Source: an uncultured Chthonomonas sp. (GTDB lineage: Bacteria > Armatimonadota > Chthonomonadetes > Chthonomonadales > CAJBBX01). From it: DNA of 64,000 nucleotides. Shown here one piece after another: positions 1 to 64,000 of the stretch. The stretch is taken from positions 11,412 through 75,411 of the forward strand of contig CAJBBX010000053.1 of the NCBI GenBank assembly GCA_903951425.1, read 5' to 3'. A model generated the notes under the pieces. The model was not told the origin of the DNA. It worked only from the letters and a program-made list of their open reading frames with translations, and did no database searches. The position numbers were made by a program, and so were the translations under genes. The first letter of the stretch is position 1. Every line of letters begins with the position of its first letter.

Positions 1-1248
1 ATCTGCCCCGTTCCGCCCGGCGGGCTGGTGATGCTCCGCGATGAGGCGGATGCCGAGCGCATCGGGATGGCTCGGCCCGCCCTCAGCGCGCCTGCGTCCG
101 GGCCAGCGGGGCTTGCAGACGCCCTGCGCCGCTTGCTGGAGGAGGCGGTCGCGGAGCGCATCCCGGCCCGCGGCAGGGCCGCCATCCTGGTCAGTGGCGG
201 CCTCGACTCCTCCTCCATCGCCGTGCTGGCCCACGGTCTGGCTCGCAATGGGCAGGCGTCAGCGCCCGTGGGCATACAGAATGTCTTCTCAGGGATGCCG
301 GCCTGCGATGAGCGGGTCTGGACCCAGCCGCTGGTCGACATGGGCATAGCGCTCCGGCACGTTGAGGCCTGTGACCACCTGTTGCCCGGTTCACCGGAGC
401 TGGAGCAGACCCTGGAAGGCCCATGCCTCGGCTGGGAGGGCATAGCCCACGCCCAGTGCGAACTGGTGCGGCAGTGCGGCGCCGAGGTGGTCCTGACGGG
501 CGACTGCGCGGCGCACCACTGGGTCGCGGCTCGCGACGCCGCTGCTCGCGCACTGGTGGAGGGGCGGCTGGGCGCTCTGTCGTGGCAGGTACGGGACCTG
601 CATAGCCTTGCCCGATTGCTGCGCCCCGGCCTGGTGGAGCCGCTGATGCACGACCTGCGCCTCGCCACCGGCCGGGCCCGCGTCTCCCTGCCCTCGTGGC
701 TGGACCGGGGCTTCGCCGAGCAGTCGGGCCTCATTGATCGGCTTCGGGACGACCAACGGCCTCGCGTGGTCGGCCGCCGCCCCGAACACGTGGCCGGGCT
801 GGCGGGTTCCGTGGGCAGGGCGATCACATGGCGCAACCGCCACTTCTCGCGCCTGGGCGTCGACCTCCGGTGCCCGCTGATGGACACCCGCGTGATCGAC
901 TTCCTCCACTCGCTTCCGGTCACCGACGTCCATGCCGCCTGCGAGGATCGCGTCATTCTCCGTCGCGCCATGGCGGGCCTGCTGCCCGACAGCCTCCGCA
1001 CTCGCACGGCCAAGGCGGTTTTCCTGCCCTACATGGAGCATGGCCTGCGCACGCATGGTGAGGCCATGCTGGAGGCCTTCCGCGCTCCCTTGCTGGCCGA
1101 CCTGGGCGCGGTAGACGCCGGGCGCCTCACGGCTGCCGCGCAGGCCTTCCTGGGCGGCTCGCGCAAGGGCTACGACCTGTGGATGCCCCTGACCCTGGAG
1201 CGGTGGCTTCGCCGCCACGGCGACGAGCTACGCAATATCACGCCGTAG
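1..1248 (+). CDS. asparagine synthetase-like PP-loop amidotransferase, C-terminal part (5' end outside window)
   Basis: Frame 1 is open from base 1. The translation carries the PP-loop motif SGGLDSS (ILVSGGLDSSSIAVLA) typical of AsnB-type synthetase domains. Stop at 1246-1248. Confidence 0.7.
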   Translation: MCPVPPGGLVMLRDEADAERIGMARPALSAPASGPAGLADALRRLLEEAVAERIPARGRAAILVSGGLDSSSIAVLAHGLARNGQASAPVGIQNVFSGMPACDERVWTQPLVDMGIALRHVEACDHLLPGSPELEQTLEGPCLGWEGIAHAQCELVRQCGAEVVLTGDCAAHHWVAARDAAARALVEGRLGALSWQVRDLHSLARLLRPGLVEPLMHDLRLATGRARVSLPSWLDRGFAEQSGLIDRLRDDQRPRVVGRRPEHVAGLAGSVGRAITWRNRHFSRLGVDLRCPLMDTRVIDFLHSLPVTDVHAACEDRVILRRAMAGLLPDSLRTRTAKAVFLPYMEHGLRTHGEAMLEAFRAPLLADLGAVDAGRLTAAAQAFLGGSRKGYDLWMPLTLERWLRRHGDELRNITP

Positions 1249-3088
1249 GATCGACGTCAACGATCGCCTCGGCCACGGCGGGCAGGGCGCGGCCGTTCCA
1301 GACGAGGTCGAACAGGACCGTGTGGACGCCAGGCTCACTCGGCGTGGCGCCCGTCACGGTGCACCGGGCCTCGTCGTGTCCCGTTGCCGACAGGCGCTGC
1401 TCCGCGCTTCCTAACGCAGCATCGCGGATCTGGATGCGCCCCGCCGATGGGCCGGCGCTGTGGTTCTGCACCACCACATCCCACGTCAGGCGCTGGCCCG
1501 GCCTCGCCCTGCGGTGGTAGGGCTCCAGCCTCACCCACTGGGCGTCCAGCCCGTAGTTTGGGTCGTCCCACGCCAGCAGTTCGCGAAACCGCGCCCGTCG
1601 CGTCCGCAGGCCGGCTCGCAGGCGGCGGATGTCGGCTTGGCTGAAATCGAACGCGCCGGGGCAGTGCTGGTTCACAAGGAGCGTGGGGCAGGGGAGTGAG
1701 GCGAGGGTCTGCAGGCAGGCGTCCATGCCCCGGCCCCGGCCGAGGTGGTTCCGGTTCAGGGCGCAGTAGTCGTCGAGCCCGCCCGGCGTCAGGCTGTCGC
1801 CGACGAAGAGGACGCGCTCCCCGTCGCGCTCGACCAGTAGCGCCGCGTCCAGCGCGGTCTGGCCGGGGAAGTCCAGGGCGGTCAGGCGGAACCCGCGCCA
1901 CTCCCATGTCTCACCGTGGATCGTCACCCGGTCCACCGGGATCGGCGTCGGGTCGAGGCACGGCATCAGGTAGGCCTCCGGCGCCTCCAGGATGCCCTGT
2001 AGCGTCCGATGGGCCACGACCGCGCATGTCAACCGGTTCCGGGCCTCGTTCACCCTCTCCACGTGGTCGTCGTGGGTGTGCGTGACCCAGAGAGACTCCA
2101 CGGCGCGGATTTCGCCGTCGGCCAGCAGGGCGGCCACCGCGTCTGCGGCCTCGCCCGCGGAGTCGATGAGCAGCGCCTCGCCGTTCGGCGCCACGATGAG
2201 CCGCGAGGTGGGCGACAGCTCGCGGACCCACTCGGGCAGCGGGCGCAGCCGTGCCTCGCCCTCCGAGCGGTCGGCGGGCCACTCCGGCCGCATTCCTGCG
2301 AAGTACCAGCGGGCCGAGGTGGTTGCGTGATAGGCCGCCATCGCCGCCTCGATGCGCCGCCGCAGAAGGGCGACGGCCTCTGCCGGGCGCGTCACCACGG
2401 CGCCGAAGGAGGGGACGAGCAGGTCGGGCTTCCGGTCCAGTACGGCGTCCAGCGACCGCAACAGGTCATCGCACCGCTCGCCGAACCCGTGGTACTCCAT
2501 CATCCGGCCGCCGCCGGGCAGCGGTCGGGCGCCCTGAAGCGTATGGAACTCGCGGAGCCTGCCGTGGCCGCACATCAGGTCGCCCACGAAGGCCACGCGC
2601 GGGCCGCCGGCCTCGGCGAGGTAGGTGACGCCGCCGCCGGTTGGTCCGGCGCCGGGCATGACCTCGAACCGCACGCCGCGCCACTCGAAGGCGTCGCCGG
2701 GCACCACCTCTACGGCCACCGGCACGTTCTGGGCGAATACCCGGTGCGAGGGGTGGAAGTGGTAGCCGTGAACCCGCCAGCCGCCGCCGGCCCAGAAGCC
2801 CTGCGCATCGCGCAAGAGGCCGGCCTCCGCGACCGGTGCATGGACCCGGGCGCCCGCGGCCGCAAGTTCCGGCAGGCCCGGCGCTGCCATGCGGTCATGG
2901 TGAGTGCATAGGACGACCTCGACGGAGCCCGGCGCGATGCCGGCGCGTTCAAGCAGGGCGGCAACCGGCCCGCCGATGATCAGCGAGCCGTCGCCGCGCC
3001 GGAACACGCCGGCGTTGCAGCCCATCTGCCAGACTTCGAGGCCCGCGCCGATATTGGCCAAGCGGCGGGGCCTCACGAACCTGTCCAT
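1238..3088 (-). CDS. tandem metallo-beta-lactamase-fold hydrolase with Ig-like C-terminal domain
   Basis: Two MBL-type metal motifs occur in one ORF (VLCTHHDRM and WVTHTHDDHV). I chose ATG 3088 (MDRFVRPRR) because the longer 3139 start would overlap the neighbouring gene end at 3106. Confidence 0.65.
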   Translation of the reverse strand: MDRFVRPRRLANIGAGLEVWQMGCNAGVFRRGDGSLIIGGPVAALLERAGIAPGSVEVVLCTHHDRMAAPGLPELAAAGARVHAPVAEAGLLRDAQGFWAGGGWRVHGYHFHPSHRVFAQNVPVAVEVVPGDAFEWRGVRFEVMPGAGPTGGGVTYLAEAGGPRVAFVGDLMCGHGRLREFHTLQGARPLPGGGRMMEYHGFGERCDDLLRSLDAVLDRKPDLLVPSFGAVVTRPAEAVALLRRRIEAAMAAYHATTSARWYFAGMRPEWPADRSEGEARLRPLPEWVRELSPTSRLIVAPNGEALLIDSAGEAADAVAALLADGEIRAVESLWVTHTHDDHVERVNEARNRLTCAVVAHRTLQGILEAPEAYLMPCLDPTPIPVDRVTIHGETWEWRGFRLTALDFPGQTALDAALLVERDGERVLFVGDSLTPGGLDDYCALNRNHLGRGRGMDACLQTLASLPCPTLLVNQHCPGAFDFSQADIRRLRAGLRTRRARFRELLAWDDPNYGLDAQWVRLEPYHRRARPGQRLTWDVVVQNHSAGPSAGRIQIRDAALGSAEQRLSATGHDEARCTVTGATPSEPGVHTVLFDLVWNGRALPAVAEAIVDVDPTA

Positions 3089-3105
3089 GGGCCTCGACAG
3101 CGTCC

Positions 3106-3792
3106 CTACAGGGCCATCCGGTAGGCCGCACCGTACCAACTATGGTCGCCGTAGGTGCCCAGCTTGAGGGTGACGCCGCTCTTCGGGGGCATGTAGGTCA
3201 GGCCGGTGATCCAGTCCTGCCCGTCATGCTGCACCACGGCGCCCACGGTGGGTGTGATGAGGCACTGGACGCCGCCGAAGGCGCCCTCGTGGCGTGGCTC
3301 GTTCATCAAGGTGTAGTCGCGGCTGCCGATGCCCGTGTGGAGGCGGACCAGCGGCGGGCCCTGCACGCCCTTGCGCACGAACCAGGTCTTGGCGGTGGCC
3401 AGGTAGATGGAGCGCTCGCGGCTGTAGGAGCGCAACGGCGAATTGGTCGTGGCCACTCCGGTCAGGTTGCGGACGCCCACCACGAGGTCGGGAGTGTCCG
3501 GACCCTCGGAGAGGAGCCTGTACTGGCCAACCACGACGACGGACTTGGCATCGCCGTCCACCGCCGCGCGGTGCAGGTCGAGCTCCAGCCGGTCGGTCAG
3601 ACCCAGGTAGAGGGTCTGGTACTGCACGTACTGCGGGGCGCCGGCGGGCATGCTCAGGCTGATGTAGTAGACGGCGGCGTCGAACTCCCTGGCCTTCAGC
3701 TGGTTGGCGGTCGGCATGGTCACGATGTCGTCGGCCATGGCCGCGGTGCCCAGCAGTGCGGCACAGAAGGCGAGGATGCGGGTGGTTCTCAC
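3106..3792 (-). CDS. secreted beta-rich hypothetical protein
   Basis: 228-aa ORF with a clear signal peptide (MRTTRILAFCAALLGTAAMA). Alternating beta-strand-like composition and an aromatic-rich C-terminus. No family recognised. Confidence 0.55.
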   Translation of the reverse strand: MRTTRILAFCAALLGTAAMADDIVTMPTANQLKAREFDAAVYYISLSMPAGAPQYVQYQTLYLGLTDRLELDLHRAAVDGDAKSVVVVGQYRLLSEGPDTPDLVVGVRNLTGVATTNSPLRSYSRERSIYLATAKTWFVRKGVQGPPLVRLHTGIGSRDYTLMNEPRHEGAFGGVQCLITPTVGAVVQHDGQDWITGLTYMPPKSGVTLKLGTYGDHSWYGAAYRMAL

Positions 3793-3911
3793 GCGGTTTC
3801 CTCCGAGGGTTGGGTCGCACGACCGAGCCGTGCGCCGTCGGTCTGTTCACCCGCAGACGGTCCGTTTCCTTCCTATCGCCGCTAGGATTGTCCGCGCATG
3901 CCACGAAATAG

Positions 3912-3941
3912 GGCGGCCCCACCCCCGAGGGTAGGGCCGCC
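3912..3941 (-). terminator. candidate intrinsic terminator downstream of 3967..4734
   Basis: GGCGGCCC (3912-3919) pairs with GGGCCGCC (3934-3941). On the minus strand the hairpin is followed by CUAUUUCG. Confidence 0.4.
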
Positions 3942-3966
3942 GCACTAGGTTAGGCGCGGGCCGGCG

Positions 3967-4734
3967 CTACTTGCTGGGGGCTGCGGCGGTCGGCTTGTCT
4001 GCTGCTTTGTCGGCTTCCATGCGGGTGATCGTGTACTTGAGCGGCCCGTCGCCGAGCATGGGAATGACCAGGCCGGTGATGGCGCCCTCGGAACGGACCA
4101 GCCGGGTGGTCTCCTCGCTCACGAAGCTCTTGCCCTCGACCTTCAGCTTCATGTCGCCCTGCGGGCCGTTGACGAGCCCCTCGGCCACTGTCTTGATCTC
4201 GATGCAGTCCACGGGCAGCTTGTCGCCCTTCTTCGCGCGGCCGACGATGGTCAGGACACCGTTCATCTTGCCCTTGCCGTTCTTACCGCCGGGTACGTCG
4301 AACTTGGCCTCCTCACCGATCCTCAGGGCCTTGGTGGGCATCTGGCTCTGGCGCGACATAAGCAAGATCTGGCCCATGGGGTTGCCGGTGGTCTCCTGGC
4401 GGGTGACCTTGCCGTCCCTGTCCATCTCGACGATGATCTCTCCGCTGCCGGCCGGCACCGGGAACTCCTGCCCGCCGAATTTGCCGACGGCGCTCTCTAT
4501 GGTCATGCCCAGCACGGTGGCCCCGTCGGCCTTGCTCTCCTTGACCTTGTCGACGGTCACAAAGGTCATCTCGATGGGGCTGTTGTCGGCGCTGGCAACC
4601 TGGATCACCGTCTTGTATCGGTCGGTGTCGCCTACCTTGTACGCCCTGCGTAGGTTGAACGTGTCCTGGGCCGAAGCTGCCGATACGGCCGCTAGGGCAA
4701 TCAACGCACACGCCAGTCGGCTCATTCGAAGCAT
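3967..4734 (-). CDS. secreted hypothetical protein (Lys-rich, beta-rich)
   Basis: ORF 3967..4839. The internal start MLRMSRLACALIALAAVSAASAQ at 4734 gives a canonical signal peptide. The 35 codons upstream are Arg-rich and look non-coding. Confidence 0.6.
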   Translation of the reverse strand: MLRMSRLACALIALAAVSAASAQDTFNLRRAYKVGDTDRYKTVIQVASADNSPIEMTFVTVDKVKESKADGATVLGMTIESAVGKFGGQEFPVPAGSGEIIVEMDRDGKVTRQETTGNPMGQILLMSRQSQMPTKALRIGEEAKFDVPGGKNGKGKMNGVLTIVGRAKKGDKLPVDCIEIKTVAEGLVNGPQGDMKLKVEGKSFVSEETTRLVRSEGAITGLVIPMLGDGPLKYTITRMEADKAADKPTAAAPSK

Positions 4735-4931
4735 CCGAGAGTAGCTCCTTCGTTCCGGCAGGGCGGCCCATGGCTCGCTTCGCCGCCGGTTGCTGTAAGT
4801 GAAGACGCAACGACGGCGTTCCGGGTGTCCATTCGGCACCAGATCCGCCTGTAAGCAGGCCAGATGGGTACCAGGGTCCCCATCATGATGGTCAATCTGG
4901 ACTGGGGGGCCTGCCGGTTGGCCGGACGTCG

Positions 4932-4940
4932 TGATATAGT
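4932..4940 (+). promoter_or_regulatory. extended -10 promoter element of RNA candidate copy 1
   Basis: TGaTATAGT. The homologous position in copy 2 reads TGaTATGAT. Confidence 0.4.
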
Positions 4941-4947
4941 ATTCCCG

Positions 4948-5047
4948 AACATGTGAGGCAAGGATGCGGGGAGACCTGCATCCCGCCTAATGGCTCTCTC
5001 AAGCCCGGCCCTGGTTCGGTGTGCCGCCTACCAGGGCCTCTTTTTTT
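4948..5047 (+). ncRNA. candidate structured small RNA, copy 1 (family not recognised)
   Basis: A 9-bp hairpin with a GAGA tetraloop lies at 4962-4983. The terminator hairpin pairs GGCCCTGGT (5007-5015) with ACCAGGGCC (5030-5038) and is followed by seven T (5041-5047). No + strand ORF flanks it. Confidence 0.5.
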
Positions 5048-5056
5048 GCGTCTAGG

Positions 5057-5470
5057 CTATAGCTGGGCCCGGCATTGAAGCCACCAGATCCCCGTGCCGT
5101 TCGCGACCCCGGCGCCGGGGTCCACCGTCAGCGTCTTGCTCGCGCCGATGACGCCGCCGCCCGTGGCGCTCCGCAGGTTGTCGTTCGCTTCGCTGTTGTC
5201 GTGCGCGTATGCCCACATAACGTACAGCGTGCACCGGCTCCGCGTGTCGAACTCCGCAGTGAAGCAGGCAAACCGGACCCGCCTTGCCCGAACATGCCTC
5301 CAGCGCCTCACCCATGAGTTTGCAGCGCCCGAAGCGCCGTATGGCGTCCGCGGCGACGGCGAGGTCGTGCGGCGTTCCGAACAGCAGGCCCCGCCGCGCC
5401 CCACGATGCCGTCGACGCGGCAACCGCGACGGCGCTCCCGGTGTCCATCGCACGCCACACTGGCATGCAA
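5057..5470 (-). pseudogene. truncated, frameshifted copy of the C-terminal ~135 codons of gene 5672..6568
   Basis: Three reading frames each carry pieces homologous to the full-length paralog. Examples are RGLLFGTPHDLAVAADAIRRFGRCKLMGEALEA and FTAEFDTRSRCTLYVMWAYAHDNSEANDNLRSATGGGVIGASKTLTVDPGAGVANGTGIWWLQCRAQL. There is no N-terminal part and no start. Confidence 0.65.
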
Positions 5471-5547
5471 GCAGTCCAGATGAGTACCAGAGATCGCAGA
5501 ATGTGATGCCGAAAGGACCAGCGCTCGTACCAGTCACCTCGCGTCCA

Positions 5548-5556
5548 TGATATGAT
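5548..5556 (+). promoter_or_regulatory. extended -10 promoter element of RNA candidate copy 2
   Basis: TGaTATGAT, at the same distance from the conserved ACATGTGAGG start region as in copy 1. Confidence 0.4.
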
Positions 5557-5563
5557 ATCTGTG

Positions 5564-5662
5564 AACATGTGAGGCCTTGGTGCAGGGAGACCTGCACTTC
5601 CGCCTAATGGCTCTTTCAAGCCCGGCCCTGGTTCGGTGTGCCGCCTACCAGGGCCTTTTTTT
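5564..5662 (+). ncRNA. candidate structured small RNA, copy 2
   Basis: Hairpin GTGCAGG-GAGA-CCTGCAC at 5580-5597. The terminator hairpin spans 5624-5655 and is followed by seven T (5656-5662). Confidence 0.5.
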
Positions 5663-5671
5663 GCGTCTAGG

Positions 5672-6568
5672 CTAGAGCTGGACCCGGCACTGAAGCCACC
5701 AGACCCCCTTGCCGTTCACCACTCCGGCGCCGGGTTCCACCGTCAGCGTCTTGCTAGCGCCGATGAGCACGCCGCCGATCGCGCTTCGCAGGTTGGTGCT
5801 GTCCTCGCTGTTGTCGTGCGAGTAGAGCCACGAGACATACGGCGTGTACCGGGTGCGTGTGTCAAACTCCGCAGTGAGGGACGCGAAACGGAAGCCGCCC
5901 TTGCTCGACATCGCCTCCAGCGCCTCGCCCACGAGCTTGCACCGTCCCAGGCGCCGCGTGGCGTCCGCGGCGATTGCCACATCGTGCGCACTGCCGAACA
6001 GCAGTCCGCGCCCGGCTCCGATGGAGATGCCCGCCGCGCTGCCGTTCTCCCACTCCTTGCCCAGCCGCGTGTAGGCGTTGCCGCGTCGGGTCCGCTCATC
6101 GAACGCCGCAGTGCTGCTCAGGCTGAGATCACCGATGCGCGTGTCGGCTGCCACACCCCACTTCGCCTCGTACTCCCAAGCCTGTGCGGCGAAGGGCACA
6201 TACCGCTTGCCGACCCAGATGCGCCCGTCATTGGGTAGTCGGCCAGACCAATACGCCTCGTTCGGCTGGTGGAAGACATGGGCGCTACCGTTGTGCATGT
6301 CGCCGAGCCCCACAGTGACGCGGGCGTTGGATCCGTCCGCCATGTTCCAGTCGAGGCCGGCGTACGAGGGGTAGCCCACCATGGCTCCGGCCCACTGGCC
6401 GTCGGTATGGCGGCGAAGGGCGCCGGTCATGTTGCTGAGGCCCCAGTAGGCATCCAGATGGAAGACAGGGCCCATCGGGGGCGTTTCCGGCTCTTCTCCG
6501 GCGACGGCCGCCAGCGGCGCAACGCCCAGGAGGGTCGCGGCTACCAAGGGCAACATCCATCTGCTCAA
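5672..6568 (-). CDS. secreted beta-rich protein (possible outer-membrane barrel), full-length paralog
   Basis: ORF 5672..6913. The signal peptide (W)MLPLVAATLLGVAPLAAVAG begins near 6556-6568, and GAAGGAG lies 8 nt before TTG 6568. The C-terminus is ...GVWWLQCRVQL. The start is uncertain by a few codons. Confidence 0.6.
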   Translation of the reverse strand: MSRWMLPLVAATLLGVAPLAAVAGEEPETPPMGPVFHLDAYWGLSNMTGALRRHTDGQWAGAMVGYPSYAGLDWNMADGSNARVTVGLGDMHNGSAHVFHQPNEAYWSGRLPNDGRIWVGKRYVPFAAQAWEYEAKWGVAADTRIGDLSLSSTAAFDERTRRGNAYTRLGKEWENGSAAGISIGAGRGLLFGSAHDVAIAADATRRLGRCKLVGEALEAMSSKGGFRFASLTAEFDTRTRYTPYVSWLYSHDNSEDSTNLRSAIGGVLIGASKTLTVEPGAGVVNGKGVWWLQCRVQL

Positions 6569-6660
6569 GTGGCGAACTCCTTCATCCGCGGCTCTGGAAT
6601 TGGCGCCTGCGTACCGTCGGCGCGTAGCCGCAGCACCAATATACCGCCGACGCCGACCTG

Positions 6661-6690
6661 TTGACACAGGCTCCCTGCCCGAGGTATCTT
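6661..6690 (+). promoter_or_regulatory. candidate sigma70-type promoter for hcp
   Basis: TTGACA (6661-6666), an 18-nt spacer, then TATCTT (6685-6690). The inverted repeat CCTGT-TGAC-ACAGG (6657-6670) overlaps the -35 box. Confidence 0.4.
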
Positions 6691-6772
6691 GCTGCCAAGA
6701 AGACGACAAGACGATCCGTTTGTCGTGAGTTGGCCGGCCGCGCAGCCGCGGCCACGAAAGGAGTTCCGCGTC

Positions 6773-8410
6773 ATGTTCTGTTACCAGTGTGAGCAGACCC
6801 TCAAGGGGACGGGTTGCACCGACCAGGGCGTCTGCGGCAAGGATGCCACCACGGCGGCCCTTCAGGACCTGCTGCTCTTCGCGTGTCGGGGCATCGCCAC
6901 CTACGCGCATCACTCACGCCTTCTGGGCGTGGTGGACCGCGAGGCCGACCAGGCCGTCATCGAGGGGCTCTTCACCACGGTCACCAACGTCAACTTCCAC
7001 CCGATCCTGCTTGAGCGCCAGGTGCGCGAGGCCGCCCAGGTCCGCGACCGCGCTCGGACACGCTACGAGGCGGCCGCAGGAGCCGCCGCGCAGAGCTTCA
7101 ACGGGCCCTGCAGCTGGACTCCTGCCGACGACACCGACATGCTGGTGGCTCAGGGGCGCTTCGCGGCCATCACCGGGCGCCGTTCGGCCCTGGGCGACGA
7201 CTACGTGGGCCTGCAGGAGCTGTTGACGTACGGCCTGAAGGGCGTCGCGGCCTACTACGAGCATGCCGTCAAGCTCGGCGTGATCGACGATGCCGTGGCC
7301 GCGCAGTTCAACGAACTGCTCCACTGCCTAAACCGCACTGACCTGACCGCCGACGAGCTACTGGGCAAGTGCCTGGAGTGCGGCACGCTGAACCTCCGCG
7401 TCATGGAGCTTCTCGACGCCGCGCACACCAGCACCTTCGGCCACCCTGAGCCCACGCAGGTCCGCGTCGAGCCGCTCAAGGGCAAGGCCATCGTCGTCTC
7501 CGGCCACGACCTGCCAGACCTCTACGCGCTCCTGCAGCAAACCGAGGGCAAGGGCATCAACGTCTACACCCATGGCGAGATGCTCCCGGCGCACGGCTAT
7601 CCCGAGCTCAAGAAGTTCAAGCACCTCGTCGGAAACTTCGGCGGGGCCTGGCAGAACCAGATCTCCGAGTTCGCCGAGCTGCCCGGCGCAGTGCTCATGA
7701 CGACAAACTGCATCCAGCGGCCGACCGACGAGTACATCGACCGCATCTTCACCTCGGGCCTCGTGGCCTGGCCCGGCGTCCTGCATATCAGCGACCAGGA
7801 CTTCACCCCGGTCATCGAGGCCGCCCTGGCCGCCCCCGGCTTCACCGAGGATGGTCCGGATCGCTACACCATGACGGGTTTCGGCCACAACGCAGTCCTG
7901 AGCGTGGCCGACAAGGTCGTCGGGGCAGTCAAGAACGGCGAGATCAAGCACTTCTTCCTCATCGGCGGCTGCGACGGCGGCAAGCCGGGCCGCAACTACT
8001 ACACCAAGCTGGCCCAGGCCGCGCCCAAGGACACGGTGATCCTCACCCTGGCCTGTGGCAAGTACCGCTTCAACAAGCTGGAGTTCGGCACGGTCGCCGG
8101 CCTGCCACGCATGCTCGACATCGGCCAGTGCAACGACACCTACTCGGCCATCAAGATCGCCTCGGCCCTGGCCGGCGCGTTCGAGTGCGGCGTCAACGAC
8201 CTGCCGCTCTCGATCATCCTCTCGTGGTACGAGCAGAAGGCCGTGGCGGTCCTCCTGACGCTCCTCAGCCTGGGCATCAAGGGCATGCGCATCGGCCCGT
8301 CCCTGCCGGCGTTCCTCACGCCCAACCTGGTGAGCAAGATCGTCGAGGCCTACGACCTGAAGCCCATCGGCACCGTCGAGGGCGACATGGCGGCCATGCT
8401 GTCGGCTTAG
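6773..8410 (+). CDS. hcp: hybrid-cluster protein / hydroxylamine reductase
   Basis: Starts MFCYQCEQTLKGTGCTDQGVCGK, the N-terminal Cys cluster of Hcp. The length is ~545 aa. GGAG lies 9 nt upstream of ATG 6773. Confidence 0.9.
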   Translation: MFCYQCEQTLKGTGCTDQGVCGKDATTAALQDLLLFACRGIATYAHHSRLLGVVDREADQAVIEGLFTTVTNVNFHPILLERQVREAAQVRDRARTRYEAAAGAAAQSFNGPCSWTPADDTDMLVAQGRFAAITGRRSALGDDYVGLQELLTYGLKGVAAYYEHAVKLGVIDDAVAAQFNELLHCLNRTDLTADELLGKCLECGTLNLRVMELLDAAHTSTFGHPEPTQVRVEPLKGKAIVVSGHDLPDLYALLQQTEGKGINVYTHGEMLPAHGYPELKKFKHLVGNFGGAWQNQISEFAELPGAVLMTTNCIQRPTDEYIDRIFTSGLVAWPGVLHISDQDFTPVIEAALAAPGFTEDGPDRYTMTGFGHNAVLSVADKVVGAVKNGEIKHFFLIGGCDGGKPGRNYYTKLAQAAPKDTVILTLACGKYRFNKLEFGTVAGLPRMLDIGQCNDTYSAIKIASALAGAFECGVNDLPLSIILSWYEQKAVAVLLTLLSLGIKGMRIGPSLPAFLTPNLVSKIVEAYDLKPIGTVEGDMAAMLSA

Positions 8411-8467
8411 GCTGCTGCAACCGAACCGAAGCCGTCCTGGGGGCGTCCCGTGCGATGCGGGGCGCCC

Positions 8468-10990
8468 TCAGCGTCTCGGCTCCGATCCCCAGAGCGCCCG
8501 AACGAAGAAGTCCCGGAGCCGACGCGTGCCGTAGGGCGTGCCGCTGGGGCAGTGGCCGCCGTTGGGCACCACCAGCAGGTCGAAGTCCTTGTCCGCCTTG
8601 ATGAGCGCGTCGACCACCTGCATGGTGCTGGCCGGGTCGACGTTGGTGTCCATCTCCCCGACGATCAGCAGCAGCTTGCCCTTGATGTTCTTGGCGTTGG
8701 TCACGTTGGACTGCTCGGCGTAGTGCGGGCCCACGGGCCAGCCCATCCATAGCTCGTTCCACCAGACCTTGTCCATGCGGTTGTCATGGCAGCCGCAGTC
8801 GGCCACGGCCGCCTTGTAGAAGTCCGGGTAGGTCTCCAGCCCGCGCAGCGCGTTCTGCCCGCCCGCCGATCCGCCGTAGATGCCCACCCGCGTCAGGTCC
8901 ATCCAGGGCCGCGTCTTTGCCGCCGCCTGCATCCAGAGGATGCGGTCCGGGAAGCCTGCGTCGCCCAGATTCCGGGCGCAGACGTCGTGGAACGCCTTGG
9001 ATCGGCCTGAGGTGCCCATGCCGTCCATCTGCACTACGATGAAGCCCAGCTCGGCCAGCTCCTGCATCCCGTTCCACGCCGACCATCCCTTGGGCGTGAA
9101 GAAGCCCTGCGGACCGGCGTAGATGCTTTCGATGACCGGATAGCGCTTCCCCGGCCTGAAGTTCGAGGGCCGGTAGATGACCCCGTAGATGTCCGTCAGC
9201 CCGTCGCGCCCCTTGGCCGCGAAGCGCTCGGGCATCTTCCAGCCCGCTTTCAGCAGCGCCGATGCGTCGCCCCGTTCGAGCAGGCAGACCGGCGAACCGT
9301 CCCGCGTGCGCCGTAGCTCAGTGACGGGCGGCATGTCGGTCCGCGAGTAGGCGTCCAGGTAGAACTCCCCGTCCGGCGAATCGGTGAGGGCGTGGTTGCC
9401 GTCGCCGCTGGTCAGCCGCAACAGCCCCTTGCCGTCGAAGCCCACCCGGCACTGGTGGAGGTAGTAGGGGTCCTGGGCCGGGTCAATGCCTCCGCAGCTG
9501 AACCAGACCTCCCGCTTCGCCTCATCCACGCGCTCCACGCTTCGCACCACCCAGGCGCCCTGCGTCACGCGGCTCTTCACGGCCCCCGTGCGGCTGTCGA
9601 TGAGGTAGAGGTGGTTCCAGCCGTCCCGCTCCGACATCCAGAGTATCTCGCTCGTGGCATCAAGGTACCGACAGAAGTGCTTGCCCGCGTAGTCGATGAA
9701 GGTCTTGCTGGTCTCGTCCACGATGGCAGTGGCGGCGCCTGAAGCGGCGTCCACAGCGACGATCCGAAGGACCTGATGCCCGCGCTGGTTGTAGACGAAT
9801 GTGAAGCGCGACGAGTCGGCGTCCCACCGGATGTCGGAGACCGACCAGGCGTGCGGGAAGAGCGTGTTCGCCACCGGGATTTCGCGCCGGGCCGTCACAT
9901 CGAAGAGGTGCGGCGTGGGGACGGGGAGCTTGTCGCCGGGCTTGTGGTAGTCGAGCGTCAGGAGCTTGGGCTGCACCTGGTCTGGGGGCGATGATTGCAC
10001 GATGTAGACCTTGTGCTCCTCGCCGGCCAGCGTCCGCACCGCCACCAGCCGCTGTGAGTCGGGCGCCCAGACGATCTCGCCGTAGGCGTCGCCGAGCTTG
10101 CCGTCGGCGCTCAGGGCCGTCTCGGCTCCCGTGGCCGCGTCGCGGAGCCAGACGTTGGCGTCGCGCACGAAGGCGATCCACTTGTCGTCGGGCGAGCGCC
10201 CCGGCTCAGCCTGCCGCGTCTGCTCCCCGCGCCCCCGTGGCCGGCCGCTGGTCCGCTGCGGCGCGCTACCGTCGATGACGGCCGTCCCCGGGCTGTCCGC
10301 CGCCTCGTAGACGCCCAGCGTCTTGCCCGCGGCATCGGTGGCGAGCCATACGTGGCCCGCGAACGAGTGCTGCTCGCGGCTCTCACCGGCGGCCAGCGTG
10401 CCGTAGGCCTTGCGTCCGCCCTCGCTGTCGATCCAGAAGAGGCTGATGGGCCCGCTAGTGCGGTTCTGGAAGAGGATGGCCGACTCGTCGCCGGTGCGGC
10501 TGGAGGGCCTGACCTGCATCGAGCGCGGCAGCGTGGCCTGCTCGGGCGCCGTTCCGGTCGCCGGCGCGAGGGTGTAGTCGGTCAACGAACAGCGCCACGT
10601 CTTGCCGCCCGCACCGAAGGTGACGGCGGTGCAGGCGTCATCCAGCGCGATGGCGTCGAACGGCAGCTTGGCGGCGTCCACGGGTTTGCCTAGGGCCGTC
10701 GCCATCGCCGTCGCCAGGCGCTTGTGGTCGAAGGCAAGCGCCCTCCCGCCGGCCTGCGCATCGACGAGCACGAACTCCTTGCGCCCCGCCGCCAGGTCGT
10801 TGCGGTACCAGAACCGGCGCCCGCCGGCGAACCAGTGCGGCTGCACCCGAGTGCGGAACACAGAGGTCCGCGCCGCGGCGCGCATCGTCTCGATGCGGGC
10901 GTAGTCCTCCTTGGCGCCCTGGCCAAGGGCGGGGCACGTCACCAGCAGCGCGGCGACGGCGAGGGCAGGGGAGCGACGAAGTTTCGGCAT
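8468..10990 (-). CDS. S9-family serine peptidase, dipeptidyl-peptidase IV-like
   Basis: Signal peptide [23 protein letters not shown], then a long propeller-like N-terminal region. The C-terminal alpha/beta hydrolase carries the nucleophile motif GGSAGG ([12 protein letters not shown]). Confidence 0.8.
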
Positions 10991-11049
10991 GGCGGCACAC
11001 CTCAGTGGTTGGGGTGCCTCCATTCTACTTCGAGCAGGCAAGCGGTCCG

Positions 11050-11125
11050 GCGCCTGCCCAGATAGACAGTAATGCCATCTTGTCTGTAATGTAAAGAATG
11101 TAACACATTACATTACTGACATCCG
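11050..11125. promoter_or_regulatory. AT-rich island with nested GTAATG/CATTAC inverted repeats
   Basis: CAGTAATG (11058-11065) pairs with CATTACTG (11112-11119). TGTAATGT pairs with ACATTACA, and AATGT-AAC-ACATT is nested inside. The island lies between the stop of 11128..11976 and the start of the peptidase gene. Confidence 0.35.
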
Positions 11126-11127
11126 AC

Positions 11128-11976
11128 TCACCCCTTCGCTTCCTCACCAACCGGCGCCTCCGCCGCGCGCACCAGCCGGTCCGCGTCCGTGGCGACGACG
11201 CCCGCTGCGGCGGGGCGGACCAGCCTGTCGCCCAGCGCCGACGCGTCGGCAGGGCGCAGGAGGGTGCCGTACTGGGTCAGCCGCACGGCTGCTGCCTCGG
11301 CTCCGGGCAGGATCTCGGCGGCGAGCTTGCGGATCGCCGGGTCGGCTCCGGCCTTGTGCTCTCCGGCGGCCACCTCGCGGATGGCCTTCACCGCCGCCTC
11401 GTCGGCCACCTGCTCATAGCCCTTCAGGATCGCCGCGCTCAGCTTGGGGTTCTTGTAGGCCAGCATGCGCCTGGTCAGCGCCCTGCGATGCGCCTCCTCC
11501 AAAAGGTCGTGGTCGCTGGCCTTGAGGCGCGGCAGTAGCTCCACCAGCGTGGGCTCGACGGCTGCGGTGACATCGTCATCGTTGTAGTCCAGGGCATCGG
11601 TCAGCGGGCCCACGCCTCGCACATCGTCGTATTTGGCAAGCTCCTTGGCGGCATTCCGGTAGGTCTGGCTGAGGGCGAAAGACCCAACCAGGACGTTGAC
11701 CAAGCTGATGTAACTTGTCAGGTCGCTGGCGTGTCCCGATACGACACTGTAGACAGCTACGGATGCCAAGAACACGGTGACCCCGATGCCGATCCGGCGG
11801 CTCCTCAGGCGCCGGGCGGCGTGGGACCGTACGGTCACGAGCAGGGCGTCGACACCGGCCGTGTCCACCTCGCGTCGGGCGCGGTCGCGTAACTCATCCT
11901 TGTCGCTGCTCAGCGCATCAAGGATGTTCGGCGAGATCACCCCGTCCTTCGGTCCTTCGTTAATCAGTCTGCCCAC
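11128..11976 (-). CDS. HEAT-like repeat protein with central two-helix membrane hairpin, paralog A
   Basis: 282 aa. Hydrophobic segments IGIGVTVFLASVAVYSVV and YISLVNVLVGSFALS. HEAT/PBS-lyase-like helices (AAVKAIREVAAGEHKAGADPAIRKLAAEIL). Confidence 0.65.
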   Translation of the reverse strand: MGRLINEGPKDGVISPNILDALSSDKDELRDRARREVDTAGVDALLVTVRSHAARRLRSRRIGIGVTVFLASVAVYSVVSGHASDLTSYISLVNVLVGSFALSQTYRNAAKELAKYDDVRGVGPLTDALDYNDDDVTAAVEPTLVELLPRLKASDHDLLEEAHRRALTRRMLAYKNPKLSAAILKGYEQVADEAAVKAIREVAAGEHKAGADPAIRKLAAEILPGAEAAAVRLTQYGTLLRPADASALGDRLVRPAAAGVVATDADRLVRAAEAPVGEEAKG

Positions 11977-12039
11977 TCAACGCTCCACTCGGGATAACGT
12001 CTGCACCACTACCAGCGCCCGTCACGCCCCTTCACCCGC

Positions 12040-12888
12040 TCACCCCTTCACCTCCTCACCGACAGGCGCCTCCGCCGCGCGCACCAGCCGGTCCGCGTCC
12101 GTGGCGAAGACGCCCGCCGCGGCGGGGCGGACCAGCCTGTCGCCCAGCGCCGACGCGTCGGCAGGGCGAAGGAGGGTGCCGTACTGGGTCAGCCGCACGG
12201 CCGCGGACTCGGCTCCGGGCAGGACGTCGGCGGCGAGCTTGCGGATCGCCGGATCGGCTCCGGCCTTGTGCTCTCCTGCGGCCACCTCGCGGATGGCCTT
12301 CACCGCCGCCTCGTCGGCCACCTGCTCATAGCCCTTCAGGATCGCCGCGCTCAGCTTGGGGTTCTTGTAGGCCAGCATGCGCTTGGTCAGCGCCTTGCGG
12401 TGCGCCTCCTCCAGCAGGTCGTGGTCGCTGGCCTTGAGGCGCGGCAGTAGCTCCACCAGCGTGGGCTCGACGGCTGCGGTCGTCTCCTTGTCCTGGAACT
12501 CCAGCGCCTCGGTCAGTGGGCCCACGCCTCGCACGTCGTCGTACTTCGCGAGCTCCTTGGCGGCATTGCGCTGCGCCTGGCTCGCGGCAAAGAGCGTGGC
12601 AAGAACTCCGGTCATGCCGCCGAAGCTACCCATGCTCTTGCCGTGGTCGGTAGCGACCATGATGATGACGAGTAGCGCGTAAAAGCAGAGGATGCCGATG
12701 CCCACCTTGCGCCGCTTTGCACGCCGCATGCCCTCGGCGCGCACGGTGGCCAGCAGGGCGTCGACGCCCGCCTGGTCCACCACCTGGCGCGCCTGCTCGC
12801 GGATCTGCACCTTCTTGCTGCTCAAGGCCTCCAGCGTCTTCGAGTCGATGGCCTGGCCCTGCGGCTCCTCGTGTATGAGACTGCCCAC
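12040..12888 (-). CDS. HEAT-like repeat protein with central two-helix membrane hairpin, paralog B
   Basis: 282 aa with the same architecture. The C-terminal ~145 aa are nearly identical to paralog A. Confidence 0.65.
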   Translation of the reverse strand: MGSLIHEEPQGQAIDSKTLEALSSKKVQIREQARQVVDQAGVDALLATVRAEGMRRAKRRKVGIGILCFYALLVIIMVATDHGKSMGSFGGMTGVLATLFAASQAQRNAAKELAKYDDVRGVGPLTEALEFQDKETTAAVEPTLVELLPRLKASDHDLLEEAHRKALTKRMLAYKNPKLSAAILKGYEQVADEAAVKAIREVAAGEHKAGADPAIRKLAADVLPGAESAAVRLTQYGTLLRPADASALGDRLVRPAAAGVFATDADRLVRAAEAPVGEEVKG

Positions 12889-12966
12889 GCTACGCTCCTG
12901 TCGGCGGCGGCCTTGGCGGCGCCGCTGACGAATCTGACGGACGGGGCCGCCCTCTCGTTTCGCGCC

Positions 12967-14937
12967 TCAGCCGTAGGGCCAGACGATGAAAGTCTTCGTG
13001 CCCAGCAAGGCGCTGAGCGCCATCCATGCTGTCCCCGCGGCGCACTCGCCCAGGACGATGCCCAGAAAGAACGGCAGCGCCTGCCGGTAGAGCCGCAGGC
13101 CGCCCGCCTTGAGCAGGGCGACCTTGATCACCCAAGCTGCCAGGAGCGAGAGCCACATGAGCGACATGCACCAGTTGCTCGAGATGGCATACCCCACGGG
13201 ATGGAACGGGAAGCCTACCGCGCCCATCCGCACCGCACCCAGCGTGGCCGCCACGGCGAAACCCACGCCAACCGCCGCCACGGCCGTCCGCCGCTGTAGG
13301 GCCGTCACGCCGCCCTGCATCAGGTTCGTGATGTGGTCGTAGGGCTCCTTGCCGAAGATCGCGCTGACGTAGGGCGGGTCGCAGTGCGAGATGGCGCCCC
13401 ATCGGTAGTTCAGCGCCACATCCGCCGCGAAGCCGCAGAGCGCACCCCAGCAGGCGAAGGCCACCAGCGCCCAGAAGATGCCCCGCAGGCTGCCGCCGGA
13501 CTTGGCCTGCGCCTGCAAGCCCTCGGCGTGGACCGCCATGGGGCAGGCCCGGTAGTTGCGGTTGAACCCGTGGCTCAGGGCCAGCGCCACCAGGTCCTGG
13601 TCGCGGAACGCCTCCTTGCCGAAGGTCAGCGGGAGCAGGCGCATGGGGCCCATCTGGCCCAGGTCGTGGGCAGGCGTGCCCATCTCCGCCCGGAGCCGGG
13701 TGATGGCGATGGCCGCCATGAGGTAGATGAAGAGCGTGCCGCAGGCCACCCATGCCGCCATGCCCATCCTCGTGAGGAACCAGAGCGCCGCGGCCAGCGC
13801 CGCCATCACGCCCAGCGAGGCCGTGCGCGGGTGGAGCGGGTCGCCGGCGGTGACCTCCACGTCGCGCGTCCAGAGCGCCGAGAAGCCGCGCCGGAGCGCC
13901 TTGCGGGCCGTATAGAGCGTGAACACAGCGATGGCCATGTAGGCTCCGAACGACTGCTCGAAGACGAACGGGAAGCCTGGGATATCGGTGTAGCCGTTGG
14001 CCGCCGCCACCACGGGCTGCAGCTTCCAGACGATAAAGAAGAACCAGCACGAGAAGAGGAGGTCCGTGGGCAGCATCACGCCGAGCCCCATGATCCATGG
14101 GAAGAAGGCCACGGGCAGCCACGCGATGGCGTTCCATGGCGGCGCGGTGAGGTACTGCTGCGCCGTCTGGAACCGGATGTAGGGCTCCGGGATGGTCGGC
14201 CATAGCGTGTGCAGGCCGAACCAGGTGTCGTGCGCCACGGCCGCCGCGAAGCCGAGCAGGAATAGGCGATTGGTCCAGAGCGGCTGGCGGGGCTGCACCA
14301 GGTCCAGCGGCAGCTGCGCCAGCGGGAATGCCAGCCGCTCGTTCTCGGCCCACTGCCGCCGCAGCAGCGAGTTGAGGCAGGCCCCGCAGAAGACCAGCGC
14401 ACCCAGGAAGGCCGCCCAGCAGAGCGCAGGACCCAGCCAGACGCCCACCTCGCCGGAGCGCCACAGGTCTGCGCCGCCCAGCCAGTAGTGCTCCACCGCC
14501 GAGGGATCGCTCACCGTGAGCCTGCGCGGCAGGAGCGGCAGGATCGCGCTCTCCCACTTGTTGCCCGCGTTGGCATACCTGAAGGGGTAGGTGAGGATCG
14601 GCACCAACACCTCCATGGTGTCGTGCGCCGACATGACGGCGGCCATGAAGACCAGGAAGTAGATGGTCACCATTTCAGCCGGACTCAACCGCCAGGAGGG
14701 CCGTATCCTGCCGGCCGCGCCGCTGCCAGCCACCAGCATCAAGAGCAGGGCCATCATGTGGGGGTAGACGGAGACCGTCGTGGGCTGCCCGGCGTAGCGG
14801 ATGGCCTCCACGGAGACGTTGACCCACGCCGCCACGGGCGCCAGCAGGGCTGCCAGCACGATGGAGCGGACCGTGATCCGGCCGAAGGGTGTGGGAGTAT
14901 TGGAGGGGGTCATGAGACAGGGCGCCGTTACGGCCAT
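12967..14937 (-). CDS. large polytopic membrane protein of unknown function
   Basis: Only the C-terminal 656 aa of the 967-aa ORF look coding (MAVTAPCLMTPSNTPTPFGRITVRSIVLAALLAPVAAWV...), with more than 12 hydrophobic segments. The upstream part overlaps the divergent GH gene and is Arg/Gly-rich noise. From memory it resembles DUF6785/DUF6784-type proteins; this is unverified. Confidence 0.65.
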   Translation of the reverse strand: MAVTAPCLMTPSNTPTPFGRITVRSIVLAALLAPVAAWVNVSVEAIRYAGQPTTVSVYPHMMALLLMLVAGSGAAGRIRPSWRLSPAEMVTIYFLVFMAAVMSAHDTMEVLVPILTYPFRYANAGNKWESAILPLLPRRLTVSDPSAVEHYWLGGADLWRSGEVGVWLGPALCWAAFLGALVFCGACLNSLLRRQWAENERLAFPLAQLPLDLVQPRQPLWTNRLFLLGFAAAVAHDTWFGLHTLWPTIPEPYIRFQTAQQYLTAPPWNAIAWLPVAFFPWIMGLGVMLPTDLLFSCWFFFIVWKLQPVVAAANGYTDIPGFPFVFEQSFGAYMAIAVFTLYTARKALRRGFSALWTRDVEVTAGDPLHPRTASLGVMAALAAALWFLTRMGMAAWVACGTLFIYLMAAIAITRLRAEMGTPAHDLGQMGPMRLLPLTFGKEAFRDQDLVALALSHGFNRNYRACPMAVHAEGLQAQAKSGGSLRGIFWALVAFACWGALCGFAADVALNYRWGAISHCDPPYVSAIFGKEPYDHITNLMQGGVTALQRRTAVAAVGVGFAVAATLGAVRMGAVGFPFHPVGYAISSNWCMSLMWLSLLAAWVIKVALLKAGGLRLYRQALPFFLGIVLGECAAGTAWMALSALLGTKTFIVWPYG

Positions 14938-15054
14938 AGGGTACCCCAAGGCTCCTGACGCGCACTGACGTGGTTGACGGGCTGCCCGCCTGTTCCGCAT
15001 AATCGGGCCGTGCGGCGTACCCCGGTCAAGGGGCTGCGCCCGAGGAGTACTACG

Positions 15055-16836
15055 ATGCAATCGGGTCTGTGGGCATGGGTGGCCGCCCTGTGTGCCGCCT
15101 CGGCGGCGATGGGGGCGCCTTCCGTGGTTACCATCGAGAAGCAGGGGCAGGGCTGGGCGCTGAAGCGCAACGGCGAGGCTTACGCCATTAAGGGCGCAGG
15201 CGGCGATGGCCCGCTGGAGCTCCTCGCACGGTGCGGCGGCAACTCGGTCCGCACGTGGGGCGCGGAGTCGGCGCAGGCCACTCTCGATGCCGCCCAGAAG
15301 CTGGGCCTCAGCGTCACGCTGGGCATCTGGCTCGGCCACCCGCGCCACGGCTTCGACTACAACAACGTCGACCAGGTCGCCAAGCAGCTTGACGAGGTCC
15401 GCAAGGCCGTCACGCAGTTCAAGGACCATCCCGCCCTGCTCATGTGGGGCCTCGGCAACGAGATGGAGGGTGACGGCGCCAACGCGGCCATTTGGAGCGC
15501 ACTGGAGGGCATCGCGGCCACGGTGAAGCGCCTCGACCCGAACCACCCGACCATGACCGTCGTCGCAGAGCTGGGTTCGACCAAGGTGGCCGCCATCCAC
15601 AAGCTCTGTCCGAGCATTGACGTGCTGGGCATCAACACCTATGCCGGCGCCGTCTCGGTGGCCGAGCGTTATGCCAAGGCCGGCGGCACGAAGCCCTACG
15701 TCCTCACGGAGTTCGGCCCGCCCGGCACCTGGGAGGTTGAGAAGACCGCCTGGGGCGCCATCATCGAGCCCACCAGCGAGGCCAAAGCGGGATGGTACCG
15801 CCGCGCCTACACCGAGGCTATCGTGGGCAAGCCGCTCTGCCTTGGCTCTTACGCCTTCACCTGGGGCCACAAGCAGGAGGCCACCACCACCTGGTTCGGT
15901 ATGCTGCTGGCGGACGGCTGCCGCGTGGCCGCCGCCGACGTTGCCCAGGAGGTCTGGTCCGGCAAGCCCCCGGCCAACCGGTGCCCCGTCATCGGTTCGC
16001 TGAAGGTCTCCCCGTCCGATGCGCTGGACCCCGGCGCGTCCCTCTCTGCCACGCTGGCCGCCTCGGACCCCGAGGGCGACAAGCTGGCCGTGGAGTGGGT
16101 GTTGCAGGCCGAGGCCGGGCGCTACTTCACCGGCGGCGACGCCGAGGCCGCTCCGCCGGTCGTCGCAGGCGCCCTGACCCGTTCGTCACTGACAGGCGCA
16201 GACCTGAAGATGCCCGCCGAGCCGGGCCAGTACCGCCTCTATGCCACCGTGCGCGACGGCAAGGGCGGCGCTGCCACGGCCAACGTTCCGCTGCTGGTGA
16301 GGGGTGAGCGCAAGGTCCCACCAGCCGCCACGGCCGCGTTGCCGCTGGTGGTCTACGACGAGCGCGACCGCAAGTCGGCGCCCTACGCGCCCACGGGCTG
16401 GATGGGCAACCGCACAGCCGTGAAGATGGACGAAGCCTGCACCGTTAAGCCGTTCGCCGGCGCCACCTGCATCCGGTGTGAGTACACCGCGACGGCGGAC
16501 TGGGCCGGCGTGGTCTGGCAGAGCCCGCCCGACGACTGGGGCGACCAGCCCGGCGGATGGAACCTGACCGGGGCGAAGCGCCTCGCGTTCCGCGTGCGCG
16601 GCGAGAAGGGCGGTGAGGTGGCGAGCTTCATGTTCGGCGTGTTGGGGCGAGACAAGAAGTACTTTGATTCTGCCGAAGCCAAGAAGGCCGACGTGAAGCT
16701 GACGCAGGAGTGGACCGAGGTAACCATCGACCTGGCGGGCAAAGACCTGAGCCGCATCAAGACCGGCTTCGCCTGGACGGTTGCGGGGCAGGGAGCCCCC
16801 GTGGTCTTCTACCTCGACGACATCAAGTACGAGTAG
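15055..16836 (+). CDS. secreted clan GH-A (TIM-barrel) glycoside hydrolase with C-terminal carbohydrate-binding-like domains
   Basis: GAGGAG lies 7 nt before ATG 15055. Signal peptide MQSGLWAWVAALCAASAAMG. The acid/base-type motif GLGNEMEG and the nucleophile-type motif VLTEFG are spaced as in GH2/GH5-like barrels. Confidence 0.7.
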   Translation: MQSGLWAWVAALCAASAAMGAPSVVTIEKQGQGWALKRNGEAYAIKGAGGDGPLELLARCGGNSVRTWGAESAQATLDAAQKLGLSVTLGIWLGHPRHGFDYNNVDQVAKQLDEVRKAVTQFKDHPALLMWGLGNEMEGDGANAAIWSALEGIAATVKRLDPNHPTMTVVAELGSTKVAAIHKLCPSIDVLGINTYAGAVSVAERYAKAGGTKPYVLTEFGPPGTWEVEKTAWGAIIEPTSEAKAGWYRRAYTEAIVGKPLCLGSYAFTWGHKQEATTTWFGMLLADGCRVAAADVAQEVWSGKPPANRCPVIGSLKVSPSDALDPGASLSATLAASDPEGDKLAVEWVLQAEAGRYFTGGDAEAAPPVVAGALTRSSLTGADLKMPAEPGQYRLYATVRDGKGGAATANVPLLVRGERKVPPAATAALPLVVYDERDRKSAPYAPTGWMGNRTAVKMDEACTVKPFAGATCIRCEYTATADWAGVVWQSPPDDWGDQPGGWNLTGAKRLAFRVRGEKGGEVASFMFGVLGRDKKYFDSAEAKKADVKLTQEWTEVTIDLAGKDLSRIKTGFAWTVAGQGAPVVFYLDDIKYE

Positions 16837-16844
16837 GCGGTGCG

Positions 16845-16879
16845 CTGACGGAGCGGCCGGCGCACCGCCGCTCCGTCAG
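16845..16879. terminator. bidirectional terminator hairpin between convergent genes
   Basis: A perfect 12-bp inverted repeat, CTGACGGAGCGG (16845-16856) / CCGCTCCGTCAG (16868-16879), with an 11-nt loop. The 3' arm overlaps the stop codon of the minus-strand gene. Confidence 0.5.
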
Positions 16880-17862
16880 CCCTTGGCCAGGCTCCGTGAG
16901 AGCTCGTAGGCCGTGTCGAACGCCACCTTCAGCTCCTCGATGGAGCAGTGGTCCTGCACGAAGTGGGTGGTGCAGAAGAGCAGGCCGCCGTCGGCGAAGA
17001 GCCGCATGACGCGCTCGATCTCGCTCTTCAGCTTCGCCAGGTCGCCGAAGCCGATGGTGGTCTGCACGTCCAGCCCGCCCATCACCGAGAACTCGTGGCT
17101 CCAGTTGGCCTTCTGGTTGGCAAGGCTCATGCCCGCCGACTCCTGCCACGGGTGGACCACGTTGTAACCCAGCTTCACGATGCCGTCGATGACCGAGTTG
17201 TTGTTTCCGTCCGTATGGAGGCTGATGGTGCATCCCCGCGCGCGGACGGCGTCGCATGTGGGCTTGTGCGCCGGGTAGATGAGCTTCCACCAGGTCTTCG
17301 GCGAGAAGAGCAATCCGCGCTCTGCGCCCCAGTCGTCGCTGATGTGGACCATATCCACGCCCAGGTCGATGCAGTTCATGGCGAAGCGCCGGTTCCACTC
17401 GGCCTGACGCGCATAGACCCGCGCCAGCACGTCGGGGTACATGGCCAGGTACATCAGGTGGTTCTCGATGCCGAAGACCCCGTTCAGGCACTCGAAGATG
17501 CCCGGCGTCTGCACGTAGACGAAGCGCCCGCGCTCGGTCTGGTGGTGCTTGATGGCCGCCGCGATGTCGTCGTAGTCCGACGTGCGGTCGGGATCGGTCA
17601 TCGGCAGCTCGAGGGCGACCTCGGGCAGGATCGGCCCGCTGGCCGCGGCCTGCTGCAGCGCGGCGCCCTCATACGAGGCGGGTCCGCCGAAGATGTGGGC
17701 CAGGTCGAACTCGTAGTGGTCCTCGAAGGCGTCGCACGAGCCGAACGCCTGGCTGATCGGCCCGTCCATGTTGGCCCGGACCCAGCCATAGATCGGGATG
17801 CGGTCCGGCTTGCCGTGCTCGATGACGGTCCGAACTCTTTCACGTGATGTCATAGGTAGCAT
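16876..17862 (-). CDS. uroporphyrinogen decarboxylase (URO-D) family protein
   Basis: 328 aa. The N-terminus MTSRERVRTVIEHGKPDRIPIYGW and the overall length match URO-D/MtaA-like TIM-barrel proteins. It sits at the 3' end of the GH116 gene string. Confidence 0.75.
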   Translation of the reverse strand: MLPMTSRERVRTVIEHGKPDRIPIYGWVRANMDGPISQAFGSCDAFEDHYEFDLAHIFGGPASYEGAALQQAAASGPILPEVALELPMTDPDRTSDYDDIAAAIKHHQTERGRFVYVQTPGIFECLNGVFGIENHLMYLAMYPDVLARVYARQAEWNRRFAMNCIDLGVDMVHISDDWGAERGLLFSPKTWWKLIYPAHKPTCDAVRARGCTISLHTDGNNNSVIDGIVKLGYNVVHPWQESAGMSLANQKANWSHEFSVMGGLDVQTTIGFGDLAKLKSEIERVMRLFADGGLLFCTTHFVQDHCSIEELKVAFDTAYELSRSLAKG

Positions 17863-17925
17863 CTCCTCGCGCCGGGGGCGCCTCTGGGGCCTGGGCCCTT
17901 GCGCCGAGAGTATAGCCGCACGCCG

Positions 17926-20466
17926 CTACGCCCAGCATGAGTACTCCGAGCCGGCAACCAGGGTCATGCCGTCTTCCTCCGTCACCGCCCTGTGCGCGGC
18001 CTCATCGACTCTGGCCGTCGTCGCATCGAACCAGATTCCGAGTGACTTCAGCTTCAGTGCGCCGCTCAGTACCCTCAGGAGGCAGGAGGTAGGCGTCGCC
18101 TCAATCTCGCCCCAGGCGCCGTCCACCGACCAGAAGCAGCGGAAGCGACCATTGACCCACCGTTTCGGCGCGAAGCCCAGCGCCCTGCGTCTCGCGTCGA
18201 AGGTGAAGCCGCTGTAGGTGAGCAGGAGGCCGTACGAGGCCATGGAGCGCGCGTAGTTGCTGCCGCACTCGATCTCGTTCCACGGGTTCCGGGCCTCGCC
18301 GTCGTACCGGGCGCGCACGGCCTCGACCACGCGCTCGCCCTCGGCCACCAGGCCGCGCGAGATCATCAGCCCGGCGGCGGCGTACTCGAAGCCGTGCATG
18401 GTCTCCTGCGCATACGTGAGCGGAATGCGCGGCTTCCGGGCGCCTTCGGGCCAGTCGCACATCACCAGCCCGGCCTCGTCGTTCAGGCAGAAGAGGCGCC
18501 AGGGGTTGTAGTGGTTGCGGATGGGATCCTTGAAGTTGTGGGCGTAGAGCGACGCCAGCGCCGACCGCACATGGTTCGGGTCCAGCAGGTCGTCCAGGCC
18601 GTAGAGGTCCGCGTGCCACTGCGCCAGCACCTGGTCGATGCCGCAGCCGTCGCCCACCTGGTACTTGATCTCGCCATGCTCCTCCGACCAGTACTCCAGC
18701 GCGCCGAAGGCCTCCAGCGTGGCCCTGTCGGCCAGGTCGACCCGCTGGCCGTAGTAGCTGCCGTTGAAGACGTTGGCGTCGATCCACGCGCGTCCGCGAT
18801 TTGCCAGGGCCCGGTAGTCTGCGGCAGTGGCGGGATCGCCGAGGGCATCCGCCATCTCGGCTCCGGCCCGTAGTGCGCCAAGGTAGAACCCCGTGAGCCA
18901 CGCATTGGGCCCGAAGAGCTCCATGTCGAGTGTGTGGTGCTGGCGGCCCCACAGCACGCCGGTCTTGTCGGGGTCCCAGCGGTCGGGGTTCTCGGGGCTC
19001 CAGGCGAACTCGATGGAGGCCTTCACGGCGGGCCAGAGCCGCCGAAGCCACTCGGTATCGCCGCAGATCCTCCAGTCCCGGTAGGTCTTCATCACGCCGC
19101 CGAACTGGCCGTCGGCGCAGGGCCGGAAGCCGGAGGGCTCCACGCCCAGGGGTAGCTGGATGCGGAACGGCATGGCGCCTGAAGGCTTCAGGTTGTGCCG
19201 GTAGTCCGCCTCGCGCATCGATCGCTCAAGGCCTGGGAAGAGGAAGGGGAGCGCCTGGGCGTAGTTCCAGACGTGCGTGCAGGAGCCCTCGCAGCATCCC
19301 GAGCCTGGGTGGCATCCCTCGAAGCCGTAGAAGGTGCCGTCCTCCAGCCGCATGACGGTGGGCGACTTCAGGATGCTCAGGTTCGCGGAGACGGCGTCCA
19401 GAGCCGCATCCGGCAGCGTGGAGCCGAAGAGCGCGTCGCGGAACTTGCGGGTTTCGGCCACTAGCCGCTTCCAGTCGGCCAACGCGTAGCGGGCGCTCTC
19501 CCGCGACGTGGGCCAGACGGTGGCGTACCAGTTGCGCCAGGTGCGCGGCAGGCCCGCCGTGGCGCAGGCATCCCCGCAGGCTGCATTCCAGTAGTTAGTG
19601 CAGTTGGGGAAGCTCCAGCTGATGACGAACCTGACCTTGCCCGCCTTGCCCGGCGGCACTGTTATGCGTGCGGCGAGCGTGGCGTGGTTGTCGCGCCCGA
19701 CCTCGTCGGCCGCGTAGGTCCGGTCCTTCGGCAGGCCCGGCTCCGTGAAGTCGCGCCAGTAGACCTCCAGGTTGTCGTTCCAGCCTCCTCGGTACCAGTA
19801 GGACTGAACGGCCCAGTCCGAGGCGTCGGTAGCTAGCGTCAGGTCGCCGTAGCCGGGGTCGTCGGCTGCCAGACCCGTCGTGCCCAGCGTCACGGCGCGT
19901 CCTTGCGCCGCAACCGTATGGACGTTGGGCGCCGGGAGCGGGTTTGCCAGTGTGCCCGCGAGCGTGTACGTGATGGGCCCCGCGCCCGTGTTGCGCACCT
20001 CGAACTCGAAGAGCGCGGCCGGGATGCCCGAGTCCTGCTCGTTGCCGGGGATGAAGGGGTTGAGCGCCGTCATCCGCACGCGCCCGGGGAAGCTCGGGTC
20101 GACGAAGCGCACACAGGCGATGGGGAACCGGCCGTCGAACTCCGTCGACCGGAAGTGCGGCATTCCCGCCGTGGTCTGCCGAGGCTCGCCGAAGCCGAAC
20201 GAGCCGAAGTCGCCCAGCCCGAACTGGCCGGAGTAGGGCGGTGGCAGATCGCCGTTGAGCACCCGCGCGTCCAGCACACGCCCGCCCGCCTCGGCCTTGA
20301 TGGCGAAGTGCGAGAAGCCGTTGAAGCTCCCCTTGTTCGGCCGGTTGTAGATTTCCCAGTCCAGCAGCCGGCCGTTGCCGCCCAGCCCGATGCACCCGGT
20401 ACCGATGCCGCCCAGCGGGAAGGATATCTGCGCCGTCTTGCGACCCTTGTAGGTGAAGCGTGACAT
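17926..20466 (-). CDS. GH116-like glycoside hydrolase (GBA2-type beta-glucosidase family), copy 1
   Basis: N-terminal signature [28 protein letters not shown]. ~846 aa with an (alpha/alpha)6-like C-terminal half. Confidence 0.8.
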
Positions 20467-20470
20467 GGGC

Positions 20471-23029
20471 CTAAGCCACCGTCAGCGTGAGGGCGTCGCC
20501 CGCGCACAGCTGCACGCCGCCCTCAAGAAGGAAGGAGCCGCCGTCGGTCCTGCGCGCCGCCACGGTCGCTCCGTTCAGCCTGGCCACGACGTGGCCCGAC
20601 GGCGACTGCGGCAGGACGATCTCGGCCAGCGTCACCTCGCCCCACTCGATCGTCAACGCGGCAACGTAAGCCCGGCCGCCGACCTGTTCGAAGACGCCCC
20701 ACGCGGTGCCGGCCGTGAAGAAGCAGGTGAAGGCATCGCGTCGGATGCGTGGCTCGAAGCGGATTAGCTGCCTCGGCGCCCTGTAGACGCACCCGGAGAG
20801 CGCCGTGATCAGGCTCCAGGAGGCCATGGCGCGTGCATAGTGGTGGCCGCACTCGAACTCGTTCCAAGGGTTGCGCTTCAGTCCGTCGTGCCGGTTTCGC
20901 ACGGCCCGCACGATCGAGAGACCTTCCTCGATGAGTCCCTCGTAGAGCAGGTGCGCGGCGACCTGGTACTCGATGCCGGTCCAGACCTCGTCGGCGTAGG
21001 GGAAGGGATAGGTGGGCCTGCCGCCGTTGGGCCACGAGCAGAGCAGTAGCCCCGCCTCGTCGTTCAGGGCGTAGACCCGCTGCACCGAGGCGTGGGCGCT
21101 CAGGTCGGGCCGGAAGTTGTGAGTATGGATGGCCTTCAGCGCCGAGCGGACCTTGTCGCCCGGCAGCACGTGGCCCAGCCCCACGACCTCGGCGAACCAC
21201 TGGCCCAGCAGGTGGTCGCTGAGGCATCCGGCGCCGTACTGGTACCGCGGCTCCTCGGTGGCGCCCTCGGGCCGGATCACGGTCTGCGTGAAGTACTCGC
21301 CGTTCCAGAGCCGGTCCGTGGTCGCCTCGGAGCCGCGTGCGCAGAGATCGCGGAAGCGGGCGGCGCGGTCCGGCTCGCCCATGGCCTCGGCCATCTCGGC
21401 CCCGGCCTTCAGCGCCGCCAGGTAGAGCGTGCCCATCATGGTGTTGGGGCCGTAGAACTCGATGTCGTAGGTGTTGTGCTGCTCGCCCTCCATCACGCCG
21501 TCGCCGTCGGCATCCCAGCTTCCGGGCCGCCATGCGTACTCCAGGGCCCGCACGATCCCCGGCCAGAGCGACTGCAGGAAGTCGTCGCCGGCGCCCTGCT
21601 GCCACTCGCGGTAGGCCTTTAGCACGGTGCCCATCTGGCCGTCCGCCGCAGGCTTGAAGTCCCAGAGCTGCTCCACCAGCGGCAGGAGCGTGCGGAAGGC
21701 CATGTTGCCGTCGGGACGCGTGTTGTGCGCGAAGTCGGTGTAGCGGACCGTCCGCTCCAGCGCGGGAAAGAGGTGCGCCACGGCCTGCTCGTAGTTCCAG
21801 ACGTGGGTGCAGTTCATGGGGCAGCAGCCGCAGTTGTCGCCGCATCCCTCGAAGGCGTTCAGGCGGCCGTCGCCGGTCCGCATGCAGGTGGTGGTGCGCA
21901 GAATGGAGGCGTTGGCCGAGGCGGCGTCGAGTACCTCGTCGGGTAGCGTGCTGCCGAACAGCGCGCGGCGGTAGGCATCGGTGCCGGCCTCCAGCTCGGG
22001 GAGGCGGTCCAGCGCCTCGCGGGCTACCGACCAGGCGTCGGGCCAGAGGTTGGCGTAGTAGGTGGTGAGCGGCTTGCCCTTCACGGCCTCTTCGTTGTTC
22101 CAGTGGTTCGACAGGTTCGGAACGTGCCAGGCGATGATGAAGGGGATGCGCACGGTCCGCCCGGGGGCGACCTCGACCAGCGCGGCCACCGAGCCCACAT
22201 CGGTCTGTCCGTCGGGCGTTGGATCGGCGGGGCGCTCGTCGGTGAGGCGGCCGTCCGAGGCGAAATCGTCCCAGAAGCTCTGCACGTCGTCCCACCAGCC
22301 GGCGCGCTCCCAGCGCGTGGCGACGGAAACGTCGGGCCAGGGCGTGACGAGGGCCATGGTTGCGTGCCGTGGGCTGTCGGCCTCGTACTTGCCGGTGGCC
22401 ATGGCCAGTCCCGCCATGCCGGCCTCGCGGCGGAAGGCGTTCTGGTTCTTCCCGAAGCCCGCGCAGTGGCGGTTGCTCAGTTTGTCCACGCCATCGTAGC
22501 CGCAGGCGTTGAGGAGGCTCAGGCAGAGGCTTGCCGAGACCGTCTCGGCGCCGGTGTTGGTGAGCGACCAAGTGAAGAGCGCCATGGGCATGCCGCTGGA
22601 CCGGTCATCCATGGGGATGAAGGGGTTCATGGCCTCGAGCCGAACTTCCAGCGGGAGCGCCGGGTCGGAGAAGCTCAGCTCGGCCGTAGGGTAGCCGCCG
22701 ACGAACTCGCACTCGGCCAGCCGCGGCAGGCCGCTCACCGCTCCGGTGGGCAGGCCGAAGCCGCAGTCGTAGGGCGGCAGGATGCGCCGCTCCAGCACGC
22801 GCGCCACGGGTTCCTTGCCGGCCGACTTGGCCCAGAGCGCGAAGAACGTGTAGGGCAGGTCGCGTCCCTTCGCCGGTCGGTTGAAGATCTCCCAGTCGCA
22901 GAGCTGGCCCCGGCCGCCCAGCGACACGGTACCCGTGCCGATGCCGCCAAGGGGGAAGGCGATCCTCGCCAGGCTCGGGCCGGTGAATCGGCGCAATCGG
23001 TCGGACGTCTTGTCGTGTGTCGGCATCAT
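20471..23029 (-). CDS. GH116-like glycoside hydrolase, copy 2
   Basis: [28 protein letters not shown]. 852 aa, colinear with copy 1, with a 4-nt gap to the downstream paralog. Confidence 0.8.
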
Positions 23030-23178
23030 GGGGCTCCCTGATCGCGTATATCGGTCCTATGGGTTTGGCCGCGCGGCTTCCGGAATCCTGCTTGGGCGCA
23101 CCGATGTCCCTGCGCATGGCTACCGGACCGCATTACCTGCCCGCTGACGCGAGCGTCAAACATCTACGGAGGTGGCCA

Positions 23179-24128
<950 letters not shown>

Positions 24129-24132
<4 letters not shown>

Positions 24133-25388
24133 GCGAGACCGCCACGACCGCCGCCATGTGCGTGACCCCAGGCGGCGTCTCCGGCATCAAGCGGCTCTTC
24201 ATCGTCTTCGCCGTGGGCTTCCTCGCGGCTACCGGCGCTGCCGCCAACAGCTTCTTGCTCTGCTACATGGCCGCCATGCTGCTCCTGCTGCCGGCGGTTT
24301 CCTTCTACATGGGACTCCGTGCGGTGCGGGGCATACATGTCACGCGCGAGGCCCCGGAGTCGGTCTGGGCTGGGGACACCGTCGAGATCACGCTCAACGT
24401 CCAGGGCGGCTCCGGCCTGCTCTACCCCTTGCTTCGGGTACGAGATGAACTGCCGGCCGCCCTGCAGCCCGACGGCGACCTGGAGGCGCAGGTCACTGCA
24501 GGCGCCGACGGGGCTCGGGCGACCTACTCCGCCCTGGTCCGGCGCCGCGGGGTCCACCGGTTGGAGCGCGCCGTCGCCATGGCGTCGGACCCGCTGGGCG
24601 TGGTCGATTTCCACCTGCCGCTCCCCGCTGTGACCGCTATCGTGGCCTATCCGCGCCCAGAGCCCATCCAGTGGCTCACGCTGCCGGGCTCCGAGCGCTA
24701 CGGCGCTGTCGACATGGCCCGACCCATGGCCCGGGGCGCCGGCGTCGATCCCGACGGAGCACGGCCCTACGAGCCCGGCGATCCCCTGCGCCGTATGCAC
24801 TGGCGCGCCACGGCACGCACCGGTGTGCTCAACGTCAAGGAGTTTGAGGAGGCGCGCTCGCTCTCCGCCCTGCTGGTCCTCGACTGCTGGAACGGCGTGC
24901 CCGGCGGCGACGCGGACGATGGCCCGTTCGAGGTGATGGTCCGGGCGGCCGCGTCGCTGGCCTCCATGTGGCTGGCGTCGGGCGCCGCCGTGGGACTGGC
25001 GTGCGGCCCGGAGCTCGGGCCGGCCTTCGCAGTGGCTCGCGGCTCGGCGCACCTGCTGGCCCAACTAGATGCCCTGGCCCATGCCGCGCCGACGGACCCG
25101 CGCCGCCTTGGCGAGGCCCTGCCTGCTCTGGCCGGCCTCGTCAGCCCCGGCGTCACGCTGGTGGCCCTCACGGCAGACGCTTCGCCCGATCTGGTCCGAA
25201 CCTGCACCCAACTGACCTCTGCCGGCGTCGGGCTGCAGATCATCTACGCCGCATCCGGAGCGGGCCTCGCCGAGGCGCCCGCAACCTGGCTCAGCGCCGC
25301 CTGCGACGCGCCGCTACTGGTGGTCTCCTCGGGGCCGGGCCTCCCGTTGCAGCTTCAGGGGGTGGGCGGTGTCCTCCGTGCAGCCTGA
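24129..25388 (+). CDS. DUF58 domain protein
   Basis: Two N-terminal TM helices and the DUF58 core RPYEPGDPLRRMHWRATARTGVLNVKEFEE. The GTG start overlaps the moxR stop (GTGA). Confidence 0.8.
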
Positions 25389-27552
25389 AACCAGCGGAGT
25401 GCGCGCCGCGGCCGGTCTGAGCCCGGTGGCCTTCGCGGCGGCCTTTGCTGCTTCCGCTTGCGCCCTGCTCTCGTTGCGTATCGGCCTCGACGCCGCACAG
25501 GCCGACGCGCCGCTCCTGCTGGTCTGCCTGACGGCGGCAGGCTGCCTGGTCAGCCTTGCGGCTCGGTCGCGGCCCGCCGTGGCCGCCGTCTCGGAGATCG
25601 GCGCCACCGTCGTGTTCGCGCTCATGGCCGCGGGACTGGTAGCAGACGCGGGGCCGTTCCGCGGCCTCGTGGCTTCCGGCGCCTTCTCCGACCGCCAGCA
25701 GGGCATGGCGCTCTTCCTCGGCTGGCTGCTGGTCTACCTCTCGTTCACGCAATCGTCAGGACCGCGTATGCTCTTCATGTCGGTTCCGTCGCTGAGCCTC
25801 TTCGGCGTCGTTGGTACGATGACGGTCGAACCTGAACTAATGATGCTCTTCGTCGGCTTTGCCGCTGCCACCACGTTTCTTGTCCTTCACGAGCATCGCA
25901 ACGCGGGACGCGCGCCTGGCCACACGGCCTCAGGTCGCATCGCGTTGGGGCACGTGACGCTTGCGGTGGTATGCGTTGCCGTCGCCGTGGTGGGAGGGCG
26001 GTTGCTGGCCGTCCCGATCCACTTCGTCGGAACAGAGGTGCTCTTCCCCATGGGCCTGATGCCCATGAACCGGGGCGCCGACCGCATGGGCCGGGGCCCG
26101 GTGGTCACCATGGGCGAGGCCAACAGCGTCGATGTTGGCACCGGACCCGTGAGCAAGACCGACACGGTACTACTGCGGGTCCGGTCACCGGAGCCGGCGC
26201 TCTGGCGCGGCGCCACCTACGACGCCTATACCGGCCACGGCTGGCGTAACACGCTGGACCACGACAGTGTGCCGCGTATGCAGTCGCAGGCTCCGTCCGC
26301 CTGGGGCGCCGATGAGCGCCTTCAGGATCGCGGCGTAACGGTCCTGCCTGAGCGCACCGCCATCACCGCCACGCCCGGGAACCCGCGAACATTGCGCCAC
26401 GCCGTCTCCGTGGCTCAGAACGCCGTTGTTACGCAGCTCTACGGTGCGGGCGAGATGCGCTCCGTGCGGCTGATCCCGCCCTATCGGTCCTGGCGCGTCG
26501 GCGTTATCATGCAGGATGATAGCGGAGCGTTGAGCCTGGCGACTTCGTTGCCTGGGCTGGTGTACATCATCGAGTCGGAGATGCCCCAGACTGACCCGCA
26601 GGCGCTGCAGACCGAGGCCGGGCCGACGCCTGACGAGGTATCCAGCCGCTACATCGCACTCGATGACATGGCGCCGGATGCCCTGGCTGCCGTGCGGGCC
26701 GAAGCTGAGAAGGCGACTGCCGGCCGGCGCACCAAGGTCGATCGTGTCGAGGCCCTGCGGATGTGGGTGGCGTCGCGCTGCAAGTACAACCTCGCCGCGG
26801 CGGCCGCCCCGACTGACCAGGACATCGTGCGCCACTTCCTGTTCGAGAGCCGCGAGGGCTACTGCGACTCGTTCGCCACCTCCCTGGCCGTGCTGTGCCG
26901 TTCGCTGGGCATCCCCGCCCGCGTTGCGTCGGGCTTCGCGACCGGCGACTATGAGAGCTCAAGCCGCCTTTACCTCGTGCGCGACCGCGACAAGCATATG
27001 TGGACCGAGGTCTACTTCGCGGGCTTCGGCTGGGTCCCGTTCGACGCCACATCGGACGCCGAGGATGTGACGCCTCGGGCAGGAGCCGCCGTGGCTGCGG
27101 CAGGCCGGTCGCTCTGGCAGCGCCTCCGCACAGGCGGCCCGTTGCCTATGCTCATGCTGCTGGTGGGCTTTGCGGCGTTGCTCTACGTGCTGAAGAGCGA
27201 GCTTCTAGATCGCCGCAGGGCCGCCGCCGCCGGCTCGGGGCTCTCGCCCGAGGTGCGCCGCATCATGCGCAGCTATGCCGCAGCAGCCGCGGCGTTGGCG
27301 CGCTTGGGCCTGCGGCGGGCGCCATCAGAGACAGCCGACGAGTTCGCCCACCGCGCCGTTGCCCAGGGAGGCCTGGGAGATGCCGCCGAGCCGTTACGAA
27401 GCCTGACGGCGCTCGTGGTGTCCGCGAGGTACGCTGTAGCGCCGGCGCCTGACGGCGCTGCCGCGCGTGCCGAGGCCCACGCGGTAGCGCTCCGACGTGC
27501 GGCGGCCGACCTGCGCAAGGAGCGCAGGCGATCGCGGCGAGGTGGCGTTTGA
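25369..27552 (+). CDS. transglutaminase-like membrane protein (TgpA-like)
   Basis: Multi-TM N-terminal part followed by the transglutaminase core EGYCDSFATSLAVLCRSLGIPARVASGF...DKHMWTEVYFAGFGWVPFDAT (Cys-His-Asp). It overlaps the DUF58 gene by 20 nt. Confidence 0.8.
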   Translation: MSSVQPETSGVRAAAGLSPVAFAAAFAASACALLSLRIGLDAAQADAPLLLVCLTAAGCLVSLAARSRPAVAAVSEIGATVVFALMAAGLVADAGPFRGLVASGAFSDRQQGMALFLGWLLVYLSFTQSSGPRMLFMSVPSLSLFGVVGTMTVEPELMMLFVGFAAATTFLVLHEHRNAGRAPGHTASGRIALGHVTLAVVCVAVAVVGGRLLAVPIHFVGTEVLFPMGLMPMNRGADRMGRGPVVTMGEANSVDVGTGPVSKTDTVLLRVRSPEPALWRGATYDAYTGHGWRNTLDHDSVPRMQSQAPSAWGADERLQDRGVTVLPERTAITATPGNPRTLRHAVSVAQNAVVTQLYGAGEMRSVRLIPPYRSWRVGVIMQDDSGALSLATSLPGLVYIIESEMPQTDPQALQTEAGPTPDEVSSRYIALDDMAPDALAAVRAEAEKATAGRRTKVDRVEALRMWVASRCKYNLAAAAAPTDQDIVRHFLFESREGYCDSFATSLAVLCRSLGIPARVASGFATGDYESSSRLYLVRDRDKHMWTEVYFAGFGWVPFDATSDAEDVTPRAGAAVAAAGRSLWQRLRTGGPLPMLMLLVGFAALLYVLKSELLDRRRAAAAGSGLSPEVRRIMRSYAAAAAALARLGLRRAPSETADEFAHRAVAQGGLGDAAEPLRSLTALVVSARYAVAPAPDGAAARAEAHAVALRRAAADLRKERRRSRRGGV

Positions 27553-28646
27553 ACAAACAGACCGGTCGCCGCTCGGGCGACCCGCTGGACCCCATACGGC
27601 CCATCTATCTGATCCATGGTGACGACGACCTGGCGGTGCAGCAGTTCATCGATGAACTCCGCAAGCGGACCGCCGAGGAGACGTTCGCGGAGTTCGACTG
27701 GCAGGAGGTCGATGCCTCGGGCCTGACCGTCTCGGCCTTGCTCGCGGGGATCGGCCAGTTGCCCTTCGGCTCGCCCTACCGCACGACGGTGGTGCGCGGG
27801 GCCGAGGTCTTCAAGTCAAAGGGGCGTGCCGATGACGCCGACGCCCTCGTCACCGGCCTGACGAAGCTCGGCCCGGCTGCCTGCGTGGCCATGGTGGTCG
27901 GCGTATCGGAGGAGCGTGCGCGCGGCAAGGCCACTGTGGCGGGCGCCAGGCTCGACGCCTACGCCGAGGAGCGGGGGATCATCCTGCGCTTTGCTGCGCC
28001 CGGCGCGGCAGACCTGGCCGAGCGCGCCGTGGAACTAGCCCGCGCCGAGGGCTTCCAGCTCTCGGCCGACGTAGCGGAGAGGCTGGTGCAGGCCGCACAT
28101 GGCGATCCGCGAGCCCTGCGCAACGAGTTGGCAAAGGTGCTGGCATACGCCGGCGACGCCAAGCGCCTGACCCTGGCCCACGTGGACTCGGTCTGCAGCG
28201 TTGACCCCGAGGATGTGATGTTCCGCCTGGTCGACGCCATCGGCCACCGGTTGGCCCACCGCGCGCTCACGCTGCTGCGCGAGGTCTGCCGCTATGAGAC
28301 GAAGCCCCATGCCGTGGCGGGGCGGCTGCTGGCGCTGGTCAACAGGCAGCTGAAGCTACTCTGGCAGTGCCGTAGCCTGATTGAGCAGGGGGTGCGCTCA
28401 CGCGATCTGCAAACGCTGCCGCCCCACATCGCTGCGGAGCTGCCCACGGAGGCATCCGTGCTGAGCATGGTGTTCAAGATACGCGACCTGTACACCATGG
28501 CGCAAAAGTGGGACGCTAACGCCCTGGCTGCCGGCTACGACGCCCTGGCCGCATGTGACGTGGCCAACAAGGGGGGCGACGAGGGCAGTCAGGACGTGTT
28601 GGTGAACCTGGAGGTTCTTATCGTCCGGTTGTGTACCGCGGGGTAG
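27549..28646 (+). CDS. holA: DNA polymerase III delta subunit
   Basis: N-terminus PIYLIHGDDDLAVQQFIDELRK and a ~365-aa helical C-terminal region typical of HolA. The TTG start overlaps the upstream stop (TTGA). Confidence 0.7.
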   Translation: MNKQTGRRSGDPLDPIRPIYLIHGDDDLAVQQFIDELRKRTAEETFAEFDWQEVDASGLTVSALLAGIGQLPFGSPYRTTVVRGAEVFKSKGRADDADALVTGLTKLGPAACVAMVVGVSEERARGKATVAGARLDAYAEERGIILRFAAPGAADLAERAVELARAEGFQLSADVAERLVQAAHGDPRALRNELAKVLAYAGDAKRLTLAHVDSVCSVDPEDVMFRLVDAIGHRLAHRALTLLREVCRYETKPHAVAGRLLALVNRQLKLLWQCRSLIEQGVRSRDLQTLPPHIAAELPTEASVLSMVFKIRDLYTMAQKWDANALAAGYDALAACDVANKGGDEGSQDVLVNLEVLIVRLCTAG

Positions 28647-28671
28647 CATCGGTCCGCGGCCCCAGGGGGTA

Positions 28672-28689
28672 GGGCGGCTTGCGCCGCCC
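28672..28689. terminator. short GC hairpin between convergent holA and rpsT
   Basis: GGGCGGC-TTGC-GCCGCCC. No clear U-run on either strand. Confidence 0.35.
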
Positions 28690-28965
28690 CTAGGCCTTGG
28701 CTGCTGCGGACTTGGCCGCGCGCTTCATCATCCGCGACTTGCGGCGGGCAGCCGCGTTCGGGTGGATGATGCCGCGCTGGGCGGTCTTATCGATGACGCT
28801 GAGGGCCTTGCGGACCACCTCATCGCCGACAGCGGCGGTCCCCGCGTCGATCGCGGTGCGCGCCTTCTTGATGTAGGTCTTCATTGCCGACTTGGCAGAG
28901 ACGTTGCGCAGATGGTTCTGGCGCGACTTCTTCACGTCCTTCACGACAGACTTAATGTTGGGCAC
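28690..28965 (-). CDS. rpsT: 30S ribosomal protein S20
   Basis: (M)PNIKSVVKDVKKSRQNHLRNVSAKSAMKTYIKKA. GTG start, with the perfect SD GAGGAGGTGA 7 nt upstream. Confidence 0.9.
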   Translation of the reverse strand: MPNIKSVVKDVKKSRQNHLRNVSAKSAMKTYIKKARTAIDAGTAAVGDEVVRKALSVIDKTAQRGIIHPNAAARRKSRMMKRAAKSAAAKA

Positions 28966-29019
28966 AGGCGTGTCACCTCCTCAGAGCGCCGTTCAGTATA
29001 CCTGCAAGGCGTCCGATCA

Positions 29020-29520
29020 CTACAACTCGAGTTTGTCGAACCGGCCGGCGGCCGGGTCCAGCGCTTCAGCCAGGGCCTTGTACGCATCTTCGACGCGCTT
29101 CAGGATGTCCCGGGCGTTGGCCTCATCGGTCGAACCGGGCTCGAACCGCTTTGGGTCCGACCGCGCCGCCAGTTCCTTGTATCGGGCCGCCACCTCCGTC
29201 AACGGTGCGCCTTCGGGCAGGCCCAGGATGCGGTATGAGCGCGACAGCGGCGTGACGACAGGCGCCGTTGGTTGCGTCGTCGGCTGCGTGGCGGGCTGCG
29301 CCGCGCGCGGCTGGGCTCCCGCCGCGATCTCCGCGGGGGTCCGGAGCGGGCGCGGCGCCGTCTCGTGCAGGGCGTCGGAGAGCTCCTGCTCCGCAGCGGC
29401 CCGAGCGCCCACGCGCTCCAGCGTCTCCATCGCAGACTCCTCGTCGATGCGGTCGAGGCGATCCTTGATCGCGTTCAGCTGCGATGCCGCGATGTTGCGA
29501 ATCCGTTTGGGCCAACTCAT
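29020..29520 (-). CDS. J-domain-like protein lacking the HPD motif, with PspA-like N-terminal helix
   Basis: The C-terminal YRILGLPEGAPLTEVAARYKELAARSDPKRF...ILKRVEDAYKALA aligns with J-domain helices II-III, but HPD is replaced by SDP. A Pro/Thr/Gln-rich linker is present. Confidence 0.5.
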   Translation of the reverse strand: MSWPKRIRNIAASQLNAIKDRLDRIDEESAMETLERVGARAAAEQELSDALHETAPRPLRTPAEIAAGAQPRAAQPATQPTTQPTAPVVTPLSRSYRILGLPEGAPLTEVAARYKELAARSDPKRFEPGSTDEANARDILKRVEDAYKALAEALDPAAGRFDKLEL

Positions 29521-29542
29521 GGTCGGGGGCCTCGTGCGCCGG

Positions 29543-30385
29543 TCACAGGCTTTGCCGTAGCGATGCTGGCTCGTCGCCCGATAGCGCTTCGGTCACGCTG
29601 CTGTCCAGCATCTCGATATCGTGGCTGAGGCCGTCCAGCTCCAAGTTCATGTTCTCGCTGAGTGACGCCGCGCTACTGATGTCCAGAGTTTTGATGCGGA
29701 TGACCTTGGCCTTCCAGCTGGCGAAAGTGGCCTCGACGTTCTCTAACTGGCTATCGATCCTGCCGCATGCCTTCTTGATCGAAGCGTAGGTCTGCAGTTC
29801 GGTCTCGCGTGCCTTCAGCGCCTGCTCGTACTGCTCCCGAGAGACGGGGTCGGTCGTGCTGGCAATCTTCTGGCGGAGCCCGGCGCAGTAGGATGTCAGC
29901 GAACGCTCGTCGACTTGCGCCAGGTAGCGCGCCAACTGCTGCTTACGGGTTCCGATGCGGATCGCGCGCTGCAGCAGGGCCGGCAGACGAGAGGCAATCT
30001 GGTCCAGGTCCTTCTTCGCGTAGTCCGCCACATCCGAGCCGCGGGCCTCCCGCAGGATCTCCTTCTGGAGCTGCAGGATGTACCGTACACGCTGGCGGGT
30101 CTCGAAGTCCATCTGGTCGAGCACGTCCTCCACCTGCTCATCGGTGAGGTCGTACTCCTTCTCTTCGCGCTCGGCGAAGGTCTTTCGGAGGTACTCCTCG
30201 TCGCGGAGGCGCCGGGCGAGCATGATGACATCTACCGCCAGGGCGACGCCGAACGTGGCCTCGGGCGGAACGCCGGCACCCAGCCAGACCGCCGCCGCAG
30301 CGATCCACGCGGCCAATGAGACCGGCGACAGGATGACCTTTCGGGCGATGTAGCCCAGCTTGCCCCCGGTACTCAGATGGGACAT
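29543..30385 (-). CDS. membrane-anchored coiled-coil protein
   Basis: Two N-terminal hydrophobic helices (VILSPVSLAAWIAAAAVWLGAG, FGVALAVDVIMLA) followed by ~200 aa of heptad-rich helix. It lies directly downstream of pspA. Confidence 0.55.
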   Translation of the reverse strand: MSHLSTGGKLGYIARKVILSPVSLAAWIAAAAVWLGAGVPPEATFGVALAVDVIMLARRLRDEEYLRKTFAEREEKEYDLTDEQVEDVLDQMDFETRQRVRYILQLQKEILREARGSDVADYAKKDLDQIASRLPALLQRAIRIGTRKQQLARYLAQVDERSLTSYCAGLRQKIASTTDPVSREQYEQALKARETELQTYASIKKACGRIDSQLENVEATFASWKAKVIRIKTLDISSAASLSENMNLELDGLSHDIEMLDSSVTEALSGDEPASLRQSL

Positions 30386-30428
30386 TCGGTTACCGCGTTA
30401 TGCTCGGACGTCAAAGTGGCGGCCCATA

Positions 30429-31196
30429 TCACGATCGGCTCAGCTTCTGCTCCAGTTCGCGCAGTTGCCGGTCCACGTCGTCTTCCTGGGCGCCGGACGC
30501 CGCAACCGGAGCTGCCACAGTGGCCGTGGCGGTCGAGAGCCCGAGCTTGGCCTCCAAGGCGGCCAGTGCGTCGTCGGTCTCTACGTCGATCTGCTGGTCC
30601 TGCAACTGGTCGAGCTTGGCGTTGATGTTGGTCGACGCCACCTCGGCCCGCGCGGCCGCCTCGGACTGCATGTTGCGGATGCGCTCTTCGGCGCGGTCCC
30701 AGCTCTGGGTGGCGTCGCTCATTTGTAGGCCGTCGAGAGCCTTGTTGATCTGGATCTGGATTTCGGCCTGCTTCATATTGGCCTTGAGGGCCAGCGCCTC
30801 GGCGGTCTTCTGGCGCACCCGCTCCTCGTCGCGCTGGATAGCGACCTTCACGGCCTGGGCGGTCTCCTCAGCCTGCTTCAGGGAGACGCGCAGCTGCTCC
30901 AGAGCCTTGTCGTGTGCGCCCTTCTCGCGGAGCAGGCCACGAGCCAGCTCCTTGTTGCCCTGCTGCAGGGCGAGGGCGGCCTTCGCCTCCAGGTTCTGGC
31001 AGAGGCGCTCTTCCTTGGTGACCAGATCGAGCAGGTTGTTCTTGGCCGTGATGGCCTGCACGGCGCGCTCGCGGTTCTTGGCCTGAGACTCCTTCATCTC
31101 CCTGACGGCATCGTCCAGGATGATCTGCGGATCCTCCAACTCGTCGAGCTTTCCAAGGATCAGCGCGCGCAGGTAACGGAACAGGCGTTTGAACAT
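30429..31196 (-). CDS. pspA: PspA/IM30 family protein (phage shock protein A)
   Basis: MFKRLFRYLRALILGKLDELEDPQIILDDAVREMKESQAKNRERAVQAI is the canonical PspA N-terminus. The protein is coiled-coil throughout. I chose the ATG 31196 start over 31226. Confidence 0.85.
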   Translation of the reverse strand: MFKRLFRYLRALILGKLDELEDPQIILDDAVREMKESQAKNRERAVQAITAKNNLLDLVTKEERLCQNLEAKAALALQQGNKELARGLLREKGAHDKALEQLRVSLKQAEETAQAVKVAIQRDEERVRQKTAEALALKANMKQAEIQIQINKALDGLQMSDATQSWDRAEERIRNMQSEAAARAEVASTNINAKLDQLQDQQIDVETDDALAALEAKLGLSTATATVAAPVAASGAQEDDVDRQLRELEQKLSRS

Positions 31197-31267
31197 AGCG
31201 GTCCTCACGGAGGAAAAGGAAGGCAAGCCAAAGGGCGGGCCGGTCCCGGTGACCGACTTTGGCCCTC

Positions 31268-31296
31268 ATTATCGCACGTAGGCAGCCGTAAGTCAA
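31268..31296 (-). promoter_or_regulatory. candidate sigma70-type promoter of pspA
   Basis: On the minus strand: TTGACT (31296-31291), a 17-nt spacer, then GATAAT (31273-31268). This is about 70 nt upstream of the pspA ATG. Confidence 0.55.
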
Positions 31297-31325
31297 CGCA
31301 GGCCGGCACCCGGGTCGTGTCAACT

Positions 31326-32761
31326 GGAGTGTGTAACTGGTTTCGTGCTCCTGCCCATGTCGTGGGCGGGTCCTGCGCTACCGTTTCTCAATTGCGCCGC
31401 CGGTCGGCCGCGCCTGAGCTTAGCTTGGAGCTCCACGCGGCCGACCGGCTGAGCTTACGGCGTCCGTCCTCCCTGTGCCGGCTCGGTTAAGTTGCGGCGC
31501 TTGTACCAGAGGTCGTTGGTTGCCCACCTCTCGTTCAGCAGGTATGAGACCTTGAAGAAGGTTCGGTCGCACGACTTGACGTCTGCGAACGCGCCGCAGC
31601 CGCGTCGCCATCGGCGCACCTCGCGGAAGGTGCGTTCAATCGGGTTGGTGGTCCGAAGGTACTCGCGGCGGCAGGGCGGCTCGGAGAAGCATGCCAGGAG
31701 GTAGCGGGCGTCGCCCAGAAGCTTGGCGGCGAGGTTGGGGTACGTGGAACCCCAGCGCCCACAGAACGCCCGTAGCCTGGCATCGGCCTCGGTCAGGCTT
31801 GCGGCCTTGTAGACGCCCCGCAGTCCGTCACGAACCTCAGCCCGATGTGCCACTGCTACCGCATCGTGCACGTTGCGCATTCGGTGCGCCCAGCAGAGCT
31901 GGTGCGGCACGTCGCCCAGAACCTCCGGGACGGCTTCGAGGAGGCCCCGGTGCTCGTCCGATACCACCAGGCGTACCCGATCAGGCACCAGTCCGCGAGC
32001 CACCAGGCGGGTCAGGAACCCGCGCCAGGACGAGCCACTCTCACGCTGAACACGCTCAAAGCCCAGGATCTCCTTCCGCCCATCAGTTGTGACGCCGACC
32101 GCCATGAGTACACAGACCCGACCCGTTGTTCGGCCGATCAGGTCCTTCACCCAGGCCGCATCCAGGTACAGGTACTCATAGACCGACGGTAACCGGCGCT
32201 CTTTGAACTGCCTGACCTTCGCGTCCAGCGTGGCCTCCACATGGGCCAAGACCGACGGGGCCGGCACAAAACCCGTGACGATCGACATGAGCCGGCACAG
32301 CTCCGCCCGGCTCACACCGCACAGCAGGGCCTGCTCGACCCACGCGTCCACCTCCGCTATCGCACGGTGCCGTGGCCGCAGGAAGCCAGGAACGAAGCCG
32401 CTCAGCCGCATCCGAGGCAACCGGATCACCACAGAGCCGTCCACCAACTGGACCGTCCGTTTACGGTAGCCATTCCGGTAGTCGGCTCGCGGTCGGTCCG
32501 GCGTGGCCCGCTGGCGGAGCTTGAACCCCATCCGATGCTCCAGCTCCGATGCGGCTGCAGCCTCCAGCATGCAACGCACCATGTCGCTCCGAACCGCACT
32601 GAGGTCGCCGTACATAGCGTCCTCAGGGTCGCCCATCCGAGATGCCATTTGACCGAACACCGACCGCAAAGATACACTGACCATCAGAGTGCTCCTCTCC
32701 TCGTGGATTGTCCCCACAACCCCTACGAAGAGCAGGAGCACTCTGTCCACTTACACACTCC
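31326..32761 (-). mobile_element. IS256-family insertion sequence (1436 bp)
   Basis: Imperfect terminal inverted repeats: GGAGTGTGTAAcTGG....GTGCTCCTGC at 31326 onward, and the reverse complement GGAGTGTGTAAgTGG.....GTGCTCCTGC ending at 32761. They enclose one transposase gene. Confidence 0.8.
31455..32684 (-). CDS. IS256-family (mutator-type) transposase
   Basis: Family blocks YLYLDAAWVKD, VLMAVGVTTDGRKEILGF, VVSDEHRGLLEAV, CWAHRMRNV and NPIERTFREVRRW. GGAGAGGAG lies 7 nt before ATG 32684. Confidence 0.85.
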   Translation of the reverse strand: MVSVSLRSVFGQMASRMGDPEDAMYGDLSAVRSDMVRCMLEAAAASELEHRMGFKLRQRATPDRPRADYRNGYRKRTVQLVDGSVVIRLPRMRLSGFVPGFLRPRHRAIAEVDAWVEQALLCGVSRAELCRLMSIVTGFVPAPSVLAHVEATLDAKVRQFKERRLPSVYEYLYLDAAWVKDLIGRTTGRVCVLMAVGVTTDGRKEILGFERVQRESGSSWRGFLTRLVARGLVPDRVRLVVSDEHRGLLEAVPEVLGDVPHQLCWAHRMRNVHDAVAVAHRAEVRDGLRGVYKAASLTEADARLRAFCGRWGSTYPNLAAKLLGDARYLLACFSEPPCRREYLRTTNPIERTFREVRRWRRGCGAFADVKSCDRTFFKVSYLLNERWATNDLWYKRRNLTEPAQGGRTP

Positions 32762-32802
32762 GATCATGAACTACCCGGCACCCGGAAGCGGGTCCTCAGC
32801 GC

Positions 32803-33513
32803 CTAGTCGCTACCCCAACAGAGCATACGGCCGCAGTTGTCGCAGGTTCGGAGGCCCAGATCGTGCTTGACGCAGTGGACCGTCTGGGCCGGGAGGTTGG
32901 TGTGGCACGCGCCGCAGCGTCCGGAGTCGATGCGACCGATGCCCACCCCATGCGCGTGCGATCGGATGTTGTCGTATCTGCGCAGGAGATCGGCCGGGAC
33001 GGCGGGTAACCGATCCTCACGCTGACGCTCCAACTCCTGGAGCTTAGCGTTAAGGAGACCCGTCCGCTTGGCATGCGCCGCCAGCTTGGCCTCGTGGGCC
33101 TTGCGCGCCTTCTCCATGACGGCCTGTGCAGCCGCCTCGACGGGCGTCAGGCGTTCCACGTCGTCCATGAGGGTGAGGATGCGCACGTCGAGGTCGCCCC
33201 GGCGCCGGTCAAGGGAGACGATCTCTTGCTGCAGCGCCTCGAGCTCCTTGAAGGCGCTGACGCGGCCGCCGTAGAGCTTGTCCTCGCATTGCTTCTTTTT
33301 GGCCTCGACGCTCTTCTGCTCTAGCTCGGAGTCGGTCAGGTCGCGTGAAGCCTGATGGAGGGCCTTGTGCGCCTCGTCGTGCTTCTCGGTCACATCCTGC
33401 AGCGCCGCCAGTTCGGCCTGGCCCTTGTCAAGCCCGTGCAGAGCGCGCTGCACCAGCATGATCTCGCTATCCGCCTCCTGAACCTTGTACAGCGCCTGGA
33501 GATCGTTGTGCAT
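32803..33513 (-). CDS. coiled-coil protein with C-terminal C4 zinc ribbon (COG1579/DUF164-like)
   Basis: MHNDLQALYKVQEADSEIMLVQ..., then a long coiled coil, then CGACHTNLP...CDNCGRMLC. Confidence 0.7.
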   Translation of the reverse strand: MHNDLQALYKVQEADSEIMLVQRALHGLDKGQAELAALQDVTEKHDEAHKALHQASRDLTDSELEQKSVEAKKKQCEDKLYGGRVSAFKELEALQQEIVSLDRRRGDLDVRILTLMDDVERLTPVEAAAQAVMEKARKAHEAKLAAHAKRTGLLNAKLQELERQREDRLPAVPADLLRRYDNIRSHAHGVGIGRIDSGRCGACHTNLPAQTVHCVKHDLGLRTCDNCGRMLCWGSD

Positions 33514-33605
33514 GCGGCGTTCCCCCTTGTGGCATTCTAGCACCGCCAGTCGCACGTTTCCTACCTGCGCCACCCGACGCGGTAGACTGAACCGAGGCAA
33601 GCACC

Positions 33606-34325
33606 TTGATCAACCTTTCACGACACGCCATCGCTGCATCGGACGCCCACCTGAGCGCCGTCCTCTACCAGCCGGACAAGCCCCGACGCAAGGGCTGCGT
33701 GCTTCTGACACACGGATTGACGGCGTCGCGTGCGGGCATGGACGTCCTGGCGGCGTATGTGGCGGGGAAGGGGCTGGCTTGCGTCACCCACGACATTCGC
33801 GGGCATATCCTGGGCGCCTCCACCGGCAGGCTTGAAAGCGTGCAGGACGCCGTCGATGACCTTCTGGCCCTATGCCATTGGCGCCGCCGCGAGATGGGCG
33901 ACGTGCCGCTCGCGCTGGTCGGCCACTCGCTGGGCGGGCTCCTCAGCATCGCGGCCGCTGCCCGCTGTTCGAGCGTCTGCGCCGTCGCCTGCCTGGCCTC
34001 CAGCGCATGCCCCGACCGCTCCTTCCAGGGCCCTGCGGGCGAGGCGCTACTGCGTCAGCGCGGCGGGTACCTGGACGGCGCACCCGCCTTCGACCTGCTC
34101 GGTCAGGCGGCCGGCCTGGCTCGCCATGCCGACGAGCTTGGCGCCCTTCCCGCGCTCTTCGTGGCGGGCAAGACCGATATCCTGGTGCCGCCCGAGCGCG
34201 TCCGGGAGCTTGCGTTGCGAGTGGGGCCACACGCCGAGTATGCCGAGGTCCCGGCCAGCCACCAGCACCTCCCCGACCACGCGCGCGGCCTGGTCGGGGG
34301 TTGGCTCCTGAACCGCGTCGGCTAG
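33606..34325 (+). CDS. alpha/beta-fold hydrolase
   Basis: Nucleophile elbow GHSLGG, about 239 aa, TTG start with GAGG 9 nt upstream. Confidence 0.65.
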   Translation: MINLSRHAIAASDAHLSAVLYQPDKPRRKGCVLLTHGLTASRAGMDVLAAYVAGKGLACVTHDIRGHILGASTGRLESVQDAVDDLLALCHWRRREMGDVPLALVGHSLGGLLSIAAAARCSSVCAVACLASSACPDRSFQGPAGEALLRQRGGYLDGAPAFDLLGQAAGLARHADELGALPALFVAGKTDILVPPERVRELALRVGPHAEYAEVPASHQHLPDHARGLVGGWLLNRVG

Positions 34326-34801
34326 GTTCGGCTGATGGCAGTGACCTTGAGGCGGGCCACGCCGGCGGGGATGGGCACCTCGATGGTCTCTCCCACGCGC
34401 TTGCCGGTCAGTGCGCGGCCGACCGGCGACTGGATGCTGATCATGTCCTTGAGCGGATCGGCCTGAACCGGGTCCACGAGGCGGTAACAGACCTCCTCGT
34501 CGTATACCAGGTCCCATACCGTCACAGTCATGCCGAGGCCCGCCGCGGTGTCGTCGGAGTGGGCGTCGTCGGCGACGATCATGGCGTGTTCCAGGAGGGC
34601 CTCCAGGTCGGTGATGCGTCCGTTCAGCATGCCCTGATCGCGGCGGGCAGCGTGGTATTCGAAGTTCTCGGACAGGTCGCCGAACGCCCGCGCCTTGCGG
34701 ATCGCCTCGGATATCTCCTGCCTCTTGGTGGTCTTCAGGTGGTTGAGTTCGGCCTCGATCTTGGCGCGGCTGGACTCGGTGAGGACGATTTGGTCCGTCA
34801 T
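34322..34801 (-). CDS. greA: transcription elongation factor GreA
   Basis: MTDQIVLTESSRAKIEAELNHLKTTKRQEISEAIRKARAFGDLSENFEYHAARRDQ; 160 aa. Confidence 0.9.
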   Translation of the reverse strand: MTDQIVLTESSRAKIEAELNHLKTTKRQEISEAIRKARAFGDLSENFEYHAARRDQGMLNGRITDLEALLEHAMIVADDAHSDDTAAGLGMTVTVWDLVYDEEVCYRLVDPVQADPLKDMISIQSPVGRALTGKRVGETIEVPIPAGVARLKVTAISRT

Positions 34802-34950
34802 GCGGTCAGGAACTCCTGGTGGGTGGATCGGGTACCTTACCACAGCCGTTTCTGCCTCGTCAATACGGTTGACTCCCCGTACCCGCGCAGGGTACACAAC
34901 CCGAACCAAGCCGCGCCGGTCTGTGCCGGCCAAGAGAGCCACCCGTACGC

Positions 34951-35649
34951 ATGATAGACCTCCACAATGTCTCCGTTGAATACGATGAAGGCCACAGCGC
35001 CCTCCGTGGCGTCTCATTGCACGTTGAGGACGGGGAGTTTGTGTTCATCATCGGCGCGACGGGGGCCGGCAAGTCGACCCTTCTGAAGCTCCTCTACCGT
35101 GAAGAGACGCCGACGCAGGGGCGCGTCGTGGTGAACGGTTCCGATGTCGCTGCCATGCGCCCCGGCGACGTGCCGCGGTTCCGGCGACGTATGGGTGTTG
35201 TGTTTCAGGATTTCGGCCTGTTGCCCGGCCTGACGGTCTTCGAGAACGTGGCGTTCGCGCTCCGGGTAACCGGGGCCAGACGCCGTGCCATTCGTGCGCG
35301 TGTTCCCGAATGCCTCGAGACGGTGGGCCTGATGGCGCGGTGCGACGCCTTTCCCGGCCAACTCTCCGGCGGCGAGCAGCAGCGTGTGGCGATCGCTCGC
35401 GCCCTGGCGAACCATCCCGCGCTACTCGTGGCTGACGAGCCTACCGGCAACCTCGACCCCGCCACTTCGCTGGGCATCGCCGAGGTCCTCTACCGCATCA
35501 ACGAGGCGGGCACCACGGTTGTCGTCTCGACGCACGATCATGCCATGGTCGACAACCAGCCGCGGCGCGTGGTGGAGCTGGCCGCCGGCGAGGTGATCCG
35601 GGACGAGGCACAGGGCACCTACCAGCCTGCCGCGAGGCCCGAGGCATGA
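34951..35649 (+). CDS. ftsE: cell-division ABC ATPase FtsE
   Basis: Walker [10 protein letters not shown], signature LSGGEQQR, Walker B LLVADEPT. It is followed by ftsX with an ATGA overlap. Confidence 0.9.
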
Positions 35650-36548
35650 GTTTCTCCGCCTTCGCTTTCCTCGTGGACGACGCCGCCAAGAGCATTCGCC
35701 GCAACGGCCTGATGTCCATCGCGGCCTTGACGACGGTCACCGTGGCCATGGCCGTGCTGGGCGGCTCGCTGTTCACTATTTACCGGCTCAAGCAGTTCGC
35801 CGACAGCCAGCCCCGGCGTTTCGAGATCCTCGCCTTCGTGGAGCCGAAGGCCGATGCCGCCGCAGTGGAGAGCGTTCGGGACCGGGCCACGCGCATTCCA
35901 GGCGTGGCCGCAGTGCGGGTCTATACCAAGGACCAGGCCCTGCGCGACCTGCAGGCCGAGGATCGCCGCCAGCATACCGAGATCGTGGCCAGTCTCGAGG
36001 GGATCAACCCGCTGCCGGATCGGATCGACGTTCGGGTCTCCGATCCCGCCGTGACGGTGCGCGTGGCCAATGAGTTGCGTAGCCCGCGCTTTCCCGAAAT
36101 TGAGCAGGTGCGCGACGAGAACGATGCCCTCAGCAAACTGATCGCCCTGTCGAACGTTATACGTAATGTCGGGGGCGCCGTGGCTGTGCTTCTGTTCATC
36201 GCCACGGCGTTCGTCATCCAGAACACCATCCGGCTGACGATCTACGCCCGGCGCCGGGAGATTCGCGTCATGCAGCTCGTGGGCGCCACTTCGGCGTTCA
36301 TCAGGTTGCCCTTCTTGCTGGAGGGCACATTCTACGGGGCGGCAGGGGCTACGGCCGCGGCCTGCCTGGTTCTCTTTGTGGTGTCGCAGGTCTCCATCTA
36401 TGTCAGGCAGTTCCAGACGCCGCTGACGCAGGGCGTGCCGCCGGCGGTTTCGTCGGGCGTGATCGTGGTGATGATGGTGACCACCGGCGCGGCGGTGGGG
36501 ATTGCGACCAGCGTGATCTCGCTCCGCCGGTTCCTGAGGAAGGTCTAG
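35646..36548 (+). CDS. ftsX: cell-division permease-like protein FtsX
   Basis: Topology is one TM helix, a periplasmic domain, then three TM helices. 300 aa, translationally coupled to ftsE. Confidence 0.85.
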   Translation: MSFSAFAFLVDDAAKSIRRNGLMSIAALTTVTVAMAVLGGSLFTIYRLKQFADSQPRRFEILAFVEPKADAAAVESVRDRATRIPGVAAVRVYTKDQALRDLQAEDRRQHTEIVASLEGINPLPDRIDVRVSDPAVTVRVANELRSPRFPEIEQVRDENDALSKLIALSNVIRNVGGAVAVLLFIATAFVIQNTIRLTIYARRREIRVMQLVGATSAFIRLPFLLEGTFYGAAGATAAACLVLFVVSQVSIYVRQFQTPLTQGVPPAVSSGVIVVMMVTTGAAVGIATSVISLRRFLRKV

Positions 36549-36551
36549 GGC

Positions 36552-37718
36552 ATGCGGCTCAACAGGCTCCGCCGCGGGATCAGCCGCTGGGCCCCCGCGC
36601 TGGGTGCAATGGTGGCGTGCATGATCGGTACGTCAGCCGCCGCTGGGCCTAAGCAGGCCAAGAAGACGCCTGCCGAGCTTCGGTCGGCCCTGCGTACGAT
36701 GGCGGCCCAGATCAGCCAGAAGCGGCGGCAGATCACCGTTAAGCGGCGTCAGGAGCGGCGCATCAAGGGCGAGATCGGCGAGGTCGAGACCCGCATCGCC
36801 TCGACCCGAAGCCGCCTTGGGCAGGTACACAGCCGCCTCAGGTACCTGCGCCGCGAGCATTCGGTGCTGACAGAGCGGATCGGCGCTACCGAACGGCGCC
36901 TGGCCATGCGCCGGCGCGCCCTTGCGAGCCGCGTCCGTGAGAACTACGAGCGCGGCTCCGGCGGCTACGTCCGCGTGCTGCTCTCGTCGCGCAGCCTCAA
37001 TGACTACATGTCGCGGTCCTACTACGTTCAGCGCATCGTCTCCAGCGATGCAGGCCTCATCAAGGCGGTGAAGGCCGACCGAGATCAACTCGCCGCTGAC
37101 CGGCGCCGGCTGGAAGCGCAGCAACGGGAGAAGGAGCGCCTCGGCGTTGAGCTGGTCCAGCGTCGTGAGCAGTATGAGAGCGACTGCGGCCGCATGGTCG
37201 TCATGCTCCGCGACGTCCGCTCGTCCCGGGAGGCCCTGGAGGAAGCGCTCAACATGCTCGAGCAGTCCTCCCGCGATATCGAGGCCCGCATCCGCGCCAT
37301 GATGACCACGCCCTCGGGCCGCGCTCGTAGCCTGCGCGCATGGAAGGGGCGGTTCATCCGGCCCGTGCCGGGTTCCATCACCTCGCGCTTCGGGATGCGG
37401 TACCACCCGATCCTGCACAAGACCAAGCTCCACACAGGCGTGGACTTCGGCGCCGCATCGGGCACGCCGATCCGGGCTGCGGCAGGCGGAGTGGTCATCG
37501 CCTCCTGCTACCTGCGCGGCTACGGCAACACGGTAATCATTGACCACGGGGGCGGTGTGACCACGCTCTACGGCCACATGTCGGCGTTCAATGTCTCCGA
37601 CGGACGGACGGTCGCTCAGGGGCAGGTGATCGGTCGAGTGGGCAGCACCGGGTTCTCCACCGGTCCGCACCTCCACTTCGAGGTTCGCCGCAACGGGACC
37701 CCCGTCAGCCCATTGTGA
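36552..37718 (+). CDS. coiled-coil M23 (LytM) peptidase, EnvC-like FtsEX partner
   Basis: Signal/anchor, a long coiled coil, then an M23 domain with intact metal motifs HTGVD and HLHFE. It is therefore predicted to be catalytically competent. Confidence 0.8.
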   Translation: MRLNRLRRGISRWAPALGAMVACMIGTSAAAGPKQAKKTPAELRSALRTMAAQISQKRRQITVKRRQERRIKGEIGEVETRIASTRSRLGQVHSRLRYLRREHSVLTERIGATERRLAMRRRALASRVRENYERGSGGYVRVLLSSRSLNDYMSRSYYVQRIVSSDAGLIKAVKADRDQLAADRRRLEAQQREKERLGVELVQRREQYESDCGRMVVMLRDVRSSREALEEALNMLEQSSRDIEARIRAMMTTPSGRARSLRAWKGRFIRPVPGSITSRFGMRYHPILHKTKLHTGVDFGAASGTPIRAAAGGVVIASCYLRGYGNTVIIDHGGGVTTLYGHMSAFNVSDGRTVAQGQVIGRVGSTGFSTGPHLHFEVRRNGTPVSPL

Positions 37719-38605
37719 GCCGGTCCGATGCGGCGTCGTCTCCGCCGGTCGGCGGCATGCACGCGGTTGGCGCTATGCTGGCCTCGGCAGGGCTCTTCGC
37801 CGTGATGACCGTGGCTGCCAAGATGCTGGCTAACCCACGCTACTGCCGCCCGTTGCCTGCCGCTGAGGTGACCCTGATCCGGTTCGCGTTCGGCGTTCTG
37901 GTGATGCTGCCGCTACTGGGTCGCCGAGAGGTGAACCTGCTGGGCACGGACCGGCTGGGACTCGTGTGGCGTGGCCTGTCCGGTGGCGTCGCGGTGCTGA
38001 CCTACTTCATCGCCATCGAGCACACCACACTGACGAATGCCGTGCTGCTGAACCTGACGTCGACGGTGTTCGCCCCTCTGAACGCGGCCATCTTCCTCCG
38101 TGAGAGCCTGAGCCTCAGTGCGCTACCGACTTTCGGCTTTGCGGCGGCCGGGGTGCTGCTCGTGATCCGACCCGGCCCCGGTGGCCACCATGTGGGAGAC
38201 CTGTACGGCCTCCTGTCCGGCTTCCTGGCGGGCACGGCCATCACGGCGGTGCGGCGCCTCAGGCGGCAGGAGTCGGCTTCCAGTATCTTCTTCTACTTCT
38301 CGCTGATCGGCGTGCCGGTCTCGCTCATCGCGTGCGTTGGCCAGCCGCTGGTCCTGCCCGATGCCGCCGGCTGGGGCCTGCTCTTCCTGATGGCCTCGGC
38401 CAGCGTTGGCGCGCAGCTTCTCATGACCTACGGCTACCGGTATGTCCGCACATCCGAGGGCGTGCTGCTGATGCTCTCCCAGGTGGCCTATTCCGCTGTG
38501 ATCGGCGTACTGCTGTTCGGTGAGAGGCTCTCGGCGCTGACGCTCCTCGGGGGCGCCTGCATCATGGCCGCCACCGTCTGGTCGGCGCGGGCCGCCTCGC
38601 GGTGA
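37715..38605 (+). CDS. EamA/DMT-family transporter
   Basis: Ten hydrophobic segments in two repeated halves. GTGA overlap with the upstream gene. Confidence 0.7.
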   Translation: MSRSDAASSPPVGGMHAVGAMLASAGLFAVMTVAAKMLANPRYCRPLPAAEVTLIRFAFGVLVMLPLLGRREVNLLGTDRLGLVWRGLSGGVAVLTYFIAIEHTTLTNAVLLNLTSTVFAPLNAAIFLRESLSLSALPTFGFAAAGVLLVIRPGPGGHHVGDLYGLLSGFLAGTAITAVRRLRRQESASSIFFYFSLIGVPVSLIACVGQPLVLPDAAGWGLLFLMASASVGAQLLMTYGYRYVRTSEGVLLMLSQVAYSAVIGVLLFGERLSALTLLGGACIMAATVWSARAASR

Positions 38606-39528
38606 TCGGCCTCGACGACCTCATCGATCGCTACTTGCAGTCGCTGCGCTTCGTGCGCAGGGCCTCCGACAACACGGTGGCTGCGTACGGCGCTGATCTG
38701 GCCGCCTTCGGGCAGTTTGCGGAGGAAGGCGGCGCGCGCGCGGCCGAGGATGTGACGCTTGCCCTCGTTCGTGCATATCTAGCCCGCATGTCCGAGGCAG
38801 ACTACGCGCCTGCCACCGTGGCGAGGCGCCTCTCTGCTCTGCGGTCGCTCTACCGCTGGGCCAGGCGGCAGGCCCTGACTTCTGCTGACCCCACCCGCTC
38901 GCTACGGTCACCCCGGCAACGGCGGCGTCTTCCTGGCGCACTGCGCCCTGCCGAGGTCGAGGCGCTCATGGAGGCGCCCGGCCAGACTGCCGCGGGACTG
39001 CGTGATCGGGCGATTCTGGAGCTGCTCTACGGGAGCGGTCTGCGCGCCTCCGAGCTGGTAGGACTCGACGTGGGTGATGTGGACATGGTCACGCGCGAGA
39101 TCCGCGTCAGGATGGGTAAGGGGGGGCAGCAGCGGATGTCCCTCTTCGGTGAGCCTGCGAGCGACGCGCTGGGCCGGTATCTCCGGGAGGGGCGCCCACG
39201 CCTGGCGAGTGCGCCTTGTAGCGCGCTCTTCCTCAACAAGCTCGGCGGGCGGCTCTCCGACCGGGGCGTGAGGCGCCTGTTTGACAAATACGCTTCCGTA
39301 GGGGGTGAGCGGCTTAAGGCGACGCCCCACACGTTGCGCCATACCTTTGCCACGCACCTGCTGGCCAACGGCGCCGACCTGCGGTCCGTGCAGCAGCTGC
39401 TCGGACACGCCGGCATCGGGACGACGCAGATATACACCCACCTCACGGTTGACCACCTGAGGGCCGAACATGACAGGGCGCACCCGCTGGCGGGAGCCAG
39501 CCGCGACGCCGATGACCAGGAGGACTAG
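38602..39528 (+). CDS. tyrosine site-specific recombinase, XerC/XerD family
   Basis: N-terminal SAM-like domain (NTVAAYGADLAAFGQF). Catalytic box HTLRHTFATHLLANGADLRSVQQLLGHAGIGTTQIYTHL. Confidence 0.85.
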   Translation: MIGLDDLIDRYLQSLRFVRRASDNTVAAYGADLAAFGQFAEEGGARAAEDVTLALVRAYLARMSEADYAPATVARRLSALRSLYRWARRQALTSADPTRSLRSPRQRRRLPGALRPAEVEALMEAPGQTAAGLRDRAILELLYGSGLRASELVGLDVGDVDMVTREIRVRMGKGGQQRMSLFGEPASDALGRYLREGRPRLASAPCSALFLNKLGGRLSDRGVRRLFDKYASVGGERLKATPHTLRHTFATHLLANGADLRSVQQLLGHAGIGTTQIYTHLTVDHLRAEHDRAHPLAGASRDADDQED

Positions 39529-40068
39529 ATGAAGTCGGAAAGCCGTTCGACGACGGTGCTGGCGATGATCCGCGACGGCCGGCTCGCCATGGCTGCCGAT
39601 GGGCAGGTCACCATGGACAGCATGGTTGTGAAGCACACGGCGCGCAAGATACGCCGGATGTACCACGGTAAGGTGCTGACCGGCTTCGCGGGCTCCGTGG
39701 CTGACGCGCAGGCCCTTGCGGATCGGTTCGAGGCCAAGCTGGAGGGAGTGGGCGGCAACCTGACCCGGGCAGCCATCGAGTTCACGAAGGAGTGGCGCAC
39801 TGATCGGATGCTGCGCCGGCTTGAGGCGCTTATGCTGGTGGCCGACACCGAGAAGCTCTACCTCCTCTCCGGCGACGGCAACGTGCTGGAGCCCGACGAC
39901 AACGTGGCGGCGATCGGCTCAGGCGGCCCCTACGCGCTGTCAGCCGCGAAGGCCCTGCTCCGAAACACGGACCTGGACGCGCCCACGATCGTGGCACAGG
40001 CCATGCACGTGGCTGCCGAGGTCTGCATCTACACCAACGATAAGCTTACGATTGAGCAGTTGCCCTGA
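39529..40068 (+). CDS. hslV: ATP-dependent protease subunit HslV
   Basis: MKSESRS-TTVLAMIRDGRLAMAADGQVT..GSGGPYALSAAKAL. The short N-terminal extension before the Thr-Thr resembles the Bacillus ClpQ type. Confidence 0.9.
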   Translation: MKSESRSTTVLAMIRDGRLAMAADGQVTMDSMVVKHTARKIRRMYHGKVLTGFAGSVADAQALADRFEAKLEGVGGNLTRAAIEFTKEWRTDRMLRRLEALMLVADTEKLYLLSGDGNVLEPDDNVAAIGSGGPYALSAAKALLRNTDLDAPTIVAQAMHVAAEVCIYTNDKLTIEQLP

Positions 40069-40069
40069 C

Positions 40070-41038
40070 TCAGCGCTTCTCGGCGGCCTCGGCCTCGGCC
40101 GATAGGATCAGGTAGCTCTGGTGGCGCCGCGCGGCGATGGCGCCCGCCTCGACGGCCTTCTTCACGGCGCAGTCGGGCTCGGACTTGTGGCGGCAGTCGT
40201 CGAACCGACAGCGCACATCCAGAGTGTGGAACTCGGGGAACGCATCCGCGATCTCCTCGGGCGCTGCATCCAGGATGTCGAGCTGCCGTAGGCCTGGCGT
40301 ATCGGCTACCCAGCCGCCGGTGCGGAGGGGGATGAGGTGCGCCGCCGTGGTGGTATGCCTGCCCTTGTGGGAGAGCAATCCGACCTCGGCGGTGCGAAGG
40401 TCGAGCCCCGGTTGGACGCGGTTCAACAGGCTCGACTTGCCCACGCCCGAGGGACCCACGACAGCCGATACGCGCCCGTGCATGGTGCGGCAGAGCGTCT
40501 CAAGGCCGAGGTCCAGCTTGGCGCTGGTGGCGATGACCCGGTAGCCTGCCTTGGCATGCTCGGCGAACAGCTCGGCCACCGCGTCGCCGCCCACAAGGTC
40601 GGCCTTGTTGGCGATGATGATCGGCGTGAAGCCCTCGACCTCGCTGGCCACAAGGAACCGGTCCAGCTTCCAGAGGTCGGGCTTTGGGTCTGCGCATGAG
40701 AAGACGACCAGGACCTGGTCGATGTTGCAGACCAGCACCTGCTCACGGCCCCGGAAGCCGGCCCGGCAGAACCGCGTGGTGCGCGGCAACACCTCCTCAA
40801 TAACGCCTGCGCCATGGCGCGTCTCGGTGAACCGAACGCGGTCCCCTACAGCCACGATGTCCTCGCGGAAGATCGTACGCGCCCGGATAACGCGCCGAGC
40901 CTGCAGGTTGGTGGCGTACTCGAACGTCTTGCGCAGGTTCCCGCGCAGGCAACAACGAACCGTCTGCCCGTCGCTGTGGACGGTATAGGCTCCGCTGATG
41001 GCGCGGAGGATGATGCCTTCTCTGGTGTTCGGCTGCAT
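40070..41038 (-). CDS. rsgA: ribosome small-subunit-dependent GTPase A
   Basis: Circularly permuted GTPase motifs NKADLV, GPSGVGKSSLLN and GRHTTT, plus the C-terminal zinc knuckle CRFDDCRHKSEPDCAV. Confidence 0.9.
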   Translation of the reverse strand: MQPNTREGIILRAISGAYTVHSDGQTVRCCLRGNLRKTFEYATNLQARRVIRARTIFREDIVAVGDRVRFTETRHGAGVIEEVLPRTTRFCRAGFRGREQVLVCNIDQVLVVFSCADPKPDLWKLDRFLVASEVEGFTPIIIANKADLVGGDAVAELFAEHAKAGYRVIATSAKLDLGLETLCRTMHGRVSAVVGPSGVGKSSLLNRVQPGLDLRTAEVGLLSHKGRHTTTAAHLIPLRTGGWVADTPGLRQLDILDAAPEEIADAFPEFHTLDVRCRFDDCRHKSEPDCAVKKAVEAGAIAARRHQSYLILSAEAEAAEKR

Positions 41039-41137
41039 GGTGTGTGCCGGTCCCGTCTGGGCCCATACACGAGCCCGACAAACACAATTCGCCTAGGGTG
41101 CGTACGACTCCTTCAATGCATCCGGCTCTACAGCCCT

Positions 41138-41566
41138 TCAGTCGCTTCCCCGGCGGGCGCTCAGGATCGGTCCGCCGATCTCGCGCACCGTGAGGCGCAT
41201 GTGCTCAGCGCCCTGCGCGTCGGGGCAGACGATGTGGAACGAGCCCGTGGCTCCCGGCGCCAGGCTGGTCGGCTTGACGACCACCGCGGCTTGGCCCAGC
41301 GCGCCTTCGTCGGCGCTCAGCAACTGCACGGCGGCCTCGGTCGACGGCACGTGCCGCCCCGTGGTGTTGCGTACAGCGCCTGTGACGACGGCGAAGCCCG
41401 AGCTTCGCTCGACCGTGATGGCCGAGACTTCCACCGTGTCTGCCAGGGCGGTAGCGCCCTCGAGTTCCACGGGGATATCGATCTGGGATCGCCGCGCCGG
41501 ACGAACCAGCGTTGCGGCCAGTGCAAGTATCGTGAGGCATATCAGGACCGCGGGCAGACGTCGCAT
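41138..41566 (-). CDS. membrane-anchored hypothetical protein (FxLYD-like beta domain?)
   Basis: Start MRRLPAVLICLTILALAATLV at 41566. A small beta-rich ectodomain follows. The family assignment is tentative. Confidence 0.45.
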   Translation of the reverse strand: MRRLPAVLICLTILALAATLVRPARRSQIDIPVELEGATALADTVEVSAITVERSSGFAVVTGAVRNTTGRHVPSTEAAVQLLSADEGALGQAAVVVKPTSLAPGATGSFHIVCPDAQGAEHMRLTVREIGGPILSARRGSD

Positions 41567-41846
41567 GGCGCGGTCGGTATGGGTGGACCAGCGATGTGCA
41601 CTCATTACGTAGACGCTCATCGGTTACTCCATTGGCTCTAGGGACGGCATCCAAGGCGGATGGCCTGCATCGTTGTACGCGCTGCTGCCCACAAACGTTC
41701 CAGATGTCTACGTGATCAGTGTACAACTGAGCAGGTGTCTTTGTCAACTCCTGTCTGTACCGCCTGTCGTCTGGGGCGCAGGTATACTGTGCTACTCCCG
41801 TTCCGTCCGCGAAAGCGGAAACAGGGCGACCGAAAAAGGGCGGCGA

Positions 41847-43700
41847 ATGACGATCTCCTCTGATGACCTGCGGCAGCGGCTCGCGGAAGGTGTGCTCGTT
41901 GCAGACGGCGCCATGGGCACCGTCCTCAGCACGAAGGATCTTCCGCTGCCCTACGAGCGGGCCAACCTCTGGCAGCCTGACCTCGTCCGGTCGGTCCACG
42001 AGTTGTACGTAGCCGCCGGGGCCCAGATTATCGAAGCCAATACCTTCGGGGCCAATGCTGTGAAGCTCTCGCAGTACGCGCTGGAGCATCAGGCGACGGC
42101 CATCAACACCGGCGCCGTTCGAGTGGCGAGGCAGGCCGCCGGGCATGCGGTGCTTGTCGCAGGGGCCATGGGGCCCTGCGGCAAGGCGCTGGCTCCCCTG
42201 GGGGCTGTGGAGCAGGATCTCGCCCGCGCGGCATTCCTGGAGCAAGCCACGGCCCTCCTCGACGCCGGCGTTGACCTGATCATGCTTGAGACCTTCAACG
42301 ACCTCGACGAGCTTCAGATGGCGTTCGATGTCGTCCGTTCGCTGGATGCCGACGTTCCGGTGATCGCCCAGAAGGTCTTCATCGAAGACGGCGACACGAT
42401 CCGGTCGGGGCTTCCGGCCCGCGTGGCTTCGGCCGTGGGCAACTGGAGGGGCGTCGTAGCTGTCGGCGCCAACTGCGCCATTGGCCCGCAGCGCATGGCC
42501 GAGGTGGTGCAGGCCATGGCGGACGCCACTGGTTGCGCCATTTCGGCGATGCCCACGCCCGGCCTGCCGCAGCGTGTGGGTTCGACCATCCGCTACGCCG
42601 TAACGCCGGCCTATTTCGGCGCGGCCGCACGGGCGCTGGTGCAGGCGGGCGCCTCGGTGATCGGCGGTTGCTGCGGCACCGGGCCGGACCACATCGCCGA
42701 GGTCGCACGTGCGCTTGAGGGCATGCGTCCGGTCAGCCGAGTACATCGCTCTACGGCCGTAGCTGCGGTGACGGTGCTGGAACCGACCTCTACCACGCCG
42801 GCCGTGAACGAGCGCTCGCCGATCGCGTCGATCGCGGCGACAGGCTACCTGAAGGCGGTGGAACTGGACGTTCCGCGCGGGCTAGACATGACCAAGGTGC
42901 TCGAGGGCGCCCAGGCCATGAAGAGTGTAGGCGTCAACGTGGTGGACATCTCCGACGGCGCGCGGGCGCGCCTGCGGATGAACGTGGTCTGCGTGGCGCA
43001 CTTGGTCCAGCAGCACGCCGGCGTCGAGGTGATGATGCACTTCGCTTGCCGCGACCGCAACCTGCTGGCCGTGCAGGCCGATCTCCTGGGAGCCTATGCA
43101 CTGGGCATTCGCAACATTCTCGCCGTGACCGGCGACCCCGCCATGATCGGCGACTACCCGGCCGCCACGTCGGTCTACGATGTGGACAGCGTGGGCCTCA
43201 TTCGCATCCTGCGGCGGTTCAACGAGGGGATCGACCTGGCGGGCAACAGCATCGGCCGCGCCACGGCGTTCACGATTGCGGCCGCGTTCGATCCGCTGGC
43301 CCCCGATCCCGCCAAGGAGCGCGAGCGGCTGGCACGGAAGGCCGACGAGGGTGCACACCTGCTCTATACGCAGCCCATCTTCGTTCGCAAGGCCCTCGAT
43401 GAGGCGGTGGAGGCCGCGTCCAGGCACCGGTTGCCCCTCGTCTTCGGCCTGCTGCCCCTCCGCAGTTCAAGGCACTCGGAGTTCATGCACAATGAAGTGC
43501 CGGGGATCGTGATACCTGACGAGATTCGTACGCGCATCGCCGGTATGGCCGATGACGACGCACGCCAGTACGGCTTGGACGTGGCCCGGCAGTTTCTGCT
43601 AGACGCGCGCCCGATCACACAGGGGGTCTACCTCATGCCGCCGTTCGGCAACCACAAGATTGCCGAATCGGTGCTCAAGGTGCTCGACCACCCAGGCTGA
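41847..43700 (+). CDS. bifunctional homocysteine S-methyltransferase / 5,10-methylenetetrahydrofolate reductase (YitJ-like)
   Basis: N-terminal Hcy-binding domain (VADGAMGTVL...GGCCGTGPDHI) fused to an MTHFR barrel (VVDISDGARA...ILAVTGDP...). Start at ATG 41847 (MTISSDDLRQRL). Confidence 0.85.
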   Translation: MTISSDDLRQRLAEGVLVADGAMGTVLSTKDLPLPYERANLWQPDLVRSVHELYVAAGAQIIEANTFGANAVKLSQYALEHQATAINTGAVRVARQAAGHAVLVAGAMGPCGKALAPLGAVEQDLARAAFLEQATALLDAGVDLIMLETFNDLDELQMAFDVVRSLDADVPVIAQKVFIEDGDTIRSGLPARVASAVGNWRGVVAVGANCAIGPQRMAEVVQAMADATGCAISAMPTPGLPQRVGSTIRYAVTPAYFGAAARALVQAGASVIGGCCGTGPDHIAEVARALEGMRPVSRVHRSTAVAAVTVLEPTSTTPAVNERSPIASIAATGYLKAVELDVPRGLDMTKVLEGAQAMKSVGVNVVDISDGARARLRMNVVCVAHLVQQHAGVEVMMHFACRDRNLLAVQADLLGAYALGIRNILAVTGDPAMIGDYPAATSVYDVDSVGLIRILRRFNEGIDLAGNSIGRATAFTIAAAFDPLAPDPAKERERLARKADEGAHLLYTQPIFVRKALDEAVEAASRHRLPLVFGLLPLRSSRHSEFMHNEVPGIVIPDEIRTRIAGMADDDARQYGLDVARQFLLDARPITQGVYLMPPFGNHKIAESVLKVLDHPG

Positions 43701-43784
43701 CCCGGGCGCGGTCGCCGCGCACCCCCACGTCACGCCTGCCCACCGCGGCGCCGATTGCCGCTTCCTCTACCGGAGAGATCAGAC

Positions 43785-45224
43785 ATGCCCAAGGACAACA
43801 TCACGCCGCGCGGCGACAACTACTCCCAGTGGTATCTCGACATCGTCTCTCAGGCCGACCTGGCCGAGAGTTCCGAGGTTCGTGGATGCATGGTCATCAA
43901 GCCCATGGGCTACGCCATCTGGGAGAACATCCAGAGCGGCCTTGACCGCCGCATCAAGGCTACGGGCCACTCCAACGCCTACTTTCCGCTCTTTATCCCC
44001 ATGAGCCTGCTACAGCGCGAGGCCCAGCACGTCGAGGGCTTCGCCCCCGAGGTGGCGGTGGTGACGCACGGAGGCGGAGAGGCGTTGGCCGAGCCGCTTG
44101 CCGTCCGTCCCACCTCCGAGGCGATCATCGGTTGCAGCTTCGCAAAGTGGGTCCACTCCTGGCGCGACCTGCCGCTCCTGATCAACCAGTGGGCCAACGT
44201 AGTCCGCTGGGAAATGCGCACGCGACCCTTTCTGCGCACCACTGAGTTCCTGTGGCAGGAGGGCCATACCGCCCACGCCACTGAGGCCGAGGCGGAGGAG
44301 GAGACGCTGAAGATCCTCAACGAAGTGTACGCCGATTTCTCTGAGCGCGAGATGGCCGTGCCGGTCCTGCGCGGCCGCAAGACCGACCGAGAGAAGTTTG
44401 CAGGCGCACTCCGGACCTACGCCATCGAGGCCATGATGCAGGACGGCCGCGCACTGCAGGCAGGGACCTCGCACAACCTCGGCCAGAACTTCGCACGCGC
44501 GTTCGGCATCAAGTACCAGACGGTCGATAACCTCGAGGAGTACGCTTGGACCACCTCCTGGGGTGTCTCGACCCGTCTGGTGGGGGCACTCATCATGGCC
44601 CACTCGGATGACGAAGGCCTCGTCTGCCCGCCGCGCCTGGCGCCGATCCAGGTCGTGGTGGTGCCGATCTACAAGGGCGAGGCCGAGCGCGCCACCGTGC
44701 TGGAGGCGGCGGATCGCGTAGTTGCCTCGTGGGGCGGCAGATTCCGCGTGAAGGTCGATGACCGCGACCAGATGACCCCCGGCTTCAAGTTCAACGAGTG
44801 GGAGGTCAAGGGCGTGCCGGTCCGCGTCGAGGTCGGCCCGCGTGATGTGGCCAAGGGTACCGCGGCCGTGGCGCGCCGCGATAAGCCGGGCAGGGAAGGC
44901 AAGCAGTTCGTCGGGCAGGACGTGCTGACCGACCACATCGCCGCCCTGCTGGATGACATCCACAACTCCATGTTCGAGCGCGCCGTTCGGTTCCGTGATG
45001 AGCGCACCGTGGACGTGGCCGACTACGGCGAGCTGGTGGAGGCGGTAAAGACCGGCTTCGCACGCGCGCCCTGGGCCGGGACGGGCGCCGATGAGGAGAA
45101 GATCCAGAACGAAACCAAGGCCACGATCCGGGTGATCCCCTTCGATCAGCCCGGCAAGGCGGGGCGGTGTGTGGCCACGGGGGTAGAGACCGACCAGGTG
45201 GCGATCTTCGGCCGCTCCTACTGA
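43785..45224 (+). CDS. proS: prolyl-tRNA synthetase (archaeal/eukaryote-like type)
   Basis: [47 protein letters not shown], about 479 aa with no insertion editing domain. GGAGAG lies 7 nt before the ATG. Confidence 0.9.
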
Positions 45225-45496
45225 CCTTCGGGAGGAGCGATCCGGGCGAGCAGGGCGTCGAAGACCTCGGCGCCCACCGTTGCCTTCAGGCTTCGGTCCA
45301 GGCGCTTCTGCTTTCGGGCCAGCTCAATGCAAGCGGCCGCGGCGCACACATAGGCGCCGCGGCCGTTGGCTTTGCCGGTTGCATCGAAGGCAGTACCCGC
45401 CTCGACCGTGCGCACCACTCGCAGCAGGCCCCGCTTGTCGCCGGGTGTGCGGCAGACCACACATGTGCGAATCGGCACGTGCGGCGGGCGGCGCAT
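45218..45496 (-). CDS. ylxR: YlxR/DUF448 family RNA-binding protein
   Basis: [22 protein letters not shown]...NGRGAYVC. It lies immediately downstream of nusA. Confidence 0.8.
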
Positions 45497-45507
45497 GGGC
45501 TCTTGCC

Positions 45508-46791
45508 TCAGTCCGTCGGGTCGGCGCCTGCCTCGGCGGCCGGGGCGACCTCAGCGGCCTCGACGGGCGTAACCTCGACGACCGCGGCTACCTCAGGCTC
45601 CGTGGCGACAACGTCGAGCGCAACCACCGGCGCGACCTCTGCGACGGCAACTTCGACCTCGGCCACAGGCTCAGCCGGCGCTTCTTCAGCCAGCTTCGGC
45701 TTCGGAGAGGGCTTCGGCGTCGGAGCGGTCTCCGGTGCGCCTGCGGCAGGCTTGGCTACCTGGCTCTCGCTACGGATGTCGATCCGCCAGCCGGTGAGCC
45801 GGGCGGCCAGACGCACGTTCTGCCCCGACTTGCCGATGGCCAACGAGAGCTGGTTGTCCGCCACCACCACCAGCGCGGCCTTGTTCGACTCGTCCAGCCT
45901 AACGTAGGAGACCTTGGCCGGGGAGAGCGACTCGCCGATGAACTGGCTGATGTCTGCGGACCAGCGGATAATGTCGATCTTCTCGTCGTAGAGCTCGTTC
46001 ACTACGGCCTGAACGCGGCTGCCGCGATGGCCCACGCAGCTACCGACCGGGTCGACCTTTTCGTCGCGGGAGCTGACGGCGATCTTCGATCGCGCACCGG
46101 GCTCTCGGGCCACCGACATGATGCTGACGATGCCCTCGGCGATCTCCGGCACTTCCAACTCGAACAGGCGGCGGATCATGCCCGGGTGCGTCCGGGTCAA
46201 GAGCACCTGCGGCCCGCGCTGGGTCTGCTTCGCCTCGAGCACGTAGACCTTGATCCGGTCGTGTACGCGGTAGGGTTCGCCCGGCGTCTGCTCGTTGGGC
46301 GGCAGGATGCCGTCGATCTTGCCGACGTTGACGATGACGTTGCGCTGGTCGCGCCGCTCGACGACGCCCGTGAGTACCTCGCCCACGCGCTGGCTGTACT
46401 CCTCGACGACCTTCTCGCGCTCGGCCTCGCGTAGCTGCTGGACCACGACCTGCTTCGCCGTCTGCGCGGCGATACGGCCCTGGATCTGGTCGGTCACGTC
46501 CTTCTCGAGGATGCCGCCTATCTGTGCGTCGGGGTTGATCAGGATGGCGTCGGAGATGGAAATCTGCTCGGGCTGATCGACTTCGCCGTCGGCCACGATC
46601 GGGCGCTCGACGATGACCCGGAAGGCCACCTTGCCCGTCTCGCGTCGAACCTTGACCTCGCCCGGCAGTGCGTTGTAGTTCTTGCGGTAGGCGGAGATGA
46701 GCGCACGTTCCACCATCTCGCTCAACGCTTCCTGCGTAAGCTCCTTCTCCCTTGCTATCTGCTGCAGCGCCTCAAGGAACTCGCCGTTCAT
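45508..46791 (-). CDS. nusA: transcription termination/antitermination factor NusA with acidic Ala/Val/Glu/Pro-rich tail
   Basis: [39 protein letters not shown], then S1 and two KH regions. GGGAGG lies 8 nt before ATG 46791. Confidence 0.9.
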
Positions 46792-46819
46792 GACTTGTAC
46801 CTCCCAGTCAGACCAAACA

Positions 46820-46872
46820 GGCCGCCCGCGAAGGCGGCCATATAAGACAAGAGAGCGGGTCTCCCCGCTCTC
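46820..46872 (-). promoter_or_regulatory. structured nusA leader: two perfect hairpins, the second terminator-like
   Basis: On the minus strand: GAGAGCGGG-GAGA-CCCGCUCUC (46872-46851), then GGCCGCC-UUCGCG-GGCGGCC (46839-46820) followed by UGUUUGGU. Confidence 0.45.
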
Positions 46873-46896
46873 AAAAGGTCCCTGTAACGTGTCTAC

Positions 46897-46905
46897 ATTA
46901 TAGCA
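46897..46905 (-). promoter_or_regulatory. extended -10 promoter element upstream of nusA
   Basis: The minus strand reads TGcTATAAT, a perfect -10 with a TG extension. No convincing -35 box. Confidence 0.45.
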
Positions 46906-46908
46906 CAC

Positions 46909-46943
46909 GGGCCGGCCCTTCAGGTGCGCCCGGGGGCCGGCCC
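46909..46943 (-). terminator. hairpin after pnp stop
   Basis: Two copies of the self-complementary decamer GGGCCGGCCC (46909-46918, 46934-46943) can form a 10-bp stem. There is no U-run. Confidence 0.35.
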
Positions 46944-46954
46944 GATGGCCTGCG

Positions 46955-49255
46955 TCAGCGCTTGGGGCGGAACCGCGCCCTGGGCGCCTCGGTCTCTGCT
47001 TCGGGCGCAGGAGCGCCTTCGTCTCGGCGCGGTGCGGGCGCGGCGTCGTCGCGGCGCGGGCCGGGAGCGCCGCGGAAGCCGCGGTCAGGGTCGCGCGACG
47101 GGCCGCCTGGCCTGCCGCCGCCGGGGCGACCGCCGCCCGAGGGCCGCGACTCGCTCGGCTTGGGGGCGGTGGGGTCGAACGGCTTGTCGAGGCCCACGGC
47201 GGTCAGGTTGACCCTGCCCTGTCCGTCGATCTCGACGACGCGGACCTTGATCTCGTCGCCCACGCTCACCGCATCGTCCGGCCGCCGGATCTGCTTCTCG
47301 CTCAGGTTGGCTGTGTGGACGAGGCCTTCTTTACCGGGCACCAACTCCACGAAGGCGCCCATGCCCATGATGCGGGTGACCTTGCCGGTGAACTCCTCGC
47401 CGGCCTGCAGTTCGGCGGTGATGGCGCGGACCATCCGGGCGGCGCCCTCGCCGCCCTCGGCCTCGCTGGCGAAGATGTAGACGGTGCCGTCCTGCTCGAT
47501 GCTGATGTCGGCGCCGGTCTCGGCCTCGATCTTCTTGATCGTCTTGCCTCCCGGCCCGATCACCTCTCCGATCTTCTCGGGGTTGATCTTGACGGTGAGG
47601 ATGCGCGGGGCATAGCGGCTCAGGTCGGTGCGCGGCTGGCCGATGGCCTCCAGCATGCGCCCTAGGATGAAGAGCCGTCCGGTCCGGGCCTGGCTCAGGG
47701 TCTTCTCGATGATCTCGAAGGTGAGGCCCCGGGTCTTGGTGTCGAGCTGGATCGCGGTGATGCCGTTCTCGCTACCCGCAACCTTGAAATCCATGTCTCC
47801 CGAGAAGTCCTCGGCGCCCTGGATATCGGAGAGGACCACGTACTGGTCGCCGCGGGTCATGAGGCCCATGGCGATGCCGCTGACGGGCGCCTTGATCGGG
47901 ACGCCCGCGTCCATGAGGGCCAGGGTCGATCCGCAGGTGCTCGCCATGGAGGTGCTGCCGTTGGACTCAAGGCACTCGGAGGTGAGCTGCAGGGTGTACG
48001 GGAACTTGTCGCGGTCCGGGATGACCGAGAAGAGGGCGCGCTCCGCCAGGGCGCCATGGCCGATCTCGCGACGGCCAGGCCCGCGCATGGGGCGCGTCTC
48101 GCCGACCGAGAAGGGCGGGAAGTTGTAGTAGTGCATGTACCGCTTCTCGAAGTCGCCCTCGATGCCGTCAACCATCTGGACGGCATCGGTCGCGCCGAGG
48201 GTGCAGCTCGTGAGGACCTGCGTCTGGCCCCGGGTGAAGAGGCCTGAGCCGTGGGTGCGAGGCAGGAGGCCGACTTCCGAGGTGATCAGGCGGATGTCCT
48301 CGGGGCCGCGGCCGTCGGGGCGCTTCTGCTCCTCGATGATGAGGGCGCGGATCTGCTCCTTGACGACCTTCTCGACCGCCTCGCCAAGCTGGGGCTGCGG
48401 ACCTTCAAGGTCGGCCGACAGGCGAGCGACGATCTCGGACTTCAGCTCGGAGAGACCGCTCTCGCGGGCGGCCTTGTCCGGGTTCTGGATGGCTCCGCGA
48501 AGTTCGGCGCCGGTCTTGGTCCGAACCAGCTCAAGGAGCTCCTCGGGCACGACGGCCAGCTTGACTTCGCGCTTCGCCTTGCCGCACTCGGCGGCCATCT
48601 TGCACTGAAGCTCGCAGAGCTCCTTGATGGCGGCGTGGCCGAACTTGATGGCCTCGAAGACCACCTCCTCGGACACCTCGGAGGAGCCGCACTCGAGCAT
48701 GTTCACCGTGTCATCGGTGCCGGCGACGATGAGGTCCATGTCGCACTGGTTGACCTGCTCCAGCGACGGGTTGATGATGAACTCGCCGTCCAGCCGCCCG
48801 ACGCGCACACAGGCCACGGGGCCGTTCCAGGGGATGTCGGAGAGCATCAGGGCCACGGAGGCGGCCGTCACGGCCAGCACGTCCGGCAGGTACTCATGGT
48901 CGACCGACATGGGGGTCACGATGACCTGCACGTCGTTGCGCATCCCGTAGGGGAACAGGGGGCGCAAGGGGCGATCGATCAGCCGCGAGGTGAGGATCGC
49001 CTTCTCGGAGGGGCGGCCGCCGCGCTTGATGAAGCCGCCGGGGATCTTGCCGACCGAGTACTTCCGCTCTTCGTAGTCGCAGGTGAGGGGGAAGAAGTCC
49101 ATCCCCTCGCGCGCCTGCGCCGCCATGGTAGCTGTGGCCAGCAGAACGGTATCGCCGATCTGCAGCCAGCAGCTCCCGCCTGCCTGGCGCGCCACTTTGC
49201 CCGTTTGGAGCAACAGTGGCTTGCCGCCTAGCACGCCTTCAACTGTGGTGACCAA
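46955..49255 (-). CDS. pnp: polynucleotide phosphorylase with Arg/Gly/Pro-rich C-terminal tail
   Basis: Two RNase PH-like domains, then KH and S1 (GKVTRIMGMGAFVEL). TTG start with GGAG 8 nt upstream. About 75 extra C-terminal residues (GGGRPGGGRPGG...RFRPKR). Confidence 0.9.
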   Translation of the reverse strand: MVTTVEGVLGGKPLLLQTGKVARQAGGSCWLQIGDTVLLATATMAAQAREGMDFFPLTCDYEERKYSVGKIPGGFIKRGGRPSEKAILTSRLIDRPLRPLFPYGMRNDVQVIVTPMSVDHEYLPDVLAVTAASVALMLSDIPWNGPVACVRVGRLDGEFIINPSLEQVNQCDMDLIVAGTDDTVNMLECGSSEVSEEVVFEAIKFGHAAIKELCELQCKMAAECGKAKREVKLAVVPEELLELVRTKTGAELRGAIQNPDKAARESGLSELKSEIVARLSADLEGPQPQLGEAVEKVVKEQIRALIIEEQKRPDGRGPEDIRLITSEVGLLPRTHGSGLFTRGQTQVLTSCTLGATDAVQMVDGIEGDFEKRYMHYYNFPPFSVGETRPMRGPGRREIGHGALAERALFSVIPDRDKFPYTLQLTSECLESNGSTSMASTCGSTLALMDAGVPIKAPVSGIAMGLMTRGDQYVVLSDIQGAEDFSGDMDFKVAGSENGITAIQLDTKTRGLTFEIIEKTLSQARTGRLFILGRMLEAIGQPRTDLSRYAPRILTVKINPEKIGEVIGPGGKTIKKIEAETGADISIEQDGTVYIFASEAEGGEGAARMVRAITAELQAGEEFTGKVTRIMGMGAFVELVPGKEGLVHTANLSEKQIRRPDDAVSVGDEIKVRVVEIDGQGRVNLTAVGLDKPFDPTAPKPSESRPSGGGRPGGGRPGGPSRDPDRGFRGAPGPRRDDAAPAPRRDEGAPAPEAETEAPRARFRPKR

Positions 49256-49306
49256 TCTTTATTCTCCCGCGCAACGCAGTGAGTGCCCGGTCCGGGTAGC
49301 ACCAAA

Positions 49307-49336
49307 CGCTCGGGTGGGGCAATGCCCTCCCGAGCG
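49307..49336 (-). terminator. rpsO terminator / pnp leader hairpin
   Basis: CGCTCGGG.GGGC-loop-GCCC.CCCGAGCG, 12 bp with one U.U mismatch. On the minus strand it is followed by UUUGGUG. It lies between rpsO and pnp. Confidence 0.5.
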
Positions 49337-49371
49337 TCAGGTGATCCGGCCGAGCACTCGTAAGATAGTGC

Positions 49372-49647
49372 CTAAATCTTGCTTCGGATGCCGAGGCGAT
49401 TCACCAGGGCGCGATAACGCTCGATGTCCTTGACGCTCAGGTAGTTCAACAGTCGGCGCCGCCGGCCCACCATCATCATCAACCCGCGGCGCGAGTGATG
49501 ATCCTTCTTGTGGACCTTCAGATGCTCGTTCAGCGTATTGATCTGCGCGGTCAGCAGCGCGATCTGAACATCCGGCGAGCCGGTGTCGGACTCGTGCGTT
49601 TTGTAGTCCTCGATGATCGACGACTTCCTCTCGTGAACTAACGACAC
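49372..49647 (-). CDS. rpsO: 30S ribosomal protein S15
   Basis: ...[52 protein letters not shown] start with AAGGAGG upstream. Confidence 0.9.
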
Positions 49648-49687
49648 TGTCCGGTGACCTCCTTGCCCTTCCTCAGGTTAGCCTGAC

Positions 49688-49718
49688 AGTATAGCGCCGG
49701 GCAGGCCTCCCCTGTCAA
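49688..49718 (-). promoter_or_regulatory. candidate rpsO promoter
   Basis: The minus strand has TTGACA (49718-49713) and TATACT (49693-49688). The spacer is 19 nt, which is longer than optimal. Confidence 0.35.
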
Positions 49719-49761
49719 GCCGAATGGGCGGCCAGGCGCAAAATCACGTCTCGCGGCGCGT

Positions 49762-50637
49762 CTAGCGCCCCAATAGACTACCGCCTCCTGCCTCGTCCCG
49801 GATGTCGAAATCCTTGCGGAGGCGGAACTTGTCGCAAACGGCGGCCAGAGCGTCGTCTGCGGTGGTGCAGGAGTCGGCTACGTCCTTGGATGCCGAGCCC
49901 AGGCCCGAGCCCTGCATCTGCGTCAGATTATCCAACGCGGCCTTGGGGTCGCCGCTCATGGCCTGGGCGAAGCTGTTGCCCACCTGTGCCATGGCTCCGC
50001 TGGTCTTGCCCAGCATATCGTAGTAAGCGTTGGCCAGGTCCGTGCAGGCCTGCGGCGGGCGGCGCTGCATGAACACCTGGCTCAGTTGCTGCCACTGGCC
50101 GGTCCACTGCGCCAGCGACTGCTGGAACTTGCCGTAGACCTCCTTGTGGCGCTCCTCGGGCTCGTTGGTGGTCCAATCGGCGGAGGCGCCGGCGTAGCTC
50201 AGGTCTCCGCTCTGTTTCAGGACGTCGCCGAGCTGCTGCTTGATGAGCAGCACGCGCTGCCGCTCCACGTCCTTGAGGAACTTCAGGTACTCGATGATCT
50301 CGGTGGGCTCTGGCTCCGGCGTCTTGGCCTGGCCGGTGGCCTCCGCAATCTTGGCAGGCGTCGGCGCGCGGCCTCCCGCCTCGGTGAGCCTTGACGGGCC
50401 CGGGGTGACGCCGGACGCCTGCGCCACGCGGCTCCCGCGATGCGTCAGGGCCCAGTATCCGCCCAGCCCAAGGAGCAGGGCCGCTGCACCGGCGGCGTAG
50501 GGCCACCATGGGCGAGCCCTGGCGGCGGAAGCGGCTCCGGCGGCGACGCCGGCTCCCGCGGCCGCGCCGCACTTGTGGCAGAAGACCGATCCATCCGGCA
50601 ACTCGGCCGAACAGCGGCTGCACGTCATGGCAATCAC
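49762..50637 (-). CDS. zinc-ribbon / single-TM protein with helical ectodomain
   Basis: MTCSRCSAELPDGSVFCHKCG, then the TM helix WWPYAAGAAALLLGLGGYWAL. The remainder is not recognised. Confidence 0.55.
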   Translation of the reverse strand: MIAMTCSRCSAELPDGSVFCHKCGAAAGAGVAAGAASAARARPWWPYAAGAAALLLGLGGYWALTHRGSRVAQASGVTPGPSRLTEAGGRAPTPAKIAEATGQAKTPEPEPTEIIEYLKFLKDVERQRVLLIKQQLGDVLKQSGDLSYAGASADWTTNEPEERHKEVYGKFQQSLAQWTGQWQQLSQVFMQRRPPQACTDLANAYYDMLGKTSGAMAQVGNSFAQAMSGDPKAALDNLTQMQGSGLGSASKDVADSCTTADDALAAVCDKFRLRKDFDIRDEAGGGSLLGR

Positions 50638-50806
50638 CTCCGCAGCAAGGCATACCCGAGGGGCTCGCGTACGCGTCCCACGGCTATATACCTGACGACG
50701 ACGGCGATCCGTGGGTTCACCTGGCCGTTGGGCAATCAGACCCGGCGCGCTCGTCTGCTAGAATCCCGTATCTGTAAGAACCCAACCATGGTCGGAGTTG
50801 CCCCGC

Positions 50807-53440
50807 ATGCCCCGTAACAGAACCAGCCTCGCCCTCGGCCTGTCCATAGTCGCGGCGTTCGTTAGCCCGCTCATCGCCCAGACGCCCCCGCCGTCCGCGC
50901 CGCCGGTCAAGCCGCCCGCGCAAGGCACTGGCGCCGCGCGTCCCAAGGGCGAGGCCCCGCCGCCCTTCGCCGCCAAGGCGTCCAAGCTCTTCGAGCAGGC
51001 CCTGGCCGCCCAGCGCGCCGGCAAGGTGGACCAGGCCGTCGGCCTCTATCGCGAACTGGTGGCCGTGGCGCCTACGGCCTACCCGGCGCAGATCAACCTG
51101 GCCCTCCTGCTCCGCGGGAAGCGCGATCTGGCAGGTGCGGAGAAGGCATTCCTGAGCGCCGCGTCGATCGATCCGAAGAGCCCCCTGCCGCCGGCGCAGC
51201 TGGCTTCCATCTATATGGAACAGGGGCGGATGCCTGCCGCGCAGACCCAGGCGGCTCGGGCCGTGGCGCTGGACCCCAAGAGCGCCCAGGCGCACTTCAT
51301 GCTCGCCGCCACCGAGGCCGCTCAGGGGCGCTTTGCCGAAGCGGAGAAGGGCTTCCGCTCGGCGGTTCGGCTTGCACCCAAGAACGCCCAGAGCCACCAC
51401 AACCTGGGCTACGTCTTGGCCTCGCAGAAGAAGTATGATGCCGCCGTGGCCTCCTTCGCACGGGCCGCGGAGTTGGAGCCGACCATGGTGGCTGCCCATC
51501 TGGGCGTGGCGGGAGCGCGCTTCTCGCAGGGCAGGTACGACGACGCCATCGCCGGCTACCAGAAGGGCTCCGCCATGGCCCCCAACGCGCCGGGACCCTA
51601 CTTCAGCCTCGGGTTGGCCCAGCAGATGAAGGCCGACAAGCTCACCGACCCCGTCGCCCAGAGGGCCCTCCGTCAGCTGGCGATCTCGAGCTACGTCAAG
51701 GCCGTCCAGTTGGCCCCGGACTACAAGCAGGCGCGGTTCAACGTGGCGCGGCTCTACTACGACCTGGGCAACTTCGGGCAGGCGGCAGACCACTTCGCCG
51801 TGGCGGCACGTCTCGACCCCAAGAACGCCAAGCTACTCACGGACGCCGCCATCGCCGAGACCCGCGCAGCCGACGCCGTGCAGGATGCGTCTCGTAAGAA
51901 GCAGCTAACCGACGCGGCCGAAGCCCACTACCGGTCGGCGCTGGCGCAGTCGCCCCTGAAGCAGGCCTACGCCGGCCTCGGCTACCTTCTGGAGAAGGCC
52001 GGCCAGCCCGATAAGGCCTTCGAGGTCTACAGCGGCTGGATGGCGAAGCAGCCCAAGGAGATAGAGGCGCTGCTCTCCGCCGCCCGTGTGCGTGAGAACC
52101 AGAAGAAGAAGCCCGAGGCCCGCAAGCTCTACGACCAGGCCATGGCGATGGCGCCCAAGGATGCGCGGGCGTTCCTGGCCGTGGGCCGCATGCTTGAGGC
52201 CGAGCAGAAGAACGACGAGGCCGCTGCGCAGTACCTTAAGGTGGTCACCGTCGACCCCAAGAACAGCGAGGCGCGGCGGCAGTTGGCCTCGGTCTACCAG
52301 CGGCAAGGGAAAACCTCCGAGGCGCTGGCCCAGTACCAGGCGCTGAAGGCCGCCGACCCCAAGAACCCGGCTTCGTACACTGCCATTGCGGGCCTCTATG
52401 AGCGGGACAAGAAGTACGACGAGGCCGCCCGCGAGTACCGCTCCCTCATCGACATGAACCCGAAGGAAGTGGGGCACAAGGCCGCCTTGGCGCGCCTCTT
52501 CGAGACGCAGAAGCGCTACGACGAGGCCATCGCCCTCTACCGCGAGATCGGCAAGCTCCAACCCACGGATACTTTCTATGTGACCAACGTGCCGCGCCTG
52601 CTGGAGGCCCAGGGCAAGGCCGATGACGCCGTCGCCGAGTGGAGGCGACTGCTGGCCGCCAATCCCAAGGCCGCCGCGTTCCGCTCTTCGCTGGGCGCCG
52701 CGCTGGAGCGGCAGGGCAAACTCGCCGAGGCGTTGGCGGAGTATGAGGCTGCGACCAAGGACCAGCCCCAGGCCCAGTGGGCGTGGATGAAGGCAGGGGC
52801 GGTCTATCTGAAGATGGAGAAGCTCGAGGAGGCGAAGAAGGCCTACATGCAGGCCCAGCAAATCGCGCCCGAGAGCGGCGAGCCCTACGAGAAGCTGGAA
52901 GGCATCTACGAGAAGCAAGGCAAGCAGGTCGAGTGGCTCGCGTTCCTCACCGGCGTGCTGGAGAAGGCGCCCGAGAACGCTGTGGCCCTCACCCGGGTCG
53001 AGGGACAGGCCCGCAAGCAGGGCAAGATGGACGACCTCTACGCCTCGCTGGCGAAGCTGGCCGCCCGGCCCGGGATCAGCAAGCGCTTCCTGTCGCCCTA
53101 CGCGGACCTCTTGGACCGCAACGGCAAGGGCGCCGACGCCCTTGAGGTGCGTCGGCGCATCGCGAAGGACAGCCCGGACGACTACCTGACGCGCGCCTCC
53201 ATCGCCGCCGAGTATGAACGGCAGGGGCGCACGCCGGACGCCATCGTCTTCTACGAGGAGGTTGTCCGCATCGCCGGCGTTCCCACGCCGGTCATGAGCA
53301 ACTACCGCCTGAAGCTGGCCGCCCTATACGAGAAGAACGGTCAGAAGCAGGAGGCCATCGGCCAGTACCGCGAGGTGAAGAAGGCCGATGCCGGCAACAA
53401 GTCGGCGCTGGACGCCCTGAAGCGTCTGGGAGCGCCATAG
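50807..53440 (+). CDS. secreted tetratricopeptide-repeat (TPR) protein
   Basis: Signal peptide LALGLSIVAAFVSPLIAQ and more than 20 TPR-like 34-aa units. ATG 50807 lies 9 nt after GGAG, whereas TTG 50798 has no spacer. Confidence 0.8.
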   Translation: MPRNRTSLALGLSIVAAFVSPLIAQTPPPSAPPVKPPAQGTGAARPKGEAPPPFAAKASKLFEQALAAQRAGKVDQAVGLYRELVAVAPTAYPAQINLALLLRGKRDLAGAEKAFLSAASIDPKSPLPPAQLASIYMEQGRMPAAQTQAARAVALDPKSAQAHFMLAATEAAQGRFAEAEKGFRSAVRLAPKNAQSHHNLGYVLASQKKYDAAVASFARAAELEPTMVAAHLGVAGARFSQGRYDDAIAGYQKGSAMAPNAPGPYFSLGLAQQMKADKLTDPVAQRALRQLAISSYVKAVQLAPDYKQARFNVARLYYDLGNFGQAADHFAVAARLDPKNAKLLTDAAIAETRAADAVQDASRKKQLTDAAEAHYRSALAQSPLKQAYAGLGYLLEKAGQPDKAFEVYSGWMAKQPKEIEALLSAARVRENQKKKPEARKLYDQAMAMAPKDARAFLAVGRMLEAEQKNDEAAAQYLKVVTVDPKNSEARRQLASVYQRQGKTSEALAQYQALKAADPKNPASYTAIAGLYERDKKYDEAAREYRSLIDMNPKEVGHKAALARLFETQKRYDEAIALYREIGKLQPTDTFYVTNVPRLLEAQGKADDAVAEWRRLLAANPKAAAFRSSLGAALERQGKLAEALAEYEAATKDQPQAQWAWMKAGAVYLKMEKLEEAKKAYMQAQQIAPESGEPYEKLEGIYEKQGKQVEWLAFLTGVLEKAPENAVALTRVEGQARKQGKMDDLYASLAKLAARPGISKRFLSPYADLLDRNGKGADALEVRRRIAKDSPDDYLTRASIAAEYERQGRTPDAIVFYEEVVRIAGVPTPVMSNYRLKLAALYEKNGQKQEAIGQYREVKKADAGNKSALDALKRLGAP

Positions 53441-53482
53441 GCGGCGCCATGGCGCGGGTCGGCTATCATGGAGGTGTTCTCG

Positions 53483-54304
53483 ATGTTCCAGCCGAGTAGG
53501 CGTGAAGCGGTCGCCGGGGCGGTCCGGCGCGTCTGCCTGGTCGCGGCGGCAACCCTCACGCTTGCCTGTTCGGCGTTGGCCGAGCCGCAGGGCAGGCAGG
53601 GCGTCCTGTTCCAGCACTCGACCATCGGCGCCCTGATGCAGGGCCTCTATGACGGCACCCTGTCCGTGGGCCAGTTACGGCGCGAGGGAGACTTCGGGCT
53701 GGGGACGTTCCATGCACTGGACGGCGAACTGATCGTCTACGGCGGCGTCGTCTACCAGGCCCGTTCGGATCAGGCGGTGGTTCGGGTGCCGGACACGGTG
53801 CGGACCCCCTTCGCTACCGTGACGCGCTTTCGGCCCACGGTCAGCGCCGCCGTCGAGGCGCGTACAAGACTTGAGGCGCTGGAGCAGCGGATGGAGTCAC
53901 TGGTGGGCTCGCGCAACGCCTTCGTGGCGTTCCGCGTGCGCGGCACATTCGCCGAGGTTCGCCTGCGCAGCGTCCCGGCCCAGTCGAAGCCCTATCCCGG
54001 TCTGGCCGCTGCGGCCGCCGGGCAGAGCGTCTACGCCGCCGGGCCGATCCATGGCACGCTCATCGGCTTCCGCACGCCGGACTACGCCTTCACGCTCAAC
54101 GTCCCGGGCTACCATTGCCACTTCCTGTCCGATGACCGCAAGGTGGCCGGGCACGTCCTCGCCTGCGCTCTGGCGTCCGGTCGGATCGAGGCGCAGCCGC
54201 TACGCCGCGTGGCGCTCTCGCTGCCCGACGGCCCTGACTTCGATGCCGCGTCGCTGGGCAAGGACGAGCGCGCGGGCATCGCCAAGGTGGAGAAGGGCCG
54301 GTAG
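53483..54304 (+). CDS. alsD: alpha-acetolactate decarboxylase with N-terminal signal-like peptide
   Basis: HSTIGALMQGLYDGTLSVGQLRREGDFGLGTFHALDGELIV is the ALDC family signature. GGAGG lies 8 nt before ATG 53483. Confidence 0.8.
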   Translation: MFQPSRREAVAGAVRRVCLVAAATLTLACSALAEPQGRQGVLFQHSTIGALMQGLYDGTLSVGQLRREGDFGLGTFHALDGELIVYGGVVYQARSDQAVVRVPDTVRTPFATVTRFRPTVSAAVEARTRLEALEQRMESLVGSRNAFVAFRVRGTFAEVRLRSVPAQSKPYPGLAAAAAGQSVYAAGPIHGTLIGFRTPDYAFTLNVPGYHCHFLSDDRKVAGHVLACALASGRIEAQPLRRVALSLPDGPDFDAASLGKDERAGIAKVEKGR

Positions 54305-54325
54305 GTTCGCGTCGGGAGGGGGAGC

Positions 54326-55174
54326 ATGCGCCGGTCTGAGCAATCGATTATCGTACGCGCCATGCAGCGATCCGAACTACCGATGGCCATCGAGTGGGCT
54401 CGCCAGGAGGGCTGGAACCCGGGCCTGCATGACGCCGATGCCTTCTGGGCGGCCGACCCGCACGGCTTCTATGTGGCCGAGGCCGACGGCGAGATCGTGG
54501 GCTGCTTCTCCGCCGTGGCGTACGACGAGAGCTTCGCGTTCGGCGGCTTCTTCATCGTGCGGCCCGACTACCGCCGCACCGCCGCAGGCATGCTGCTCTG
54601 GCGGCAGGCCGTGCGGACCGTGGGCGACCGGAACCTGGGCGGCGACGGCGTGGTGGAACGGCTGAAGGCGTACACAGACCTGGGCCTGCGGGTAGCGCAC
54701 CATTCGATCCGCTTCGAGGGACGACCCCGGGCCGTGGCCGCGCGCGAGTTCACTCCAGCCGCCGAAGCGCCCTTCGAGCTTCTCGCGGCCTACGATCGAT
54801 GCATGTTCCCGGCGCCGCGCACCGAGTTCCTGCGGCGCTGGATTGCACCACCGGATGGACTGGCGCTGTGCGACACGGTAGCCGGCGAGATCCGAGGCTA
54901 CGGCGTCATCCGGCGCTGCCATGCCGGCCTGAAGGTCGGGCCGCTCTTCGCTGACGACGCAGGTGTTGCAGAGGGGTTGCTGGACGCCCTGACGGCCCCA
55001 TATGCCGGTGAAACGCTCTACCTTGACGTGCCCGAGCCCAACGCCGCGGCCATGGCCATCGCATCGAGGCGGGGCATGACCGAGGTCTTCAGGACAGGGC
55101 GCGTCTACTCCAAGGCGGCCCCGCCCATCGACCTGGCGCGAGTGTTCGGCGTCACCACGTTCGAACTGGGGTAG
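54326..55174 (+). CDS. GNAT-family N-acetyltransferase with C-terminal YitH-like domain
   Basis: N-terminal GNAT fold (GEIVGCFSAVAYDESFAFGGFFIVRPDYRRTAAGMLLW). About 280 aa with a two-domain layout. Confidence 0.7.
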   Translation: MRRSEQSIIVRAMQRSELPMAIEWARQEGWNPGLHDADAFWAADPHGFYVAEADGEIVGCFSAVAYDESFAFGGFFIVRPDYRRTAAGMLLWRQAVRTVGDRNLGGDGVVERLKAYTDLGLRVAHHSIRFEGRPRAVAAREFTPAAEAPFELLAAYDRCMFPAPRTEFLRRWIAPPDGLALCDTVAGEIRGYGVIRRCHAGLKVGPLFADDAGVAEGLLDALTAPYAGETLYLDVPEPNAAAMAIASRRGMTEVFRTGRVYSKAAPPIDLARVFGVTTFELG

Positions 55175-55179
55175 TTCGG

Positions 55180-57633
55180 CTACGGCGCCTCCCACTCCAG
55201 GATGCCGCCGGAGAAGCCGGACTGAAGTTGCACCTCCATGCGTAGGCGCGAGGTGGTCACCGGCGCAAAGCGGTAGGCGTTGAGCTTGTCCTTTGTGGCC
55301 TTCGGCGCCGCGCCCTCGGTGGGTTGCCACGCCTGGCCGTCCCACCAGACGATGCGGACCGACGCGGGCACGCGGCACTGGCCGCCGGTCGAGCCATCGT
55401 CGAACCAGTAGACATCGACCTTCTCTACCCGTCGCGCCATGGGGAAGTCGTACTGCACCCATTCGGCTGTGCCCCGGTGGTCCCACCAGGTGAAGCGCGG
55501 CGCCGAACCGTCCGCTGAACTCGTGGGAAGCTGTCCGTCGTTCAGCGCGGTGATGGGGTCGGGCTCGTTCCGGTACGAGGACGAGGCCTCGGCTGCGCCT
55601 TCGCCCCACGCCTTGCCGTTGGCTGACACCCGCGGGAATGCGGTGATCCGGAGGCGCGCGCACCCCATGGGGATCAGGGTGACCTCCTCCTCGGGCTCCG
55701 ATGTAGCGATGGGCCCCGGTTGCACTTCGGCCACCAGGCCGTTTGGCTGGATCTTCCACTCGGGGATGCGTCGCGCCCTGGCTATGAGCTCGATCCCAGC
55801 CCGGTCCGGCGCGAACGGCTGCGCCGCCGGCTTGCCCGATCCCTGTACCCGAACGGAGGCCGCAGGATTGGCCGGGTCCACCACGAGCCCGTAGTTCCAT
55901 GGGCCCGCCGCGTAGACCTCCCAGCCGTCCCACGCGCGGCCTGTGGAGTAGAGGCGCCACTCCTCGGGGATCTTCAACGAGTAGGTCAGGGGACCTCGGT
56001 CCAGTGAGACGGTGTTGCGGTTGCCCTTCCAGACGGTGGCCTTGATCGCCATGGGCAGGCGGAGCGTCAGGGCGTCTCCGGCCCTCCATGTGCGCGTTAC
56101 CCGAAGCCAGCCCCTGGGCGCGGCGGGGGAGGCCAGGCGCTTGCCGTTGACCGTCACCTGCGGCGCGGCACACCAGCCGGGGATGCGTAGGTAGAGCGGG
56201 AACGAGGCGCCCGAGGTCGCCGTGGCCCGGAAGGTGATCGTGTCGCCGAAGGGGTACTGGGTCTCTACGCGGAGGCTAATCGACCCGGCCGCGCCGACCC
56301 TAGCCTGCACATTGCACGGCGCGTAGAGCGAGGCAGCCAGCCCATTGTCTCGCGTGGCCATGACGAGCCTTTCGGCGTAGTAGGGCCATCCGAAGGCGAT
56401 GTTGTGCTGGCAGCAGCGAAACGCCTCGTACGGCGTGTAGCTCATCATGTCGCCGCCGTTCTGGATGTCCGGGGCCTTGTTGGCGCGGTCGAGCTGCACC
56501 TGGTTTGGCGCGGTCAGGTAGTGGAGCGCCTTGTAGCTCGCGTCCTGGGCGCAGGGGAGGCCGTTGAAGGCCACCTCCTCGCACCGGTCGGCCCAGAGCG
56601 GATCGCCGGTTATGCGGAGCAGTTCCTCGTGGCTGTACATCATCTCCACGAAGGAGCAGGCCTCGGTGCCCTGCCGCGGGCCGGTGTAGCCCGGGCGGCA
56701 GTTCTCATCGGACCCGTACATGCCGCCGGGAACCTGTCCGTAGAGGCGGCGCATCTCGTTGTAGTTGCGTACGGCGGACGCCAGGTAGCGCTTGTCGCCC
56801 GACTGCTGGAAGTACTGCGCCGGTTCGCGCCAGCCCTGGGCCAGGTTCACGCCGTGCCAACTGGCGTTACCTCCGGTCCAGTCGGACGTCCGCTCATGGT
56901 TCACCTGAGCCATGGGCAGGAGCGCCTTGTCTCCGGTGCGGTTGTAGAGCCAGTAGATGACCTCCAGATTGTCGGCGCCGCGGAGCTTCTGCCAGCTACC
57001 GGGGAGGACCTTCTCCAGCGGCAGCCTGCTCTGCCAGCGGAAGTAGCGCGTAAGGAAGTCGAGGTCGTGGCTGCCGCCCACGGCCTCGTGGCGCGAGCGC
57101 ACGGCCGCCAGGGCCAGCATATTGGGCCAGAGGTCGGGCGTTGAGCGGTTCTCCTCAGGCCCGAAGTAGCCGTCCGGTCGTTGCGATGCGACGATGGCGT
57201 TGAGCCACCTGTTCGCCTTGGCTTTCAGCGCGGGGTCGTCGAGGACGAAGGCCAGGTCGGTGAAGCCCTTGAGCCAGTAGGGAAGCTCCTCCCAGCCCAG
57301 CTTGCCCTTCCCGTCCTTGGCGGCCCATGCGCTACCCTCGAAGCGGCACCAGGGGCTCAGCTCCTCCAGGCGGCCCGTCATGCCCTCGGCCATGAGCCGC
57401 AGTTGCGTCTCCAGCCATCCCTGCGGCCGCACGGCCCGTGTGGGAAGCTTAATCAACGGCTCCGGCGCCAGCGGGGCTCGGTTGCCTATATAGTGCGCCG
57501 ACGCGCCGCGTGTCGGGGGTGACGCTACAGCCTGAACTGCCACGTCCGGCGTTCCACCCGCCTGTGCCGTATGCGCCGCAACGCCCACCAGGCCCGCAAC
57601 GGCTGCCCAGCTCCACTTCGTGCCCATGGCCAA
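55180..57633 (-). CDS. GH127/GH146-like (DUF1680, beta-L-arabinofuranosidase-type) hydrolase with C-terminal discoidin-like domain
   Basis: Signal peptide. GTEACSFVEMM (Glu-x-Cys) and FRCCQHN (Cys-Cys) match the Zn/nucleophile cysteines of GH127. The C-terminal F5/8-type-C-like segment reads TAEWVQYDF. GGAGGAGGG lies 6 nt before the ATG. Confidence 0.75.
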   Translation of the reverse strand: MAMGTKWSWAAVAGLVGVAAHTAQAGGTPDVAVQAVASPPTRGASAHYIGNRAPLAPEPLIKLPTRAVRPQGWLETQLRLMAEGMTGRLEELSPWCRFEGSAWAAKDGKGKLGWEELPYWLKGFTDLAFVLDDPALKAKANRWLNAIVASQRPDGYFGPEENRSTPDLWPNMLALAAVRSRHEAVGGSHDLDFLTRYFRWQSRLPLEKVLPGSWQKLRGADNLEVIYWLYNRTGDKALLPMAQVNHERTSDWTGGNASWHGVNLAQGWREPAQYFQQSGDKRYLASAVRNYNEMRRLYGQVPGGMYGSDENCRPGYTGPRQGTEACSFVEMMYSHEELLRITGDPLWADRCEEVAFNGLPCAQDASYKALHYLTAPNQVQLDRANKAPDIQNGGDMMSYTPYEAFRCCQHNIAFGWPYYAERLVMATRDNGLAASLYAPCNVQARVGAAGSISLRVETQYPFGDTITFRATATSGASFPLYLRIPGWCAAPQVTVNGKRLASPAAPRGWLRVTRTWRAGDALTLRLPMAIKATVWKGNRNTVSLDRGPLTYSLKIPEEWRLYSTGRAWDGWEVYAAGPWNYGLVVDPANPAASVRVQGSGKPAAQPFAPDRAGIELIARARRIPEWKIQPNGLVAEVQPGPIATSEPEEEVTLIPMGCARLRITAFPRVSANGKAWGEGAAEASSSYRNEPDPITALNDGQLPTSSADGSAPRFTWWDHRGTAEWVQYDFPMARRVEKVDVYWFDDGSTGGQCRVPASVRIVWWDGQAWQPTEGAAPKATKDKLNAYRFAPVTTSRLRMEVQLQSGFSGGILEWEAP

Positions 57634-57698
57634 CCCTCCTCCGGCGCCGCGCGCGCCTGTGCAGACTCTACCGCAACGCTCTGGGTACTATCCAGACC

Positions 57699-60600
57699 AT
57701 GAGACCCCGAATCCTCTGTTTGGCGCTCCTGGCGGTGCTGCTCGGAGCCCCGATGCCGTCGGCCGCCTACCGCGCCGCCATCTTCTGGCATCCCGGCCTG
57801 CCCGTGGTGGGCGCCGCCACGCCGCCGGAGACGTTCGAGCGCGTGTTCCGAGCGGTCGGCGTCGCCTGCGAGCGCCTTGACGCGGCGGCCGTGGCCGACC
57901 CGGCTCGGCTCAACCGGGCGCGGTTCGACCTGCTCGTCGTGTCTACCGGCGCCTCCTACCCGGCCGCGGGCCAATCGGCTCTGCTGGCCTTCCTGAAGCA
58001 GGGCGGCGACCTGCTCTGTACGGGCGGCTATGCATTCGACGCGCCCATGGAGATGCAGGACGGTGTCTGGGCCCGCTCGTCGGCGCTGCTGGCTGAGCGG
58101 ATGCAGCAGGGGCGCGACCCGGCGGCCGCCACCATCCCGAACGGCGGGTTCGAGGAGGGCCTGGAGGGCTGGATCACCGGCGGCCCTGCGCGAGTGGCCA
58201 CGGCGGCAGAGGCGCGCACCGGCAAGGCATGCGTCACGGTGACGTCGGAGCTGGGCTCGGGCGGCGCCGGCGTCACGCACGGCCTCGACGTGGAGCCGGG
58301 GCGCACCTACCTCGTGGGCGCGTCGCACCGGACGCATGGGGTCCGCGGCGTGGGCTTCGCCTTCGTGGCGGTCTATCAGTACGGCGCCGACGGCGCGCTG
58401 CTCACCTTCCGCGACTTCTCCCAGATGCGCGGCGACACGCCCTGGAAGCGCTCCGAGTACCGCGTGACGATCCACCCGCAGGCTCGGCTTGTGCAGTTCC
58501 GCTGCGGGCTCTACCTGGCCTCGGGGCAGGCCTGGTTTGATGACGTGACCTGCGCCGAGACGCCCGCCGAAGTTCGCATCAACGCCCACTATGGCGACCC
58601 GCAGGACGCGCTGCTGGTGCAGTCCGACCAGCTACCCATCTACAGCCCCGATCAGCGCTTCGCCGGCGTGCGTTGCGTGACTGATCCCGACGGGCCGTTG
58701 GTGGGCACCAGCTGGCGGCTCGATGGCGCGGTCAGCGGTTACGACGCCACAGCGCAGCTTCGTGCCGAGGCGCGCTGGATGCCGCTGGTGCGCGCCCATG
58801 ACCGGTACGGTCGCGCTGTCGGCTGTCCCGGCGCGTTGGTTTCGTGGCGCAAGGGGCAGTTCCGGGGAGGCCAGTGGGCGATTTTCGGCGTCGTCGACCG
58901 CGACCTCTTCGCGGGGCCGACCGGCGGTGGTCTTCTGGCTCAAGTCATTGCGCTCCTGCGCGGAGGCATTTCCGCCGACTGGCTGGCGGGTGACCAGCCG
59001 ATCTACAACCCCGGAGAGACCGCGCTCCTCAGCAGTCGGATCACGGCCCGCGAGCCCGGCGCGTCCGTCGAGTGCGCCCTGACGCTGGACGCCCCGGCTC
59101 CCGGCGGCGTATGGCGCCGCGTAGCTACCGTGCCAGTTACGCTGGGGCCATGGACCGACGGCGCAGCCCAGGTCAGCGCTCGCTGGACGGCGCCAACGGA
59201 CGCGCCCGATTTCATCCGCGCCCGGCTCGTAGTCCGGGCCGCGGGGCGTGTCGTCGACCGTTGCGAAACCGGCTTCTGCGTCTCCAACCCGGAGGTGGTG
59301 CGGCGGGGTGTGCGCATCGCGTTCAGCGGGAACCGGTTCACCCTCACCCCGCCCGGCGGGAAGCCCCGGCGCTCCATGCTGTTCGGCACTGACACCTACG
59401 GCAATATGCTCTGGTCGCCGAACTGCAGTCCGCTCACCTGGTACCGCGACCTCGAGACGATGCGCGACCACGGCCTGCACATGTGGGAGATGCTCCAGCC
59501 TTGCCCGCCGGGCTTCGTCTTCGATGAGAAGCTCTGGCGCCAGACGGACGCCCTTGTGCAGCTTGCCCAGCGTTTCGGCCTGCCCTACATGGCGGGCCTG
59601 CTCATCGGCCAGAACGTGGCCGTGGACGACGCCACCCTCCAGCGCCAGGCTGAGCTCTGCCGCGCCTTCGCCCTGCGTAATAGGGCCGCGCCGGGCCTGC
59701 TGTACTATCTGAATGGCGACTACCAGCTCAGGATCAGCGATACTCCCGACCTGCGGCGCCACTGGAACGACTTCCTCACCAAGCGCTACGGCGGCGACGC
59801 CGCGCTTCGGGCGGCTTGGGGAAGCCGGGCGCCGGCCGAGGCCCTGGGCTCCATCCCGTTGCAGGAGGCGCCGCCCGAGGCGTGGTTCGACCTCCGCGCC
59901 CGCGATCTGGCCGAGTTCAAGGCCTGGCTCGTGCGCCGGTGGAACGAGACGCTGGTGAAGGCCGTCCGCTCGGTCGACCGTGCGCACCCGATTCTGGGTG
60001 AGTACTACCAGCGGCCGTGGGACGGGATCGACCTGCGCCTGAGCATGGGCGGCATGGACTGCGCCAACTACGGCTACTTCGGCCCGCCGCGCAAGGACCT
60101 GCGCGAGATGCTCGCCACCCTCCGCTGGAACGACATGACACTGCACGGACAGGGCGTGGCCATGGGCGAGTTCGGCGTGAAGACGCACGACGGTTGGGCG
60201 GCCGACCGTGAGCCGTCGGACTACCACGCCCAGCGCACCGAGCCGGAGCAGCGGCGGCTCTTCTGGTGGGTGGTCCACGCGGCTTTCGGCGCGGGCGCCA
60301 CCAAGGTCCAGAACTGGTGCTGGTCGGACGATCCCGACGGCATGTTCCCCTGGGGCATGGCGACTACGAACCCGCTACGCGGCAAGCCTGCCGCCAAGCT
60401 CTACCGAAGCCTGAGCCGAGTCAGCGACCTGGTGGAGCCCGCCCAGCGCCGACCACAGGCCATCCTGGTGATGCCCGACGCATGGCGGTTGGGTGCGCCG
60501 GACACGCTGGGGCGCCTCGGGCCCATGAACGCGCTCCAGTGCCTGGTGGCCGCGGGTGTCGACTTCCTGACGGCCAACGAGGCTGACCTGCCCGGCCTCC

Positions 60601-61535
60601 TGCGTCTTCGGCCCAAACTCGTGGTGGCGCCGCTGGCCTACGGCTTGAGCGACGGCTCCGTCGCCGCCCTGGTGGCCCTTGCGCGGCAGGGCGCAACGGT
60701 CTACCTGAGCGGCGATCCCTCCGTGCGGCCGGATGGAACACGCGATCTCGAGCGCCTCGAGCGCCTTTGCGGCGTGCGCGAGACCGGCCGCCGCGAGGAG
60801 GCGGGCTCGCTTCCGGTTGTCAACCTCGCGCCCCTGCCCGGCGTCTGGACGCTCCGTGCAGGCGGCCGCACGTTCGGGCGGCACAAGCTGGGCGCCGGCG
60901 CGACGCTGATGGCCGAGGAGCCATGGGAGGCGCTGGGCAAGCTCGACCCGGCCGGCAATGACTACGACGCCCTAAGCGACCCGCGACGCAACCCGTACGC
61001 CACGCTCTTCGCGGGACTGGTTCGCACGCAGTCCGAACGCCTTGTGCCCGGTAGCGGAGCCTGGCGGCTCATCTCCGTGCCTCGTAGCGGCGGAGGCACA
61101 CTCGCTACGCTCTGCCCGCCCGAGGACGGCAACGGCCCGGCGCAGGTCTCAGCCATTGTGGCGGGGCGCGATGTGCGCCTGGGTGGCGCCCGTGGCTGGC
61201 CGTGCCTCGTGCATATGGACGGCACGGGCGGCCTGCGGGCAGTCTCCGCAGCGGGCGCCGTCGCGGTGGGCAAGCGGCTCGTTGTCTCAGGTTCGGGCGG
61301 ACCCTTCGTGGCGGCCTCGTTGGACGGCCTGCCGTTGGAGCGCAGCCGCCGCATCGGGCTCTGTTCGGTCTTCGGCGGCGTCGTGAGCCTGCAGGGGCCG
61401 CGCGTAGTGCGCGCACGCATCGTGGAGCGGCGCGCCGGCGTCGATGCCACGGTGGCGCCTGCCGCTGTGCGCCGTAGCGCCGGCGGATCCTCCGTCGGCT
61501 GTCCGCCTTGCGACTGGGTGGAGGTAGAGCGATGA
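57699..61535 (+). CDS. giant secreted multidomain glycoside-hydrolase-like protein (GATase1-like, CBM4/9-like, GH42-like barrel modules)
   Basis: Signal peptide MRPRILCLALLAVLLGAPMPSAA. CBM-like IPNGGFEEGLEGWI. GH42-like LRRHWNDFLTKRYGGDAALRAAWG and MGEFGVKTH. The upstream part of the 1341-aa ORF overlaps the divergent gene. Confidence 0.6.
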   Translation: MRPRILCLALLAVLLGAPMPSAAYRAAIFWHPGLPVVGAATPPETFERVFRAVGVACERLDAAAVADPARLNRARFDLLVVSTGASYPAAGQSALLAFLKQGGDLLCTGGYAFDAPMEMQDGVWARSSALLAERMQQGRDPAAATIPNGGFEEGLEGWITGGPARVATAAEARTGKACVTVTSELGSGGAGVTHGLDVEPGRTYLVGASHRTHGVRGVGFAFVAVYQYGADGALLTFRDFSQMRGDTPWKRSEYRVTIHPQARLVQFRCGLYLASGQAWFDDVTCAETPAEVRINAHYGDPQDALLVQSDQLPIYSPDQRFAGVRCVTDPDGPLVGTSWRLDGAVSGYDATAQLRAEARWMPLVRAHDRYGRAVGCPGALVSWRKGQFRGGQWAIFGVVDRDLFAGPTGGGLLAQVIALLRGGISADWLAGDQPIYNPGETALLSSRITAREPGASVECALTLDAPAPGGVWRRVATVPVTLGPWTDGAAQVSARWTAPTDAPDFIRARLVVRAAGRVVDRCETGFCVSNPEVVRRGVRIAFSGNRFTLTPPGGKPRRSMLFGTDTYGNMLWSPNCSPLTWYRDLETMRDHGLHMWEMLQPCPPGFVFDEKLWRQTDALVQLAQRFGLPYMAGLLIGQNVAVDDATLQRQAELCRAFALRNRAAPGLLYYLNGDYQLRISDTPDLRRHWNDFLTKRYGGDAALRAAWGSRAPAEALGSIPLQEAPPEAWFDLRARDLAEFKAWLVRRWNETLVKAVRSVDRAHPILGEYYQRPWDGIDLRLSMGGMDCANYGYFGPPRKDLREMLATLRWNDMTLHGQGVAMGEFGVKTHDGWAADREPSDYHAQRTEPEQRRLFWWVVHAAFGAGATKVQNWCWSDDPDGMFPWGMATTNPLRGKPAAKLYRSLSRVSDLVEPAQRRPQAILVMPDAWRLGAPDTLGRLGPMNALQCLVAAGVDFLTANEADLPGLLRLRPKLVVAPLAYGLSDGSVAALVALARQGATVYLSGDPSVRPDGTRDLERLERLCGVRETGRREEAGSLPVVNLAPLPGVWTLRAGGRTFGRHKLGAGATLMAEEPWEALGKLDPAGNDYDALSDPRRNPYATLFAGLVRTQSERLVPGSGAWRLISVPRSGGGTLATLCPPEDGNGPAQVSAIVAGRDVRLGGARGWPCLVHMDGTGGLRAVSAAGAVAVGKRLVVSGSGGPFVAASLDGLPLERSRRIGLCSVFGGVVSLQGPRVVRARIVERRAGVDATVAPAAVRRSAGGSSVGCPPCDWVEVER

Positions 61536-61765
61536 CGATGACCTAGCGGGAGCGGGTTCTCGCGGCAGTGAGTCGCCAAGAGCCCGACCGGAGCCCGCGC
61601 GACTTCTGGGCCAAGCGGCCCACGATGGACCGCACCTCGGTCACCGTGATGAGCGGAGGCTGCTCGACGACCTTGGCATCTACATTGCTCACGTCGAGGC
61701 GGCCCGCCCGCCCGAGTAGCGCCTACCGAACGGCTTCGTGCTCAACGTGCCTGGACGAGCAGTAA
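61532..61765 (+). pseudogene. remnant of a URO-D-family gene (in-frame TAG at codon 5, truncated)
   Basis: ATG ACG ATG ACC TAG CGG GAG CGG GTT... translates to MTMT*RERVLAAVSRQEPDRSPRDFWA. Compare MTSRERVRTVIEHGKPDRIPIYGW of 16876..17862. Homology fades after about 25 codons. Confidence 0.45.
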
Positions 61766-61908
61766 GTCTACAACGAGCCCGCGTGGAGCCCCATGCCCGA
61801 GGATGTCCCCGGCGCACCTCTTCCAGCCTGACGTGCCACCCGCGAACATCGGCGCGATGTACGGCCTTCCCGTGCGCTGATCCACCTGGGTTCGGTATCC
61901 TATCAGGC

Positions 61909-63249
61909 ATGAGGAGACCTGCACCCGCTGCCGCGTCGGCCCTGCGCCGCCGCCTGCCCGGCCTCGCCTGGCTGCCGATCGCCGCAGTGGCGTTGCTGGC
62001 GCCCGTGGGCTGCGGGCGGCTCGCCACGGGCCCTGCGCCCAAGCAGGTGATCTACTGGACCGGCTGGTCGGCCGAGGAGTTCAATACCCAGCAGCGGCTG
62101 GTGGATGAGTTTAACCGCGAGCACCCGGGCATCCAGGTGCAGATGCTCAGCCAGTTCGGCAACTCCGGCTACCAGAAGGTGCGCATCGCGTTCGCCGGCG
62201 GCGCCACGCCCGATGTGATGTCCACCATCTGGGCCGATGAACTGGCGGGCTACGCCATGCGCGGCGTCCTGGAGCCTCTGGATGGCTACCTGAAGCGCTC
62301 GGGCCGCAACCTGGAGCGCGACTTCACGCCCGGCGTAGCCCGGATGCTGCGCGTTCGCGGCAAGGTCTATGGCCTCTGCGCCACCACCAACACCAGTTTC
62401 ATCGCCTACAACAAGTCCATCTTCCGGGAGGCCGGCCTCGACCCCTACCATCCGCCCACCACCATCGCCGAGCTCGATGCCGCCGCCAGGGCCTGCACCG
62501 TCTCCGACCGCCGTGGCTCGTTTGTGCGGTACGGGTTCCGGCCGGGCGGGTTGGCGCTCTGGGCCTATGTCTTCGGTGGCCAGTGGGTGGACCCGGCCAC
62601 GGGCCACATTACGGCCGACCACCCGGGCAACCTGGCTGCGCTGCGCTGGCTGGCCTCCTACGCCAAGAGGTATGACCTGAAGAAGATGCAGGTCTTCCAG
62701 AGCACCTTCGGCAGCGACCAGACCGCCAACGGGCCCTTCTTCGTGGGCAAGGTGGCCATGTGGTCCACCGGCGAATGGGCCGAGCAGTTCGTCCGCCGCT
62801 ATGCCCCCGACCTCGAATGGGGCTGGTTCCCGCTGCCCGCGCCTCCCGGCGGGCGGACCGCCTGCTCCAGCGCCGGCGGTAGCGTCTTCGTCATCCCGGC
62901 CGCGTGCAAGGACAAGGAGGCCGCCTGGACGTTCCTCGATTGGTTCACACGCCCGAAGCCCGTGGCGAGGTTCTGCAGCGGCATCGGCAATGTGCCCCCG
63001 GTGGTGGAGGCGGGCGCCGACCCGGTGTTCCAGCAGAGCGCCCTCTTTCGCTTCGCCGTGAATCTCTCCCGTAGCAGCAACACCTTCGGCCCTCCCGGCA
63101 CGCCCATCTGGCCCACCTACGCCCGCGAGATCGGCCGCGTCGAGGAGAAGGTCATGCTAGGCGGCGGCGACCCGGTAGCCCTCCTGGCCGACCTCCAGCG
63201 CCGCATGACGCGCGAGCAACTTGACGCGATGCAGGACCTGAGCGGATGA
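61909..63249 (+). CDS. ABC transporter substrate-binding lipoprotein (sugar-type, family 1)
   Basis: Lipobox LLAPVGCG, then VIYWTGWSAEEFNTQQRLVDEFNREHPGIQVQ, typical of carbohydrate SBPs. Confidence 0.85.
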   Translation: MRRPAPAAASALRRRLPGLAWLPIAAVALLAPVGCGRLATGPAPKQVIYWTGWSAEEFNTQQRLVDEFNREHPGIQVQMLSQFGNSGYQKVRIAFAGGATPDVMSTIWADELAGYAMRGVLEPLDGYLKRSGRNLERDFTPGVARMLRVRGKVYGLCATTNTSFIAYNKSIFREAGLDPYHPPTTIAELDAAARACTVSDRRGSFVRYGFRPGGLALWAYVFGGQWVDPATGHITADHPGNLAALRWLASYAKRYDLKKMQVFQSTFGSDQTANGPFFVGKVAMWSTGEWAEQFVRRYAPDLEWGWFPLPAPPGGRTACSSAGGSVFVIPAACKDKEAAWTFLDWFTRPKPVARFCSGIGNVPPVVEAGADPVFQQSALFRFAVNLSRSSNTFGPPGTPIWPTYAREIGRVEEKVMLGGGDPVALLADLQRRMTREQLDAMQDLSG

Positions 63250-63281
63250 GGAGGTGAGGAGGGCTGGAGGTGAGGAGGTGA
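63250..63281. repeat. left arm of inverted repeat: four tandem octamers GGAGGTGA (second unit GGAGGGCT)
   Basis: Read directly from the sequence. It begins one base after the SBP stop codon. Confidence 0.9.
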
Positions 63282-63700
63282 ACGGCGACGGCAGTGCAGA
63301 TCGCAAGGTCGGCTCGCACCGTGATCTTGAGGTGTACAAGCGGGCGTTTGGCCTTGCCATGTCTGTCTTCGAGGTGACCAAGTCGTTCCCGCGGGAGGAG
63401 ACCTACTCGTTGACTGACCAGATTCGGCGCTCCTCCCGGTCAGTTTGCGCCAACCTCGCAGAGGCGTGGCGTAAGCGGCGCTACCAGGCCGCGTTCATCA
63501 GCAAGCTCAGCGATGCGGAGACCGAAGCCGCAGAGACGCAGGTCTGGCTCGAGTTCGCCGTGAAGTGCGGGTACCTCGAGGCGTGCCTGGGTGGCGATTT
63601 GTACAGGGGATATGATGGTGTGGTGCGTTCGATCGTCGGGATCATCGCGAATGCCGCCAGCTGGGTGATGCCCAGCGGCCGAACTGGAGGCAACCCGTGA
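63278..63700 (+). CDS. four-helix-bundle protein (23S rRNA intervening-sequence protein / TIGR02436-like family)
   Basis: DLEVYKRAFGLAMSVFEVTKSFPREETYSLTDQIRRSSRSVCANLAEAWRKRRYQAAFISKLSDAETEAAETQVWLEF matches the family pattern as I remember it. The start is either GTG 63278 (GGAGG 7 nt upstream) or GTG 63254. Confidence 0.8.
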   Translation: MNGDGSADRKVGSHRDLEVYKRAFGLAMSVFEVTKSFPREETYSLTDQIRRSSRSVCANLAEAWRKRRYQAAFISKLSDAETEAAETQVWLEFAVKCGYLEACLGGDLYRGYDGVVRSIVGIIANAASWVMPSGRTGGNP

Positions 63701-64000
63701 AAGAGCGATCTTCTCACCTCCTCACCTCCTCACCTCCTCACCTCCACCCCTACAGGCGGCGTGCGTCGCGCAATGCGCAACTCACCGGCCTCGCCTTCGC
63801 CGCGCCGTGGATCGTCGGGTTCATCGTCTTCTTCGCGTATCCGGTCATCGCCTCGGCCTACTACAGCCTTTGCAGCTTCGATGCCATCCGGCCTCCGCGG
63901 TTCATCGGCTTCGAGAACTACCGGCGCATGTTCACGGAGGACGACCTTTTCTGGAAGTCGCTCTGGAACACGCTCTACATGGTGGTGGCCGGGTTGCCCG
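63697..64000 (+). CDS. sugar ABC transporter permease (3' end outside window)
   Basis: Frame 1 is open to the window end: ...RNAQLTGLAFAAPWIVGFIVFFAYPVIASAYYSLCSF... The only in-frame start is GTG 63697, which has GGAGG 6 nt upstream and overlaps the stop of the upstream gene (GTGA). Confidence 0.75.
   Translation, partial: MKERSSHLLTSSPPHLHPYRRRASRNAQLTGLAFAAPWIVGFIVFFAYPVIASAYYSLCSFDAIRPPRFIGFENYRRMFTEDDLFWKSLWNTLYMVVAGLP
63714..63745. repeat. right arm of inverted repeat: four perfect tandem octamers TCACCTCC
   Basis: Read directly from the sequence. It is the reverse complement of the left arm (29 of 32 positions) and lies inside the first 17 codons of the permease gene. Confidence 0.9.

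Follow-up and report, generated by a model that had tools for sequence, protein, structure and literature searches.

The window, by which we mean the whole 64,000-nt stretch of DNA that was analyzed, contains two candidate small RNA genes, W1 and W2, both read from the + strand. They lie within one tandem duplication. W2 is convergent with an intact gene for a secreted, beta-rich protein of 294 aa, and a decayed copy of part of the same gene lies between W1 and W2. The features of the locus are as follows (P1 to P3 are hairpins in 5' to 3' order; type 1 copies are defined below).

4811-6020 (about 4811-5404 and 5426-6020), no strand: tandem duplication with a period of 615-617 bp, from alignment and repeat families
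4860-4874, + strand: upstream motif CCAGATGGGTACCAG, ~60 nt before the W1 -10 box, specific to type 1 copies
4932-4940, + strand: putative W1 promoter, with TG extension at 4932-4933 and -10 hexamer TATAGT at 4935-4940, 6 nt before G+1
4947-5047, + strand: W1 candidate small RNA gene, ~101 nt, from a covariance model score of 119.4 bits, the minimum-free-energy fold, and pair counts
4947-4958, + strand: W1 invariant 5' block, with 4947-4955 unpaired in the predicted fold
4956-4988, + strand: W1 P1 hairpin including its GGC/GCC base, from the minimum-free-energy fold
4992-5005, + strand: W1 P2
5007-5038, + strand: W1 terminator P3
5039-5047, + strand: W1 U tail
5057-5420, - strand: decayed, frameshifted copy of the C-terminal part of the beta-rich gene, located between W1 and W2; blastn identity with the intact gene, 80%
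5476-5490, + strand: upstream motif, second copy (CCAGATGAGTACCAG), preceding W2
5548-5556, + strand: putative W2 promoter, with TG extension at 5548-5549 and -10 hexamer TATGAT at 5551-5556, 6 nt before G+1
5563-5662, + strand: W2 candidate small RNA gene, ~100 nt, from a covariance model score of 118.9 bits and folds
5563-5574, + strand: W2 invariant 5' block
5572-5605, + strand: W2 P1
5609-5622, + strand: W2 P2
5624-5655, + strand: W2 terminator P3
5656-5662, + strand: W2 U tail
5672-6556, - strand: intact secreted beta-rich gene, 294 aa, convergent with W2, from the gene call in syntenic contigs

In each duplicated unit, the RNA gene is accompanied by upstream DNA and by the 3' third of the beta-rich gene. 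Because W1 and W2 sit inside a single tandem duplication, they are copies by descent and not independent occurrences. The two are 97% identical across the 3' 63 nt of the RNA and 78% identical across the part made up of promoter, 5' tail, and P1. For the co-duplicated coding DNA, we measured 82% and 77% identity between the units, which is lower than the 85-90% estimated by eye in an earlier sequence-only reading of this DNA. The frameshift which that reading had also reported is present, in copy 1.

The stop codon of the intact beta-rich gene lies 9 nt past the W2 U run. Just five relatives of its 294-aa product were found among 5.8 billion proteins, and it matched nothing in Pfam, NCBIfam, or PDB sequences. 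An AlphaFold2 model of the protein was all-beta and unreliable, with a mean pLDDT of 36.8 that is too low for the model to be suited to a fold search.

Including W1 and W2, we found nine distinct copies of the RNA in four species-level lineages of one uncultured freshwater Armatimonadota clade, with two to three copies per genome. Type 1 copies (n = 6; W1, W2, L4A, L4B, L009, and L035) lie between a gene for a 255-aa secreted protein and the beta-rich gene. Type 2 copies (n = 3; L015, L027, and L039) occupy an unrelated locus, divergent from a gene for a large, probably secreted protein of ~1000 aa with no family match. Six copies (W1, W2, L4A, L4B, L035, and L039) were located through synteny of the neighboring proteins, and three (L009, L015, and L027) by a DNA pattern in which 21 of the invariant bases were fixed. 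Against covariance model R1, the nine copies score 75-119 bits. The window's proteins also occur on metagenome contigs of one species (L001-L003), and because L039 and L003 come from one sampling project, L039 probably belongs to the window's own species. The nearest named relatives are the MAGs "Armatimonadota bacterium LacPavin_0920_WC57_MAG_69_10" (L004) and "uncultured Chthonomonas sp. LaPlata-b_bin-0775". In the syntenic region of L004, two intact beta-rich paralogs are followed by two tandem RNA copies, L4A and L4B.

Several searches bear on how widely the RNA is distributed. Scanning one genome per species for the pattern TCAAGCCCGG-N6-20-GGTGTGCCGCC returned 24 stretches, and the only ones that passed the covariance model came from two Armatimonadota MAGs (L009, L015, L027, and L017, the last being the same DNA as L004 and not counted separately). 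The other 20 of the 24 failed the model and were set aside as chance matches in unrelated phyla. The fourth lineage is represented by L035, which was retrieved through the neighboring proteins. A metagenome scan that combined the 5' block with a terminator-loop pattern gave five matches, none of which passed the model, and a scan of viral contigs gave two, both chance. The RNA was absent from five loci (L040, L041, L042, L045, and L046) carrying ~50%-identical homologs of the type 2 neighbor, and a second model built from all nine copies recovered no further members.

The sequence-only reading had been unable to place the RNA in a known family, and a search against Rfam agreed: the whole window gave no match to Rfam 15 at gathering thresholds. 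In E-value mode, a 1.2-kb region, W1 alone, and one type 2 copy yielded only sub-threshold noise. The best + strand scores were 17.8 bits for ctRNA_pGA1 (threshold 45) and 20.8 bits for Spot_42 (threshold 80). No tRNA or tmRNA was predicted in the region, and our search of the literature and Rfam found no described small regulatory RNA for Armatimonadota. The family lies outside Rfam and, as far as seen so far, is confined to a few uncultured freshwater Armatimonadota.

The predicted fold is identical in all nine copies, and RNAalifold returned a matching fold from the same alignment, which had been fitted to the covariance model. The first 12 nt, GAACAUGUGAGG, are invariant in the nine copies; each predicted fold leaves roughly the first 10 of them single-stranded and uses the final GG to build the base of P1. 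This invariant region around +1 contains the DNA palindrome ACATGT, at +3 to +8. P1 is a long, fast-evolving hairpin closed by GGC/GCC in which sequence, length, and loop vary and pairing is kept. It reads GGAUGCGGG-GAGA-CCUGCAUCC in W1 and GGUGCAGG-GAGA-CCUGCACU in W2, and the pair changes that had been listed between these two hairpins (A-U to G-C through changes on both sides, G.U to A-U, and G-C to G.U) are correct. Four copies have GAGA as their P1 loop, one has GUAA, and one has CAUC, and the three type 2 copies have loops of 7-12 nt; a GNRA loop, once proposed as a shared element, therefore occurs in only five of the nine.

A linker of 4-5 nt with variable sequence joins P1 to P2 (GGCU-CUCUCA-AGCC), which lies within the block UGGCUCUCUCAAGCCCGGC and is invariant except for one loop base in W2. 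A single C separates P2 from P3, a stem of 9-10 bp with the invariant apical part GGUGUGCCGCC. Across the nine copies, 62 of ~102 columns are invariant. These comparisons changed the picture of the conserved segments. The stretch CCGCCTAATGGCTCT, at 4983-4997 and 5600-5614, is common to both units as had been described, but it is partly paired rather than unpaired, with GCC(U) closing the base of P1 and GGCU forming the 5' arm of P2. A role as seed had been suggested for the heptamer CCGCCUA/CCGCCUAAUGGCUCU. This heptamer is partly paired and its 5' half is variable, homologs having CAGCCAA, CCGCUACCUA, ACGCCAA, or ACGCUAA in place of the linker copy. True invariance is instead seen in the 5' block, in P2, and in the apical part of P3.

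The variation within P1 also bears on whether the units encode a small protein. A 41-codon GTG ORF (4953-5078) overlaps W1, and an AUG stands at nt 5-7 of the RNA. However, this AUG is directly followed by UGA, no ORF is common to W1 and W2, and indels of 1, 2, and 7 nt in P1 among the copies break any frame. Because of these indels we reject the small-ORF reading, whose probability we consider negligible.

Folding energy compared with shuffled sequences gave z = -4.0 for W1 and -4.5 for W2. However, the opposite strand folds almost equally well (z = -3.5 and -4.1, respectively), so energy alone cannot choose the strand. The minus-strand version of P2 would be a GNRA hairpin. In the nine-sequence alignment, which was fitted to the covariance model, 99.1% of pair cells are standard. 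On the opposite strand, 22 G.U cells become A.C, so that only 90.2% of cells would pair there, and the P1 helices of type 2 copies contribute further G.U pairs. Changes on both sides were seen in six pairs, four in P1 and two in the P3 stem. When the 3' partners were slid by 1-3 columns, pairing fell to 29-56%. The observed covariation score was reached by none of 500 shuffles, although covariation statistics are weak here because the alignment holds only nine related sequences. The P2 stem never varies and so neither supports nor contradicts the P2 hairpin.

Conservation of the RNA was then set against that of its surroundings. Between the window and L004, the flanking genes share only 68-84% identity at third codon positions. 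The three RNA blocks do not differ among the copies (the one P2 loop base of W2 aside), and this includes the six copies that were not found by the DNA pattern. Likewise, the positional orthologs of W1 in L009 and L035 share 94-95% identity with it, whereas the neighboring beta-rich genes are only ~80% identical. At the level of sequence, these comparisons demonstrate purifying selection on the three RNA blocks and define the boundaries of the unit, its predicted fold, and its strand. The proposal of two structured + strand units of ~100 nt under selection is thus upheld by nine copies in four lineages and by compensatory changes in P1 and the terminator stem.

Each unit had also been credited with its own promoter. 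In support of this, a TAnnnT hexamer lies exactly 6 nt 5' of the predicted G+1 in all nine copies. The extended -10 boxes as read are TGaTATAGT in W1 and TGaTATGAT in W2, but the TG extension is limited to W1, W2, L009, and L035 (four of the nine) and is not the shared element it was taken for. The -35 box of W1 is weak (CTGCCG, 3 of 6 consensus positions), and type 2 copies carry an additional -35 box (TTGTCA, TTGTAT, or TTGCAT) at 18-nt spacing. About 60 nt upstream of the W1 -10 box, the motif CCAGATGGGTACCAG and its second copy before W2 account for all matches in the window (two, with 0.35 expected), and similar motifs precede L009, L035, and L4B. This type 1 motif could be the binding site of a regulator.

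At the other end, all nine copies have a terminator stem of 9-10 bp with an apical sub-hairpin, followed by 6-8 U. In W1 and W2, the stem has 9 bp (GGCCCUGGU/ACCAGGGCC) and is followed by UCU7 and U7, respectively. The U run follows the stem on the + strand only and is lacking on the opposite strand in all nine copies, in line with the claim of a terminator that works only on the + strand. A consensus promoter and terminator scanner reported neither element at W1 or W2, which is explained by the weak -35 boxes and by a terminator loop longer than the scanner's 8-nt limit. All the elements listed in the sequence-only reading (extended -10 boxes, GAGA hairpins, shared stretch, and 9-bp stem with U run) are nonetheless present in the sequence. 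Judging from these sequence comparisons, the nine copies very probably represent a real, transcribed, and structured sRNA gene family.

Sequence similarity between type 1 and type 2 copies starts at the -10 box and stops at the U run. These limits matter for the idea that the units are a repeated DNA element rather than an RNA gene, either a mobile repeat or a module of DNA-level operator and terminator. Several copies per genome and an involvement in tandem duplications would be consistent with such an element, and the ACATGT palindrome at +3 to +8 could be an operator conserved as DNA and not a seed. However, the unit ends without terminal inverted repeats or target-site duplications, it is bounded exactly by the -10 box and the U run, and both the compensatory changes and the strand specificity of the G.U pairs indicate selection on RNA. 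We consider a DNA element very unlikely. A mobile repeat of the MITE or REP-like kind was rejected, with no inverted repeats, only 2-3 copies per genome, and no viral-contig match.

The position of the terminator raises another alternative, in which the unit is a cis element of the convergent beta-rich gene. The hairpin would end or stabilize the mRNA of that gene, and convergent transcription or antisense pairing at the 3' ends would couple the two genes. The distance between the U run and the neighbor's stop codon is ~9-12 nt in each of the six type 1 copies, and the scanner found no other visible terminator for the beta-rich gene. In L004, a decayed RNA copy located between the two beta-rich paralogs no longer has a -10 box, 5' tail, P1, P2, or T run. 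What is left of it is the terminator stem alone, which immediately follows the stop codon of the first paralog. By contrast, all invariant blocks are retained in the three type 2 copies, which have no such neighbor, no U run follows the hairpin on the neighbor's strand, and the G.U pairs favor the + strand. A terminator role would also leave the promoter, the 5' block, and P1 unexplained, and we regard the cis-element explanation as improbable. The decayed copy shows how quickly the sequence decays under relaxed selection, and it serves as a natural control in a sister genome.

Base-pairing sRNAs usually combine a single-stranded, invariant 5' end with a terminator and a U tail. The layout of Hfq-type sRNAs is found in all copies here, with a conserved 5' segment that is predicted to be single-stranded, a terminator, and a U tail. 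We therefore propose a model in which W1 and W2 are paralogous genes for a ~100-nt RNA, each with its own promoter and + strand intrinsic terminator, and in which the RNA would act in trans as a base-pairing regulator. The invariant 5' block GAACAUGUGAGG would be the seed and would pair with mRNAs containing (CC)UCACAUGUUC, a sequence able to span an AUG start codon, so that target sites at start regions would contain UCACAUGUU(C). Pairing may block initiation or alter mRNA stability. P1 would act as a structural spacer, and P2, the terminator, and the U tail would form a module for stability and chaperone binding, perhaps with a second contact surface.

Searches for targets gave little support to any particular mRNA. 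No complement of at least 8 nt to the 5' block was found in 117 kb of related DNA outside the RNA genes themselves, and near-matches to the 12-nt target sequence occurred at chance level in the window. Duplex scans across the window returned only GC-driven noise, and the start regions of the neighboring genes formed only weak duplexes that were inconsistent across three species. The hcp start codon region (6772-6778) matches 7 nt of the seed, which is a weak lead. We judge trans base pairing through the 5' block, as read from its sequence, to be plausible but slightly short of probable.

The lack of a target in these searches is also what would be expected of an RNA that binds protein, either as a sequestering RNA or in an RNP, with the 5' block, CUCUCA, and GGUGUGCCGCC as protein recognition sites. 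Three invariant blocks, among them a hairpin loop and the tip of the terminator, are moreover more than one seed needs. However, the copies lack repeated short motifs like those of known protein sponges, and their GGA motifs are unconserved. The two locus types share no conserved protein gene next to the RNA, and the conserved single-stranded 5' end, terminator, and U tail fit the layout of base-pairing sRNAs. A protein-binding RNA is therefore an unlikely explanation. The statement as a whole, that this is a new paralogous sRNA family acting by trans base pairing through a 5' seed, is in our view somewhat probable.

The closest likeness in organization is to OmrA and OmrB (RF00079) of enterobacteria, which are adjacent, duplicated, Hfq-dependent sRNAs of ~80-100 nt whose 5' end is the seed. 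As in that pair, W1 and W2 are neighboring paralogs with near-identical 5' ends and 3' terminator parts, a divergent middle, and an apparent promoter and terminator each. Still, the likeness is one of layout only: there is no similarity in sequence or model, RF00079 was not matched, the phylum is different, W1 and W2 are separated by a gene fragment, and a third copy lies at another locus. Similarly, the family resembles LhrC1-5, Qrr1-5, PrrF1/2, and AbcR1/2 in having several paralogs per genome, some of them in tandem, and conserved single-stranded or loop segments that include the terminator loop. The promoters of paralogs differ in those families as they do here, where type 1 has a weak -35 box plus the upstream motif and type 2 a good -35 box. 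It differs from them in showing no homology and in its own motifs, GAACAUGUGAGG, CUCUCA, and GGUGUGCCGCC.

The arrangement also recalls MicF/ompC and MicC/ompN, in which a small RNA gene lies directly beside a gene for a secreted, beta-rich protein of envelope type. By contrast, the genes in the present case are convergent at their 3' ends rather than divergent, no complementarity to the neighbor's start region was found, type 2 copies have no such neighbor, and the beta-rich protein matches no porin family. An analogy with porin-regulating sRNAs had been drawn from the sequence, but the weak start-region duplexes, the different neighbors of type 2 copies, and the missing porin family match leave it without support.

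The family is new, but it is an ordinary element of a well-known kind and introduces no new principle. It is a clean candidate for the first sRNA family of Armatimonadota: its promoter, terminator, and fold are defined, and its three invariant segments are open to mutation. Its value is that of a solid new sRNA family for curation of the Rfam type and for later work on targets. The RNA gene has also been duplicated and lost together with a secreted protein family, and we infer that in the window it forms a cassette with the 3' end of the beta-rich gene, which was duplicated and partly lost several times. A further reading of this cassette is speculative and quite unlikely. The sRNA terminator would also provide the convergent mRNA with its 3' end, every new envelope paralog would arise antisense-coupled to its own copy of a trans-acting regulator, and type 2 copies would supply the same seed under a different promoter. 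Were this true, expansion of the gene family would be inherently tied to RNA control, in a phylum for which our search found no described sRNA. The length of the decayed gene fragment varies between strains, as the variant L001 retains ~125-140 nt more of it.

Repeated duplication and loss have shaped the cassette formed by a beta-rich secreted-protein gene and its adjoining ~100-nt RNA gene. The beta-rich genes fall into several paralog lineages with a mutual identity of ~80%, and the first paralog at the LacPavin_0920_WC57_MAG_69_10 locus (L004) is 92% identical to the window gene. The L004 locus also carries a decayed RNA gene copy, in the place that corresponds to W2, the second RNA gene of the window. 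Its terminator stem is the sole remnant, the -10 box, 5' tail, hairpins P1 and P2, and T run having been lost.

Window 5672-6556, minus strand: beta-rich gene
Window 5057-5420: decayed beta-rich gene copy
L004 8912-9808: beta-rich gene
L004 10001-10897: beta-rich gene
L035 (another type 1 locus) 696-1592: beta-rich gene
L004 9824-9853, minus strand of the locus: decayed RNA gene copy between two paralogous beta-rich genes

In the same-species metagenome contig L001, the decayed beta-rich copy is longer by ~125-140 nt (L001 8494-8619) than in the window at ~5405, and because of this retention, we infer that the pseudogene is still undergoing deletion within the population.

The type 1 RNA genes, which adjoin the beta-rich gene stop codon, are alone in having the motif CCAGATGNGTACCAG, located ~60 nt upstream of the -10 box. 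Within this motif, CCAG is repeated 11 bp apart. The promoters that it precedes have weak -35 boxes, and the motif could be an activator binding site.

Window 4860-4874 and 5476-5490: motif CCAGATGNGTACCAG, also upstream of the type 1 copies in L009, L035, and L004

Hairpin P2 alone among the features makes a stronger case for the minus strand than for the + strand. On the minus strand, it would read GGCUU-GAGA-GAGCC in W1, the first RNA gene, and GGCUU-GAAA-GAGCC in W2, each a 5-bp hairpin with a GNRA loop, and the sole difference between the two copies in P2 retains GNRA on that strand.

Window 4992-5005 (W1) and 5609-5622 (W2), minus strand: P2 in its minus-strand reading

Within the invariant 5' block (window 4949-4956, 5565-5572) lies the palindrome ACAUGU, through which two copies of the RNA could pair with each other, or which could serve at the DNA level as an operator at +3 to +8. 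The block also includes an AUG with UGA immediately after it. Around its start codon, the gene for the hybrid-cluster protein has CATGTTC (window 6772-6778), which is complementary to RNA nt 1-7, and L004 shows the same match; at 7 nt, this match is within chance.

The window holds two further features.

Window 11127-12338: second tandem duplication, 912-bp period, 95% identity, spanning two adjacent 282-aa genes without assigned function
Window 1-3088 and DNA just upstream (L001 1668-6176): cluster that looks like lasso-peptide biosynthesis

The cluster encodes PqqD-like, transglutaminase-like, and asparagine-synthase-like proteins, followed by a large metallo-beta-lactamase-fold protein, and lies a few kb away from the RNA genes.

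Follow-up and report, generated by a model that had tools for sequence, protein, structure and literature searches.

Between the substrate-binding-protein (SBP) gene and the permease gene of a sugar ABC operon, near the 3' end of the window (the whole 64,000-nt stretch of DNA analysed here, from an uncultured Chthonomonas sp.), lies a gene for a four-helix-bundle (4HB) protein clamped by two inverted arrays of octamers. Comparison with related loci places it in a very large class that is represented in Armatimonadota, Chloroflexota, Cyanobacteria and Bacteroidota and that also includes the intervening sequence (IVS) of the Coxiella 23S rRNA. By analogy with such rRNA elements, we think it rather likely that the unit is an IVS-type cassette residing in host transcripts, in which the two arms would form a long RNA duplex used for processing or occlusion.

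Layout of the locus

The SBP gene call was made on L001, an identical contig (4632-5972), and transferred to the window via an offset of 57277. The features are as follows.

61909-63249, + strand: ABC SBP gene (SBP_bac_1, E 1e-44, Pfam; 446 aa on L001), with the stop TGA at 63247-63249
63246-63249, + strand: ATGA, the relic of an ancestral SBP-stop/permease-start overlap (ATGA overlap in the orthologue L211)
63250-63281, + strand: left arm, four octamers, GGAGGTGA, GGAGGGCT, GGAGGTGA, GGAGGTGA
63278-63700, + strand: 4HB gene (PF05635 / TIGR02436), 140 aa from GTG 63278 in public assemblies
63686-63699, + strand: permease ribosome-binding site (RBS) and start (GGAGG 63686-63690, 6-nt spacer, GTG 63697)
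63697-64000, + strand: 5' part of the ABC permease gene, which runs off the window (315 aa on L001, 6420-7367)
63714-63745, + strand: right arm, four perfect TCACCTCC units (TRF, repeat search)

The initial annotation had placed the 4HB gene between the SBP stop and the permease, bracketed by inverted octamer arrays complementary at 29/32 positions, and the sequence bears this out. As delimited by TRF, the left array reaches back to 63247, so that the SBP stop belongs to the first left-arm unit. The left arm contains TGA stops in two frames as well as the 4HB start GTG 63278; an alternative start at GTG 63254 would give a protein of 148 aa. At the other end of the gene, the GGAGG of the permease falls within the final stretch of the 4HB ORF, whose stop (TGA 63698-63700) overlaps the permease GTG as GTGA, an arrangement from which we infer that permease initiation is coupled to 4HB termination. 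Since this GTG is the only in-frame ATG, GTG or TTG from the upstream stop at 63613-63615 to at least 63900, the earlier proposal that the cassette supplies both the start and the RBS of the permease also holds. The right arm is free of stops in all frames and, as had been claimed, makes up permease codons 6-17 (residues SHLLTSSPPHLH).

A scan of 61500-64000 found neither promoter-like nor terminator-like sites, including intrinsic terminators (a GC-rich hairpin followed by a T run), and the absence of a promoter-like site suggests that the cassette is probably carried as part of the operon mRNA. An Rfam scan of 62800-64000 gave no rRNA match, and 0 families of the PADLOC anti-phage defence models were matched.

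Insertion into the operon and accommodation by the permease

Comparison with orthologous operons, as the initial annotation had suggested, located the border of the unit directly after the ATGA. In two such operons, L211 and L207, the SBP gene directly abuts the permease gene and the whole unit is absent. L211, which has neither cassette nor arrays, retains the SBP stop and permease ATG as an ATGA overlap, and it is on this basis that ATGA 63246-63249 is read as a relic. As judged from these alignments, the unit is an insertion, or a presence/absence difference, among orthologous operons. Insertion into a pre-existing hairpin was also considered and was rejected for this locus, given the array-free ATGA overlap of the empty orthologue.

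The same comparison shows the permease to have been separated from its ancestral ATG, such that its reading frame now begins at GTG with a GGAGG of its own. The right arm appears to be read through as a tolerated N-terminal tail, which measures 31 aa as compared with 9 aa in the cassette-free orthologue. With the permease start inside the cassette and the right arm translated, cleavage of the stem would sever the start from the permease body; stem formation and permease translation should therefore be antagonistic at this locus. Cutting by RNase III here would decapitate the permease mRNA, which would be costly unless partial.

Arm complementarity and predicted folding

The two arms, spaced 432 nt apart, depart from full complementarity by three transversions, all in unit 2. 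The pairing was recovered in the inverted-repeat search as I2 (31 nt at 87%) and I6 (22 nt at 95%), and 6 copies of the 16-mer GGAGGTGAGGAGGTGA (<=2 mismatches) are present in the window versus 0.08 expected, a count reached in 0/100 shuffles. The energy calculated for the arm duplex was -65.3 kcal/mol, as against -38.3 +/- 3.7 kcal/mol when the right arm was shuffled. The partition function for RNA 63230-63770 gave left-arm bases a mean probability of 0.90 of pairing with the right arm, and the closing stem was kept in both the MFE and centroid structures (z = -3.1). Folding of this region thus predicts the ~32-bp stem around the 4HB ORF that had been proposed earlier.

In the operon RNA, the arms would zip into this duplex, leaving the 4HB ORF in a loop of 432 nt. 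Judging from the rRNA IVSs that carry genes of this family, the duplex may be a processing or insulation device: as an RNase III substrate it would allow the cassette RNA to be released, while an uncut duplex would occlude the starts at the stem base. Pairing of the arms in vivo, RNase III cleavage and coupling are putative steps of this scheme.

Across related loci, mismatches between arms were of the G.U type in 62 cases and of the A.C type in 47, a difference that is not significant, with 92 transversions besides; the 62 and 47 give no clear sense-RNA signature. Exchanging arms between orthologous loci gives scores close to those of the native pairs, which does not demonstrate compensatory change over the time scale separating these orthologues.

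Shine-Dalgarno appearance of the octamers

The initial annotation had read the octamers as Shine-Dalgarno (SD) and anti-SD sequences and the stem as burying the 4HB start. At this locus GGAGGTGA is indeed a full SD, and GTG 63278 lies in the last left-arm unit, where the predicted stem would bury it. Neither is a property of the class, however. The unit in 64 loci is RRGGWGAN, with A, not G, after GGWG (position 7) in 55/64, and in other loci the array tends to stop some tens of nt short of the start, frequently with a distinct SD in between. The longest SD piece in upstream arms averages 5.3 nt, versus 5.1 nt in composition-matched shuffles, and a piece of 8 nt or more is found only in the window's own arm. 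The SD/anti-SD look can be traced to the locus's variable triplet GGA, which stands beside the class-wide GGTGA core. These class-wide features make it very unlikely, in our judgement, that the arms are a translational switch in which ribosomes land on a multi-SD left array, the right array imitates the 3' end of 16S rRNA and arm pairing titrates 4HB and permease translation, a reading further weakened by non-SD units in the sole AT-rich Bacteroidota example. Its attraction lies in the full SD and its partner UCACCUCC, in the 4HB start within the last left-arm unit, in the predicted pairing of the left arm with a generic 16S tail (-17.9 kcal/mol) and in purine-rich arms that hold SD 5-mers at twice the shuffle density. 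Of the earlier interpretation as a whole, then, the stem-bounded 4HB cassette in an ABC operon stands, but SD/anti-SD pairing as its principle does not.

The 4HB protein and its family

The assignment of the ORF to the 4HB family passes curated HMM cut-offs, with 101.9 bits against PF05635 (cut-off 33.8) and 92.2 bits against TIGR02436 (cut-off 24), and the protein carries the GxxRxxxSxxxNxxE-type motif described for the family (PMC3936711). The closest protein, P0001 (140 aa), is 99% identical; the next relative among 5.8 billion proteins has 75% protein identity, and >8000 relatives of the subfamily pass E 1e-5. An alignment of 24 sequences has 46 invariant columns, and dN/dS values of 0.04-0.10 at dS ~0.9 show strong purifying selection on the protein. 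When compared with the PDB using phmmer, it matched 2GSC (E 1e-7) and 2RLD (E 6e-7), both deposited with five chains; according to Lin et al. 2006, as quoted in PMC4990558, the Xanthomonas protein of 2GSC is a homopentamer that forms a toroid.

A relation to the Avd proteins of diversity-generating retroelements (DGRs), also put forward in the initial annotation, held in part. Avd is a homologous four-helix bundle, and the 4HB protein gave weak matches to the Avd models PF22296, NF033474 and phrog_3206, but it fell below the curated Avd cut-offs (NF033474, 25.2 versus 80; PF22296, 23.9 versus 40). In DGRs, Avd works together with a reverse transcriptase; the genes called within +/-6 kb on L001 include none. 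Avd genes also differ from the locus in not being known to have tandem-repeat arms. Like 2GSC, Avd forms a pentameric toroid in solved structures (PMC10053308).

Repeat-clamped cassettes as a class

Other 4HB relatives proved to be similarly bracketed. In 66 related loci, arm complementarity exceeded the 99th percentile of a same-geometry background in 82% (Mann-Whitney p = 5e-28). A locus's own downstream arm ranked first in 24/66 loci and in the top three in 36/66, with a median rank of 3 versus 33.5 expected (permutation z = 17.8). These data show that bracketing by such arms is conserved across the 4HB gene family.

Tandem arrays were present in 74/81 upstream and 64/76 downstream flanks, with a period of 8 in 62/74 and 55/64, respectively (about 85%), and typically consisted of 3-8 units. 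The consensus RRGGWGAN holds 8.7 bits, as compared with 6.1 bits when units are shuffled. Every locus of the class set has a purine-rich upstream arm, and the purine-first order recurs 17:1 in arms-only pairs. Variant units follow one another in mirrored order in the two arms (L128, for example, matches at 41/41), and the arrays are kept in orthologous loci at dS ~0.9, with variable copy number. From these alignments the class anatomy can be described, for most relatives, as an ORF between a 5' RRGGWGAN-like array and its 3' complement. The conserved GGWGA core and the period of ~8 exceed what a stem alone needs and hint at a sequence-specific partner.

The settings of the cassettes are diverse. 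They include cas6-4HB-cas4 in Anabaena sp. 90, an RND adaptor-4HB-RND pump arrangement in Chondrinema, pNPUN02 of Nostoc punctiforme and, from published work, cmr3-4HB-cmr2 in Pleurocapsa (PMC3936711); in Xanthomonas, the start codon of XCC0516, a neighbour of bccP, lies in a (GGGAATC)4-like array (PMC4692102 supplement). Plasmids of Cyanobacteria and Bacteroidota carry the same clamp design. L217 has two independent cassettes in a homologous operon, with the right arm translated in both and both downstream permease starts in or beside the cassette. MFE folding of 70 cassettes gave a mean energy gain of -14.7 kcal/mol; the reversed-flank control is a poor one, since reversal leaves a pyrimidine array able to pair with a purine array. 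By a longest-ORF method the upstream neighbour was co-directional in 76% of cassettes, which is not clearly above the usual bacterial level, and the roughly one quarter with a divergent upstream neighbour by this crude method implies that host read-through is not universal.

An exact scan of 185,579 genomes for (GGTGANNN)3GGTGA, in which loci were fixed 8-kb blocks with some genes possibly cut off, found ~6 of 120 arrays adjoining a PF05635 ORF among the matches listed; on these matches, the presence of an array does not by itself predict the gene. The notion of one unit per genome was rejected, as several different units occur within single loci. In the literature searched, which lies outside most subscription journals, no published link between 4HB genes and flanking repeats was found.

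Comparison with known systems

The closest parallel is the ORF-bearing 23S IVS of Coxiella burnetii and Leptospira, and the equivalence to a stem-bounded rRNA cassette suggested in the initial annotation is upheld in its anatomy, with a different host. Both share the PF05635 family, an ORF in a loop closed by a long (~28-32 bp) terminal stem, a 5' arm of short purine-rich tandem repeats, and a position inside a host transcript with the S23p-family ORF in sense orientation. In Coxiella, GACAGAT heptamers in tandem (x2-3, with a strain-dependent copy number) lie upstream of the S23p ORF and form the 5' part of a terminal stem of 28 bp, in which RNase III cleavage has been mapped (PMC4990558). 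The 23S IVS sits in helix 9, 25 or 45, whereas the present unit occupies a protein-coding operon junction and has its right arm translated in the downstream gene. Moreover, the 4HB gene here is under strong purifying selection, while in Coxiella the ORF is undergoing decay and is probably not translated. The rRNA IVSs are cut out of their precursor by RNase III without religation; such excision is putative at this locus, where it would harm the permease mRNA.

Inverted pairs of tandem hepta- and octanucleotides have been described in Xanthomonas, Nostoc/Anabaena and Geobacter metallireducens, and were taken as G-quadruplex formers or IHF/HU sites with no link to PF05635 being made (PMC4692102, PMC2700814). 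As at the locus, these are purine-rich 7-8-nt units in 3-5 or more copies, often in convergent inverted pairs; they sit in intergenic junctions, near where the upstream ORF ends, and are transcribed. In Xanthomonas, one such array overlaps the start of the PF05635 gene XCC0516. By contrast, most pairs enclose no gene (~100-nt loops), and the units differ (GGGAATC, GTTGCTYN and TCTCCGTS).

The REP/BIME-RAYT system (REPINs) likewise combines short intergenic inverted repeats at operon junctions with a gene flanked by an inverted pair of repeats, and its classic site, malE-malF, is also an SBP-permease junction. However, RAYT is an HUH/Y1 transposase, motifs that are lacking in the 4HB protein (only PF05635 and Avd-like matches); the locus's arms are tandem arrays rather than single palindromes; units of the locus's class differ between loci of one genome; and 4HB genes, unlike RAYT genes, are often multi-copy.

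Alternative explanations

The unit has the terminal inverted repeats by which DNA transposons and MITEs are recognised, and it might be a mobile element at the DNA level, its arrays being ends with several binding sites, as in Tn7 or Mu, to which either a trans-acting recombinase or the 4HB protein would bind, with RNA pairing incidental. Presence and absence among orthologous operons would be expected of such an element, as would the recurrence of independent cassettes at the homologous-operon junctions of L217 and of related cassettes with the same unit type in unrelated contexts. The conserved GGWGA core suggests sequence-specific recognition, arm mismatches lack a G.U bias, the strict purine-first polarity extends to arms-only pairs, and L140 has arms-only hairpins of the same unit near its cassette; a mobility role for the IVS ORF was proposed by Ralph and McClelland, as cited in PMC4990558. 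Nevertheless, no target-site duplication is visible at the window's borders (GGATGA to GGAGG and CCTCC to ACCCC, compared with one empty site, L211), no transposase or recombinase lies within +/-6 kb, and neither a second cassette copy nor a transposase domain was found in the 64-kb window. There is no near-identical second copy, the next relative being that at 75% protein identity, and gene pairs at >=83% DNA identity are all orthologous loci. The 4HB protein is without a known catalytic motif, its solved relatives have no assigned function, and sites spaced 8 bp apart would be hard to occupy side by side on duplex DNA. On balance we regard this explanation as unlikely. That the arrays are a by-product, simple repeats prone to slippage, common throughout these genomes and flanking the gene without any role, is already disfavoured and seems to us barely credible. 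Arrays of 7-9 nt are indeed dense (36 loci have extra arrays within +/-2.5 kb), widespread in many phyla and variable in copy number, but complementarity is specific to each locus's own pair, variant units are mirrored, arrays persist in orthologues at dS ~0.9, polarity is constant and the cassette-free orthologue has no arrays.

The arrays could instead be protein-binding sites, in which a putative toroidal 4HB pentamer binds tandem GGWGA units, about one per subunit, in RNA or single-stranded DNA, for autoregulation, transcript protection or action on the many arms-only arrays of the genome. Consistent with this are the conserved core and period of ~8, the 3-8 units of typical arrays, and the action of the homologous Avd with a reverse transcriptase. 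The five chains of 2GSC and 2RLD and the homopentameric toroid ascribed to Lin et al. 2006 in PMC4990558 also fit. Furthermore, unit type tracks clade, with the nearest protein neighbour sharing it in 49/56 cases, and two helix-4 columns have 0.87 and 0.86 bits of mutual information with unit type. This correlation of protein and unit is, however, inseparable from shared ancestry, and distant family members use GGGAATC, GACAGAT and CAGTGAA, so that we consider the explanation distinctly doubtful. Similarly improbable, to our minds, is a broader version in which the 4HB pentamer and the repeat arms would together be a self-propagating element that reads 8-nt-spaced GGWGA units in RNA or single-stranded DNA. 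If this were true, it would underlie the spread or maintenance of clamped cassettes, and of the commoner arms-only hairpins, at junctions and in rRNA helices, by a RAYT/REPIN-like route or an RNA-mediated one with a reverse transcriptase in trans, as for Avd; a single account would then cover how ORF-bearing rRNA IVSs arose, the hepta/octamer repeats of cyanobacteria and Xanthomonas, and the 'paired sites' of Geobacter.

Implications

The IVS-type cassette with an RNA-pairing clamp, the reading that we favour, connects two questions in a way that can now be tested: the function of PF05635, for which structures have been solved since 2006, and the origin of ORF-bearing rRNA IVSs, which has been asked since the early 1990s. 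With translated right arms and downstream starts inside the cassette, gene callers mis-start genes such as permease 2 of L217. The class may also offer a lead for part of the inverted hepta/octamer repeats in Xanthomonas, Nostoc and Geobacter. As the same gene with a repeat-built clamp is found at ABC, RND pump, cas and bccP junctions, what had been an rRNA curiosity becomes a general class of element, with a defined anatomy, a conserved repeat motif and tractable, cultivable hosts in Nostoc punctiforme, Anabaena and Xanthomonas.

A four-helix-bundle gene clamped by repeat arms in an ABC operon

The four-helix-bundle (4HB) gene lies between an SBP_bac_1 substrate-binding-protein (SBP) gene and a BPD_transp_1 permease gene, the closest named relatives of the permease being from Chthonomonadales/Armatimonadota. 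Its product cleared the curated PF05635 and TIGR02436 thresholds, bearing out the family proposed in the initial annotation, and scored below those of the models for Avd, the accessory protein of diversity-generating retroelements. The inverted octamer arms that had been described were present in the sequence, and an in-frame check confirmed GTG 63697 as the sole start for the permease; this GTG overlaps the 4HB stop as GTGA and is preceded by GGAGG (63686–63690). The elements of the cassette, as read from the sequence, are:

63250–63281: left arm, units GGAGGTGA GGAGGGCT GGAGGTGA GGAGGTGA
63278 (or 63254)–63700: 4HB ORF, GTG to TGA
63714–63745: right arm, four perfect TCACCTCC units

Tandem Repeats Finder assigned period 8 to both arrays and started the left one at 63247, so that its first unit takes in the upstream gene's TGA stop. 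The arms are complementary at 29 of 32 positions across an intervening 432 nt, and a two-unit 16-mer occurs six times in the window (0.08 expected). Pairing of the arms exceeds chance: their duplex energy was −65.3 kcal/mol versus −38.3 ± 3.7 with shuffled right arms, and on folding RNA 63230–63770 the proposed closing stem was kept in both the MFE and centroid structures (z = −3.1), with an ensemble probability of 0.90 for pairing between a left-arm base and the right arm. The right arm is free of stop codons in all frames, and TGA occurs in two frames of the left arm. Beyond the arrays, weak complementarity continues into the host coding sequence on either side (63225–63249 and 63746–63770; 57-nt arms at 74%) and is used in the MFE structure; this extension may be due to chance.

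Two orthologous operons (L211 and L207), in which a search found neither a 4HB gene nor arrays, placed the border of the cassette at an ATGA overlap. In L211, whose SBP C-terminus is clearly homologous to that of the window (IDRVEEAVVLGGADP... versus IGRVEEKVMLGGGDP...), the SBP stop and permease ATG overlap as ATGA, and in L207 the corresponding junction is a gap of 6 nt. As the window retains ATGA at 63246–63249 with the left arm immediately 3' of it, the comparison argues that the cassette was gained, or lost elsewhere, precisely at the stop/start overlap, with the permease ATG parted from its body. Comparison with the empty site revealed no visible target duplication at the borders. The permease N-terminal tail is 31 residues long in the window versus 9 in L211; since the tails of permease homologues range from 7 to 45 residues, the arm-encoded SHLLTSSPPHLH segment would be tolerable. 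A signal scan found no promoter-like or terminator-like site at the cassette, which is therefore probably co-transcribed with the operon. In a separate locus (L002, contig k141_338100, 6437–6589), the sequence is the same as the window through 3.5 TCACCTCC units and then continues into unrelated sequence absent from the window, probably reflecting a join made in assembly at another array of this unit elsewhere in the genome or community.

Inverted arms are a property of the gene family

The bracketing arms belong to the gene family and not to the window locus. The first three unrelated homologous loci all carried upstream (GGGTGAAN)n and downstream (NTTCACCC)n. Among 80 metagenomic loci encoding relatives 54–68% identical, short tandem arrays were found in 74/81 upstream and 64/76 downstream flanks, with period 8 in 62/74 and 55/64, respectively, and mostly 7 or 9 in the remainder. 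Local complementarity between flanks had a median of 19.5 versus 7.5 for same-geometry background segments elsewhere in the same loci (99th percentile 12), a percentile exceeded by 82% of 66 loci (p = 5e-28). Units vary by locus (GGTGACAA, GGAGACAA, GGAGATAG, GGAGCGGA, GGACGGAG, GTAGAGA and others), and the own downstream arm was the best partner in 24/66 loci and among the top three in 36/66 (median rank 3 versus 33.5 expected; permutation z = 17.8). At one locus (L128) the order of variant units is mirrored between the arms (41/41).

Circular alignment of 64 upstream units gave the consensus R R G G W G A N (G3 61/64, G4 63/64, G6 60/64, A7 55/64), with 8.7 bits of information versus 6.1 for shuffled units, and the coding strand of the upstream arm was purine-rich at every locus. 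A second purine-type array 3' of the stop is present in about 10–15% of cassettes; at L132, L142, L156, L185, L187, L188 and L214 it comes right after the 4HB stop and is followed by the pyrimidine array. Because the 3' arm could then have a choice between a local partner and the distant upstream arm, the doubled arrays are a possible alternative-pairing layout.

The octamers had initially been read as Shine-Dalgarno (SD) and anti-SD sequences, and at this locus they are. In class register the window unit is GA-GGTGA-G, and GGAGG appears because the variable triplet GGA abuts the core. In the 73 upstream arms compared, exact matches to part of TAAGGAGGTGATC had a mean longest length of 5.3 nt versus 5.1 nt in composition-matched shuffles, only the window's arm contained one of at least 8 nt, and the consensus has A rather than G at position 7. 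What the class conserves is therefore not the SD/anti-SD identity. SD 5-mer density was twice that of shuffles, nearly all from GGTGA itself, and a generally purine-rich, ribosome-friendly 5' arm is conceivable.

Cassettes occupy junctions in diverse hosts and are long-lived

The window's 4HB subfamily also occurs on cyanobacterial plasmids (39 records), with arms GGGGAGCA/TGCTCCCC on Nostoc punctiforme pNPUN02. In Anabaena sp. 90 (L215, pANA02) a distant member with GGTGACAG arrays lies between cas6 and cas4, and its right arm, (CTGTCAC)4 at 1945–1974, falls within the annotated cas4 N-terminus, 5' of the Cys motif conserved at the Cas4 N terminus. Visual inspection showed no in-frame start codon (ATG, GTG or TTG) between arm and motif, and cas4, like the window permease, seems to be initiated on the cassette side. 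PF05635 genes have been reported inside cas operons, for example at a cmr3/cmr2 junction (PMC3936711). In Chondrinema (Bacteroidota), a 31%-identical 4HB gene with AT-rich, CAGTGAA-type arms separates an RND adaptor from its pump. For Xanthomonas, a supplementary table of PMC4692102 has a (GGGAATC)4-like array at a distance of 6 nt from bccP (XCC0517), overlapping the XCC0516 start codon; XCC0516 is the PF05635 protein of PDB 2GSC.

A single ABC operon related to that of the window, with a permease 74% identical to the window's (L217; GCA_041487935.1, JBGPOG010000278.1, 1209–5393) contains two independent cassettes: one at the binding protein/permease 1 junction (4HB 54% identical to the window's; arms GACRSGGG/CGCCGCGT), the other at the permease 1/permease 2 junction (30% identical; arms GACGATG/CATCGTC, period 7). 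In both, the downstream permease starts inside or beside the cassette and the right arm is read through. For permease 2 the start was called too far 3' (4692), its first transmembrane segment being encoded in the 'intergenic' region just past the CATCGTC array.

Conservation shows that the 4HB protein is functional and the cassette long-lived. Forty-six invariant columns are common to 24 relatives, and gene pairs with shared flanking genes have dN/dS of 0.04–0.10 at dS of about 0.9 or more, over which the arrays are retained. Pairs with at least 83% DNA identity have homologous contexts; at 76–82% the contexts are mostly unrelated and the unit type is shared.

Arrays without a 4HB gene

An exact genome scan for (GGTGANNN)3GGTGA returned many phyla among the matches listed, of which only ~6/120 arrays adjoin a PF05635 ORF; many of the gene-free arrays listed are inverted pairs with short loops, purine arm first in 17/18. 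Numerous further 7–8-nt arrays and pairs of other units surround the cassettes. In L007–L126, from the genome scan, and in the flanks of L127–L216, arrays of 7–9-nt units with many unit sequences are very dense intergenically, in Chloroflexota, Cyanobacteria, Bacteroidota, Planctomycetota and others, frequently as purine-first inverted pairs; coding-region arrays also occur, as in the 5' part of a long ORF (L097, 7228–7515). At L140 (1307–1446) an arms-only hairpin (AAGGTGAC x4.4/GTCACCTT x5, 65-nt loop) occupies a gene junction and shares its unit with a 4HB cassette located 1.1 kb further downstream. Its 5' arm contains the stop of the upstream gene and its loop the ATG of the next gene, part of whose signal peptide is encoded by the 3' arm. 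A higher-order tandem repeat at L150 (3150–3533; 62 nt, at least 5 copies, each with an internal (AAATYCG)4-5 heptamer array) was rejected as a CRISPR array, its 'spacers' being identical, though a CRISPR finder might still call one. The window contains a third GGTGA-type array, for which neither a partner arm nor a 4HB gene was found:

12027–12060: minus-strand sense, units GGTGAGGA GGTGAAGG GGTGAGCG GGTGAAGG

It covers the last codons (…PVGEEVKG*) of ORF 12040–12888(−) and the gap to ORF 11128–11976(−), the two ORFs being tandem paralogues of 282 aa each.

Comparable pairs are known from Xanthomonas (186 repeats, 70 convergent pairs, mean 28 nt from the upstream ORF), interpreted as G-quadruplex formers (PMC4692102), and from operon junctions of Geobacter metallireducens (24 + 21 + 8 pairs), interpreted as putative IHF/HU sites (PMC2700814), in both cases without a PF05635 link.

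A proposed IVS-type module in mRNA and its rivals

ORF-bearing rRNA intervening sequences (IVSs), abundant PF05635 genes and scattered hepta- and octamer repeats are already known. The literature searched, mostly outside subscription journals, yielded nothing linking the three, an absence of evidence only, and no statement that PF05635 genes outside rRNA have, as a rule, inverted tandem-repeat arms clamping them at operon junctions.

Two rival explanations stay in play. One is a mobile element acting at the DNA level, with arrays of binding sites as its ends; the other is an array bound and read by the 4HB protein as a pentameric toroid. They are kept in contention by the conserved GGWGA core, the preference for period 8 and the invariable purine-first order of the arms, none of which is needed for a stem, and by arm mismatches, among which G.U-type (62) and A.C-type (47) changes show no bias towards sense-RNA wobble. 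Unit type follows protein clade, two helix-4 columns tracking it almost perfectly, though inseparably from ancestry. Arms swapped between orthologous loci scored about as well as own arms. Neither rival excludes an RNA stem.

The closest experimentally studied relative, the Coxiella 23S IVS, also carries a PF05635-family gene in its loop; its terminal stem is 28 bp long, GACAGAT heptamers are repeated in tandem two or three times 5' of the ORF, depending on the strain, and RNase III cleavage was mapped to the stem at the first repeat (PMC4990558). The sequences establish the anatomy, insertion, conservation and selection of the window's cassette; by analogy with the Coxiella IVS, we infer that the window element is the same kind of module, carried in mRNA. 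The arms would form a long duplex that undergoes cleavage or else blocks the starts located at its base, and tandem arrays would allow register-tolerant pairing and several equivalent cleavage sites. Since the right arm has the window permease start on its loop side, cleavage would detach that start, and translation continuing from the 4HB gene into the permease by way of the GTGA overlap would open up the stem; these outcomes would be antagonistic.
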